DNA of 63,501 bases, filler included, from Salisapilia sapeloensis CBS 127946 (Eukaryota; Protista; Oomycota): NCBI GenBank assembly GCA_023334545.1. It is 6 parts of 6 records of this genome, joined end to end, with 100 filler letters (N's around TTAATTAATTAA, not from the genome) between each part and the next. Parts side by side here need not be neighbours in the genome. Positions count along the whole stretch, not along the records: positions 48,661 to 56,812 come from JAADVB010000497.1; 5 more parts are not named here. One strand, 5' to 3'. This document shows, one piece after another, positions 1 to 63,501 of the stretch. The position numbers and the translations under genes were made by a program. Under the pieces are notes generated by a model. The model was given only the letters and a program-made list of their open reading frames with translations, was not told the DNA's origin and did not search any database. The first letter of the stretch is position 1; the number at the start of each line of letters is the position of its first letter.

Positions 1-11365: not shown

Positions 11366-11927
11366 ATCCAATCCACTTGGTCTTGACAAACTGACTTGAA
11401 AAGTCACGAGAGCGGAAGATTGCCGTGAACAAGCTACTTCAATCTACGCGAAGCCTTTGGATCGTTGTAGAAACTGCTTAGTATCCGTTCGGCTGATTTT
11501 AGACTGAAACTAATCACTGCGTTTGACTCTATTTTCGAATTGGAAATTTTGCATCAAAGTTGCCAATACATCTGCAACTGGTTGCTTCTCCACCCTCTTT
11601 TCTTACGTAATGACGATCATCAAGATTTACGAAAAAGTAGGCGTCTTACGGGCTTTTGAATGGATGAAAAAGATGCATACCAAGCATTAATTCCAGTTGA
11701 TTTAGAGGAAACATGCATATTTCACAACTGCGGACGTTTGGGTACTGTTGAATGAGTACAATGCGCTGGATTGTGGTGGTAGACATGCTAATCCTCATGA
11801 ATCAACAGCAATCCAACACAGAACATATATTGCTCCGAAAGAGATGATAAAACTCAAGTACACGCATTGCTTATGGTAGAAAGTGAAAGATAAAGTAATT
11901 GGCTTGTAATGTAGAGCAACGTGCTAT

Positions 11928-12398
11928 CTATTGATTCTCCAACGAGTCGACAGGTGCAGCTCCTGGATTCGGGTTTTGAATCACAATCAACGCATACTCC
12001 TTATCTACACGCGAATCACACACTTTAGAACCAAAAATAATATTTCAAAAGGCAGGTACGAACCGGGGGCAATCATAATCTCATGCTTTTTGGAGCGGAG
12101 ACGAAGGAATGTCAGATCGTTCGTCGGATCCAACGTTCGGATCGTAGACTTTGCTTTCGCTGCCAGTTGAGCCACCAGAGCTGCGTGGTCTGTCGCAAAT
12201 TCTTCATCACTAGAGCTCGTGTAGATCGGTACTCCTTCCTGGTTTACAATGAGCACGGCTTGGACGCCACGATGGCTCCGAAGTCGCTTAATAGTTTCCT
12301 CTGCTTCATAACCAGGCTATAAAAGTAGTAGAGAACAACCATGTAAGCGTACACGTTTATCATTTATGCAAAAGATGGTTAGAAGAGGTAGAGACCAT
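11928..12398 (-). CDS. DYNLRB: Dynein light chain roadblock/LC7 (spliced)
   Basis: Exon EETIKRLRSHRGVQAVLIVNQEGVPI..DPTNDLTFLRLRSKKHEIMIAP, intron ~12005-12063, then DKEYALIVIQNP..stop at 11928. The first mini-exon/start is uncertain (ATG at 12398 or ~12368). Confidence 0.85.
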
Positions 12399-12528
12399 CG
12401 TGATCCAAGTGCGCGTGTTTTAGCGTCGCTTCGGATGAAGTTGCGTTCAAAATAAAAATAAAAGTGAGACGAATCGAATTATTAGATTCAAAGGAACTTC
12501 AATCTCTTCAGACTTGATGCTCTTCCTT

Positions 12529-14185
12529 CTACTTTCTAAACCTTAGTGTAGCAGCTTCTGGATTAAAGTCTGGTGTCTCGATGAACTGGAGGAAAAGGTT
12601 GTTCAGTCGTTTGCGTAGTCCCTCTAAACTCTTTTCTTTTCTCCCTCTGCTTAACATGTCTGCTTCGCGATCGATAAGCTCAATAATCTCTCTCGTTAAT
12701 CCACTATCAAACTCCTGTACAGTCCACTTGATATTCAGCAATAGATCGAGACGCTCGTCAACGGAAGATAGGACTCTCTTCAATCCATTATACAGTTGCA
12801 TTAATTCTTCTGCTCGAACAGTGAAAGGAGTATGGACTTCTTTGATGGTCCCGTCACTCATCTGCCACTGCTTTGGGCGAGAGAGAAACCGAAGCATAGA
12901 GTCAATTCGTTGCTTTCGATTCGTATTGTTTGCAGATAGTTTCAGTCGATCAATTGTTTGGAGTAAGTGAGTTTCTTTTGCCAAGATGTCCTCCATCGCC
13001 TTTTGCCTCTCTTCGCTGGACAATTGCATGCTTTGGTTTACTTTACCAACTTCAATTTGTCTCCATTTGGTCAATTCGTTGTACAATACTTCAAAGTCAC
13101 TCGTCTTTTTCGGATGCAAGCGGCGCTCAACTTGCCGTTTTTGGTACTCGGCATCATCGAGTGTATTCTCATGCTTTTCCAATGCGTTAATCTCCTCATG
13201 TCGGCGATGATTTTCACCTATGCTTAAAACGTAAGACCTAGACTTGTATCCACGCCACATTCGTTGGATGAGGAGAACTGCATCCTCCTTCACACTGTCC
13301 AGAAGATCCGAATCAAAGTATGATTTGACGTAAATGTTTCGATCTCCAGCTGAACTGATCACGAGGTCTTTGCGAGCCATCTGAGTGCCAGATTCCCGTT
13401 TAGTCTGTTGAGACCTCGTAACCAACTCTTGTGTCTGTGTGTCCCGGTGGGATCTAGGTGTCTTATACTCACGCCTTGCACGTGATACTACTGTCTATAA
13501 TGCCACATATCAATACAGCTATCCGAGCTTGTGCTAGTTAGTGCTAATATAACTCACCTGACAAGACGCGTGATGAAAGATCTGCTCTGTTAGGCGATGA
13601 CGGAAACCTCCAAGGTAGGGCTTCCTACCACTAAACTTTTCAACATCGACCGTAATGGTCCTGATGTTTTCCTCCTCTGTACAAGACCTTGGTGAGTCTT
13701 TCAATTTAATTTCTGTAACACAAGACATGCTTACCATCAAGAATATGGACAGAAATTTGATTCGGCATGACATAGTCTGTCTCACAAGTGCGCTTCGAGA
13801 TCGATACTTCGAGAGTACGCGTTATGGCAGTATCTTCATTTAAGCCAAATTCACTTAGAGGTAGCTTCGAGATGTCATTTCCAGTCGTAGACTCGAGAGT
13901 TGGAAACGAAATATAATGCTGTGTAAGCTTGAGATCGGATGCTATCGTATTAGATAGTTCCTCGATAGTTGTGTTAGAGGTGGCGATAACTCGATGCCGA
14001 ATTGCATCAGGCTGTAATAGCAGCAATAAGGAGAATCGTGGCGCGTCGTCTACTGGTTTTTCCTCCCGCTGATCCTTACGAGCATCGTCTACCGGTATCG
14101 GATCCGCTCCCTCGGCAGGCACGTCATGCACCTGTTGTTGATCAACGGTCTCCCTCTCCATCTCTTCATTATAGTCTTTATCCAT
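12529..14185 (-). CDS. IQUB: IQ and ubiquitin-like domain-containing protein (flagellar radial-spoke associated; 3 exons)
   Basis: Ubiquitin-like segment in exon 1. RKPYLGGFRHRLT..FHHA in exon 2. IQ motif LLIQRMWRGY, RRLHPKKTSDFEVLYNEL..W and the C-terminal LRKRLNNLFLQFIETPDFNPEA are IQUB hallmarks. Confidence 0.85.
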
Positions 14186-15345
14186 TCTTGTGACTCCACA
14201 AACCCGTTTTCGGTCGAACGGATAAAATTAAGATAACAGCGACGCTTGATATTTCATCGCATCGTCCCAAATGACTTCAACTCTAGATCCTGTGGTAGAG
14301 TATAATGTATGTTCCTACAAACTCCTCCATACATTGCAAATTTGTAGCTATCCAACTACGAAATGCACGTGGGGCAATGCAATATAATAGAAACTTGGAA
14401 TTGATCAAGAAGTATGCTATAGTCTAGACTAACGAGTGGAAGCTAGTAAATCCGTAGTTCCAGACATTTAAAAGACTATGGTCTTTGTCAGCTTGATGAG
14501 TAGTCATGTTGCAAAATAAGAAGCAAGGCTCTCCTACCAGGTAAAGATAGTCTTATGTGCAGGTACGGCTGCTAGTGTGCATTTTTGGACTGTCCTGTAC
14601 AAATTTATAAGGTATCTTTATTAAAGCAAGCAACAAAACGAATATATCTGAATGTATCCGAAGCTATTTGAGTTGCGCCAAGTTGGTAGCATTTCCCATA
14701 CGAAGATTTTTACGAAAATGAATGTTGGAAACCTAGGCATCCTGTTTGCCTTCTCTTCAAGCCCATTCAGTACACTTGCGATATTAATTCTATTTGCACA
14801 TCTTTTGGTTGCTTTCACAGCACTGTTGTGTCTGTATTTACCTCGAAAAGTCTGATACAGAAGATCAACAAGGTTACCAAACGTGAAAACTGTGATTCAG
14901 CAGCAGCTTTTAGGCCGAGAATATCGACTTATCCGTTCATATAAGTATCCTCAATATTGTTGCCTTGATACCATAATTGCTGTTGTGGCAATTCTCTTTC
15001 TAGACCGGCATAAATCACCTGCAAAAGGAGGTATTTCATCGGTATAACAAAGCGAATTGAGCGACTGCTAGTATCGTCCTTATCATGTCTATCATATATT
15101 TTACAATATATTTCCTATTCAACCTGCTATACATAATGGAAATATGTATTTTCTTGTTAGTAGACAACCAAAGCCGTATACAGACGACGGAAGATATGAG
15201 AACGAATAACACTAGAATAATTTCTTATCACCCTTCCTAACTGAAATTTCACTCATGTACTGTTCGTAACAAAGGACCTTTACAAAAACACAAGCCAATC
15301 AAACCAATCGTAGAGTCTACTGACGGCCAGTCAAGCTTTTCTACG

Positions 15346-17163
15346 ATGCTTGCGACGGCACCACCTCCGTCGGATACATTTCACCATCGTCCAGAGCCGT
15401 CTACCACCATCACTCCGCATGCCGATGGTGCTTCATCCCGTTCAGAGCCTCTATCGTCTCTAAAAGCTCAGACCAAGTCGGCCGTCTCACTTGTGAATGA
15501 GCGTCGTTTGGACTTTGTGCCTGCGCGTAAAGCAGCGAATGCATCTTTGAACACCTCGTCGAAAGCACCTCGTGCTTCTGAAACGAAGAATGTGGAAGTA
15601 TCAAGTAAAGCCGATGCACTGGAAGACAAAGTCGAGAGGTTTTTGGCTTGGCAAAAGCCGCATCGTATCGGTCCTGGCTTGTCGAATATGGGCAACACTT
15701 GCTACCTGAACTCGACTCTGCAATGTCTATTGTACACACCTCCATTAGCACAATACTTGCTTCACACGTCCCCATCTGCCAATGCTCAAAAATTTTCTTT
15801 TCTACGTGCCATGGCGAAACTAGTGCAAACAGTGCACGGTTCGAATAAAGTTAAAGGGGCCCATCACTCGATCCAACCTCGAGAGTTTACCAAAAACGTT
15901 CGTCTCCTGTCCAAGCGTTTCCACATTGGTCGACAGGAAGACGCGCATGAGTTCTTTCGTTTGTTACTGGACCACTTTGATGGAAATGTATCGAAGAAGA
16001 AATCAAAGAAAACCATTGTTGACGCCATCTTCGGTGGTACTTTGACCAGTTCCCTCACGTGTGAACATTGCACATATGTTTCCAAGACCGAGGATGCGTG
16101 TTGGGACATGTCGTTGGAGATCGGATCACAGATTACCACTCTCCACCAGGCGCTGGCACATTACAGCGCGATTGAGAAACTAGATGCTGCGAACGCATGG
16201 AAATGTGGCGGATGCAAACGTCCGAGTCGAGCGAAGAAACAGTTGCAGATGACGTCGCATCCGAACGTGCTCGTGTGTCAGTTAAAGCGATTTGACAGTT
16301 TCTTCGGCAAGATTAAAAAACATATTGCGTTTCCTCTTGTTCTGGATATGGCCAAGTACATGCCCAAGGGACGAAAACGGACCAAGTATCAGCTCTCTGC
16401 GGTGCTTGTCCACGCCGGGTTTTCCACCAATAGCGGCCACTACTATGCCTTTGTCCAAGGTGCAAGTGGTCAGTGGTACGAAATGAACGATGATAGTGTC
16501 CGATGGGTGAAACCTGAGACAGTGTTGCAACAAAAGGCGTATATGTTATTCTACACTCGTCTGCCTGCTCCGAAAGAAAAGGTAGCACCGACACCAGCAA
16601 AAGAAAGTGTATCGACCGTTCAAAAAGAAAGTGTGCCCATAAAAGAAAAGAAAGAGGAAGTGGGGGAAAAGAGGACGAGGGACATGGATATGAATGCATA
16701 TTTGGGTAGCTTACGTACACAAGTTCCATCGACGTCGGTGGAAACTTTCCATGTACAGACCGAGAAAACGAATAAAAGGGCGAGGAAGACTTATGCTCCT
16801 GTCTTTAGTGGACGCTTTAATCGCTTCCAACCAACGAAATGGACGGTATTCGAAATGAATATGACGTCGAAGCAGTCGAAACCAGAGGTAGTGCCAACGT
16901 CCGATGTGAAAGACACGCTAGTCAAGTCGACTCAGATGGATAAATGGGGCGAAAACGACATGTCGAGACAACACGATGCAATTCATCAAAATCTCAAACG
17001 AGAAGAGAGACAGCGTCGTAAGGCTGGTGAACAGGACTTTTGGAATGCAACGTTGGATGCAGGGAAGGTGAAAAAAGTCAAGGAAAAGAAAGCGTTTATT
17101 CCGAACCAAGGAAAGAAGAATGCATTCCTTCAAGCATCCAAACGAAAGCAGAAACGACGTTAA
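15346..17163 (+). CDS. Ubiquitin carboxyl-terminal hydrolase, USP36/USP42-like
   Basis: Cys box GLSNMGNTCYLNSTLQCL, QEDAHEF, His box AVLVHAGFSTNSGHYYAF, WYEMNDD, AYMLFY. Basic C-terminal tail with LDAGKVKKVK. Confidence 0.9.
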   Translation: MLATAPPPSDTFHHRPEPSTTITPHADGASSRSEPLSSLKAQTKSAVSLVNERRLDFVPARKAANASLNTSSKAPRASETKNVEVSSKADALEDKVERFLAWQKPHRIGPGLSNMGNTCYLNSTLQCLLYTPPLAQYLLHTSPSANAQKFSFLRAMAKLVQTVHGSNKVKGAHHSIQPREFTKNVRLLSKRFHIGRQEDAHEFFRLLLDHFDGNVSKKKSKKTIVDAIFGGTLTSSLTCEHCTYVSKTEDACWDMSLEIGSQITTLHQALAHYSAIEKLDAANAWKCGGCKRPSRAKKQLQMTSHPNVLVCQLKRFDSFFGKIKKHIAFPLVLDMAKYMPKGRKRTKYQLSAVLVHAGFSTNSGHYYAFVQGASGQWYEMNDDSVRWVKPETVLQQKAYMLFYTRLPAPKEKVAPTPAKESVSTVQKESVPIKEKKEEVGEKRTRDMDMNAYLGSLRTQVPSTSVETFHVQTEKTNKRARKTYAPVFSGRFNRFQPTKWTVFEMNMTSKQSKPEVVPTSDVKDTLVKSTQMDKWGENDMSRQHDAIHQNLKREERQRRKAGEQDFWNATLDAGKVKKVKEKKAFIPNQGKKNAFLQASKRKQKRR

Positions 17164-17183
17164 GAAACGAAAGTATTCATTGC

Positions 17184-17432
17184 TTAGTCTTGCATTTGTC
17201 TAGTTTTCGGCCGATTCATCTTGGCATTTAGTTCCTTCTTGAGCATCTCCCGTCGCGTTAGCTTTTGGTTGAATAGATTAAGACCCGTTTTCTTTGAGTC
17301 AGCCAGGACGTCATGGGTGCTCATTTGTGCCCCAATTCTTTTCGCTTTTGCTTTTAAGGGCATGGAGTGGGCATCACAGGTGGCAATGAGTAGGAGAGCG
17401 AGAACGAGCAGGTGGCATAGAGCTGTCTTCAT
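17184..17432 (-). CDS. Small secreted Lys-rich protein (82 aa), effector candidate
   Basis: ATG in CAAACATG context. Signal-peptide-like MKTALCHLLVLALLLIATCDA; mature part basic and Cys-free. No homology recognised. Confidence 0.55.
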   Translation of the reverse strand: MKTALCHLLVLALLLIATCDAHSMPLKAKAKRIGAQMSTHDVLADSKKTGLNLFNQKLTRREMLKKELNAKMNRPKTRQMQD

Positions 17433-19449
17433 GTTTGGTAGGAGGATTTTCGAGAGTGAACTGCTGGAAAGAATAGTGAAACTATTGCCTACTTGAAAAG
17501 ATCTCGTGACCGTTGGCGTGTCTATTCCTATTTATAGTTATGGGACGCTTGAATAGATGCCATTTCATTCCGAAGGCAAATTTCGATGGGTGAACATCGC
17601 TTTAATGGCGTAATGAAGACATATAGGTCAATTTCATTATCCCCGCTGTTTGCCAACGCCATTTGTGAGTGAATTAGAGATGAAGAACAAGCGATGACGG
17701 TCATGCATGTAATAAGCAAATCTTTGATCTTACGTAGGATACACTTGTCGCATTGTAGTGTGCTAAAGGATAAGAGCAATGTATGCTAGATCCATTGTTT
17801 CTTACTTTTAAAATCCTTTAGCTAAAAGAAGATGGACTAAAAGACACGCAGATCTTACCAAATAATTTGATAATCCGATTTGAATGGGGCAACTTTCAAA
17901 GAACGCATCAGCCTCACGATCCTTCCGCACCTACTTCACTAAAACTTCAAACCAAAGTAGAGGTAGTTCTATCATCAAATCCGGTGGATATGTGGACTTA
18001 TCTTTGTGTACTTGTGAATAGAGTACGTCTTCAAAAGTCCATAAAGATTTACCCTAAAGTGTCGATGCTGCCTATTTTAGCCGGCATTGGCATCTCCTAC
18101 CATCCTTCCATTGATTCACGATCTTATGCCGAATGAAAGTGTATCTTAATTGGCGATTTGGCTTTGCTTAACAATCCCTTAACTCTTTCACATTGCATGA
18201 AACCAGTCAACTTTACGAGTCGATTTACTTGTCTTCTGACAAAATGTGTGCAGGAAAAACAACTCGCAATGTACGCATTTGGTACCGTCACAGAACATGA
18301 CATAAATAAATGGTGTTGAAGTTCTCTCAAGTCATTTGGACAAAGCTCACAAAGAGTTTACATAACTTTATCAACTATTTCGGCCGGACGTCATTATATT
18401 AGTTGCAGTTCTTACCAATTCTATGTCTGCTATCAAAATATGTGCTACACTACTCCAATTTAAAAGCTTTAGCACTGCTTCTCCTCGTCAAAGCAGATTC
18501 ACCTCCCGTCGAAATGCTGGTTCTTCATTCATTTTTTCACTTAAAAAGAGCAACTCCCAATAGATGACTTGACTCGATTGTTACAATAACTGTTGTCAAA
18601 CCAGCGCATTAGGCAAGAATGAGTTAGTTGAGACACATTTAACATTCCAAGCGTGAAGCATTGAAGTATAGCATGACTTTTTAATGCAAACTATCAAGCC
18701 GCAATCATAGCACCGATAAATCTAAGGACTAAGGACTAATTACTTCTACTCAATTTCCAAGTTTCCAACGACTTTAAATGTAAGTATCTGTGCATGAGAT
18801 TTAACATCGGTCCAAGGCGTCAGGTAAGAGGCCCGATAAAAACTGCGTCGAATGCATTTGGGCGACTCTGGAACAGGATTAAGCTAAAAGACTTCTGCAT
18901 TTTAACGCTATGTGCTCTACACTGCCAAACCAAAAGCAGTCAGTACTAACGCCACAAGGTTCAAACAAATGTCACGGTTATGGCGCCATCATCTTGCCGC
19001 TCTTTTGAGTTAGGTCGCCTTTGTGTCAAATTATGCTACTCTCACGTCGAGATATGTCGCTGCTGTGCCGAATTTATCTACCTCGACACATCAATAACCT
19101 ATCTCGACATAGTGACGACATAAAAGTTGTGTAAGTCAACACAAAAGTGAGCTTCCTCAACATAGCGGCAACTTAACGGCAGCATAACTCGATTTTTTTA
19201 CGCTCACGCTATCTTTATCTGTTGCTAAAATGCATCGGCATGATAGAAAGTAGTCTTCTGCAGGTACCAAGTCACGAGGACAGCAAGTAGTGTTGTTAAC
19301 AATGTCTATCACCCCTTTTTAAAACCCTTGACAGCATGTACGAGCAATTAAAAAGCAAAGCGCTTTGTTTGAAGCTTGCGTTGTCGAGCCGAAAGACTGT
19401 TCATTGCATTTATAGCATAGCTCCTACTAGATTACATGTAATCCAGCTA

Positions 19450-19549
19450 NNNNNNNNNNNNNNNNNNNNNNNNNNNNNNNNNNNNNNNNNNNNTTAATTA
19501 ATTAANNNNNNNNNNNNNNNNNNNNNNNNNNNNNNNNNNNNNNNNNNNN
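19450..19549. other. Artificial contig linker (44 N + TTAATTAATTAA + 44 N)
   Basis: Fixed 100-nt spacer carrying a palindrome with stops in all six frames; identical at five sites. Confidence 0.97.
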
Positions 19550-20345
19550 CGAAATAATAGCGAAGAGCTCACTAGCGCAAGTAAATCGAAGAGCTTACCG
19601 AGCCTCTCGCGCGCTTTTTTAATTTGCACATGTCGAGCACCATGCATGCCTTGAAGGCTTCTCGAAGACCATTTCCTCCTGATTGCATCTAAAACAAAAG
19701 ATCACTTGCTATTGAACTCCTCGTTTGATGAGAAAGCTATGTTGAAGTGTTTCACTAGGTTTCCAATGGCAAGTCGGAAAACAAATCGGCTATTCTCAGG
19801 GAACGTAGAATTGTCCAAGTTGGTTATCATGAATCGAACTACAAAAGGTGAATCCTCAGCTCTGCCGAATCGTTATTCAGCGCGAACATGACCTTTACAA
19901 ATTGAGGTCAACTTGAATGAATCCCATTCACTTTCAGCCGGTACTCTGCATGCGACCTTTCCTTTATGTTCGCATTCACTATAAACATCAAAAAAGAAGT
20001 CATTTGTGCCCTTTTCTCCCACGGGACCGGCTAGCTACTTCAGACCGGGTACTTGAAACTTTTCACTCTCTAGCGTCACCTTTACTCCATTCAGGAGACA
20101 ATCCCAAGACGAAGTCGATAGCAAGTACAGTTCCCACCTAAACTCTGATACGAAAGCTCTACATAGTCCTAAAATTCCTCAAATGTCACTACAAATCGCA
20201 CCAGGAAGTAGATAATTGGAAATTTGGATGAAAAAAGACTTCGCGACATCCACCTCAATTTATTTTTTCTTAGAACTGAAATTACTATATGTACACCTTT
20301 TCATGAATCAACATGATGTATATTTAGCGAGCACAATCTATTATC

Positions 20346-21744
20346 ATGGCGTCGAACGTGATTTGGGATCAAGTACAGGGCACTTCCTGCTCACTCAGCA
20401 AGGTTGAGAATGCACTACAGCAATGTGATGCCAGCGACCTATTGATGGACGGATGGACACCAGTCCATTTCGCCTGTGAAAACCGCTTTCTGAACGACTC
20501 AGATCGAGCATCGATCATTCGTGTTTCCGCCAAGCACAAGGTCGACGTACAAGCCGTTGACGAAGTACGTGCACCCTTCAGACAATAAATACATAAACTT
20601 ACATGCACGCTAGAGTGGATGGACAGCTCTGCATCTTCTATGCAAGAACAAAGGAAGGAGCGATTCCATCGATGTCAGCTCCAGTATCCAGCAGCTTACG
20701 AAAGCCAAGGCGAATATCAATGCCACAATCACGGTAGATAGTGTTCATCCTATACATTAAAGCACATGCTAATCCTCGTACTAGGCCTCACAAAAGACAC
20801 CTCTGCATTTGTTATGCGAAAATGAGGCCATATCTACCGAATCGCTCGACTCCTTGTTGTCCGCAGGGGCCAGTGTCTCGGTCACAGATGAAGACGAGAA
20901 CACACCATTCCATTTCCTAGCATCAAACCCGTCACTATCAGACAGTCTACTCAAGTCACTCCTCTCTAAGAAACCGGATGCAAATATCCGCAACAATTTC
21001 CAGGAGACACCATTCCACTACTTGGCTCAGAATGCTTCGATCACGCCGTCCATGGTCTCAGACATGCTCAAGCACAAGGCGGATCCGAACGCTCCTAATA
21101 ACATTGGCAACACGCCTCTCATCATCACGTGCGAGAACTCTAACGTGACGGTCGACATCTTACGACAATTCCTCGACTCTTCCTCCGTCAATACAGCCAT
21201 CACGAACTCTCTAGGGAAGACAGCGTTCCAGTCGCTTGCCTCCTCCAACACCCAATGCATCAACTTTATGAAGCAACACGTCGCACAAGGCTTTACGCCC
21301 CTAGCGAATGTCCACACTGCCACAATCGGTGGAGAAGACGCTGACGAGCTACCTGATCCAGCCTTAAAGAAGCGTTTGTCTGCCTGGAACGACTCCCTCC
21401 CACCCTTTGACTCTTCCTTCTACCTAGCTGTATGCTGCGACCCAAACTTCCAATCGACATACGACGAGTTACAGGACTTGTCTGCTCAAGTCGTAGGGTC
21501 TCCAGACAAAAATATGGTTGCGCGATGGGAAGACGGACTGGCCAAGTGGCGACACTGTGTCGTGACAGCCTTTGCTGCTCTCGTACCTCCGAAGCAATGG
21601 GACTCCTACTCGCAGCAGTTCCATCGCCGTATTCCATCAGAACTCACAAAAGTCCAGAAGAACGTGACTCGTATCTGGAGTGAACATGCGGATGAAAACG
21701 ATCGAGGACGTCGTATACAAGAGATGAAGAAACTTTTAACATAA
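20346..21744 (+). CDS. Ankyrin-repeat protein (3 exons)
   Basis: Repeats GWTPVHFACEN, GWTALHLLCKN, KTPLHLLCEN, NTPFHFLASN, ETPFHYLAQN, NTPLIITCEN. Introns GTACGT..CTAG (~20565-20614) and GTAGAT..CTAG (~20734-20783). Confidence 0.85.
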
Positions 21745-21774
21745 ACCACATCTTTTTCTGCCTCCACAACCATT

Positions 21775-23958
21775 TTATTTCTCGACAAACACTAGTTCAT
21801 GATCTGGACAATCCGCTTCGACTTTGTACTTGTGAAAGAGTGCTTCGACTTTGGCATAGTACGCTTCATGTACCTTGGCAATTTGTTCTGACGTCGGATT
21901 CGTAACCTTGCTCACATCCATGGCAGATCCGATGACAACTACCACGTACTTCTTCCTCGGAATCGGCAAGAGTAAACGTCCATGCGGCCAGAATGGAACT
22001 GGGAACGCGACGTGCTTTACAAACCACTTCTGTAGCATCGGCATCCGGACGTTGTCCAAGACCTCGGCTTCATTAAAGCTAAGCATCGGGACTAGCGGAG
22101 TCCCATGGACCATAGCCATGCGGATGAAACCACGATGCCTCGTTAGTATACGCACTTGTTTCTTGCCAGACTGTTGTTCCAACATCTCGGACTGTCCACC
22201 AGGTACGAGGAGGACACTCTCCTTGTTCTCGAGTGCCGACGCAAAGGATTGACGCGTCACTTCCCTCCCACCAAAGAACTGTAAGACGTCTCGAGCAAGT
22301 GGAATCTGATGCAAGATACTAGCAACAAGGATATGAGGTGTGAGGTTTGGAAAGTGCTTTCGCCAACGCTCTGTGAATGGCAAGTACATGACTGTCGTGG
22401 CCATGATACCATGCGGTTGAAAGCAAAAGACATAGTTACGACTACTATTCAGCTCTTCCTCTCGGATGATACGACTCTGGAAGTACTTGTCTACTTGCTC
22501 GATACACCGGCTTTTGCCATACATCCAAGACTGGCGTACTCGACAACCTGTTTCTTCCGGAAAACCTCTGTACGTGAACATGTATGTGTAGACGAAGAGA
22601 GCAAGGCAAGACACAGGTAGCAGAGCTTCCATGCTGTGGATGTAGTGGTAATAAGTGGCGATACCAGGGACACTGATGATGAGCAGTTGAGGAAGAGCAT
22701 ACTTTGGATGGTAGACGCTGACACTGTCATCATGACCATGGTTTGAATCCTGGAGGTAGCAACGCATAGCAATGGAGCGGACAGCTACGAGTAGGAACTC
22801 AATGATAAAAGTGCCACCAGTGTACATGACGACGCCAAAGCTATCGAGGTTGGTCGTCAAGCGGTACAGGACAAAGGTGAGTGCACCTGGGATGTATTGG
22901 ATGTTCGTGAGGAGACCAATGGTCAATGCGCCAACACACTCATCAGCTACAGCTCGTAGTCGAGAGATGACATCCGGTTCCACGCTGTCGTCCTTGTCTC
23001 GAAAGACGAGCAGTGAGACCATCATGAGTACATGCGAGATGAGAAAGAGGGATGCAACGACGATCATGGCACCAAAGAAGAGCTCGAGCTCGATCACCAA
23101 CATGGATATCAGGTACAGTGCCTGGATGAAGACACCTACACCAAAGCATGTCCAGCTAAGCGATTGAAATAGCACGAACTGCGCTCCGCCCGTGAACGGT
23201 TGGTAGAACTTCCACGTGCGTTTCGCTGTAAAGACACCTCCGAGTCCGTACGTGTTAAACACGGCTGTGAAGACGAGCGCGAGGGAGCCTACAGCTGTGG
23301 CAAAAGCGTACGTACTTGAAGTGCCAGCGACATGGCGAGCGGACTCGGACCCGAGGGCGAGGAAGATGGCACTGACGACTAGGAGCATGTTATTGAAGTT
23401 GTTTACGAGCGAGAAGAAGCGTCCTTTGCCAGCGACGTTGGGAGACGTCCGCTGCTTCCATCCGAGCGTCAGAATCGACGAGATCAGGAGTACTTCGGCG
23501 ATGAGAGCAGCGACGGCCGCGCCGGATTGATACCCAGTAGAACAGTCTCTTGACTGTGGGCAGTAGGAACCAACGAGTAAAAAGACTAGATATAGTGCCC
23601 ATGCAACGGCTTGGTAGATGGCAAACGTCTTGTTGGCAAAGAGACGGTCTGCAAATCGCACCGGTACGGGCTCTCCTTGCATTCCACGAGTACATGCGAG
23701 CGTGTACTTGTCCGTGAGCAAGAGCGACCAAGCAATACCGCTCGTAATAGGCAGAGCAGTCGCCAACACGATGGCTGCGATCGCACTCATCTCGCTTCCG
23801 ACGCTACGTGAGACCGTCGAAAGCGCATGTACCCGTGCGATATCAGCAAAGACACATAGCGCAAACGCTACAAAGACAACGAGAGCTGCAAAGGCGAGTA
23901 ATAGACCACGATAGCTCCAATATTGCATGTGCTTTCTTCGCGACGGTTGACTGGTCAT
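21775..23958 (-). CDS. Diacylglycerol O-acyltransferase type 2 (DGAT2/MOGAT family) with long multi-TM N-terminal extension
   Basis: 727-aa intronless ORF. C-terminal domain YVFCFQPHGI, LLVPGGQSE, RHRGFIRMAMVHGTPLVP, VVIGSAMDV. Many hydrophobic segments upstream. Confidence 0.88.
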   Translation of the reverse strand: MTSQPSRRKHMQYWSYRGLLLAFAALVVFVAFALCVFADIARVHALSTVSRSVGSEMSAIAAIVLATALPITSGIAWSLLLTDKYTLACTRGMQGEPVPVRFADRLFANKTFAIYQAVAWALYLVFLLVGSYCPQSRDCSTGYQSGAAVAALIAEVLLISSILTLGWKQRTSPNVAGKGRFFSLVNNFNNMLLVVSAIFLALGSESARHVAGTSSTYAFATAVGSLALVFTAVFNTYGLGGVFTAKRTWKFYQPFTGGAQFVLFQSLSWTCFGVGVFIQALYLISMLVIELELFFGAMIVVASLFLISHVLMMVSLLVFRDKDDSVEPDVISRLRAVADECVGALTIGLLTNIQYIPGALTFVLYRLTTNLDSFGVVMYTGGTFIIEFLLVAVRSIAMRCYLQDSNHGHDDSVSVYHPKYALPQLLIISVPGIATYYHYIHSMEALLPVSCLALFVYTYMFTYRGFPEETGCRVRQSWMYGKSRCIEQVDKYFQSRIIREEELNSSRNYVFCFQPHGIMATTVMYLPFTERWRKHFPNLTPHILVASILHQIPLARDVLQFFGGREVTRQSFASALENKESVLLVPGGQSEMLEQQSGKKQVRILTRHRGFIRMAMVHGTPLVPMLSFNEAEVLDNVRMPMLQKWFVKHVAFPVPFWPHGRLLLPIPRKKYVVVVIGSAMDVSKVTNPTSEQIAKVHEAYYAKVEALFHKYKVEADCPDHELVFVEK

Positions 23959-24090
23959 GGTGACGGTAGGAAGGAGGAAAAAGTCGAAATGAACAGATCA
24001 ACTAGGACGTGTTTACGCTAGAGTGGGATGACAAGGGGTTCGATCCGAGCTATTATTATCTGCTAGATTACCCACTCGTGGCATCATCCA

Positions 24091-26387
24091 TTATGCTTTA
24101 AGACTAGGAGCTGTACTTGATTGCATCCACGTACGAACGTGTTCGAGCCAGTGTTTCGCCATTTCTTCTTCTTTTTCCAGGTACCCGAGAAAGTAGGCGC
24201 CGACACTTGCCGCCATGACACCGAGGACATAGTACCGCTTGCTCGTGAAGAGCTTACTTGCACGTAGTCTTGAGCTTCGTGGACTAGACAATATATGAAT
24301 AAACTAGTAGAGATAATAAAGGCAATGAACTCATACGGATGGAGAGCGGTGCGGACGATTTGCGCGATGGCCTTCTTCCGGCTATCTTCATCGTCACACG
24401 CGACCCACGCCGGTAGTTGCTTTAGTAGACCTTCGCGCGCCATATCCTCTTCCTCCGACTTGTGTCGATCGTCACTAATACCCAAGAGTACCTTTGGGAC
24501 AGACGATGGCAGGCGGCGAGAGACATTGTCTACGTACCGCATACTGTCTGCATCTCTCGGATTAAAGAGCACACCCACGACATCGGCTTTCTCCTCTACT
24601 TTCTCACCTGGCAAAGCTTCCGTCAGTAACAAGTACTTGACGCCATCTCGTTCCGTCACAACATCATTCACCGCTTGGACGGCAGCGACATTCGGCATCG
24701 CATCGCCGTTTAAAAAGGAATTCACGAGACGACTCGTATCGGTCTGAGGCGCACAGTAGAGGTAGCACGTGAGGAGATTACGGTCCGTCTGATCGGCATG
24801 TCGTGCCAATCGACGCGACCTCGTGGCTTCCAACGCCGGGAAGTGCCGATCGTCGTAGCCGAGGTGGAAGAGGCACTCTAACGTCCGCTGTGGCATCTCC
24901 TGCGCGAGGAAACTCCAGCAAGCGAGCCACGATGACGTCGGAAGCGTCTTCCGATCGTCCACAATGACTTGCTGATGTAGGAGCGGGACGGATTTCGGGA
25001 GATAGTACTCCCACGGCGCCATGCCTTCTGAAGTGATGGAAAAGAGTTCGTTCATCTCTTCCAACGACACATTTCCGTCTTTATTCGCGTCAAATTGTTT
25101 AATCAGATTCGAAAGAAAGTCTAATGCATGCGGAGATAGTTGAATCGACTGATCCTCTTCATGCTCTGGCACGGCAACACGATCCGGTGGGATCTCAAGC
25201 TTGAGCTCGTTGTTATATCCGAGACAGCGCAAGGCTTGCCAGCAGCTTTCCGGACGATGGCGATCGATAAAGAGCTGCCAGAGGTAGGAGAAGCCTTCGA
25301 GATTGAGACCACTGCCGTCTGGAAGCACGCCATCTTGGACAGTAGACGACAAAAAGTCTAGTAAGGTGTCCATCTCGGTGCTAACGAGACGCATGCCAAA
25401 GCAGTCGTGTTGGAAATCATTGAGTTCGTCTCGACTTAATTTTCCGTTACGATCGCGATCGTATAGACGAAAGATACGTTTAATCGCTTTCATACATGCA
25501 GGTTTTAATTTCTATTCGATCATATGAATGACTGGCAATACAAGAAGATATGGAATTTCAGTTACGTACACGAGCACGTGGATTGTAAAGAGGTTCGAGA
25601 GGATAGAGGACGGATTTCTGAGCCAAGTAGAATGCTTTTGCTACTTGAGAAAAGTTCTTTGCCGAGCATTCCATCCTTGCGACGATAAACTATCGCCATC
25701 TTATCAGTTTTATTCGTTATAAGGAGTAGACAAGTGATATACCGGATAGGTGGATAGGAGAGATTGCACTTGGTTAGCGTACTGCGTCTCGTTTGCTGGC
25801 GTCGGTCCATTGGAATCGGATTTATTCCCAACGAGGACGACCGGGAGTTCCTTTTGCTTCGCGATTTGGTCCAGCCACCGACGTAAGCGCTGGAACGTCT
25901 CGGGTCGAGTCAAGTCGTACACAAGTAGAATTGCATCACTACGTTTCGCTGCATTGCCCACACGCACGCTCTCGGATACACGTGCTACGGAATATCCATA
26001 AGAAGAGTGGATCATGTGCTAGATATACAAGTCAGACGTACACATCGTGTCCGTAATGGAGATGACGACATTCTCGTCACTTTCTTCTGCAGGGATCTGA
26101 ACATTCTGGAGGACGGAAGGCACCTTCTCCGTGTAATGGCGCGACACGAGTGTGCAGATGAGCGAAGTCTTGCCGACTTTATCATCTCCAAGCACCTCGA
26201 TGCGAACGAATTGAGGTTTTAACTGTCGCTTGTCTCGAAGAGACTGCTGTGCGTCTTCATTTGAAGTGCCTGTAGTGCTACTCGTGCCGCTGCGGGCACT
26301 CGGAGCTCGTGAACGCCGCGCGACCATCGTCGACAAGTGGAGATCGTCGTGTTTGTCATGTCGCAAGAAGGTCGCATCGGAGGACAC
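24091..26387 (-). CDS. RHOT: Mitochondrial Rho GTPase Miro (5 exons)
   Basis: GTPase 1 VLGDDKVGKTSL..ECSAK..AQKSVLYP, EF hands (RLYDRDRNGKLS, FDANKDGNVS), degenerate GTPase 2, C-terminal TM anchor. Introns 25985-26041, 25690-25742, 25512-25569 and 24284-24336 restore the frame. The start could be 26327. Confidence 0.9.
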
Positions 26388-27494
26388 GGAGGTTGCAGCA
26401 AAGGACTAGACGGTCCATGCGAGCGGATCTTGGTGGTCAAGAACTTCAATCACAAAGCACTGGATGGGCTTCCACTTGAGAGGCAATTGCTAGAAGATTG
26501 TGGCGTGTGTATCCAGCGACAGCGCAAGATCGGAGGAAGCTATTTTAGGAGATAAGGACGACGATTGTTGGAAGAGTCGTGCGACATCAAGGATATAAAT
26601 ATCTACAGATTGTTGCCTGGTCTGAGATGACATGAGATGACGGAAAACCGATGTCCCATGAGCGCGAGTAGGGATGCTCTATAGTATCCCATTAAATACG
26701 TGTTCACATCATGGATGGACCGAACGGATCAGCATGCGTGTTGCGAGCGCCGAGCTTGCGTGACGGTTTGCCAAAACCGGGCCGCTCTGTTCCGTTCGCC
26801 ATCGATTACGCGAGGTAGCGTGCATACTAATCTACTTCGTGCGGGAAAGTGGATGGAAAGCCCCCAAACCGGCGTTTTCAGATACGAATAACGAGACACA
26901 TGGGATCATTCGATCTTGCGATGAAAAAAGCTTTACGGTAGACATGGCTAGTAACGAATCCCGTCGACGATATTTATAGAAGTTGCTTGCATGACTGGTG
27001 CAACTGTTACACCGTAGCACAGTATCGCACCTTTCAATCGAAAGAGGAGCCGGATCGATTGAAAATTTGCTTCAACGTGCATTTATACCGAAAGCACGTT
27101 ATATCGATTGGATTGGACACCACTTGCTGACAATACGGCTTGCCTTGCATTTCGATTAGCTCATTAATCATGTACGCGTAAGCATCGACACTGCTGTCCT
27201 CTCTACGTCTGAATAAACACAGCCACCGAGCGGATGAGTTTAACTTCAACGTCCCTTCATCATCCGCGATCGATCGGGCATCAAAATTCGGGCATCAAAA
27301 TTTTATCCTAGGCACTTCGCGAGTATTACGAGGGCAAAGCGCCTTGTCGCATCGCGCTTCAGCCAGACTGGACTGCGAGTGGACGTGGACAGGGCCTGGA
27401 TTCTCGTCTTTTTTAGTCTGCCTCCACCTGGACAGCTCGTTTGATCCCTAGACGCATAAATCGACCTGCCGTTTGAGGCCGCATTACTACTTTT

Positions 27495-27508
27495 TCATTT
27501 TGAAATTC
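27495..27508 (+). promoter_or_regulatory. Oomycete INR+FPR core promoter
   Basis: TCATTTTGAAATTC is a perfect match to TCAYTYBNNNWTTY, ending 10 nt upstream of the ATG at 27518. Confidence 0.7.
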
Positions 27509-27517
27509 ACGGCTTTG

Positions 27518-28267
27518 ATGACCAAGATGCCTCCTAGTGATGTGGGCGGCCACCATATAGCCTCAGGCATGCCCTTTTACGAGGGTAACCAACGAGAGGA
27601 CATGGTCGAATCCAAAGCTGAAGTTAGCATGGACGATACCGAGAGTGACGAGGAGAACCAAGGGCGAGTACGACAGAGCTTGACCAACACAGACCAGGCA
27701 TGCAAGGCGTCCATTGCATTCATCCTAGACGATCGAGGGACAGACCAGGAAGCTCGACAAGCCTCCCACTCATCTGACTCATCCTCGTCCAAGTCAGGCA
27801 AACGAGCGTATATTAAAAAATCGCGATTGTGTAAAGTGGACGGCTGCACACGCTACGTCGTGAACCGGGGATTATGCATTGGACATGGGGTATGTCTACC
27901 ATGCCAGCTCAACCAATACAATCGGAAAGACTGATGAAATTGTGGATAATAGGGAGGCAAGCGGTGCTCTGTTGAAGGATGCACGAGCAGTGCGAAAAAC
28001 GGTGGCGTCTGTTGGAAACACGGCGGATCGACACAATGCACAGTCGCCGGGTGCTCTAATCGAGCAAAGTCCCGTGGCGTCTGCTGGTCTCACGGCGGTG
28101 GTCGCAAGTGCAAGTCGGAAGATTGCAATAAGACAGCCGTATCCAATGGTTTATGCTGGCGCCACGGTGGTGGCAAGCGCTGCATCGTCGACGGGTGCAA
28201 GAAGCCAGCATATGAACGGAATGGGAACCTATGCAGCGTGCATCAGGAAACTTCTCAAACCGTCTAG
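27518..28267 (+). CDS. Cys/His zinc-finger repeat protein (WRKY19-like C-x4-C-x9-C-x2-H repeats; 2 exons)
   Basis: After splicing GTATGT..AATAG (~27890-27950) there are five repeats: CKVDGC..GLCIGH, CSVEGC..GVCWKH, CTVAGC..GVCWSH, CKSEDC..GLCWRH, CIVDGC..LCSVH. Confidence 0.85.
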
Positions 28268-28572
28268 TAGTGATAGCAGCGACGATAACAAAAGTTATAC
28301 CGGATCCTCCGTTTTGTAGATAGAATCGAAAGCATGTTGTGAACTGTTTCCTCTAGGTAGTCAAACAAGTACCATTTAATTATATCGCATCGTCTCTTGT
28401 CGTTTCTTTCTGCCTTCTCAGGCGACTATAGAGCATCGTGCTCGAGTACATTTACGCTACGATGACCTCCATGGAGACGCCCGTCTTCTACCCAAGAGGA
28501 CATTTTTTCCCCCGCCAGCTGCCCCAGCGAGAAAATTTTTGTATCCACAACGTCACAAAAGATTGGATTGCA

Positions 28573-28878
28573 TCATGCTGAATTAGCTACAAGCGTTAGG
28601 AGGTGAATGCAATGCAAACCACAGCGACGTCCATGTGTCTTCCCTCTCGCAGCTCCTTCCCTACCGTCGGACATGGATGGCGTCTTGCGTTCGTTGGACA
28701 CTTCATCGGCATCGGAAACGTGGCATTCCAGATAGTTCAAACGACCGACTAAATCACACACTCCTTTACGTGCTCGTCGAAGGTGATTGAGTTCGTTCGT
28801 ATAGACGGCGAACGGTATCTCAGCCAAGGATAAGTAGATCAAATAGTATAGATAGTGCCGAGAAAGGGGAGATATCAT
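28573..28878 (-). CDS. Hypothetical small protein (possibly an exon of a spliced gene)
   Basis: 101-aa ATG-initiated ORF with a protein-like helical middle (VYTNELNHLRRARKGVCDLVGRLNYLE). No recognised family. Confidence 0.3.
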   Translation of the reverse strand: MISPLSRHYLYYLIYLSLAEIPFAVYTNELNHLRRARKGVCDLVGRLNYLECHVSDADEVSNERKTPSMSDGREGAARGKTHGRRCGLHCIHLLTLVANSA

Positions 28879-28954
28879 AGACGAAAATGTAGGAAAATCA
28901 GAAAGAATCTGCTATATGACCGGTAACCTGCGCTATACTTGCTCTCGTGTAGGC

Positions 28955-31117
28955 CTACAGCGTCGTGTCGAGGGAGCTCAGGAGTTTCTCCATCTTCTCG
29001 AGCTCTTGCTTGAACCTCGCTTTCACATTTCCCAGCTCGGGCGGATTCGGATCGTCCTCGGCACTCACCAATTTTCGTAAATTTGGCGACAACTTGAGTG
29101 AATTCACGCCGCCACGGTCGTCGCCTACGAGTAGGATTGGATCCATGGAATTAAAAGCCACATGCGTTAATTTGGCTTTCTTGACCACTTTTTGTTCACA
29201 CAGCGGCTCGTTCTTGTTCTCTGCCAGGTCAAACACGTGCACTTTACCGTCGTTGGTGACGGCTGCAAACACGGTAGAAGAGTATGGTGCCCACGCAACG
29301 TCTCCTACTGCATTTCCAAGATCAAAAGACATGATCGGATGCGTCTGACTATGGTCCCATAGCTTCACCGTCCAATCAGCACTACAAGAGAGGAAGCATC
29401 GCTCGTGGAATGGATTCCAGCGAACACTAAAGACAGCCATGTGATGCCCAGAGTAGGTCTCGAGGTACTGACCGCTGTATGCCTTGGAGCATTTATGAAG
29501 CTTACCTTCTTCCGTCCCGACAATGAACAAATGCTCACTAAAACGATTAAAATCAAAGCAAGAACCACTTGCGAAACCAGACAAAGACGACTCCTCCAAG
29601 TCGTCTTTCATCGCCGCAACTAGTTTCAACTGCATCACAGGCTCCATCTTGAGTTCATTCTTACTCAAGATCCAATTCGCCACACGTCCATCGGATGAGA
29701 TCGAGTAGAAATTTAGTTCCTTGGCCAAATCCTCCTCTTGCCAATATACTTGCCATACAGGGTCGGTGTGCTTACCAGTCTTAATCGTAGACGTATACAC
29801 TGGTTTATTCGATTTATTACGAACGTCGTACACTAGGACAGTACCATCGTAGCATCCGACAGCCAAGAGAGCAGCATGTTGTGGATGGAAATCAAGGCAC
29901 ATGACACCAGACTCGGTTGCAAATGTAAACTCCGGATGAGAAGCGTTTTTAAGTGAAAAGCAGCAGATGACGCCACTCCCTTGCTTGAGAAAATCATATG
30001 AGCCAAAGCCAACAGCAAAGAGATCGCCGAAGCGAGGGTTCCAGCATACAGAGGTGACCTGTTTCTTCTTCGATCGTTCGCTCGAGAATCGCCACAAAGG
30101 GAGCAGAGATCCTTCTCCTTCTCGAAATTGATCGCTCGCGTCTTCCCAGTACTTAAAATCCTGAAAGATTTCATCGTCAGCGTTTTGATTCACCATGCGT
30201 TCAATCACACGAAGTGTCTTGCCCATAGCCGCAGAGTGTACTGCGTCATCGTTCTTTCCTTTGCCTCCAGTAGCCGGACCGGTATCTGTCGCAGCAGCGA
30301 TTAAAGCATCAGCACCAGTTGTGTCTTTATCATCTTTTTCTTTCTTCTGTGCTGCTTTCTGTAACTGAATTTGCTCTCGTTGTTGCTGATCATAGGCATC
30401 CATGAAAGTATCGTAGATCTCCCACTGAGTGACACTCGCCATGAAGGTTACCACAGGAGGTGGCTCCGTCTCCACAGCTCGCTGACGAAGTGGATTCGTG
30501 TACGTCTGAGCAGCCCGTTCACTGTAGTTAAATTGATTCTTTCCAGACTCGTACTGGACAGACTTTTCATCGAACTTTTCACCCTTGGTCTCTGCTTCCT
30601 CTCTTGCGACTTGGACAGCTGCCTCATACGCCTCTTTCTCCTCTTCCTGACGCTTCTGTTCATACGCCGCCTGTGTCTTCGCATCCTCTGATTCTTTATG
30701 AAGGAGACTTCCGTCGATACCCAAATGGACGTATAAGTGATCACCAGCACCAGGCGGATCCACCTTGTACGTTCGTTCCTTGTAATTGTATTTGGTAATG
30801 TTCGTCGGTACATTCGGGTCATTCGCCGTGAGCACGCGTGAAAACTCTTCATGCAACTCGGCTTCGGTCAACTGGAGCTGGTTGTCTGGGACCACAATTC
30901 GACGTACCTATCGGTGCAAAAGTACATAAATACATGGTAAATCAAAAGCTGACAACTGGCATACCGGTTCGGTGTAGCCATCTACATCATCATGGTCTTG
31001 GGTGGTATTAGCATGCGAATCAAGCTTGCTTTCTTTTTCACTATTCTCAGTAGCTGCTGGAGCCTTTGCTTCTTTCCCTTTCTTCTTCGTAGGTGGCACA
31101 GGTCGACGTGGAGCCAT
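28955..31117 (-). CDS. DNAI1: Axonemal outer-arm dynein intermediate chain 1 (IC78-like; WD40; 2 exons)
   Basis: PDNQLQLTEAELHEEFSRVLTANDP..ITKYNY, FNYSERAAQT, ERMVNQN, LLPLWRF and WD40 repeats, matching DNAI1. Intron GTATGC..ATAG ~30908-30964. Confidence 0.9.
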
Positions 31118-31315
31118 CGTCCGTCGATGTCGGAACGGAGCTTGTGACCGTTAACACTCGCGCCTCTTCATGATACTCTTTACTAATAACACGTATGGTA
31201 AATAATCCATACACTGTATAAAACTATTGAAGATGATTTAGTAGATGTGTTATTAGCAGAAAATAGATGTAGGAAAAGTAATTCTTTGGTCATCAAGTAG
31301 CAAAAATCGGCGAAG

Positions 31316-34300
31316 ATGGCGAACGCCATAGGAGTACGAGCTCCAGTACCAAAGGAGCCGATAACACCGCACTGCGGGATCATCGTTGCTTCCAGACGGT
31401 TCTTCTTCTTAGCGAATGGCGTCTACATCTTTATATTTGTGCAAGAACATAAGCAGACGTACTATAGTCGATCACCTACAGGTCGATCTGCAAATCCTCC
31501 AGCTCAAACGAAGCACAAGTACCCTCCATCCTGGTCACGTGAAAGTCTACGTGCTTGCCAATTCGTACTATGGCAAGTTATCCAAATGCCAAGTCCCATA
31601 CGCAGCCTAAATGGCTGTAATAGCGATCTAAAAGGTACGAGCGGATCGTTCCTTGCGAAAGGCTGTGTCGCTGTCGTGCTCCAGGATGGACATGGCTCGC
31701 TACTGAGTCCTACCGACGAAGAGTTTACATCTAGTGATTATAATCGCGAAGCAGATGAACAATCAGCAGCTTACAACCGTGTTCATCTGCATATGAAAGC
31801 ACCGACATGGAGTGAACAGGTACGATGGCGTAGCGACGATCCGCACTTCCAGCATCTAAAGTTCATCGAGCGAGATGCGCATCTCTATCTCTTTGCTGGT
31901 GGACTCTACGTTACCATTTACAAGGTACTAGAAGACGAAGTTCGAGTCCATTTCCATAAACGGTTTTCTGCTAGCGAGCACCAGAGTACTCGATCGATTG
32001 ATCACTTCAGTGTCGCCGAGTCCGGCGAATTCGTCGCGACAGCAAGTACACATGACCGTATAGTCAAATTATGGAGTGTCGGGTACAGCGAAAGCGATGA
32101 TCCGCCGACGTGTTCCTTCATTCCACATACTCGAGCAGTAGTCCAGATGCGATTTATCGAAGGACAGCATCGACACACGCGTCGCAAGTCATCTGCTGTG
32201 TCAACTCGACCGATCCATACGCTCTGTGTGCTCGATCGTTCTGGTACGATCACGCTATGGGGTGAGAGTACAGCCCATCCAAAGACATTTATCGCTTGGA
32301 AGAGCTTATCGAACGAACTCAATGGTTCGATCGATCATCACACTGCCACGTGCTTTGGATTAGTTAATCACCTATGGACACAACGACCGCCACGTTCGTT
32401 CGAGACGTTGGAAGAAGCGTTATTAGATGAAGAAAACGTCATTTCGTCACTTAGTAGAGAAAAGTACGGTATTGAAAATCTAGCTTCCTATGAACAGGTA
32501 CAGGGACTCTTGCCAGCGAACAGTAACATCGTCCGCCATCAACTGAAAGGAGAGATGCATCCTCAGCATCAAGTAGCGGACACGGCGTATGCTAGTCAAT
32601 GTCCTGGCACATACTTGCTCTACGCCGTTCGTACGAATGGGCATTTAGCACTATACCGTGTATCCTCCACGAGTGCCGTAGCATCGACGTCGTTGCTGCT
32701 CGAGTATGATGGACTCGAGAAGCAATTAGCTGATGCAATTGTCTACGATGTGAACACTCCTAATTATAGAGAGTGTGATCAAGGCTCCTCGACGTTTGTG
32801 CTTGAAGTCGTCTTCCAGCCAAAGCATCATGATCCTCGACCACAGATCGCGAGACTCAAGTTACATGCATATCGTGCTCCAAAGCTCTTTTCAGATAAAG
32901 AGAAGAAGACAGGTCTTCTCTACTCTGTCCAGCAAGTTCAAGTGACTTCATTAACAGATTCGATTTTACAAGCTAGAAAAGTGCCAGAGGTCGACTCCAA
33001 GTCCATGCTACTTGGTAGTATGATACCAAGTGTAGATGCAAAAGGAACTGATCATGACAGGGAATATCGAAAGCTTATTGTGCAGTCCAACGTTCATGGA
33101 CTAGATCTGATGCAAGGGAATGATGCACTTACGTCAGTGTCTGTCGTGTCGGAGAAAAGTGGACAATGGGACGGATGTGTCTGGTGGAAAGAGCTTGGGA
33201 TGCTAATAGCTACTCGAGAAGGAAAATTGTATGCTCGAGAGCTACCAGAGTCTGATGAAGAAGCAGGAGATACAGTGGAAGGACTTGTGCCTCTAGAAAC
33301 AGACGATGAATGCGGTCGTGTGCTATGTCTGTCGCTTATCCAGGTACCTTCCAGTTTGGAGCAAGTGTGGTCTAATCCGATGATGCAGACGTTAGATGCA
33401 GACGAAAAGACTTTCTATCGTGGAGTAATAGGACTTGAAGACGGTACATCTATCATCCACATGTGGATTCTAACTAACACCAAGGGAGATGACAAGTCTT
33501 CATTGTCTATACTTCAGAAAACAAAAGTGACGCTACCTACAAACCACTTACTACGTGTATGCTCCGTCCAATCGACTCCAGTCACGAGCATAATGTTCAT
33601 GACAATGGACACGAAAATAGGCCTAGATGTATGGACATTTCCAGATACAGACGACCTAAGTACCGTGCAAAATGTACATCACATGGATCTAGCAGAAATG
33701 ATAAAGACACAGGATCAAGAATCTTCTGCTACAAAGAACCAGTGGTTCCGTTCGAAAGAAACAAAAGCATATACCTTACAGGACTTTAAAAGCAGTTTGT
33801 CTGGCAAAGTCGCTATCGCTTTGATGGAAGAAGGAGTAGATGCGACTAGAATATGTGTATTCTCTGCATTCGAAGTCGCACTAGAATGCTGCATCACTTT
33901 GACACATAAAAGCTATGGAGTTGTTTCTCAAATCGAATGGGGACCACCTACTGCTGCTGGAGCTCACAGCCAGCTCGTCTTCGTCTCCACTACTATGATC
34001 GGATGCATGACTCGACATGACACTGGACAATGGCAAGTAGTGTATACGTCCAAGCACGATACAGACCAACCTCTGGCGCTGTCTCCATTGAGCTACTACC
34101 CCAAGTGTGTCACTTCTAGAGGTGAGTTGATTAGCACGATGGACCTAGAACAGATACGCTCCATGTCCAAGGCAGAGGTAGGTGTAAGCGAGGCGACGAA
34201 AAAGTACTGGGCGCATCATCCAGTCTTGTTACTGTCCTACCTCATGTCCGGGTCATTTACCTTGCTGCAGCATGTTCTGGACCATTGGAAGACGAATATG

Positions 34301-37300
34301 GAGCAACATGAAAGCAATGCTTACTTGCAGATGACGAGCGAATGTCCGATGCAAGAGCTTTCTCTCCTTCCAATCTCCACTTTACTCGATAAAGTACAGG
34401 AAGATGCAAAGTCCAAGTCATGGATCTCGAACGGAACGACTTCGACGTCTATAGAGTCACCAGCAAGAGCAAGTGACCTTTTTGCAATGGACAGAGATGG
34501 TCGAACTAAAAAGAGTGAAGATCGAGCAGACATGCTCTTCGCTCCTACGTACACAGACGAAGGATCAACTGTATCTGTATCCAAGACGAAAGAGCCGTAT
34601 GCTGAACTTGTTTCATCGTTCTATTCTACTTTCTTTCGTGACCGTGCTGCATCTCTATCCTTTTTAACTGATGAAGAGACACGACAGCTTTGTAGCATCA
34701 CAGACAAGATGGGTGACACAATCCGTTGGAGCTGCAACGACGGGAAAGACAGAGATGAAGCCTCACGTCGTTTCCTTGTCAGTACACTATGGGAAGAAGC
34801 CTCGAGGGATGGCATTTGCTCGGAGCGTGTCGCGTGGGCTGCCATGAGCCAAGACCAGGACGCTCTCCTATCAGCCTGTTTCCCACAGCGTCAACTCACA
34901 TGGAGTCAAGTCAAGTACTGGCGGCTTCCATTCTGGATCCAACGCTCTGCAGCACTAGAACAAGTGACACAGCGAGTGGCACAGACGGAGTTTACCATGT
35001 ACAAAGATCCGTTCCAAGTTGCTGTCTTCTATGTCTTACTAGGCAAAACAAAGTTACTAGCAAGTCTTTTTAAAATGGCTGATGAAGGGAAGATCCATGC
35101 CTTATTGATGAACGACTTTACACAAGATCGATGGCAGAAGGCAGCGATTAAAAACGCATATGTGCTCAAGACAAAGCAAAAGTACACGTTATCAGCTGCC
35201 TTCTTCTTGCTTGGAGGAAGATTAAAGGAAGCAGTGTACGTCGCTGAACAAGCAGATCAGTCGCTCTGTCTGTCATTACTTATTGCTAGAGTGATGGAAA
35301 AAGCAGACTTTGAAGGATGTGAAGCGAATGGATCTGCAGTCGAAGTATCGTCGTTTATAACTGGTATGAGCTCTAGCTTGCGGCAATTGGATCAGACGAA
35401 CGGAGAATCGAAAGTAGACTTGACACAAGAGTTCTGGAAGGATAAAGTAGATGGACGAGCCAAGGATTGTAATGACGTTTATATGCAGTTTCTCGTTCGG
35501 TATGTACGAGGAGATAAGATGGATGCTGTACGGTCACTCCTGACAATCGACGGCAAGGTGCACTGCATCTTCGACCCGAACGATAGGCAGGACGAAGCCT
35601 TGTACTGGCGGACGTTTGGACAGAGTCTACTTGGCGCTTGTGAACTCGTACGCGTACTAAAATCTCAGCTTCCAAAGCTCAGCTCTACGATGAAAGGTCA
35701 GATACTACGACTACAAGCAATCACGCAGCATCGACTGCATAACTTAGGACTAGACGTCTTAGCTCTCTTGCATGCAACTAGTTTCGGAGAGTTCTTCCAG
35801 CAAGTTGCTCGAGAGCAAATGAAAAGCGTAGATGTGCCGATATTACTAGGATATCGCTTCCAAGTGTTAATGAAAGTCGGTACGACGTGGGCGGACAGTG
35901 TCAGCGAACGCTTTGAAGAATCCTTAGTACAGATGCTTACAGCCAACAAGCGTCCAGACAAGTTGGAAGATGCGATTGATAAAGAGATACATGCGCTAGC
36001 TGAAAGCAGTTCTCCATTCTCCTTGATGAACCATCCAGAGACACAGACGAAGAGTCTTGAAATGGATCTTCGTGTAGCTGTCATCAAGTCGTTAGAACGT
36101 TCCGATCGACTGTCCAGTGCGGACTATATGGTATCCTATTGGATGCTTCCATCCCACACACTGTCCAAGACACAGGTACTCTTGAATCCTGTTCGACGGT
36201 ACATTGACCAGATCACGGACGGTATCGAGTTCCTCATGTCAGGCAACTTCTCCCAGCCCGCTACAAATGCGCTGTACGCGACGAAAGTGGAGGAGACGAG
36301 TATGGAGCTACTGGATGTATCCTCCCAGCTTCTACAGTGGCTCAGCTGCTACTACTCGAAGCCGATACAGAAGAGATCTACGCTGCAGGGTAGTGTCTTT
36401 GTACGTGTTGTCGCTGCAGCCATCTACTGCGTTCTCAGCGTCTGCTGTCGATATCTAAAGTGTCCGAGCTGTATGCGTCGAGCCTTGCACATGATCTTTC
36501 CACACAAACAAGAGCTGTCAGCAGATGCGATCGATAAAGTCGCAGACATTGCATTGGCAGAAGTCTGCATCCACTGTAACGAGGCAGAGAAGCTGACATC
36601 AGCGTCTTCTGATAAAACATCCGAGTACTCCTTAGCGAGCTGTCTATGGGAAGAGCTACCGAGATTGTATCAAATGATAACGACAATGAAGTCAGAGGTC
36701 TCGGTCTTCGCGTCTGAAGTCAAGACACGTCGTGTTGGCAATGCTACGTCTCCTCTCTTCTCTTACTGTCAGTATTGGGGACTACTCCTGACCGAGAGTG
36801 CCGATAAACTACCAAAGCACTTGGAGAACATTGCTATGGATGGATATCAAGATACCTTTGAGGCAGTTGCGGTGACGAGACGACTGCTAAGTACCTGGTC
36901 AGCATACAGAGACTTCTTGTCTCTGTATGGCTCCAAGGGTCTACTAGATGAATTCGTTTTTGCTTTTATTCGTGACAATGAAAATACGCCACCAGTGCAC
37001 TTGATAGATGAAAAACAGGTACAAGCAGACATTCAGCCTGTCAAGTGCTCGTGCAGTCGATGTCCATGGAGAGTCATCCTAGAGCTCTTTGTGTCCTCGG
37101 ATCGACTGTCGAAGCAACTGACGGACGAGCTCCTTCGGTCGTCTCAAAGACTAGACAAGGCTGTTCAGTGGGAAGAGATGCTTGGCTTCTCTGTGTCTTC
37201 TCTAGCTGACAAACTCCCGCTGTCTCCTAGCTCAGCGCAAAGATCTAGAATACAGCTCACGAAGAACTGCGTCTATAAGAACGAAGGCCCTGTCCGGTCT

Positions 37301-38578
37301 CTATGCTTTAACATGGCTAGCGACAATATGGAGATGGTCGTCTGTGGAGAGAAAGGTATCTGCAGGACGTCGAATGATCCACTTCGAGACAGTATGTATC
37401 AGTTTAAGGGCATGTTCACGAATCCGAATGTCGTGGGCTCTTTATCTCCATCGAACCGAGTTGTTGGATCGACGTCATTATCTCCACCGGCAGGTAGGAA
37501 CGTACCTATTCGATCACCGACCAAGGATGTGAAAGCTCTACCTTTTAAACCGTCGGCAGTAGCATCTCATCCTACACTTCCATTCTTTGCGTCAGGTGAT
37601 CATGGTGGGAGGATGCATCTATGGTCGTTCGAGAGCTTAAGTCCCATCCACATCTTCCCTCTTCCGCTATTCGTAAGTCTCTACATCTGTCACTTGTCTG
37701 TCATCTACTCACGAGTTTGCTATAGGACGGATCAAAAGCAGCGAACGCACATGTCGTGAGGCGACTACAGTTTGATGGTTTCGGGAGAGATGTACGCATA
37801 TCATATAAAGTGTATAGCGACGTCTTTCTAAATGCTAACATCTTCTTCTCTGTAGCTGGCTGCAATGCATTCGAGTGGATACGTCTCTATGTACAAGCCA
37901 GACCATCTGAACAGCGCTTCACCGTCGTACGAGCTCCAGTGCCATGACAAGAGCGGACGAGCGATCTCGTTCTTACACCAGCCGAACATCATTGCAACTG
38001 CAGGACTATCCTCCGAGTACGTTTTACTTTACTTGAACACTTTCCGACGTTATTTATCTTTACCTCTACGCTATAGGAAACGAAATGTGGCACTGTGGGA
38101 TCTGCTACAGCCAGCTTCAAGTGCCTTGATAGCGTCTCCTGTGTGCCATCCTGCAGGTGCGACGTCGCTTACGTTTGCGTCGTCACAGCAGCTTTTGCTA
38201 TCCGGTGGAGAGAATGGAGAGATCTCGTTCTTTGATGTCCGCCAGCAGAGAGTACTGCATACGATATCCGCTGCACATGACACGCCGGTGACGATGTTGA
38301 CGGTCCATCCGAGTGGATCGTGCGTACTGTCTGGATCGGCCGCAGGAGATGTCAAGATTTGGGCCTTATCTACGTTCCGAGAAGTGATGACAGAGCCGAA
38401 GCTGCATGCAAAGACGTCATTCTTCAGCGACGCTGCGTCCAGCATCTTTGGAAGCAGTGTGTCTAGTGTCGCTGGTGGCGTATGCGACGCTGTTGCAACA
38501 CAAATGGCATTCTTTTCAGGCGGCGCAGATGGATCGGTGCACAAGTTTGATCTGCCTTCCATGCGGTCGTTAGTATAG
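31316..38578 (+). CDS. DMXL: RAVE complex Rav1 / rabconnectin-3 alpha (DmX-like) WD40 protein
   Basis: 2147-codon ORF with the Rav1p_C signature (DPFQVAVFYVLLGK..LFK..FTQDRWQKAAIKNAYVL..SAAFFLLGG). Three short 3' introns join C-terminal WD40 repeats ending at 38578. Confidence 0.85.
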
Positions 38579-39340
38579 GCTCGGCAGAGTATGAGTGAGT
38601 GAAGATGAATAAAACGAGTGATACTTAATGAACCGCTTAATCCATATGCATTTACCGTCCATGAAAGTGCCTCTAGAAACGTCTCTCGTATGTATCATTC
38701 GTAGGTTTCCACAGGACGACTAGTCGCATATATGTCCGAGTTCGAAGCTGCTATATGCGTCGCTCGGGCGTACATCGTGCTGTATGCGTGCTGGTATCAG
38801 CGCAGCATCCTTCGTGTTGACCACCGTATTGTGTCTCGCCAGTGAAGCATTCATTATATCTCTAGTTACCGCAGACAAACTGTTCCCAAGGTCAAATTAC
38901 TCTGGCGCTTGGTGACGACGAGTGAAAGCAGTGCTACGGCTATAGACTTCCAGATGTTCGAAGCTGTAAATTAAGTGGATACTTGGTGCAGTAGTGATAC
39001 ATGAAGCGTGTAGAATTGGTTTGGGCTAAATGGTGGATATGGATGGGCCTTGGATAGATCGGCATACTGTTAGTAGAGTAGCAGGGAACTACAGGATGCT
39101 TTTTTATAAATCAAGGATCACTTCGAACAGCAATCTTAATCAGGCCGTTCATCATTTACTCATCTTTCAAAATAAAATGACTCTAATATACTTCCTACAA
39201 GCAGACCCATCGACGTACAAATTATCTCCATTTGGGTGCATGAAGGCCAACTTCATTTTGGCGGTAAATCATCAATTTGTTATAAAAGGTATACAATAAA
39301 AAAGCTATATTTTGAAACACTTTATCGAACAACGAAAGCT

Positions 39341-39724
39341 ATGACCGAGGTCAGCGATGTGGAGAAGGAGGAGCGTCGACTTCTTGAGGCAATGAGCTCG
39401 ATGAGCTCCAGCATAAAGCAGGTTTGGAACTGTCATTACTTTTAATGTATTTATAGACGCTAACTGGTACATTGCAGCTGAACGAAGTCCTGAGCAAAGT
39501 GAACCAACAAAGTGATGAGCTATCGAAAGACTTGGGTACCGCTGAACGGCAAATGGTATACTTAATTACGCTTGCTTTGGTTTGTGCACCGAAATAACCA
39601 TGGTGGCTATTACTTCTGTCTGTAGAGCGCTTTATATTTGCCATTCCAGTCGGCGATCTACAGCATCCAAAGTCATCGTGCCAGCTTACGAGCAGAAGAG
39701 GACAATGCCTCTCCACTGCATTAA
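39341..39724 (+). CDS. Small coiled-coil protein (~85 aa, 3 exons), possibly a DASH/Dam1-like subunit
   Basis: Spliced product MTEVSDVEKEERRLLEAMSSMSSSIKQ/LNEVLSKVNQQSDELSKDLGTAERQM/SALYLPFQSAIYSIQ..PLH, with GT..CAG and GT..TAG introns both in phase 0. Confidence 0.6.
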
Positions 39725-40116
39725 AAACCACTGCACTTGATTATATTACAAGACCATCAATTCAAGAACATGATGCTTATATTGATACAACCAACTATCT
39801 GCAATTGTCTCGCATCAATATTTCTTAACTTGAAATGCTAAATCCCATCGTGCATCCATCCAAAGCAAAGAACTAGAAGTTAATTTCTATCAGAACAGCA
39901 GACATACCTCCCACCTATTAAACAATCAAAGTAGCTCCATCTCTGCTCATTTTAATCAGCATACATGCAAATACGACCATAAGCGAGGCAATTTACCACA
40001 TACACCTCGAGCATGTCTCCCTGATTTACTCCACATGCTTCTACCTTTGAAATATACTTAGAAAGTAGAGTATACACACCTTGTAGAAATATATGCTCGT
40101 GATCGGAACGTGCATA

Positions 40117-40137
40117 CTCTCTCTCTCTCTCTCTCTC
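40117..40137. repeat. (CT)n microsatellite
   Basis: (CT)10C visible upstream of RAD17. Confidence 0.9.
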
Positions 40138-40247
40138 AGCACGTTATAATGGTGTAATACCGTGACTAGCTTCAGATACTTTGATAGTCTATCAGTCTTT
40201 TACAACATAAAAGAGCATGCTCGACACGAAAATACCAACGACACAAC

Positions 40248-42315
40248 ATGACTCGGGGACAGCGTCGGTACGTCCTCTTTCCACTACATTTTCATTGTAC
40301 AGAGACTATCGACTCTATATCTTACCTCGAGCCATGCATTTAGACTTCGACAAAGACACGCGGACGATGGACAAGATCCCGCAGCAACATCCGTCCATGC
40401 GAGCTCTCCGATCGCTATCTCAAATTCAGATAGTGATGATACTAAGCCACCTCCACGCAAAGCTGCTTTGCACGCTGATCAAAAGCAGTGGAGCTGTCCG
40501 TCATGCACTTATTTGAATGGATCAGATGCAGTAAACTGCAGTATGTGTCAGCAGATAGGACCCGTCCAGCAAGCTAGTACTGGCCGCATGTCATCGTGGC
40601 TCACTCCGCAGCAATCGCAGCCAATGACAAGTGAGAGAGACGACAAAGTAAATGTTGAGATGATAGACAGTAGTAGTGATAGTGATTCATCGATGCGACC
40701 GTCGCAGTCTTCGACACTAGAGTCGATGCCATCGAAGGATCTCTGGTCCGCCTCGCATTCTCCCACTTCTGTGGACCAACTATGTGTCAACAAACGCAAA
40801 CTCACAGAGCTACGTCAATGGCTCATGCAGAACGCAGTACCACTTTCTCATAAACAAAAGAGACTTCTATTCGTATGTGGTCCTCCTGGTATTGGCAAAT
40901 CGACGAGCGTGCGACTATTATGTGAAGAACTAGGAATACAGGTGCGTGAGTGGAAAGAGAATGGAAATGCAGGTCGTATGCACTTCGATAGACTATTAGA
41001 AGACGATATTTTTCGACTTCCCTACACGTCCAATGTCGATGACTTTCATGACTTCGTCCATCGGTCCACGAGCTACCCTGGTCTTCCACTCACATCTAGC
41101 AGAAATACCCCAGATAAAAGCAGTCGTAAAAGAGCTAGAGATGGAAGCAACAATCGTTCCTTAGCACAGAAGCCACAGATCGTCTTGCTCGAGAATTGGC
41201 CAGAAGCATGGGCTGGTAACAGCGACAAGAAGCGTCAGTACGAAGAAAGGATCAGACATGCCTTTCAACAGATCGTCGAGACACAGGATAACTCGGCAAA
41301 TCCTGTCCTGTGTGTATTTAGTGATGTCCGAGAGAAGAAAGTGGACGAAAAATATCTAGCGAAACGATTTTCCTCCAATGTCGTCCGCTCTCCCTTCACC
41401 GACGTTTTGCATATTAACCCCGTCACTACAGGTACATCATCCAGGCACATCTATTCCTATATTCGTGTCTGATAAGTTTGTAGCTCAATTGCAAAAGCAT
41501 ATCAAACGCATTGCGAAAGAACATGGTAAGACGTTGTCGACAGGAGCTGCAGCAGACATTGCTGGTGCTAGTCAAGGAGACCTTCGTCATGCGATCAATG
41601 CGCTGCAACTGCGTCTTTCAGTTCGGAGTAGTAAATCCTCATTAGCATTGCAAAAGGACGGGTTTCCATCCGACATGCACTTGATCGGAAAGTTGGTCCA
41701 TGGAAAAGAGCTGTCAACAGAGGAAGGACAGGATCAGTTGTTAGAAGCATCACCTATGTCTCTAGAAACCATCCTGTCGTATGTCCATGAGAACTGTATC
41801 GATCACTTTACGGATGTCGAGGACTATGCAGAGGCAATGGAATGGATGAGCTCGATGAAAGATATGCTCGAGAGATCGTATCAAGCCATTACGTTTTCTC
41901 AGGTTGAATATTCGGATAAGATGCGCTAGATGTATGATTCACAAGTGTGTAGGCAAGAGAGAAGACGCGAGATGTGACTCGTGCAATTTTATCTGGACTG
42001 GTCAAAGTCACGAATCAACATCCGGCTCCAAAAGCATTTTGTCCGATACGGAAGCCGCAAGCGACAGAGATGAATCGGTCCATGGAAACTTCGAACGACG
42101 CTGCCAACGGAAACTTGGAAGAAACAAACGGTCAACGAATTCCATGGCGACAAGTCGCATATGCCTGTTCAAGAAACATGTATTATCAGGAAATTGCACC
42201 GTTTCATCCGTTTCTCCATCGACCTAGAAAGGTTGAGGAAGCGCTCGACGATACTGCGACTTCGTTTGCTGAAGTAGAGTTAGTAGAAGAAATCAGTGAT
42301 ACAGATGACTGGTAG
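40248..42315 (+). CDS. RAD17: Cell-cycle checkpoint clamp loader Rad17 with N-terminal RanBP2/NZF zinc finger (4 exons)
   Basis: DLWSASHSPTSVDQLCVNKRK..LRQWL, Walker A GPPGIGKST, GDLRHAINALQL, LGKLVH-like segment, acidic C-end EEISDTDDW. Zinc finger WSCPSCTYLN..CSMC. The ATG at 40248 plus an intron of ~40268-40343 is inferred. Confidence 0.85.
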
Positions 42316-42636
42316 AACGAATGCATTGCATGAACGAAATATCTTGTTGTACAAATGCGTTCCAAGTACTAGTAGCTATCACGGGTATGTATCAGAAGAC
42401 GGCGAGATATGCATTGGGACACTTCTGTCCCTTACTACTACTTTAGAAGTCGCGAAAAATGTACAGCTGTCACATTGCTACAAGAATGGTGATCACCGCA
42501 TAAGCAAACCGCATGCATTTCGATCGGATCAGCATCGAAAATATTTTTATTGCATACAGTTTATTTACAAAAACTTACTTTATTTTATCTCCTCACTCCA
42601 TACTCCTCACTTTGCTATCTGCCATATACGTGCTTC

Positions 42637-44102
42637 ATGTCCGTACAGACTAAGTTACCCGTCGTTCTCATCCATGGTACCAGGACTATTTATATCGTGT
42701 ATAAACAGAGTATTGACGTGTTTGGGCAGGTGCATTCGGGTTTGGACGTCGTCGACCAGCATACGGTATCGGACCGACCTATTGGCCAGACAAGGACCTG
42801 CATGAGCTAAATCCGAACCACATTATAGTGGAGTGTGGGATGCTCACTTCCGACCACGATCGTGCTTGTGAAGTCTTTTATCAGCTCTATGGTGGCACGA
42901 TTGACTATGGCAAAGAGCACTCGGAGGCATGTGGGCACCATCGCTTTGGAGCGACCTACGAGAAGCCTTTGCATCCGAATTGGGGTCCTGACCGACCATT
43001 GCACCTTGTTGGACACAGTATGGGAGGTACTACAGCGCTGGAATTGTATCAGCTTATCGCGAAAGACCATTTCAACGTTGGCTCTAACTCATCCTGGGTG
43101 CGTAGCCTCACATCCATTGCAGCACCTTTAACCGGTGCCACATTTCCGCACCTCTTTGGTATTTATGACATTGAGTCTCCACTCAAACTCCGTGCACAAC
43201 TCTTCTGTGTTGCTGCGACAACTTGGCTGCGCATGTATCAACAATTTCCATTCTTACGTGATTTCTTCGATCTCCGGATGGATCAATGGGGCGATCATTC
43301 CATCACAGAACTCGCGGGTGCGAATATGGCAACGAAGATGAATGCAGACTATCTCGTGTTCGATCTGCTACCATACCGACGTATCGAGCGCAATCGGAGG
43401 TTGGAGCACATGGACGACATATATCTCCTTAGTGTCGCTACTTCTCACGAGTCGACACACACAGCCATCTTGGAGGTATGCACGCTGCTGATAATCCTCT
43501 TTCTAGTATTTGATCCGATTTCAATGAGCATTGAATTGTCCATGAGGTTGTGGGTGGGTGCTGGTCTGCTCACCTTCTTGATATGGAGACTAAAGAACCT
43601 CAATTATGCTCGTCTGCCAACCTTTTATTGGTCCAACTGGGCAGTACAAGTCGTGACAAAGTCTCTTCCAAACATGCTCGAAGGTTACGAGCCTGATTTG
43701 TGGGTACTGAATGATGGCGCGATAAATATCGGCTCCATGCTACGTCCATGGTTTCCAAAGTCATCTGAAATAACTGGGAGCGTGCGGTCAAAGGAGAAGA
43801 CAACATCCTTTGCATACGGCCCTGATATGGTAGTCGATGAAGTCCCTCTACGTGATGCGAGTCTGAGTCGGAAAGACTCTTACATTCCCTTAGACGATGT
43901 GCCTAGTACTGCACGTGCTGAGAGAGGAAAATGGTATCTGCATCGTGTGGATGGAAACCATTTCACGAGTACTTCCTTCGATCGCGATGCGAGGGATTTA
44001 TTTGAAACCTTATTTTTGAGGATGAAAACCAAGTACGAAAACGAGGCATCCAGTCTCGAGTGGACGGACGTGACGAACGAAAACATTTTTAATTCCACAT
44101 GA
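42637..44102 (+). CDS. Lipase resembling bacterial subfamily I.5/I.6 enzymes, with an inserted hydrophobic hairpin (2 exons)
   Basis: ATG 42637; PVVLIHG/AFGFG after intron ~42677-42729. DRACEVFYQLYGGTIDYG..H..GH.RFG, nucleophile GHSMGG, NDGAIN, late His (GNHF). Confidence 0.82.
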
Positions 44103-45959
44103 ACTCGCTTGTGTTCGAGTTTTGTCGTGCACAGAAGCGGACACCACTGTAGGTAGGAAATGGACATAACAAGTTGTCATAAAGACAGGAGCTGTGATGA
44201 TGAGTGGCTACCTAGGTATCGCTCTTTTGGCGCCAAGTGCGACGCTTAATGTTTATATATAACTGTTGCTTTAAGTGCATGGCTTTAAACAAGTTACGAG
44301 ATGTTTGGATTTGTTTCTGCTGTTTGTGAAGGATTGATGCCTCTCCAATGTCTTTGTGGGTTAGTTCCTACCGTTTATTTAGATCTCTCTGATTCCTCCA
44401 GAAGCTCATTGTAGCATTGTCCGTAGAGCATATCCCACGCGTTACGATGGTAGGCTGTTGATGCGTTATGTGCATCGACTGAATTATTATATTCTACGTA
44501 GGTCGATAGTAAATGACAGAAGATACAGCTAGATTATACGTGTATCAGGTAGTAGATAGAATACTTGTCGAGTATCAATTGTACATATACAAAATTCATT
44601 CCTTGCACAAACAGGATCTAGAACTGATTTTATCATCCTTGTAGCATTTATTTGTACGCAAAACGTTTTATTTAGCAATATCTACCCCAAGGAGGAGGTG
44701 GCAGTGAACTCCTTTAGACACCTGAATAGAATAACGCGTATATGTACTGATTTCTCATACCGAACTATAAACCAAATGGTATTCATAGATTTTGCTGGCT
44801 TGAGCTTGACGACAGGATTATACTTACAACAATGAAAGCATAAATTGTAGAAAGCTTCAAGCTTTCTTCATACGGGACTGTATTCCAAGTAAGTTTTATG
44901 CGGCAGGATTCATAAGAGCAGCGAAGCAAATTGGAAGAGCTGGTGTAGATATACATATAACAATATAAGTGTGAAAAGATGATTTACAGAAACTTAACAC
45001 AGTTTTGTTGTGTAAGTGATGAAGCAAAAGTTTAAAGCGCAGCCATCGGTGAGAGGCAAGACGTCCTTCGCAATTCAGCTTTGGCAGTACGATGAAGGTC
45101 AAGGTGACCATAACATAACTATATAGGCGTTGGAAGACCATATCATTAAATCAAGCTCGAAGGTCCATAAGGATCGTTTCATATTCTTTTGGTACCGAGC
45201 ATTAGATCGATTGGATGTAACGAGTCAAACTGGGATGCATGATCTTATATCATGTTCAAACGGTGTTCGTGCACGTGGCATTTTAAATCAGATCCTTCAA
45301 CGGCCGGATATGCATGTCGAGCGAGATTTACCGCCTTATCACAATGTCAGTTTAAGTACTATTGTCTAGCCGAGAAGGCTCTCATATTCACCGTACTTCT
45401 CGTAAGACGCAAATTCCCGCCACCCGATTCCATGGTAATGGACAAACCAACTTTAATCTTTGCAGCACCGCATACATCAATCACACATAGTTCTGCATTT
45501 GACTTTCATCAAGTGGCCAGGTATGGCGTACAGATAAAGCTGGGTACTCCAGGCAGGATGGTCGGATGAGTGAAAGAGAAGGTAAAGAATTCGAGCGGAA
45601 TCCGAGTGATAAGATGAGGACGGAAGTTTCTCATACGATGGATATGCGCCGGTGGTCGATCAGGACAACAACATTGGGTCTTGGTTAAGAACGGTAGGCG
45701 GTGGAAGTGCATGGAGGTACCTGGGCTGCATACTGTGGCAATGAGTGCGATCGCGAATCATATTCCGACTGGAAAGCTGCAACAAGCTTGTGCAAAAGCG
45801 ATAGCAGGACGCGCCTCATAGGGACGAATTGCCGCATCATGGTTATCGCTGCGAAGCTAAGTGATCTACTGCGTAGAGCGCTCTGTGCTTTAGCAATCAG
45901 TAAACAAATAGTTTCTGACGGATCACGCCGTTAGCTTAGACATATAAAGACTTTGTTGT

Positions 45960-45993
45960 TGGTGGTGGTGGTGATGGTGGTGGTGATGGTGAT
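45960..45993. repeat. (GGT/GAT)n trinucleotide microsatellite
   Basis: tggtggtggtggtgatggtggtggtgatggtgat in intergenic DNA. Confidence 0.8.
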
Positions 45994-46742
45994 CATGCAA
46001 AGGTAAAGGTGTATTAGCTTTCGTCAAACCTACGTCTACCCTTGCTTATTCCTAAGGGCTCGAAGGAAGAGCAAAGCCAAAAGCTAGCGGCAGATGAAAG
46101 TTGGCTGCATTGCTCTTGATTTGCATTTATAAATGGAGTCTACTAAAATGATCACACATGAATCTGGTACGAAAACCGCGAGCATATTTCGCAGAGGCTG
46201 CATGCGTTGGCAAGGGCTTGCGTAGATATCTAGCTGTCAGCTCAATTCAGTCCATGCAGAGTTCTGGTACAATCGGAATAGTTCAAGAAGCAGCAGTATC
46301 CTTTGGGATTCCTGCTGAAACGAAATAATACCTCTACACCATCTTGCAGAATGCCATTTTCTTGAATTTATGTCTAGTTATGCGGAGAGCACCATCTCAT
46401 CAACTAGCGCTTATGTCGGCAACCGATGGTCCTCTTCCTTCGTTGGTCCTAAAGGTGACATGCACGATACATAGCCTTCCATACATTGCATTCCTGTGCT
46501 TCACTTGGCCCTAGCAGCAGCTTTGATCAAAGGGAACGGGGCAAGGTAAAATAGCAAGCAAACCATATCTAGCGTATTGGTAAAGGAGAATATCTCTTAT
46601 TTGGTATTGTGCGAAGTGAAATTTAAAGCCGGAATTTGTTTTCACAGCAGAGCGAAAATCATACCATCTTCGATCTTTCCGATAGTGCTGCGATACAACG
46701 GCTTGCTTAAATATCACTACTATATTCACCACGCTCAGGCGA

Positions 46743-46955
46743 TTAGAGGACACGGACACCACTGGTCTGGGTGTCCGTGGTAGTAGTATTAGCAGGTGAC
46801 TCGGATGTCTCGGATGCTTCAGATCCGTCATCGCCAACCGACTGCGTTGCAAGGGTAGAACCAGAACTCGTGCTCGTAGATTCCTCCTCCTCCTCTTCTT
46901 CTTCGGCAGCCGATGCCGTTTCAAAAGAACCAGAACTCGGCGGGGCTTCTGTAGA
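46743..46955 (-). CDS. 3' end of a Ser/Thr/Glu-rich (mucin-like) protein, truncated by the linker
   Basis: Open frame from the contig edge: STEAPPSSGSFETASAAEEEEEEESTSTSS..PANTTTTDTQTSGVRVL-stop (TAA at 46743-46745). Confidence 0.55.
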   Translation of the reverse strand, partial: STEAPPSSGSFETASAAEEEEEEEESTSTSSGSTLATQSVGDDGSEASETSESPANTTTTDTQTSGVRVL

Positions 46956-47055
46956 NNNNNNNNNNNNNNNNNNNNNNNNNNNNNNNNNNNNNNNNNNNNT
47001 TAATTAATTAANNNNNNNNNNNNNNNNNNNNNNNNNNNNNNNNNNNNNNNNNNNN
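46956..47055. other. Artificial contig linker
   Basis: 44 N + TTAATTAATTAA + 44 N. Confidence 0.97.
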
Positions 47056-47351
47056 ATCACCAATGGCCCTCTAACGAGCCCTACTTATTTTCTAGATTAC
47101 CACATCCATCCTAGTCCTTTTGTCTATCAATTTACTTTGCACAGCCATCTTGCTCACCGCCGTCCTTTGCAGCACACCCAAAGCCCTCATTTCGAAGTAG
47201 CCGATCGCAGAGCATCAATCCACTTTTCCTGCATGCTCACGAGGAGCCAAGGCGCTCAGTCCTCCTTTTGTCAAAGCAGCATCTGATGGCCGTCTCGATC
47301 GAAACAAAAGATAAAAATTGAACGGCGGAATCGAACCCAGTGCATCGACTG

Positions 47352-48167
47352 ATGAAGGAAGGCTTCGCGACGAGCGTCTTTTCGGCCATCGAGCACGCGC
47401 AGGACGGCACGCACGCCGATGGAGCTTCTCTGCGCGACACGCTGATGAAGCTGCACGAGAACAAAGAGCTCATCCGGGAGCTCGACCTGTCGGAGCTATC
47501 GCAGACCAAGCAGCTCGGACCGAACGGAGCTTCTCTCATCGCGCGGGTGCTGGAGGTCAACACGACCGTGGAGCATTTGCTGATGACCGGACACGCCATC
47601 GGAGACGAAGGCTGCCGCTACATGGCCGCCATGCTGCGGAAGAACTCGACGCTCAAGCGACTCAACTTGGACGGGTGTGCCATCACGGACGTGGGTGTGA
47701 AGGACGTGGCGAGTGCGTTGTACGGCCACGAGAGCCTCAAGTACTTGGCTCTTGAAGGAAATGATATCTCGGACGAAGGCGCGACCGCGTTGGCCCACGC
47801 CATCGAAGGTGCGTTTGATAGTACCTGAATAGGCGCTTTGTAGTTTAACTGGAGGCGGGTTTGTGGCATAGGCAACCGGTCGCTGAAGGGTCTGAAGCTG
47901 AGTCGGAACCGAATCGGAGAGGAAGGGGCCAAGGCGCTGACGGAGGCGGTGACCAAGAACCGGTCGTTGCGAGCCGTGAGTCTCCGGCAGAACGAGGGTG
48001 TGCCGAAGGAGGTGAGCGGTCAGCTGTTGGCCGCGATCGCGCTGAACAAGATGTCGATGAAGCGAGTAAAGCGGGAGCTAGATGCTGCTGCGAGGGCCGA
48101 GGCCGAGGCGTTGGAGGCGGAGGACGACGACATTGACGAAGACGACGATGGGGGCGTGTGGATATAG
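47352..48167 (+). CDS. RNI-like leucine-rich-repeat protein (2 exons)
   Basis: 28-residue repeats LxxNxxLxxLxLxxNxIGDEG (VNTTVEHLLMTGHAIGDEG, KNSTLKRLNLDGCAITDVG, HESLKYLALEGNDISDEG, GNRSLKGLKLSRNRIGEEG). Intron GTGCGT..CATAG; acidic tail. Confidence 0.8.
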
Positions 48168-48560
48168 GGTGCGTGGAGGCAGTATGGGTCTTGAAGGTGC
48201 GGACGAGAAGGAGTCGATAACTCTCTGGATGAAGTGGATCTTGGGTAGAGAAGCCGATACGCGCGCCGAGGTTGGCGAGAGAAATACAAAAGCGATCAAG
48301 TATGTTATGAGCCGGCAGTGTTTGTCTTGGTATGAGGAGTTCGTTCGTTTGGTCGTGGATGGGAGGAACCTTTGATGCTGCCGGATAGGCCGTCTCCCAC
48401 ACCATCGCATGTCGATAGTGCGTCGAGCGACCTTTCAAAGGAGCTAGTGACTACTAGCGGCCGACTCTCGATCACACCATTCGATACTGCATTCCTGTCT
48501 TCGTCCAGAAGACTGAAAGATGTCAGACTGGAAGGCCTTGAACGATGGTACGGAAGTCTC

Positions 48561-48660
48561 NNNNNNNNNNNNNNNNNNNNNNNNNNNNNNNNNNNNNNNN
48601 NNNNTTAATTAATTAANNNNNNNNNNNNNNNNNNNNNNNNNNNNNNNNNNNNNNNNNNNN
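48561..48660. other. Artificial contig linker
   Basis: 44 N + TTAATTAATTAA + 44 N. Confidence 0.97.
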
Positions 48661-48801
48661 CACCGATTGAAACGTGCGGTGCCAAATCTGCGTATCCTCT
48701 TTGCTACCAATCAGGCAATAGCTACCCATAATTTCAACCAATAAGAACATAGCACAAGGATAACTCTACAATCTGGCCTATGTGTGCCACACCCCGTGAC
48801 A
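48661..48801 (-). repeat. 3' LTR (partial, U3 portion)
   Basis: Ends in ..CCGTGACA, the inverted repeat of TGTCACGG at 56672. 48661-48696 is identical to 56777-56812. CCAAT boxes at 48707-48711 and 48738-48742. Confidence 0.9.
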
Positions 48802-48812
48802 CCACCCCCTCC
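48802..48812 (-). other. Polypurine tract
   Basis: Minus strand GGAGGGGGTGG directly abuts the 3' LTR start (TGTCACGG). Confidence 0.85.
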
Positions 48813-49002
48813 AAAACTGCGAACACACTCGCGAGCGAGCAGCGGTCTCCGCCGGCTTGCGCACCCTTCTTCCTAGTCTTCAAGCAATCGTCACCAGCAC
48901 CTTCTGGTGACGCTGGACCTTGTTGAGGCAATCCATTCGGCACGAGACTTGATATCGACACACTGGCGATATTCCAGGCGCTGACACGACCGCGCCACCT
49001 TC

Positions 49003-49008
49003 TCATTC
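49003..49008 (+). promoter_or_regulatory. INR-like element for the antisense ORF
   Basis: TCATTC (oomycete INR TCAYTY) about 40 nt upstream of ATG 49046; no clear FPR. Confidence 0.4.
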
Positions 49009-49045
49009 CTTGAATCGCATCACAACAAGCATCTCCACTCACGTC

Positions 49046-50743
49046 ATGGCAGACTCCAAGACTCCACACAACATCCCATCATCACAAGTTGAGTCGTCAG
49101 GGGCACAGGCACCCACAACTACGGACACAGACATCACTATGGCTTCGCCTCCGGCATCGACACACATGATGACCTCGGGCAACACAACCGAGGCTACTCA
49201 ATCCACCGTGAAAACTGGGGACGACGAAAAGAAGGCTCCGGCGCCGATAGATCCGGCGCCCCCGACATCGATGTCAAACCAAGCGACGCCACCTTCATCT
49301 GCTTCTTTGACTGTCGGTGGACAGCGATTGCCGTACGGTGAAGCCATACGAGGGTCACGCGAACTTTATGACCTGACGGGCGTAATCAATGCCCGTCCTC
49401 TTGATGAGATGCGAGACCTCTTTTGCCGATTTCGCCAGAGACGTGGCAAATCCATGTCAGCTAAAACAGCAAGCCTTCGTCAATCTTGGAACGCTTTCTG
49501 CGAGCGTTACAATTACGAGCCTGACATTGAAGCTGTGATCGAAGGATATGAGGCGTCGCGCGAGCGACGCGCCATAGGTCCTTTGCGCGACCAATGTCAT
49601 AACCATTGCTATGACGAACATCGGATCTGCTACACGCACATCGTCACTGGTTGTAGACGTTGTGAAGACGCCGGCATCCGGCGTCCGACGCTTGAAGACT
49701 GGGAGGAAGAAATACGGGTATACCCGCTGGACACACGCTTACAAACGAGTGTTAATCGGTTGAGCCGGGCTCTCCATGAAGCCCGCTCCTGGACGCCGCT
49801 CCGTCGACGTCGCTCTCGTCCTCGTAGTCCCGAACGACGTCGGGAACGTCCTCGCGAAGAGAGGAACCCGGTTCCCACGTATCCTGGCTCGGATCAAAGC
49901 CGAGCCAACGCACCCTATAGTAACGAGAGACGCTCGAGTCGTCGCCAGGACTCTTATGGCGACTACGACCACCGCCGCGACGACGAGCGCCCTTACGATC
50001 GCTACCTTCGGTATGACGATCCTCATGACCAACGATATGGTCCACGATCCAGCGACGATCGCCATTCCCGTCGAGAATCGGAGGTGGGCCACTACGGTGG
50101 AAGGCGCGGCGAGTACGATCAGTCGCGCCCCGCTTCTGGCGACTATCATGCGACCTATGGCTCGTATAGGCGCGATCGTTCTCGAAATCCTCCTCGCCCT
50201 CATGCCCAGACACCACCACGTGTGGCGTCCTCATCGCAGAATGCACCTGCGTCCTCGAGTGGACAACGGGGCTTCCAACTATACGCTCCCGTGAGGTTCT
50301 CGAACTTTCAGACACCAGCTGCTGCGGCACCGCAGTCGATGCCGGGACCCGCTGTCCCTGCTGCGCCTCCCTCGAGCTACCAGACGCCACCACGCGTGGC
50401 GTCACAACCTGCTGCTCCGTCCCTTGCTGCTCCGAATCCGCCATCGGCGACAGCGGAGCCCCCCGTTGTGCGACGAAGTGGTCTCCCAGAGTACTTTGAG
50501 GAGACCGATGAGCGTTCGAGGACGAATGCTGAGGAGATCGCGGACTTGGGGCTACGCGATGAGTACCGCGAGGCGGAGGTCCGGGGTCTTCGAGAGGCGC
50601 TCGCGCAAAGCCGCCAGAATCAACAACAGACGAATCAGAATCTTCGCCAGATGCGTGAGCGGCTTGCGAAGCTTGAAGCGCAGCTTGAGAGTTACGGGAA
50701 GTCCCGCGACGATTCACAGTCAAAGCAATCGAAGACGGACTAG
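49046..50743 (+). CDS. Retrotransposon-encoded antisense ORF (565 aa): Cys/His cluster, R/D/S-rich tract, C-terminal coiled coil; unknown function
   Basis: First ATG at 49046 (GTCATGG context), no stop until 50743. About 235 codons lie outside pol and about 330 overlap the pol 3' end. Confidence 0.7.
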   Translation: MADSKTPHNIPSSQVESSGAQAPTTTDTDITMASPPASTHMMTSGNTTEATQSTVKTGDDEKKAPAPIDPAPPTSMSNQATPPSSASLTVGGQRLPYGEAIRGSRELYDLTGVINARPLDEMRDLFCRFRQRRGKSMSAKTASLRQSWNAFCERYNYEPDIEAVIEGYEASRERRAIGPLRDQCHNHCYDEHRICYTHIVTGCRRCEDAGIRRPTLEDWEEEIRVYPLDTRLQTSVNRLSRALHEARSWTPLRRRRSRPRSPERRRERPREERNPVPTYPGSDQSRANAPYSNERRSSRRQDSYGDYDHRRDDERPYDRYLRYDDPHDQRYGPRSSDDRHSRRESEVGHYGGRRGEYDQSRPASGDYHATYGSYRRDRSRNPPRPHAQTPPRVASSSQNAPASSSGQRGFQLYAPVRFSNFQTPAAAAPQSMPGPAVPAAPPSSYQTPPRVASQPAAPSLAAPNPPSATAEPPVVRRSGLPEYFEETDERSRTNAEEIADLGLRDEYREAEVRGLREALAQSRQNQQQTNQNLRQMRERLAKLEAQLESYGKSRDDSQSKQSKTD

Positions 50744-53700
50744 CGGCTGACTCGTACCGTTTGAGACGACCTACATAAAATGTCGGATGTAGACGTATCG
50801 ACGATGGAAGGCTCAGCGTGTATGCTGAGCCGTGTTTCGCAGTCACTCTAAACGGCCCAATATAACGAGCGTTAATCTTTGCCGAGTCTGTCTGTCCAAG
50901 TGCTTGTGGGGGTAGTCCTGCTGTTGAAAGCAGGACGAAGTCGCCGGGTCGAAAGGACTCCATGGACCGGCGACCGTGTCGATCGGCGTTCTCCTTCTGC
51001 CGATCTACTGCTGACGCCACTGCGTCACGCACATACCGCAGGACTCCCTGCCGCGACTCAATCGCAGCGTCCGCTCTCCTCACCCCATGATCTTCCTGTT
51101 CTGGGGGTAGAGGGTCAAAGTTTCCCAGCGACGACTCGTTCATCGCATGTACTACTTGCGTGGTGTGGGCTCGTCCCACACCAGATGTGGACAGTTTATT
51201 GGACTCCACTGCGTCCACTCGAGGTGATTGCTCCCTAGCAACTCGAGTCTTGGGTGTCATAAGCGTCGATCCCTTCGACGCTCCCAAGACAGCATCTCGG
51301 TATGTCTTAGATGGGGTACCCAAAGACACGGCCCTTCCGTGTCCCTCGTCGCACACACTACGTGCGATAGGCTTTGTCCCTTCTTCATTATCACTGGGCT
51401 CATCAGCGATAACGTTCGTGTTTAGAGCTGCCTCGCTCAAGACAACGTCCTCGTTGTCTTCTCTGTGGCCACCACGTGTGGCTGTTTGCGACGCTTTTAT
51501 TTCCAGCTCTATTGTCGACATGGTCTGTGTTCCGCCGTCGATGTTAGAGTCACCGACGCGTTCGGTGACTTTGGAACTACGTCCTCGTACGTGTTCCGTT
51601 CTACCATAAGGTGACCCCTCATTGTCACTCTTAAAGGCGCCAGCCCGTCTGGCGCCGTCCACTTGCTTGATACGATTCGCACTATCTGACACCTCATTCG
51701 TGTCGATTTTCTCGTTATGTGTATCGTCAACAAGAGTAGACATCCCTTGTCCGGCGTCACCACATTCACTGGTGACTCGCATGCCGTGCACGCGTGCAGA
51801 TCTCTTCCTGTTGGCCCTCGTGCCATCAGACACGTTGCCAGCCCGTCTGGCAACTGGAGTGTCTGCATTGCGCGGTATTGTCGAAGCAGGTTGCGTCGCG
51901 GAATGCGGCGTCTGTGAGGTATTGTCCGCAGATGACGTCGGTAATTCCGACGTCCGCTGTTGACTTGCAGACTGGTTCGACGACGATGTCGCTGCTTGCG
52001 ACGTCTCTCCCCCTCCTAAATGAGAACCACGCGTGTTCGGGAGACCGAGTACTGATGGAACACGCGGGTGGCGCGCGTTGTTCACGAAGAAGGGGGTTTC
52101 ACCAGTGGATGAATGCGGGCTATTATTCATTGCGAACTCGGCCATGGGGAGAAGTTCGCTCCATGACTTGTAGCTGGTGGTATAGCTCCGCAGAATATCC
52201 TCTAGCGTGCGATTCACACGCTCCGTTTGTCCATCCGTCTCGGGATGGGCTGCCGTGGACATATCCAGGCGGGTTCCAAGGCGTCGGAACAACCGACGCC
52301 AAAACGAAGAGGTGAATCGGGGATCACGGTCTGAGACAATGCTCTCAGGCAAACCGTGATGTCGGAAGACGACGTCCAAAAAGATCTCAGCAGACTCTTC
52401 TGCTGAGACTGTCGCCTTCACCGGCGCAAGGTGAACCATCTTGCTCAGTCGATCAACAAAGACCAAGACACCCGTACGACCAAGCTTATCAGCGGGTAGT
52501 CCAAAGATGAAGTCCATACTAACGGATTGCCAAACGTCACTGGGTACTGGCAATGGTTGTAGGGGCGCCTGCATTGCAGGTGCCGACTTCACTCGCTGAC
52601 AAGTCTCACACGTTCGCACCCATTTGCGAACCCACTTGTACATGTGTGGCCAGTAGTACTCACGAGAAAGCATATTGTATGTCTTTTCTCGTCCGAAATG
52701 ACCAGCAGTGGGAGAGTCGTGGAACTCGTGTATGATGCGAGCCCGGAGATCATTATCGTTTGGTATGACCACTCGTGGAGTATCGAGTTGATCGATGCGA
52801 TAGTACAGCAAATTGTCCTGTACCGCGTAGCGAGATAAGCGCGAGTTCACTCGCCCCGACAACTTCTTCTTAGCTGCCTCGCTAGGCGATTTCAGATATC
52901 GCATGATCGACGAGCAGAACTCGTCCTCTTCATACGCCTGTCGAATTTCATCAAACAAGGAGAGACGCGGGGTGACCCGCGTCGCATTCACATCCTCTGT
53001 AGGACACTTTGGACATGGCGAAGACTCGTATTCTCCATCAGACTTCGGGTCGTAGTCGGGTCGACGGCTCAAAGCATCAGCAATGATGTTCATCTTGCCC
53101 GGTTTGTAGAACACTACAAAGTTGTATTGTGAGAAGAATGAAAGCCATCGAGCCATTCGATCGCTCAGATGCGGAGACTTGGTCGCTGTCCGCAGCGACG
53201 CATGGTCCGTATAAATAACGAACCGCTCCTCACCCAAGAGATATACTCGGAATTTGACCAAGGCATATCGCATTGCCAGAAGTTCCTTGTCATGAACCGG
53301 ATAATTCCGTTCTGCCGGTTTCAGTTGTCGTGATTGATAACTCACGACCCGTTCACGCCCATCGTCATCGTGTTGCATTAAAGCACACCCGATGGCAAAA
53401 TCACTGGCGTCGCATACGACATGGAACGGCTTCTCGTAGTTTGGCAATGTCAACACCGGCGCCTCTTGAAGACTTTTTTTCACAGCATCAAACGCTTTTT
53501 GATGCTCGGGCGTCCATTCCCATTCGACGTCTTTCTTCAACAACCGCGTTAGCGGTTGTACCAACGCTGCATAATTCTTCGTGTACTTATGCAGATAGTT
53601 CGCCAGTCCCATCCACTGGCGAAGGGCCTTTTGTGTCTTCGGAACAGGCCAATTACAAATGGTGGCAACCTTTTCCGGATCAGGACGACATCCGTCCTTA

Positions 53701-55624
53701 CTGACATAGCAACCAAGCACCGGGATCTCCGGTGCACAGAAGACACACTTCTTCAGCCTAGCATATAATTTGTTATCACGCATGGCTGTAAACACCTTCC
53801 GAAGGTGTTCAAGGTGGACATCCACCTCAGACTTTGTCTTCGACTTCTTACTGTGCACGAAGATATCATCAAAATAACACGGTGCAAAGTCACGATGTGG
53901 TCGCAACACTTGCGACACTACCCGGTTAAAGGTTGCCGGCGCGTTTCTCAAGCCCATCGGCATGACCAGCCACTCCCAGAGCATACCACTGGGGGTACTC
54001 ACGGCAGTTAGAGGGATATCACTCTCCCTCATAAGGACTTGATAGAACCCATCCATCAAGTCAATCGTACTGAAGATAGTACTCCCTGACATGGCATCTA
54101 AGATCATGTCCTTCCTGGGAATCGGCGTTTGCGCCGGTACCGTAGCATCGTTCAACTTATTGTACGCATGTACGATACGCCACCCTCCAGTGGCCTTTTT
54201 AACACAAAACGTTGGTGTTGAGTGTGGTGAGGAACTCTCACGCACATGGCCTGCCTTGCGGCGACCCTCGAAGAAATCGTCAATGGCCTTGACTTGTTCT
54301 CTCGGTAGCGGCCACTGCCGCGTCACACAATATTTGCTCCCAGGCACGAGATCGATCTCGTGCCGCACGCCACGATCTGGCGGTAACTTTTCCGGTACCT
54401 GCTCCGGGAATATATCACGAAATTCCCAGGCCAACTTGTATACCGGATTCCCCGAGGCCTTTAGCGCTTCCCATGACTGTGAGTCAAAGCGCTCCTCTTT
54501 GGCCGTCTTTGGAGGGGCGTCAGCCACTGCTGACGTCGACGGAGATTCCTTGATGGAGCACACTTGCTCGATACCATCATTTCGTAGGCTATCCAGGAAT
54601 CCGTCAAAACTCATCTCTTTGAGTTGGGTGATCTCATTCGCTAGACACGGCGGATCCTCAAGCCGTGTCGTCAACCTCACTGACCCCTCTTCCATGTGAG
54701 TAATCACCTCAATCTCGTTAGCATCGGACACGGCATTCACTCGTGTCGACACTCGCCCCTTGGAAGGAGTACCCTTTACTCGCTTCCTGTTCGACGCAGA
54801 CACTCCCTTAACATCACCACGTGTGGTGTTTTTCCGCGTCGGAACTTGCGACTCTGTGGTCGTTTCTTCAATCCCATCGTCTTCTTCCCGGAGAGCTGCA
54901 AACCGATTTTGCGAACCCTCAGACGATGATACAGTGTTAGCGCGATCATCGCGCTTTCGCTGACGTTTAGTCTGTCGGATAGACTGAGACGTAGCGGTCG
55001 ATGCAGGTTTACTTACGGGGCCATCGCTCTCTGTAGCAAAACTGTCTCGTGAGGAAGGATTGAACGTATTAACTACTCGGACATGACGCCATGTACCTGG
55101 CGCCTTGCGAAGCGACGCGCATACCTGATCCACATTCAGGCCTCGCTTCTTATGTACCGATCTCGTTAACCAATCGATACTTGGACGATGGCGGCGCAGC
55201 CATGGCATCCCAAGAATGACATCAAACTTTTGATCGAGTTCCACCGCAAGGAACGCGTCTTCACTCTTGTAGCCATCGAAACTGTACCGTACAGTCACCG
55301 TTCGCCGCGGGACCTCCCGCGGCTTCCCATCCGCATATCGAAGTGAGATACGTTCACTTCCTTCCCTGATAAGGGTGCCTTTCGGCAAAAGACGTAAACT
55401 CTGTGCGCGAATGAAGTTATTCGTCGCGCCAGTGTCTACGAGGGCATGAAGAGGTTGCTTCATGCCAGGTACGTGGAGGTCAATGACTAAAAGTCGATTG
55501 TCACCACGCGTTGTTGTGGCGAATAAACACGCTGGGCGTGGTTCGAGGCCAGGTGTCTGAGGTGCCACATCCCTCAGACTACTTCGCTGACCAGTAGGGG
55601 GCCTCGCGCCTACTGGTCTTCCAC
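49752..55624 (-). CDS. pol: Pol polyprotein (PR, RT, RNase H, integrase, chromodomain), probably expressed by -1 frameshift
   Basis: PR LVDTGA; RT WRIVHAYNKLN..IDLMDGFYQ..YFDD; RH DASDFAIG; IN HHCC and D-D-E (SMDF, SDRD, QTER); IGPF; chromodomain WIVDHIV..YYRVRWLGFDPSQDTWEP. The frame is open upstream of the listed GTG back to ~55637. Confidence 0.93.
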
Positions 55625-55631
55625 ATTTGGG
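55589..55631 (-). promoter_or_regulatory. Putative -1 programmed ribosomal frameshift signal
   Basis: Slippery heptamer C CCA AAU (55631-55625) in the gag frame, a 6-nt spacer, then the stem-loop GACCAGUAGG/CCUACUGGUC (55618-55589). Pol is in the -1 frame. Confidence 0.8.
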
Positions 55632-56638
55632 GAAGACCTAGTATCACCCTCCTCAACCGTATTGAGGGTGACGGGCACTGGTGCTCGGCAATCGCGAGCA
55701 TAGTGTCCCTTCTTTTGGCAACGGAAGCACGTAACTTGCTTCGACCTATTCGAAGTTGGCTTCCTCTGTCTGCTCTGACCCGTCGTCAGAGCGTCAACGA
55801 CCATTGGTTCGGGACCGCCTTGTCCCGGCATATTGCCGAGCCACTTCGGTAACTGACTTTCGTAGGCCTGGCGCTCCGTGAAGTCTTCTTCTAGCGCCAG
55901 GCGGATTGCTTCTTCGAGTGTGTTCGGGCGGCGACGGAACAGTTCCTTCTTGACTGGCCCGTTGTGGAGGCCCTGAATGAAGAGCAATACCTGAGTCGTG
56001 GTGTCCAACGGTGCGTGGCGTAGACACGAGACCATGTATCGAACCTTTTGACAATAGTCATTAAGGTTCAAGTTCCCTTGTTGAGCGCGCAGGAGTTCAG
56101 AACGAATACGAAGCTCGTTCTCCGGTGGTTCGAACGTTAACTCAAGTTCACGCTTGAGCTCCTCAAGCGTTGGGAAAGCGGACGGGTCGGCAAGTCGCCG
56201 ACCATAGGCCCAATTCTTGGCCTGATCCTTTAGGCAAGACATGGTAAATGCCACCTGCAGGAAAGGATCGCTGATATTACGAGCAGCGATAGCCGTGTCC
56301 ACTTCCACGAACCAGCGCTGGAGAGGCATTTCTCCAGCGCCTCCATACGTGGAGACAGGAATCTTCAAGAACCCCGAGGAACTTCTCGGGGCCGTGTTCG
56401 TTGCGGCCCTTGCCGCAACCGCTTCTGACTGGAGCCACTCGACCGCCGCCTTTCGGTGGTCATCCTCCGTACCGTATTCGAGGAGAATACTTAACGCGCT
56501 GTTCCCAGCATGCTGCTGCATGCGAACTAGTGCGTTCCATTCGATCTCACCTAAGTGAGGGTACATGGAGTGGTCAAAAACATTTCCCTGTGGGGGCGCC
56601 GCACCCGCAGCTGACTCGTTCGCTGCTGGGTCCGCCAT
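55610..56638 (-). CDS. gag: Gag protein with CCHC zinc knuckle
   Basis: 342 aa. Retrotransposon gag core (WFVEVDTAI..AKNWAY..FEPP..Y..QGL..GPVK..LFR..PNTLEEAI..A), PEPMVVD, and CFRCQKKGHYARDC. Confidence 0.92.
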   Translation of the reverse strand: MADPAANESAAGAAPPQGNVFDHSMYPHLGEIEWNALVRMQQHAGNSALSILLEYGTEDDHRKAAVEWLQSEAVAARAATNTAPRSSSGFLKIPVSTYGGAGEMPLQRWFVEVDTAIAARNISDPFLQVAFTMSCLKDQAKNWAYGRRLADPSAFPTLEELKRELELTFEPPENELRIRSELLRAQQGNLNLNDYCQKVRYMVSCLRHAPLDTTTQVLLFIQGLHNGPVKKELFRRRPNTLEEAIRLALEEDFTERQAYESQLPKWLGNMPGQGGPEPMVVDALTTGQSRQRKPTSNRSKQVTCFRCQKKGHYARDCRAPVPVTLNTVEEGDTRSSPNVEDQ

Positions 56639-56656
56639 TTACAGTGGAAATAACCA

Positions 56657-56669
56657 CCAAGTGCTACCA
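56657..56669 (-). other. Primer-binding site
   Basis: Minus strand TGGTAGCACTTGG, 2 nt after the LTR end. It is complementary to a tRNA 3' end ..GUGCUACCA (initiator-Met-like by inference). Confidence 0.8.
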
Positions 56670-56671
56670 GG

Positions 56672-56812
56672 TGTCACGGCTACTCGATCGGTGACTATTC
56701 CACTTAGCGTAGGGGAAGTTCGCTAGTTTTAAGCCAAATCAGAAGTGATTGTATTTACCCTTTTATGTTCTAGAGGCACCGATTGAAACGTGCGGTGCCA
56801 AATCTGCGTATC
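56672..56812 (-). repeat. 5' LTR (partial, R-U5 side)
   Basis: On + it begins TGTCACGG and runs into the linker. The last 36 nt duplicate 48661-48696. The reconstructed LTR is 246 bp. Confidence 0.9.
56735..56748 (-). promoter_or_regulatory. INR+FPR-like core promoter in the LTR
   Basis: Minus strand TCACTTCTGATTTG matches TCAYTYBNNNWTTY at 13 of 14 positions, about 108 nt upstream of the gag ATG. Confidence 0.55.
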
Positions 56813-56912
56813 NNNNNNNNNNNNNNNNNNNNNNNNNNNNNNNNNNNNNNNNNNNNTTAATTAATTAANNNNNNNNNNNNNNNNNNNNNNNNNNNNNNNN
56901 NNNNNNNNNNNN
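56813..56912. other. Artificial contig linker
   Basis: 44 N + TTAATTAATTAA + 44 N. Confidence 0.97.
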
Positions 56913-56984
56913 AGTAGCTGAAGCAGAAGTCCTCGTCGACCTTGGCGAAGGGTATGGCTTTATGATAGAGGTGCTGCTGCTCAT
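56913..56984 (-). CDS. 5' end of an unknown gene running into the linker
   Basis: CCAACCATG start context. INR-FPR-like TCACTCTTTCGTTC at 57012-56999. Open frame MSSSTSIIKPYPSPRSTRTSASAT to the contig edge. Confidence 0.4.
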
Positions 56985-57541
56985 GGTTGGCTTGGTAGGA
57001 ACGAAAGAGTGAGAATCGCTGTAGAGGAAGACTGTATTTCAATAAACGTGTACTCTACAACTTCTCACTGTTGTGTACTAGTGATTGCCGCTTAGATACC
57101 AGTCGACGCAACGCAATATACGATAAACTTGACCTAATCATAATTCGACCCCACTTACATACGTCGATCATATACAGGTAGCGATTAGCAACTTATAGAG
57201 AAGATGCTGTTCGGATAAGCACCAGTGAGTATACGTCACGTTAATTCATCCGAGTGCACATCGCCAGTAGAGCGCACAAGTAACCGAGTTCTATTTACTA
57301 CGTGCGAAGGAAAGTTGTAGAGCAAAAGTATGCGGAAAAGATTGAAACCCAAAACATATAACGAAAACTTGCAAAAGTAGATCGATGTTTATCTGTCATT
57401 TCTCCAATCCTCCAGCCACGATGCCGACTCGTTGCACAACGCATGCATGTACTGCGAACCAAAATCCAAATTGACGGATGCCGGACCCTCGGGCATCGTT
57501 CATTCAATTGGCGCCTTCGTCGGTCCTTTGGTAAGAGCATC

Positions 57542-58480
57542 TTACAAAGCGTACGCCGGCGTGTCCGTGGACTTTTCCGTCGAGCAATCCGTCGGAGCTT
57601 CTGTAGGAGCTTCGGTCGGTTCATCATCGCAATCCGATCCTTCAGCCGGTGACTCGACGTATTCCGGTGCATCGGTGTATTCAGGAGCCTGGGTTTCCGG
57701 TGCGCCCGTGTAGTCAGAACCTTGGTTGTACACAGGAATATGGTGGTATTCAGGAGCATGCGTGTGGTACGGGGCATCAGTGACCTTGGGAGCGTCCGTG
57801 TAGTCAGGAGCGTCCGTGGAGTCAGGGTCATCGTTGTACTGTGGAACGTAGTAGTATCCAGGAGCATCCGTGGAGTCGGGAGCGTCCGTGGAGTCAGGCG
57901 CATCAGTGTATTCGGGGGCGTTAGTCACCTCCGGAACGTCCGTGGAGTCTGGTGTGTCGCTTTCACACTCTTCTGTGTCGCTCTTGCCAAAGTTCTGTGC
58001 CCAGTAGTGACCGTAGCGACTGTCCTCGCTGTACGCGTACCCTGCTCCGAACTGGTTGTAGTCACCCATAATGTTCCTGCGGTGTCCTGCAGACTTCATC
58101 CAGGTGTCCATAACCGCCTCAGCATCGACTTGTCCGGCAGCAATGTTTTCAGCGATTTTAGAATAGTCATAGCTTGTAGACTGGATGCGGCTCGTCATGG
58201 TCGAACCATTGTCAGGAGATGTGTGACCCATGTAGTCATTTTGGGCTTCATCATCCGAGTGGCGCTGAGCTGCACGCTTGAGCTTGGAGCTAATGCAGAC
58301 CGGTCTCCTGCCTCTCTTCATACGTTCCTGGTTTATACGCTGCAGCATTTGCTGTTGAAAGTCATCAGGACTGTTGTATGTCTCTCCTTCTTGCAGAAAA
58401 CGAGATTCTTGGCGGAGGTTCGAAGCAGAAACCATCGCGACGGCCGTGGTCATAAAAAAGATGATTTTAGAAAGCTGCAT
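57542..58480 (-). CDS. Secreted CAP/SCP-domain protein with Pro-periodic acidic repeat tail
   Basis: ATG 58480; signal peptide MQLSKIIFFMTTAVAMVSA. CAP motifs INQER..AAQRHS..MGH..AENIAAG..WMKSAGHRRNIM..YWAQNFG, then PDSTDA/PEYTDA-type repeats. Confidence 0.88.
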   Translation of the reverse strand: MQLSKIIFFMTTAVAMVSASNLRQESRFLQEGETYNSPDDFQQQMLQRINQERMKRGRRPVCISSKLKRAAQRHSDDEAQNDYMGHTSPDNGSTMTSRIQSTSYDYSKIAENIAAGQVDAEAVMDTWMKSAGHRRNIMGDYNQFGAGYAYSEDSRYGHYWAQNFGKSDTEECESDTPDSTDVPEVTNAPEYTDAPDSTDAPDSTDAPGYYYVPQYNDDPDSTDAPDYTDAPKVTDAPYHTHAPEYHHIPVYNQGSDYTGAPETQAPEYTDAPEYVESPAEGSDCDDEPTEAPTEAPTDCSTEKSTDTPAYAL

Positions 58481-59346
58481 TGTTCTTGAGAGAGTATATG
58501 AAATAGGAGGTCGGGGCTCGACGGACAAATGCGGAATGGACTGTCCCCTCGCTTTGCCCAGCACAAGAGACGAAAGGCGAGTTACCAAGTTACCAGTTAA
58601 CTTACAATGTAAAGATAAACATGTAACGTATTCTTCTGCAAAAGAGACCCCTGGCTTGAGGATTGATGTCTCTGAAGTACAGGGATGGGACTTTTTAAAT
58701 ATTGTATGAATACGTTTTGAAATTTGGAAAACTAAGTACATTCGACATCCAGCAGAATTTTATTGGGCTCTAGCTCTCTCTAGCGTTGATTCTCTTGATG
58801 AAGATTGTAGTTTTGGCAGACTGGGGTAACTTTTCTAGTGAAAACAATGTGAGCATTAGATCATCGCAGTAGACGATGCGCTGGAAAGAATGAGCAAGCG
58901 ATTGAAAGCCTTACAGAGTCATACTTTCTTCTGGAACTTCAATCCGTGTGTGCTGTCGTAAAGTGACTTGAGCTTGGTTCAAATGTTAATCTATTGATTG
59001 GATAGAGCTTCAGGGTTCAGCCGTAGATATAGAGGATTAATTTGAAAGCTATTTGAGTAAAGGGACGGAACTGTATACCAGCGTTTCCGAAAAGTGGCGC
59101 TTTAAAAAATGTCATTCCAAAAGATAAATCGATTCGATATTGGTAGTCATATTCATTTGCTATTTTATTCTAGGCTACACATCCTGCTGAAATCAACTGC
59201 TAAAAAAGTCTAGGCGACCTCTGGCTACCAAGCGACCGATCTTTTGCTTAAAAACGTCGCACGTGCTCTGGAAACTTGGCCCTTTACTTTTACGTAGAAG
59301 ATCATGATTGGTAGGATTTATGTGATGAAATGGAAAAAACAGAGTA

Positions 59347-59446
59347 NNNNNNNNNNNNNNNNNNNNNNNNNNNNNNNNNNNNNNNNNNNNTTAATTAATT
59401 AANNNNNNNNNNNNNNNNNNNNNNNNNNNNNNNNNNNNNNNNNNNN
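59347..59446. other. Artificial contig linker
   Basis: 44 N + TTAATTAATTAA + 44 N. Confidence 0.97.
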
Positions 59447-60771
59447 TAAGATGCCAACGGCAACCACGAGTACAGCGATAACCGGGATGGAGATGTAGAT
59501 GGCTTTCATGCTGCTGGAGTCTTCACTGTCGGACGCACTTTCGGACGCACTTTCGGACGCACTGTCGGACGCACTGTCGGAGGCACTGTTTAAGCCAGAC
59601 TCCGGATTGATCATATCCTCTAGATTCTCCGTGATACAGACGCTAGAGTTGTCTGGTAATTTCTCCACGTTCTCGCATCCAGACGTATTCACCTTATGGT
59701 TCATGGACACTGTTGCATTATTCAACAAATCAAAAATGTGTTGTGTCACGTTCACATTGGTCAGAGGATTGTCCTCGAACGAAAATATGGATAGCTCTGA
59801 GACGTCTTGAAGAGCTGTAGGTATGGATGTGAATTTATTATCATCGAGGTGTAGTTCATATATCCTGTTTGGAAGTTTCGTATCGAGCGAAGATAAGTTG
59901 TTGTGACGAAGGTTCAAATTCTCCATTTTCTCCGGTAATTCTGCTGTAAACGACGTCAAGTTGTTCCTCCTAAGCTTTAACCTGCTAAAGTCGGACCGAT
60001 TCAAGTCGGCATCAAAGTCAGTAATAAGGTTGCCACTGAGATCGAGCATTGTCAACCAGGTCATTGTAGGAATCTCCTTTGGAAGTTCTGTCAATAGACA
60101 GTTTAAAATACCTAGATACTCCAGTTGCATTTGAGTCATCTTGGTAAAGTCTGGGCGGCGTTCCGAGAAATCCATGTTGCCAAACTCTAAGGCCTTGACA
60201 GCGGGAGAATCGAGTAAAAAATTTCTTTTAAAGGTGACATTTGCCACCTTTCCTTTTACATAGTCTCTACTCGCTGTGGACCCACCTATAATCATCGTTA
60301 GCAGTCAAGCCATAGTTTTCGACTTTATATATCAAAAGTACCTTGGATATAGACTTTGTCAGCTTTGGAAGGGACTTTTATAGGTCCGACGGTATTCACC
60401 ACATCGTCACTATAATGCGCCCAGTCGCTTGTGTCGTCCGGTAACGAATCAAGCTCGTCTTTCCACCATTCCTCTTCACTGTGTTCTTTCTCCCAGTAGC
60501 TTTTGTAATCACCAAATGGGAGTAGTATGAACGTCGAGTTGCGCGTATCCTCATAACTATCGTCTTCCTTAAATTTTTGGCAATGAAAGTCGCATTCATC
60601 GCCATCCACTTGCCGAACGCACACTTCATCGCTATCGCACTCGTCCGAGCAGTCTGTTGTGAGCACATTGGCCAGGTTTCCACATACTCCATCATCTCCG
60701 CTTTGCGCTGCGCTTAATGAGATGGAGACTGCGAAAACGGCAGCGTATAGTAAGAGATCAGCACCACGCAT
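59447..60771 (-). CDS. Oomycete LRR receptor-like (TKL-kinase-type) protein; cytoplasmic part lost at the linker
   Basis: Signal peptide, Cys-rich acidic cap, intron 60286-60341, GG..DYVKGKVANV segment, LRRs (LDLSGNLI, LKLRRNNL, LNLRHNNL, LHLDDNKF), Ser-rich stalk and TM helix AIYISIPVIAVLVVAVGIL. Confidence 0.8.
59524..59589. repeat. 12-bp tandem repeat (about 5.5 copies) encoding SASD/SASE stalk
   Basis: cactgtcggacg / cactttcggacg units. Confidence 0.9.
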
Positions 60772-61154
60772 TCTCGTAACAGCAAAAGAGTCAGTCAGTT
60801 GAGTATGAGGGAGCGGGACAAATTTAATTTGAGGATTTGAGGACCTGATGATCAGCTAGCAGGTACAGAAAGTGCACCTGCTAAAATTGCTCTTGATTGG
60901 CTGCAAGCTTCTACCGAAAAGACAGCTAGATGTAAAGTCTATTGCCCCTAGACTAAACACTACAAATTCGACATCAATATACCTCACTTTCTATCCCTAT
61001 GGAGTAAACATCATGCGTCCTATGTATGCGAATGAACTTGTTGGAACCCAGCAACGCGATTGAAGAGTTATGATTTTCAGGCCTCACAGTTCGCTTTCAG
61101 TTTACAGGTAGCAGTGTTGTCAGTTCTCAGCACGTTCGTGCTCGACAACGTCGA

Positions 61155-62750
61155 TTGTGCGTCCTCATCCTAGCCAACTACCCGGCGCTAGCTTTGAATC
61201 CGCGACCCCCATCATGGTTACATGTATGTCCGTCCATTACTAAGGCTGACAAGCACTGGGCTTTAACACCAGCCTCGCCAGGAATTGCCCTTACCGAAGA
61301 GTGTACCGGGCAGTCTCGCCATCAAGGCTTCATGACGTCAATGCCGAATATAACAAGTTTGATCGCAGCTTCCTGTCAAATCGACCCCTCGGAAATTCAC
61401 TGCGCTCGGCACCCATTCATTGCCCGTTTCACGTCACCTTGGTTCGGTTCGATGTCTTCCTATGACTCTCGTCGTCTACTTAAAAAGGCGCTCTCGTCAG
61501 CGAATACACGTGCAGGAAAATTGGCAGTCCAACGTGTGAGTCTTAAGTGGCGCCAAGAGCATGAAACAATCTCCAAGGCTTTACACGACCTGACATGGGG
61601 CCAACTGCATCAGACCATTGGTTTTCGCGCCGCTGAGAGACGCCTTTTGTACAGGCTTAAACTCCATCGACTGTCGCTTTGGGATTCAAGCGGATCGGTT
61701 GCTACTTGTCCTCATGTGGCGTGTTGCAATTAGGACCAGAAACCCAGGCTACTGCACTTGTCACATCTCTTTTGGTACTGCCCTGCTGCCAGAGGAATAT
61801 GGGACAACTTCGTCACGACTTAGGCGCAACTGGGCATTTTCTGTAAGCTAGATACAAATGACTTTATCCATTCGGTCTTTGCTCTGGAAGTACCGCACAT
61901 TCCCTCCACGCTAGTGCACGCGAGTAGACTCCCTGCTAATCTATCGGCTCATGATGCCCTAGCGACCGCATAAACCTTAAGTCAGCAACTCTGGCAAGTC
62001 CACGTGGGCAGTGTACTCCATACACTCTGGCGGTGGTACTTAAGTCACAGATTAGAAGGCGACCCGTGGACATCCATCACTGCTCTTGCTTACCTTAACA
62101 AACGATTTTCGCTCCCAAGACGAATTCTGCAATGGCAGGATTCTCGTGACCGAAACTCTACGGCGGAAGCTATGAGGGCGATGTTCACTGCTGCTGAGGC
62201 TTACCTGAACCTCCCACTCTCGAACCTGTCTTCACCTTCAATAGATGCCAGTACCACTCATCTTCTATTCTTCGGTGGCGGTAACTGTAGAAACCCGGGC
62301 GCTGGCGGCTCTGACTTATTATCAAAGCTCATCTTCACTCTTGGGAGGCCAATCTCGTCTGGGTTACCAGCACATCTTACGCGTCACCAGCCACGACCAA
62401 CAACGTAGCCGAATATAAAGGTCTGATAACTGGTCTGAACGCGGCACGGCGTCTGAACCTCGCCGATTTACACGTGATCGGTGACAGTGCGATTATCTTG
62501 CGCCAATTGCGACACGGTATCTCTCCCAATGTATCTCATTCACGACCTTGTAGAAAGAAGCCCGGGCGTCAGATGCGACCGTAGGTGTTCGTTCGTGGAC
62601 ACATCATCTCCGACGATTAAATAGCATGGTGGACTCGGCAGCTAACATTGCCATGGACTCAAAGAGCACTCTCCAGGTCTCTGGATGGTCTTCACGAACA
62701 CGTGTGTCCACTATTCTCACTCACTTGTCTGATGACACTAGACAGTGATA
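61155..62750 (+). mobile_element. Decayed non-LTR retrotransposon (L1-like) 3' fragment: zf-RVT-like region and RNase H
   Basis: Broken frames give ATCPHVAC..HLFWYCPAARGIW (zf-RVT-like), then LFFGGG..NPGAGG, TTNNVAEYKGLITGL, LHVIGDSAIILRQL and NSMVDSAANIAMD (RNase HI motifs). Stops and frameshifts are present. Confidence 0.78.
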
Positions 62751-63501
62751 TCGCTACGAACCCCTTGGCTCACAGGAGCTAAGGTCAGAACATTTCAGTT
62801 TGGCTCTCACTCGTCAAGCGAGATTTTTGTCGCTCTAGAACAGGTCTCCTCTCAACGGCTATAAGCGCTCACATTAGGATGATAATGATGTAATGTAATA
62901 GACCATGGATACACCAAAAAATATCGGATGCTGATACAGATTCAATCCTTTAAGCCACCGCTGGTTGCATACCTAGCAGCCTAGTCGTCACTAGTTAGAA
63001 GAATAGTAAGCACTGCACACTTCCTTGGTAAAGTTGAGAATGAAGTTAAAACTTAAACGTCTCTACTGCTCTGCCTACTTCAACCTTGGGTTCCGCATTC
63101 CAAGTTTCCAACTCAGTCCTCACGTCAGTGTCCCTCGTAGTTAGTAGGTAAGGAGTAGAGTAAAAGAGAAGAAAAAGAAACCGTGTCCGTCGACCTGCAA
63201 GTAGATGACTTGACAACCATGGTCGCACAGTAGGTTTCCACTGGACGAACTCGCAATTCAAAACAGATGCTGATTCTTTTAAAGCCCGGTTATATGCAGG
63301 TTGGCGGTGATAATCTCGAACATAGATCACGGATAATTTTCGTCCAATTCCAGTACTTTGAACCCTCTATAAGAAACCTAAAATAAGTCCGTGCTTGGAG
63401 AGAAAATTCAGAATGTTGTATTGGTGTTCGCTCTACTCTTCTTAACCTGATTCTAACCTAGTATATGAAATGAATTGTTCGTAACAAAACCCCAGAAAGT
63501 A

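Follow-up and report, generated by a model that had tools for sequence, protein, structure and literature searches.

An open reading frame on the plus strand of the 63,501-nucleotide stretch of Salisapilia sapeloensis DNA analysed here (the window) very probably represents a real, selected and dual-coded protein gene, lying antisense to the gag-pol genes of the retrotransposon that carries it. We regard this frame as a gene, and not a shadow ORF, because of its protein family, predicted fold, synteny, constant phase, pattern of selection and avoidance of stop codons. An initial annotation had described it as a genuine antisense accessory protein that shares coding DNA with the 3' end of pol, and the comparative evidence supports this description.

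The frame (asORF; 49046-50743, + strand, 565 codons plus a stop) is identified from the ORF list, family homology, selection on relatives and stop avoidance, and we propose that a clade of oomycete chromoviruses carries it as an accessory gene. Its first ~235 codons would lie between the 3' LTR and the stop of pol, and its last ~330 codons would lie on the strand opposite the chromodomain and the linker between the SH3 domain and the chromodomain. The product would be modular, with a disordered N-terminus, a helical domain, a basic Arg/Ser-rich tract and a long C-terminal helix that forms a putative coiled coil. Opposite the chromodomain, pol would set the sequence and the antisense protein would tolerate an Arg/Ser-rich tract; in the linker, the antisense gene would set the sequence and pol would need a spacer only. 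Transcription would proceed from an internal antisense promoter near 49005.

The host element and the antisense reading frame

The host element is an intact chromovirus, with the Ty3/Gypsy domain order and a chromodomain C-terminal to the integrase. Its pol gene (49752-55568, - strand, 1938 aa) encodes protease, RT, RNase H, integrase, SH3, linker and chromodomain, as seen in the ORF list and in the Pfam matches to RVT_1, RT_RNaseH, Integrase_H2C2, rve, SH3_Tf2-1 and Chromo. The SH3 domain of the integrase (SH3_Tf2-1) occupies pol aa 1542-1605 (50754-50945, - strand) and the chromodomain aa 1879-1917 (49818-49934, - strand). The gag gene (55610-56638, - strand) encodes 342 aa with a CCHC knuckle in the same two sources, and Pfam revealed no additional RNase H of the archaeal type (Chronos/Archon kind) in the window element.

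A single LTR was assembled, and its inner part lies at 48697-48801 (- strand), as judged from the graph branch, read depth and sequence. We place the LTR edge at 48801 because the unitig graph of the DNA run branches there; the depth of the LTR unitig is 75.7 and that of the internal unitig 46.1. Joining 56672-56812 to 48697-48801 gives a full LTR of 246 bp with the ends TGTCACGG...CCGTGACA, and an identical 36 nt is found at both ends of the element-bearing piece. A purine-rich tract (PPT, 48802-48812) adjoins the LTR edge, and a candidate primer-binding site, TGGTAGCACTTGGTGG (56654-56669, - strand), recognised from sequence only, lies 2 nt past the LTR end. The stretch occurs in a single sequencing run, which consists of DNA contigs, and in no RNA run. 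The element family of the window appears to be single-copy in its own genome, and the region of the antisense gene is absent at 85% identity or more from two other runs of the same study.

The antisense frame opens with a TTG at 49010, has its first ATG at 49046, with G at both -3 and +4, and ends at 50743, as the initial annotation had it. The ATG lies 245 nt inward of the LTR edge, again in agreement with that annotation, and 706 nt before the pol stop; a start inside the LTR was rejected, the branch point of the graph setting the edge at 48801. Coordinate arithmetic likewise reproduces the proposed division of the gene into 235 codons outside pol ((49752-49046)/3) and 992 nt, or ~330 codons, overlapping it. 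In Pfam coordinates, the overlap takes in the entire linker from SH3 to chromodomain, the chromodomain itself and the short tail of pol; between the stop codon (50741-50743) and the end of the SH3 domain there are 11 nt. The phase had also been given correctly: 49046 and 55568 both equal 2 modulo 3, such that antisense codon position 1 faces pol position 1, position 2 faces position 3 and position 3 faces position 2.

The INR-like TCATTC that had been noted ~40 nt upstream is part of an INR-like heptamer, TCATTCC (49003-49009, + strand), a candidate antisense transcription start; the ATG of the gene follows 41 nt downstream, and no other ATG intervenes. Of 9 independent relatives, 3 have a similar heptamer in the 50 nt preceding the ATG; the background is 0.23 per 200 nt, and the comparison is suggestive only. 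The heptamer is the sole promoter-like element seen for the antisense gene and is internal to the element rather than in the LTR.

The protein and its relatives

The protein encoded by the antisense frame contains all the parts that had been described for it, namely a Pro/Thr-rich N-terminus, a helical segment, a Cys/His cluster and an RS/RD/Y-rich tract. The Pro/Thr/Ser-rich N-terminus (aa 1-104, 49046-49357, + strand; pI 4.8) is predicted to be disordered (AlphaFold2 pLDDT below 50) and differs in length and sequence between homologs. A conserved helical domain follows (aa 105-248, 49358-49789, + strand), supported by the phmmer family, by an alignment of 41 sequences of the domain (A2) and by AlphaFold2. 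This domain lies almost entirely outside pol, with only its final 38 nt (49752-49789) overlapping the end of the pol ORF, and includes the Cys/His cluster CHNHCYDEHRICYTHIVTGCRRC (aa 184-206, 49595-49663, + strand), a putative zinc site according to the column counts in A2. The Arg/Ser-rich basic tract (aa 249-300, 49790-49945, + strand; pI 12) lies opposite the pol chromodomain, where NPVPTYP (49865-49885) is the reverse reading of pol DTWEPGS (49863-49883). A disordered region, R/D/Y-rich and then Pro/Ala-rich (aa 301-481, 49946-50488, + strand), lies opposite the SH3-chromodomain linker, contains the motif QTPPRVAS in direct repeats (50210-50228 and 50384-50402), and is expanded about two-fold relative to the related elements L001 and L003. 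The C-terminal helix (aa 482-558, 50489-50719, + strand) is long and putatively a coiled coil, and it faces the beginning of the linker in pol.

The structure prediction proposed in the initial annotation yielded a confident fold for aa 105-247: the AlphaFold2 model of the domain, built on the 41-sequence alignment, has 8 helices and a pLDDT of 93.9. The full-length model is confident only in aa 105-250 and aa 482-558, with the remainder disordered. The heptad coiled coil of the initial annotation stands as far as the helix is concerned, aa 482-558 being predicted as one single helix with pLDDT 83-94, and its coiled-coil nature stays putative. A two-copy homodimer prediction for aa 478-565 gave a score of 0.25 (mark 0.32), which counts neither for nor against pairing. 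Fold searches with the helical domain returned nothing above background from Foldseek against the PDB (best E 4.6), the ESM Atlas (best TM 0.40), VIA-align against 48161 chains (best Z 5.1 over 57 residues) or BFVD (best E 0.81). A PDB sequence profile gave no match (best E 1.2), and a Protein Atlas feature search gave nothing usable. The domain, of ~145 residues, belongs to a new family in which basic and Trp residues and a C/H-C-C-C cluster are conserved, and its fold may be new.

A phmmer search with aa 1-248 against 1.84 billion representatives found 69 matches at E<1e-3, of which 16 had E<1e-10 and the best 2.5e-25, all aligning to aa ~105-247. The named homologs are "hypothetical proteins" of Phytophthora infestans, P. 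nicotianae, P. cactorum, P. fragariae, P. rubi, P. capsici, P. oleae and P. idaei, together with Pythium insidiosum and Nothophytophthora. An HMM built from A2 recovers the window ORF at E=2.2e-50 and matches every fetched locus but L002. Cys, Trp and Arg columns are conserved across the domain family: the column at aa 185 holds C in 29, H in 10 and Y in 2 sequences (C/H in 39 of 41), and C195, C203 and C206 are present in 39, 37 and 36 of the 41, respectively. The window protein itself matches C/H-x(9-10)-C-x7-C-x2-C through H185, C195, C203 and C206. Members of full length have in common the Arg/Ser-rich tract, an AP(T/M)YP motif and the C-terminal helix, in which Q524 and R534 are nearly invariant; the motif lies opposite pol DTWEP and recurs in homologs in the same phase as in the window. 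Several homologs are short (170-320 aa) and end soon after the chromodomain, and either these are decayed copies or else the C-terminal part is dispensable.

At E<=0.1 the window protein matches no Pfam family, and among 21 homologs the sole Pfam match is a weak coiled-coil one. The full 565-aa protein found no match in a word-indexed protein search, probably because low-complexity words crowded the candidate list. A metagenome scan with the A4 pattern SWxAF[ICV][KER]R[WY]N returned 28 stretches, none of which was confirmed by tblastn.

Selection on the two strands and alternative explanations

To describe selection, we counted differences at antisense codon positions 1/2/3 between relatives rather than copies of the window's own family, with tens of substitutions per pair. 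Between L001 and L011 (75.6% nucleotide identity) the domain shows 12/7/30 with an antisense omega of 0.225, as estimated by NG86, a method not designed for overlapping frames. Opposite the chromodomain the same pair shows 15/35/14, with omega 1.63 in the antisense phase and 0.28 in the pol phase; in the linker and coiled coil together it shows 26/28/50, with 0.36 and 1.41, and in the coiled coil alone 7/11/28, with an antisense omega of 0.22. A second pair, L003 and L008, gives 11/51/20 opposite the chromodomain, 25/11/42 in the linker and 23/39/16 in SH3. The orthologous insertion L011/L013 (97.3% identical, flanks included) consists of dead copies, was used as a neutral control only, and gives 4/4/5; the pair L003/L010 (95.8%) was set aside as too close for a test of selection. 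By these counts, the selected frame is pol opposite the chromodomain, and the antisense gene in the domain and in the linker and coiled coil. The initial annotation had held that the part outside pol would be selected rather than neutral, which the low omega of the domain in L001 and L011 bears out, and that the linker looks as if it accommodates the gene, which agrees with the antisense frame, and not pol, being the selected one there. For the dual-frame dN/dS comparison that it had proposed, the switch of the selected frame along the gene was seen, and what was computed is pairwise NG86 on relatives with tens of substitutions.

The selection data also bear on how much of the frame is functional. 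Only the N-terminal domain might be, the 330-codon extension being a run-on through a stop-poor, low-complexity and GC-rich frame, and the antisense omega above 1 opposite the chromodomain, the predicted disorder in the middle of the protein and the many short annotated homologs that end just past the chromodomain zone fit such a reading. We nevertheless consider it improbable. The two diverged pairs, in whose linker and coiled coil we read the differences as position 3 > position 1 > position 2, with antisense omega of 0.22-0.36 and pol-phase omega above 1, argue for selection on the extension, and the linker/coiled-coil zone of a Globisporangium copy pair (6/3/8, out of 5/5/13, 6/3/8 and 9/16/4) has a like pattern, although its counts are small and inform on position only. 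Stops are also avoided in three elements. Synonymous resampling of pol in the overlap of the window predicts 5-8 antisense stops where none is observed (P=0.003, and <0.0002 with the segment's own codon usage); the corresponding values are P=0.014/0.005 for L001 and P=0.0002/0.002 for L003, with 4-8 stops expected across the three and 0 in each. Further, in four lineages the antisense stop has stayed only a few codons away from the SH3 boundary: it is at most 4 codons from where the Pfam SH3 domain ends in the window, in L001 and in L003, and 8 codons from that point in Globisporangium. The nearly invariant Q524 and R534 also lie within the extension.

The functional product might instead be the antisense RNA, which could, for instance, anneal to the genomic transcript as dsRNA and adjust silencing or copy number; the ORF would then be secondary or untranslated. 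Whatever antisense transcript is made would share at least 1 kb of complementarity with the genomic RNA, and antisense non-coding RNAs have been reported for other retroelements (PMC7264820). This is no less improbable as the whole explanation: we conclude that selection acts on a protein, and not on RNA alone, because substitutions are periodic over three bases and the antisense omega is low, and the confidently predicted domain with its conserved Cys, Trp and Arg columns points the same way. RNA and protein roles can, however, coexist.

The frame might also be a gene of the host or a fragment of another element, nested in the window copy by transduction or nested insertion. One homolog locus, L004 of Nothophytophthora, is the sole one without pol nearby and sits among ordinary genes. 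At 7 of 8 independent homolog loci, including Phytophthora and Pythium, however, the gene is antisense and lies beside or over the chromodomain end of pol by tblastn and HMM (L001, L003/L010, L005, L006, L007, L008/9 and L011-14), and Globisporangium carries a syntenic antisense ORF of 388 codons in the same phase. The conservation across oomycetes that the initial annotation proposed to examine is seen as a protein family, as synteny and as a constant phase: position and phase are the same in elements of several genera, even though pol is only 55-70% identical between them, and the motif opposite the chromodomain DTWEP is common to the whole family. Even in L004 an AP(V)Y motif remains from the overlap with the chromodomain, because of which L004 seems to descend from an element, and not the reverse. 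A nested origin is hence very improbable. Finally, we give almost no credence to a chance or shadow ORF without a gene. In its favour, antisense stops would require the pol dicodons NTT-A, NCT-A or NTC-A, which are scarce in a hydrophilic, low-complexity pol tail. The family and selection evidence refutes it for the domain part, however. Shuffling the 706 nt outside pol 20000 times gave an open stretch of at least 235 codons, in any frame, only twice, and the homologs, confident fold, low omega and stop avoidance all speak against it.

The reading that we prefer is thus a dual-coded antisense gene. It is likely that this gene is ancient and clade-wide, shared by Phytophthora, Nothophytophthora, Pythium, Globisporangium and the organism of the window, with coding partitioned between the two strands and with a new fold, perhaps serving integration targeting, RNA handling or escape from silencing. 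More tentatively, from its composition and predicted structure, the product might be a nuclear, nucleic-acid-binding and oligomerising factor that acts on the element's RNA, DNA or chromatin. Its nearest counterparts would be the antisense accessory proteins that plant Tat/Retand elements and deltaretroviruses encode. LTR retrotransposons of plants and of one fungus are known to carry antisense accessory ORFs; these are functionally unexplained, and none has been described that shares DNA with pol. The gene would add a taxonomically separate case in the oomycetes, a group with major crop and animal pathogens, and would provide a tractable model for the upkeep of antisense overlapping genes in eukaryotic mobile elements. 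It would also explain the long, poorly conserved integrase linker of these elements and would re-label dozens of Phytophthora and Pythium "hypothetical proteins" as retrotransposon genes, and an HMM of the domain could serve as a marker for the chromovirus clade. Should the protein indeed act on silencing or chromatin targeting, it would matter for how the transposon-rich, effector-bearing compartments of oomycete genomes are shaped.

Comparison with known antisense genes and related proteins

Antisense proteins are known from retroviruses, namely HBZ of HTLV-1, which is nuclear and has a terminal helix of the leucine-zipper type, and ASP of HIV-1, which overlaps the sense gene env on the opposite strand. 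Like these, asORF is an opposite-strand gene near the 3' LTR of a reverse-transcribing element. Unlike them, it has no sequence or fold similarity to either, its partner is the integrase C-terminus plus chromodomain and not env or pX, and the window protein has no Pfam match to bZIP. SR proteins offer another likeness, in the long disordered tract rich in Arg/Ser and Arg/Asp/Glu with a pI of ~12. SR proteins carry their RS domain after one or two RRMs, however, whereas no RRM or other RNA-binding Pfam domain is found here, and the Arg/Ser-rich composition may partly be a by-product of the overlap, because the chromodomain dictates that tract in relatives.

The host element resembles other chromoviruses in its gag with CCHC, its PR-RT-RNH-IN order, its SH3_Tf2-1 and its C-terminal chromodomain. 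Oomycete chromovirus groups have been surveyed, with no antisense or additional ORF mentioned there (PMC5348765). Our literature search found no oomycete precedent for such an antisense ORF, and no mention of the locus tags of the annotated homologs.

The closest parallels are the aORF-3R of plant Tat-type Ty3/Gypsy elements, such as gene23 of maize Grande, rice RIRE2 and Silene Retand (TRP28 domain), with Boty in a fungus (PMC7264820, PMC11963269). HBZ and ASP are also mentioned in the same two reviews, from which the word "overlap" is absent. In Grande, an internal antisense promoter has been described upstream of the ORF. The antisense gene shares with the plant aORF-3R its orientation opposite gag-pol, its place at the 3' end of the internal region and its lineage-wide occurrence, and both kinds lack clear similarity to cellular proteins and are suspected of having a nuclear or regulatory role. 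Pfam finds no TRP28 (Transposase_28, PF04195) in the window protein or in 21 homologs. The plant aORF-3R lie between pol and the 3' LTR, in a long spacer; asORF likewise begins there, but then runs on into pol, such that ~58% of it lies opposite pol itself. Lastly, the plant and ascomycete ORFs belong to non-chromoviruses (Tat/Retand), whereas the antisense gene described here is carried by an oomycete chromovirus.

The element and its two coding strands

The piece at 48661-56812 is a single Ty3/Gypsy chromovirus on the - strand (ORF list and Pfam), with gag at 55610-56638 (- strand, 342 aa, matching Retrotrans_gag and bearing a CCHC knuckle) and pol at 49752-55568 (- strand, 1938 aa; protease, RVT_1, RT_RNaseH, Integrase_H2C2, rve, SH3_Tf2-1 and Chromo). 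In pol, Pfam assigns residues 1542-1605 to SH3_Tf2-1 and residues 1879-1917 to Chromo. An identical 36 nt stands at both ends (48661-48696 and 56777-56812), so the assembly represents a single LTR and the internal region collapsed into a circle. We mapped the LTR edge on the contigs and assembly graph of the single public run in which this DNA occurs: a 246-nt unitig of depth 75.7 spans 48661-48801, a unitig of depth 46.1 extends inward from 48772, and a third, of depth 39, departs into unrelated flank at the branch point, 48801. This branch sets the LTR at 246 bp (56672-56812 joined to 48697-48801), and the piece consists of one such LTR and the internal region (8116 bp) closed on themselves, rather than a linear locus. 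The depths of LTR, internal region and flank suggest a young insertion in single or low copy. The LTR termini are TGTCACGG...CCGTGACA, with a purine tract immediately internal to the LTR edge and a candidate primer-binding site, TGG at its start, following the LTR.

Some 260 low-complexity residues (aa 1221-1482; 51123-51908) are inserted in pol between the integrase core and SH3. They have no counterpart in relatives, where tblastn alignments break off at aa ~1221 and resume at ~1482, and they account for the unusual length of pol (1938 aa versus ~1500-1750). No long antisense ORF lies over the insertion. At least one further, diverged Gypsy element occurs in this genome, matching 52426-54332 only in short conserved RT/integrase stretches, and the study's two other organisms show only such stretches, with the antisense-gene region absent.

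On the + strand, an ORF of 565 codons extends from its first ATG at 49046 to a stop at 50741-50743, and the layout described in the initial annotation holds in full: the ATG is 245 nt from the LTR edge on the internal side, the ORF has 235 codons ahead of the pol stop and about 330 within pol, and coordinate arithmetic gives an antisense/pol codon register of 1/1, 2/3 and 3/2. Within pol, the ORF takes in precisely the tail, chromodomain and entire SH3-chromodomain linker, and its stop falls 11 nt from the SH3 domain end. Chance openness is excluded for both halves. Of 20000 shuffles of the 706-nt non-overlapping part, 2 left a run of at least 235 open codons in one or another of the six frames. 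When pol amino acids were held fixed and synonymous codons resampled, the overlap gained on average 5.2 antisense stops with codon usage taken from elsewhere in pol (stop-free in 0.34% of trials) and 7.8 with the segment's own usage (stop-free in <0.02%); stops are likewise avoided in relatives with a long antisense ORF (P=0.014/0.005 in L001, a Logan contig; P=0.0002/0.002 in L003, from Phytophthora capsici).

The linker is about twice as long in the window as in L001 and L003, and looks as if expanded by duplication. A direct repeat (50210-50228 and 50384-50402) codes QTPPRVAS twice in the antisense protein, and a similar motif, YQTPPRV, occurs twice in the homolog P0073.

A protein family in a constant position

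Neither Pfam nor a word-indexed search with the whole 565-aa protein gave a match. An exhaustive phmmer search with residues 1-248 returned 69 representatives at E<1e-3 and 16 at E<1e-10 (best 2.5e-25), all aligning at residues ~105-247, and on these alignments the predicted product belongs to a real, unnamed protein family. The named matches are "hypothetical proteins" of Phytophthora infestans (PITG_13482), P. nicotianae, P. cactorum, P. fragariae, P. rubi, P. capsici, P. oleae, P. idaei, Pythium insidiosum and Nothophytophthora. In an alignment of 41 sequences, R128, K135, L144, W148, R154, W155, N156, E169, L180 and W219 are near-invariant (W155 being Y in the window protein), and a Cys/His set (C/H, then C-x7-C-x2-C) comprises residue 185 (C in 29, H in 10), C195 (39/41), C203 (37/41) and C206 (36/41). 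AlphaFold2 modelling on this alignment, a step proposed in the initial annotation, gave an eight-helix domain with a mean pLDDT of 93.9. Nothing rose above background for the domain in the PDB (sequence, Foldseek and exhaustive structural alignment), BFVD, ESM Atlas or Protein Atlas features; the modelled domain thus matches no known fold found by these searches, which is not proof of a new one. In the full-length model, disorder at residues 1-100 and 255-480 surrounds the folded domain and is followed by a single long helix (residues 482-558, pLDDT 83-94). The protein is basic (pI 9.1 overall, 12 in its Arg/Ser-rich tract).

We fetched DNA around homologs of the antisense protein and around pol relatives. 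The homolog runs antisense to pol and adjoins or overlaps its chromodomain end in L001 (gag intact, pol of 1741 aa, antisense ORF of 437 codons), P. capsici (L003, L010), Pythium insidiosum (L005), P. oleae (L006), a metagenome scaffold (L007), P. idaei (L008/L009) and P. rubi / P. fragariae (L011-L014). Full-length members share the domain, the Arg/Ser-rich tract, an AP(T/M)YP motif and a C-terminal helix with one Q and one R nearly invariant. The window's NPVPTYP (49865-49885) is the opposite-strand reading of chromodomain DTWEPGS (49863-49883), so the family-wide motif is an imprint of the chromodomain in constant phase. In the window, as in L001 and L003, no more than 4 codons separate the antisense stop from the SH3 boundary given by Pfam.

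Elements of Globisporangium splendens (L002) gave no match to the domain HMM. Even so, an antisense ORF of 388 codons occupies the corresponding place in them, in the same phase. It reads APTC across from DTWEP, stops 8 codons from the end of SH3, encodes a coiled coil of ~170 residues, and has an N-terminus weakly similar to the family profile (hhalign E=0.004 over 54 columns). These syntenic ORFs (8990-10156, +; 3629-4129, -), which overlap the pol linker and chromodomain, indicate that the arrangement extends more widely than the HMM-detectable family.

In Nothophytophthora sp. Chile5 (L004:9878-11662) pol is absent nearby, and the homolog, P0058, lies amid ordinary genes (NDK, PH-domain and SET-domain). 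In one unbroken 588-codon ORF its domain is fused to an unrelated, non-low-complexity C-terminal half, and an "APVY" left over from the chromodomain overlap is still present. This copy may be a chimera or may have been domesticated.

Division of the shared DNA between two proteins

In the shared DNA, a change at antisense position 3 is one at pol position 2, and vice versa, so the most variable codon position reveals the constrained frame. We compared L001 with L011 (75.6% nucleotide identity), L003 with L008 (71.6%) and two Globisporangium copies (95.6%), all of them relatives rather than copies of the window's own family. In the domain outside pol, differences at antisense positions 1/2/3, which number in the tens per zone, were 12/7/30 for L001/L011, with an antisense omega of 0.225 (NG86, a measure not designed for overlapping frames), and 5/5/13 for Globisporangium. 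Dead orthologous copies in P. rubi and P. fragariae, with flanks common to both, served as a neutral control and gave 4/4/5 in the domain. In the second half of the domain and the Arg/Ser-rich tract, L001/L011 showed 27/16/45 (omega 0.25 antisense, 3.1 in pol phase). Opposite the chromodomain the pattern is reversed: 15/35/14 for L001/L011 (omega 1.63 antisense, 0.28 in pol phase), 11/51/20 for L003/L008 and 2/3/1 for Globisporangium. It returns in the linker and coiled coil, with 26/28/50 for L001/L011 (omega 0.36 antisense, 1.41 in pol phase), 25/11/42 for L003/L008 and 6/3/8 for Globisporangium, and in the coiled coil alone (L001/L011 7/11/28; omega 0.22 antisense, 1.9 in pol phase). The adjacent pol-only SH3 gave 23/39/16 for L003/L008 and 9/16/4 for Globisporangium. 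Between distant pairs, amino-acid identity of the domain is 0.35-0.40 in the antisense frame versus 0.10-0.22 in pol phase, and that of the L001/L003 coiled coil 0.28 versus 0.14.

These counts and omegas indicate that pol governs the chromodomain and SH3, and the antisense gene its own domain and the pol linker. The element maintains a second gene on the opposite strand. The two genes divide the shared DNA between them, each protein setting a tolerant disordered segment against a structured segment of the other: the Arg/Ser-rich tract lies opposite the chromodomain and the pol spacer opposite the antisense helix.

The decayed element and flanks of L011:771-6222 and L013:1545-6979 (P. rubi versus P. 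fragariae) are 97.3% identical, which implies an orthologous insertion predating the species split; annotations list the decayed copy as a "hypothetical protein" of 427 or 318 aa. In L001 (6038-6353) the pol ORF continues ~105 codons beyond the chromodomain into the antisense domain region, and because omega there is ~3 in pol phase, this tail resembles an unselected run-on rather than true pol.

Possible role and known antisense genes

The antisense mRNA would start at an internal promoter. The INR-like element noted earlier some 40 nt upstream is present as TCATTCC (49003-49009); it stands 41 nt ahead of the ATG that opens the ORF, and no other ATG intervenes. INR-like heptamers within 50 nt of the ATG occur in the window, L005 and L011/13 (background 0.23 per 200 nt) and, as motifs, are only suggestive of such a promoter. 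The product is predicted to be a nuclear, nucleic-acid-binding basic protein, oligomerising through its C-terminal helix, that would act on RNA, cDNA or a chromatin target belonging to the element itself; we consider this functional class possible but less likely than not. An antisense RNA role may coexist with this protein function.

The retroviral antisense proteins HBZ and ASP are close analogues. Nearest are the antisense additional ORFs that plant Tat-type elements (Grande gene23, RIRE2, Retand TRP28) and fungal Boty carry between pol and the 3' LTR; these are described in the pol-to-LTR spacer and are of unknown function (PMC7264820, PMC11963269). A survey of oomycete Gypsy groups (PMC5348765) does not mention antisense or additional ORFs, and our literature searches returned no oomycete precedent for an antisense ORF. 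The oomycete gene resembles the Tat-type and Boty ORFs, HBZ and ASP in orientation, position and accessory character, but differs in its host group, in being carried by a chromovirus and in a protein family without TRP28, bZIP or RRM (Pfam). Antisense accessory ORFs are a type already known; the protein family here is new, and, in a further difference from these cases, more than half of the gene is coded inside pol, with both strands under selection.
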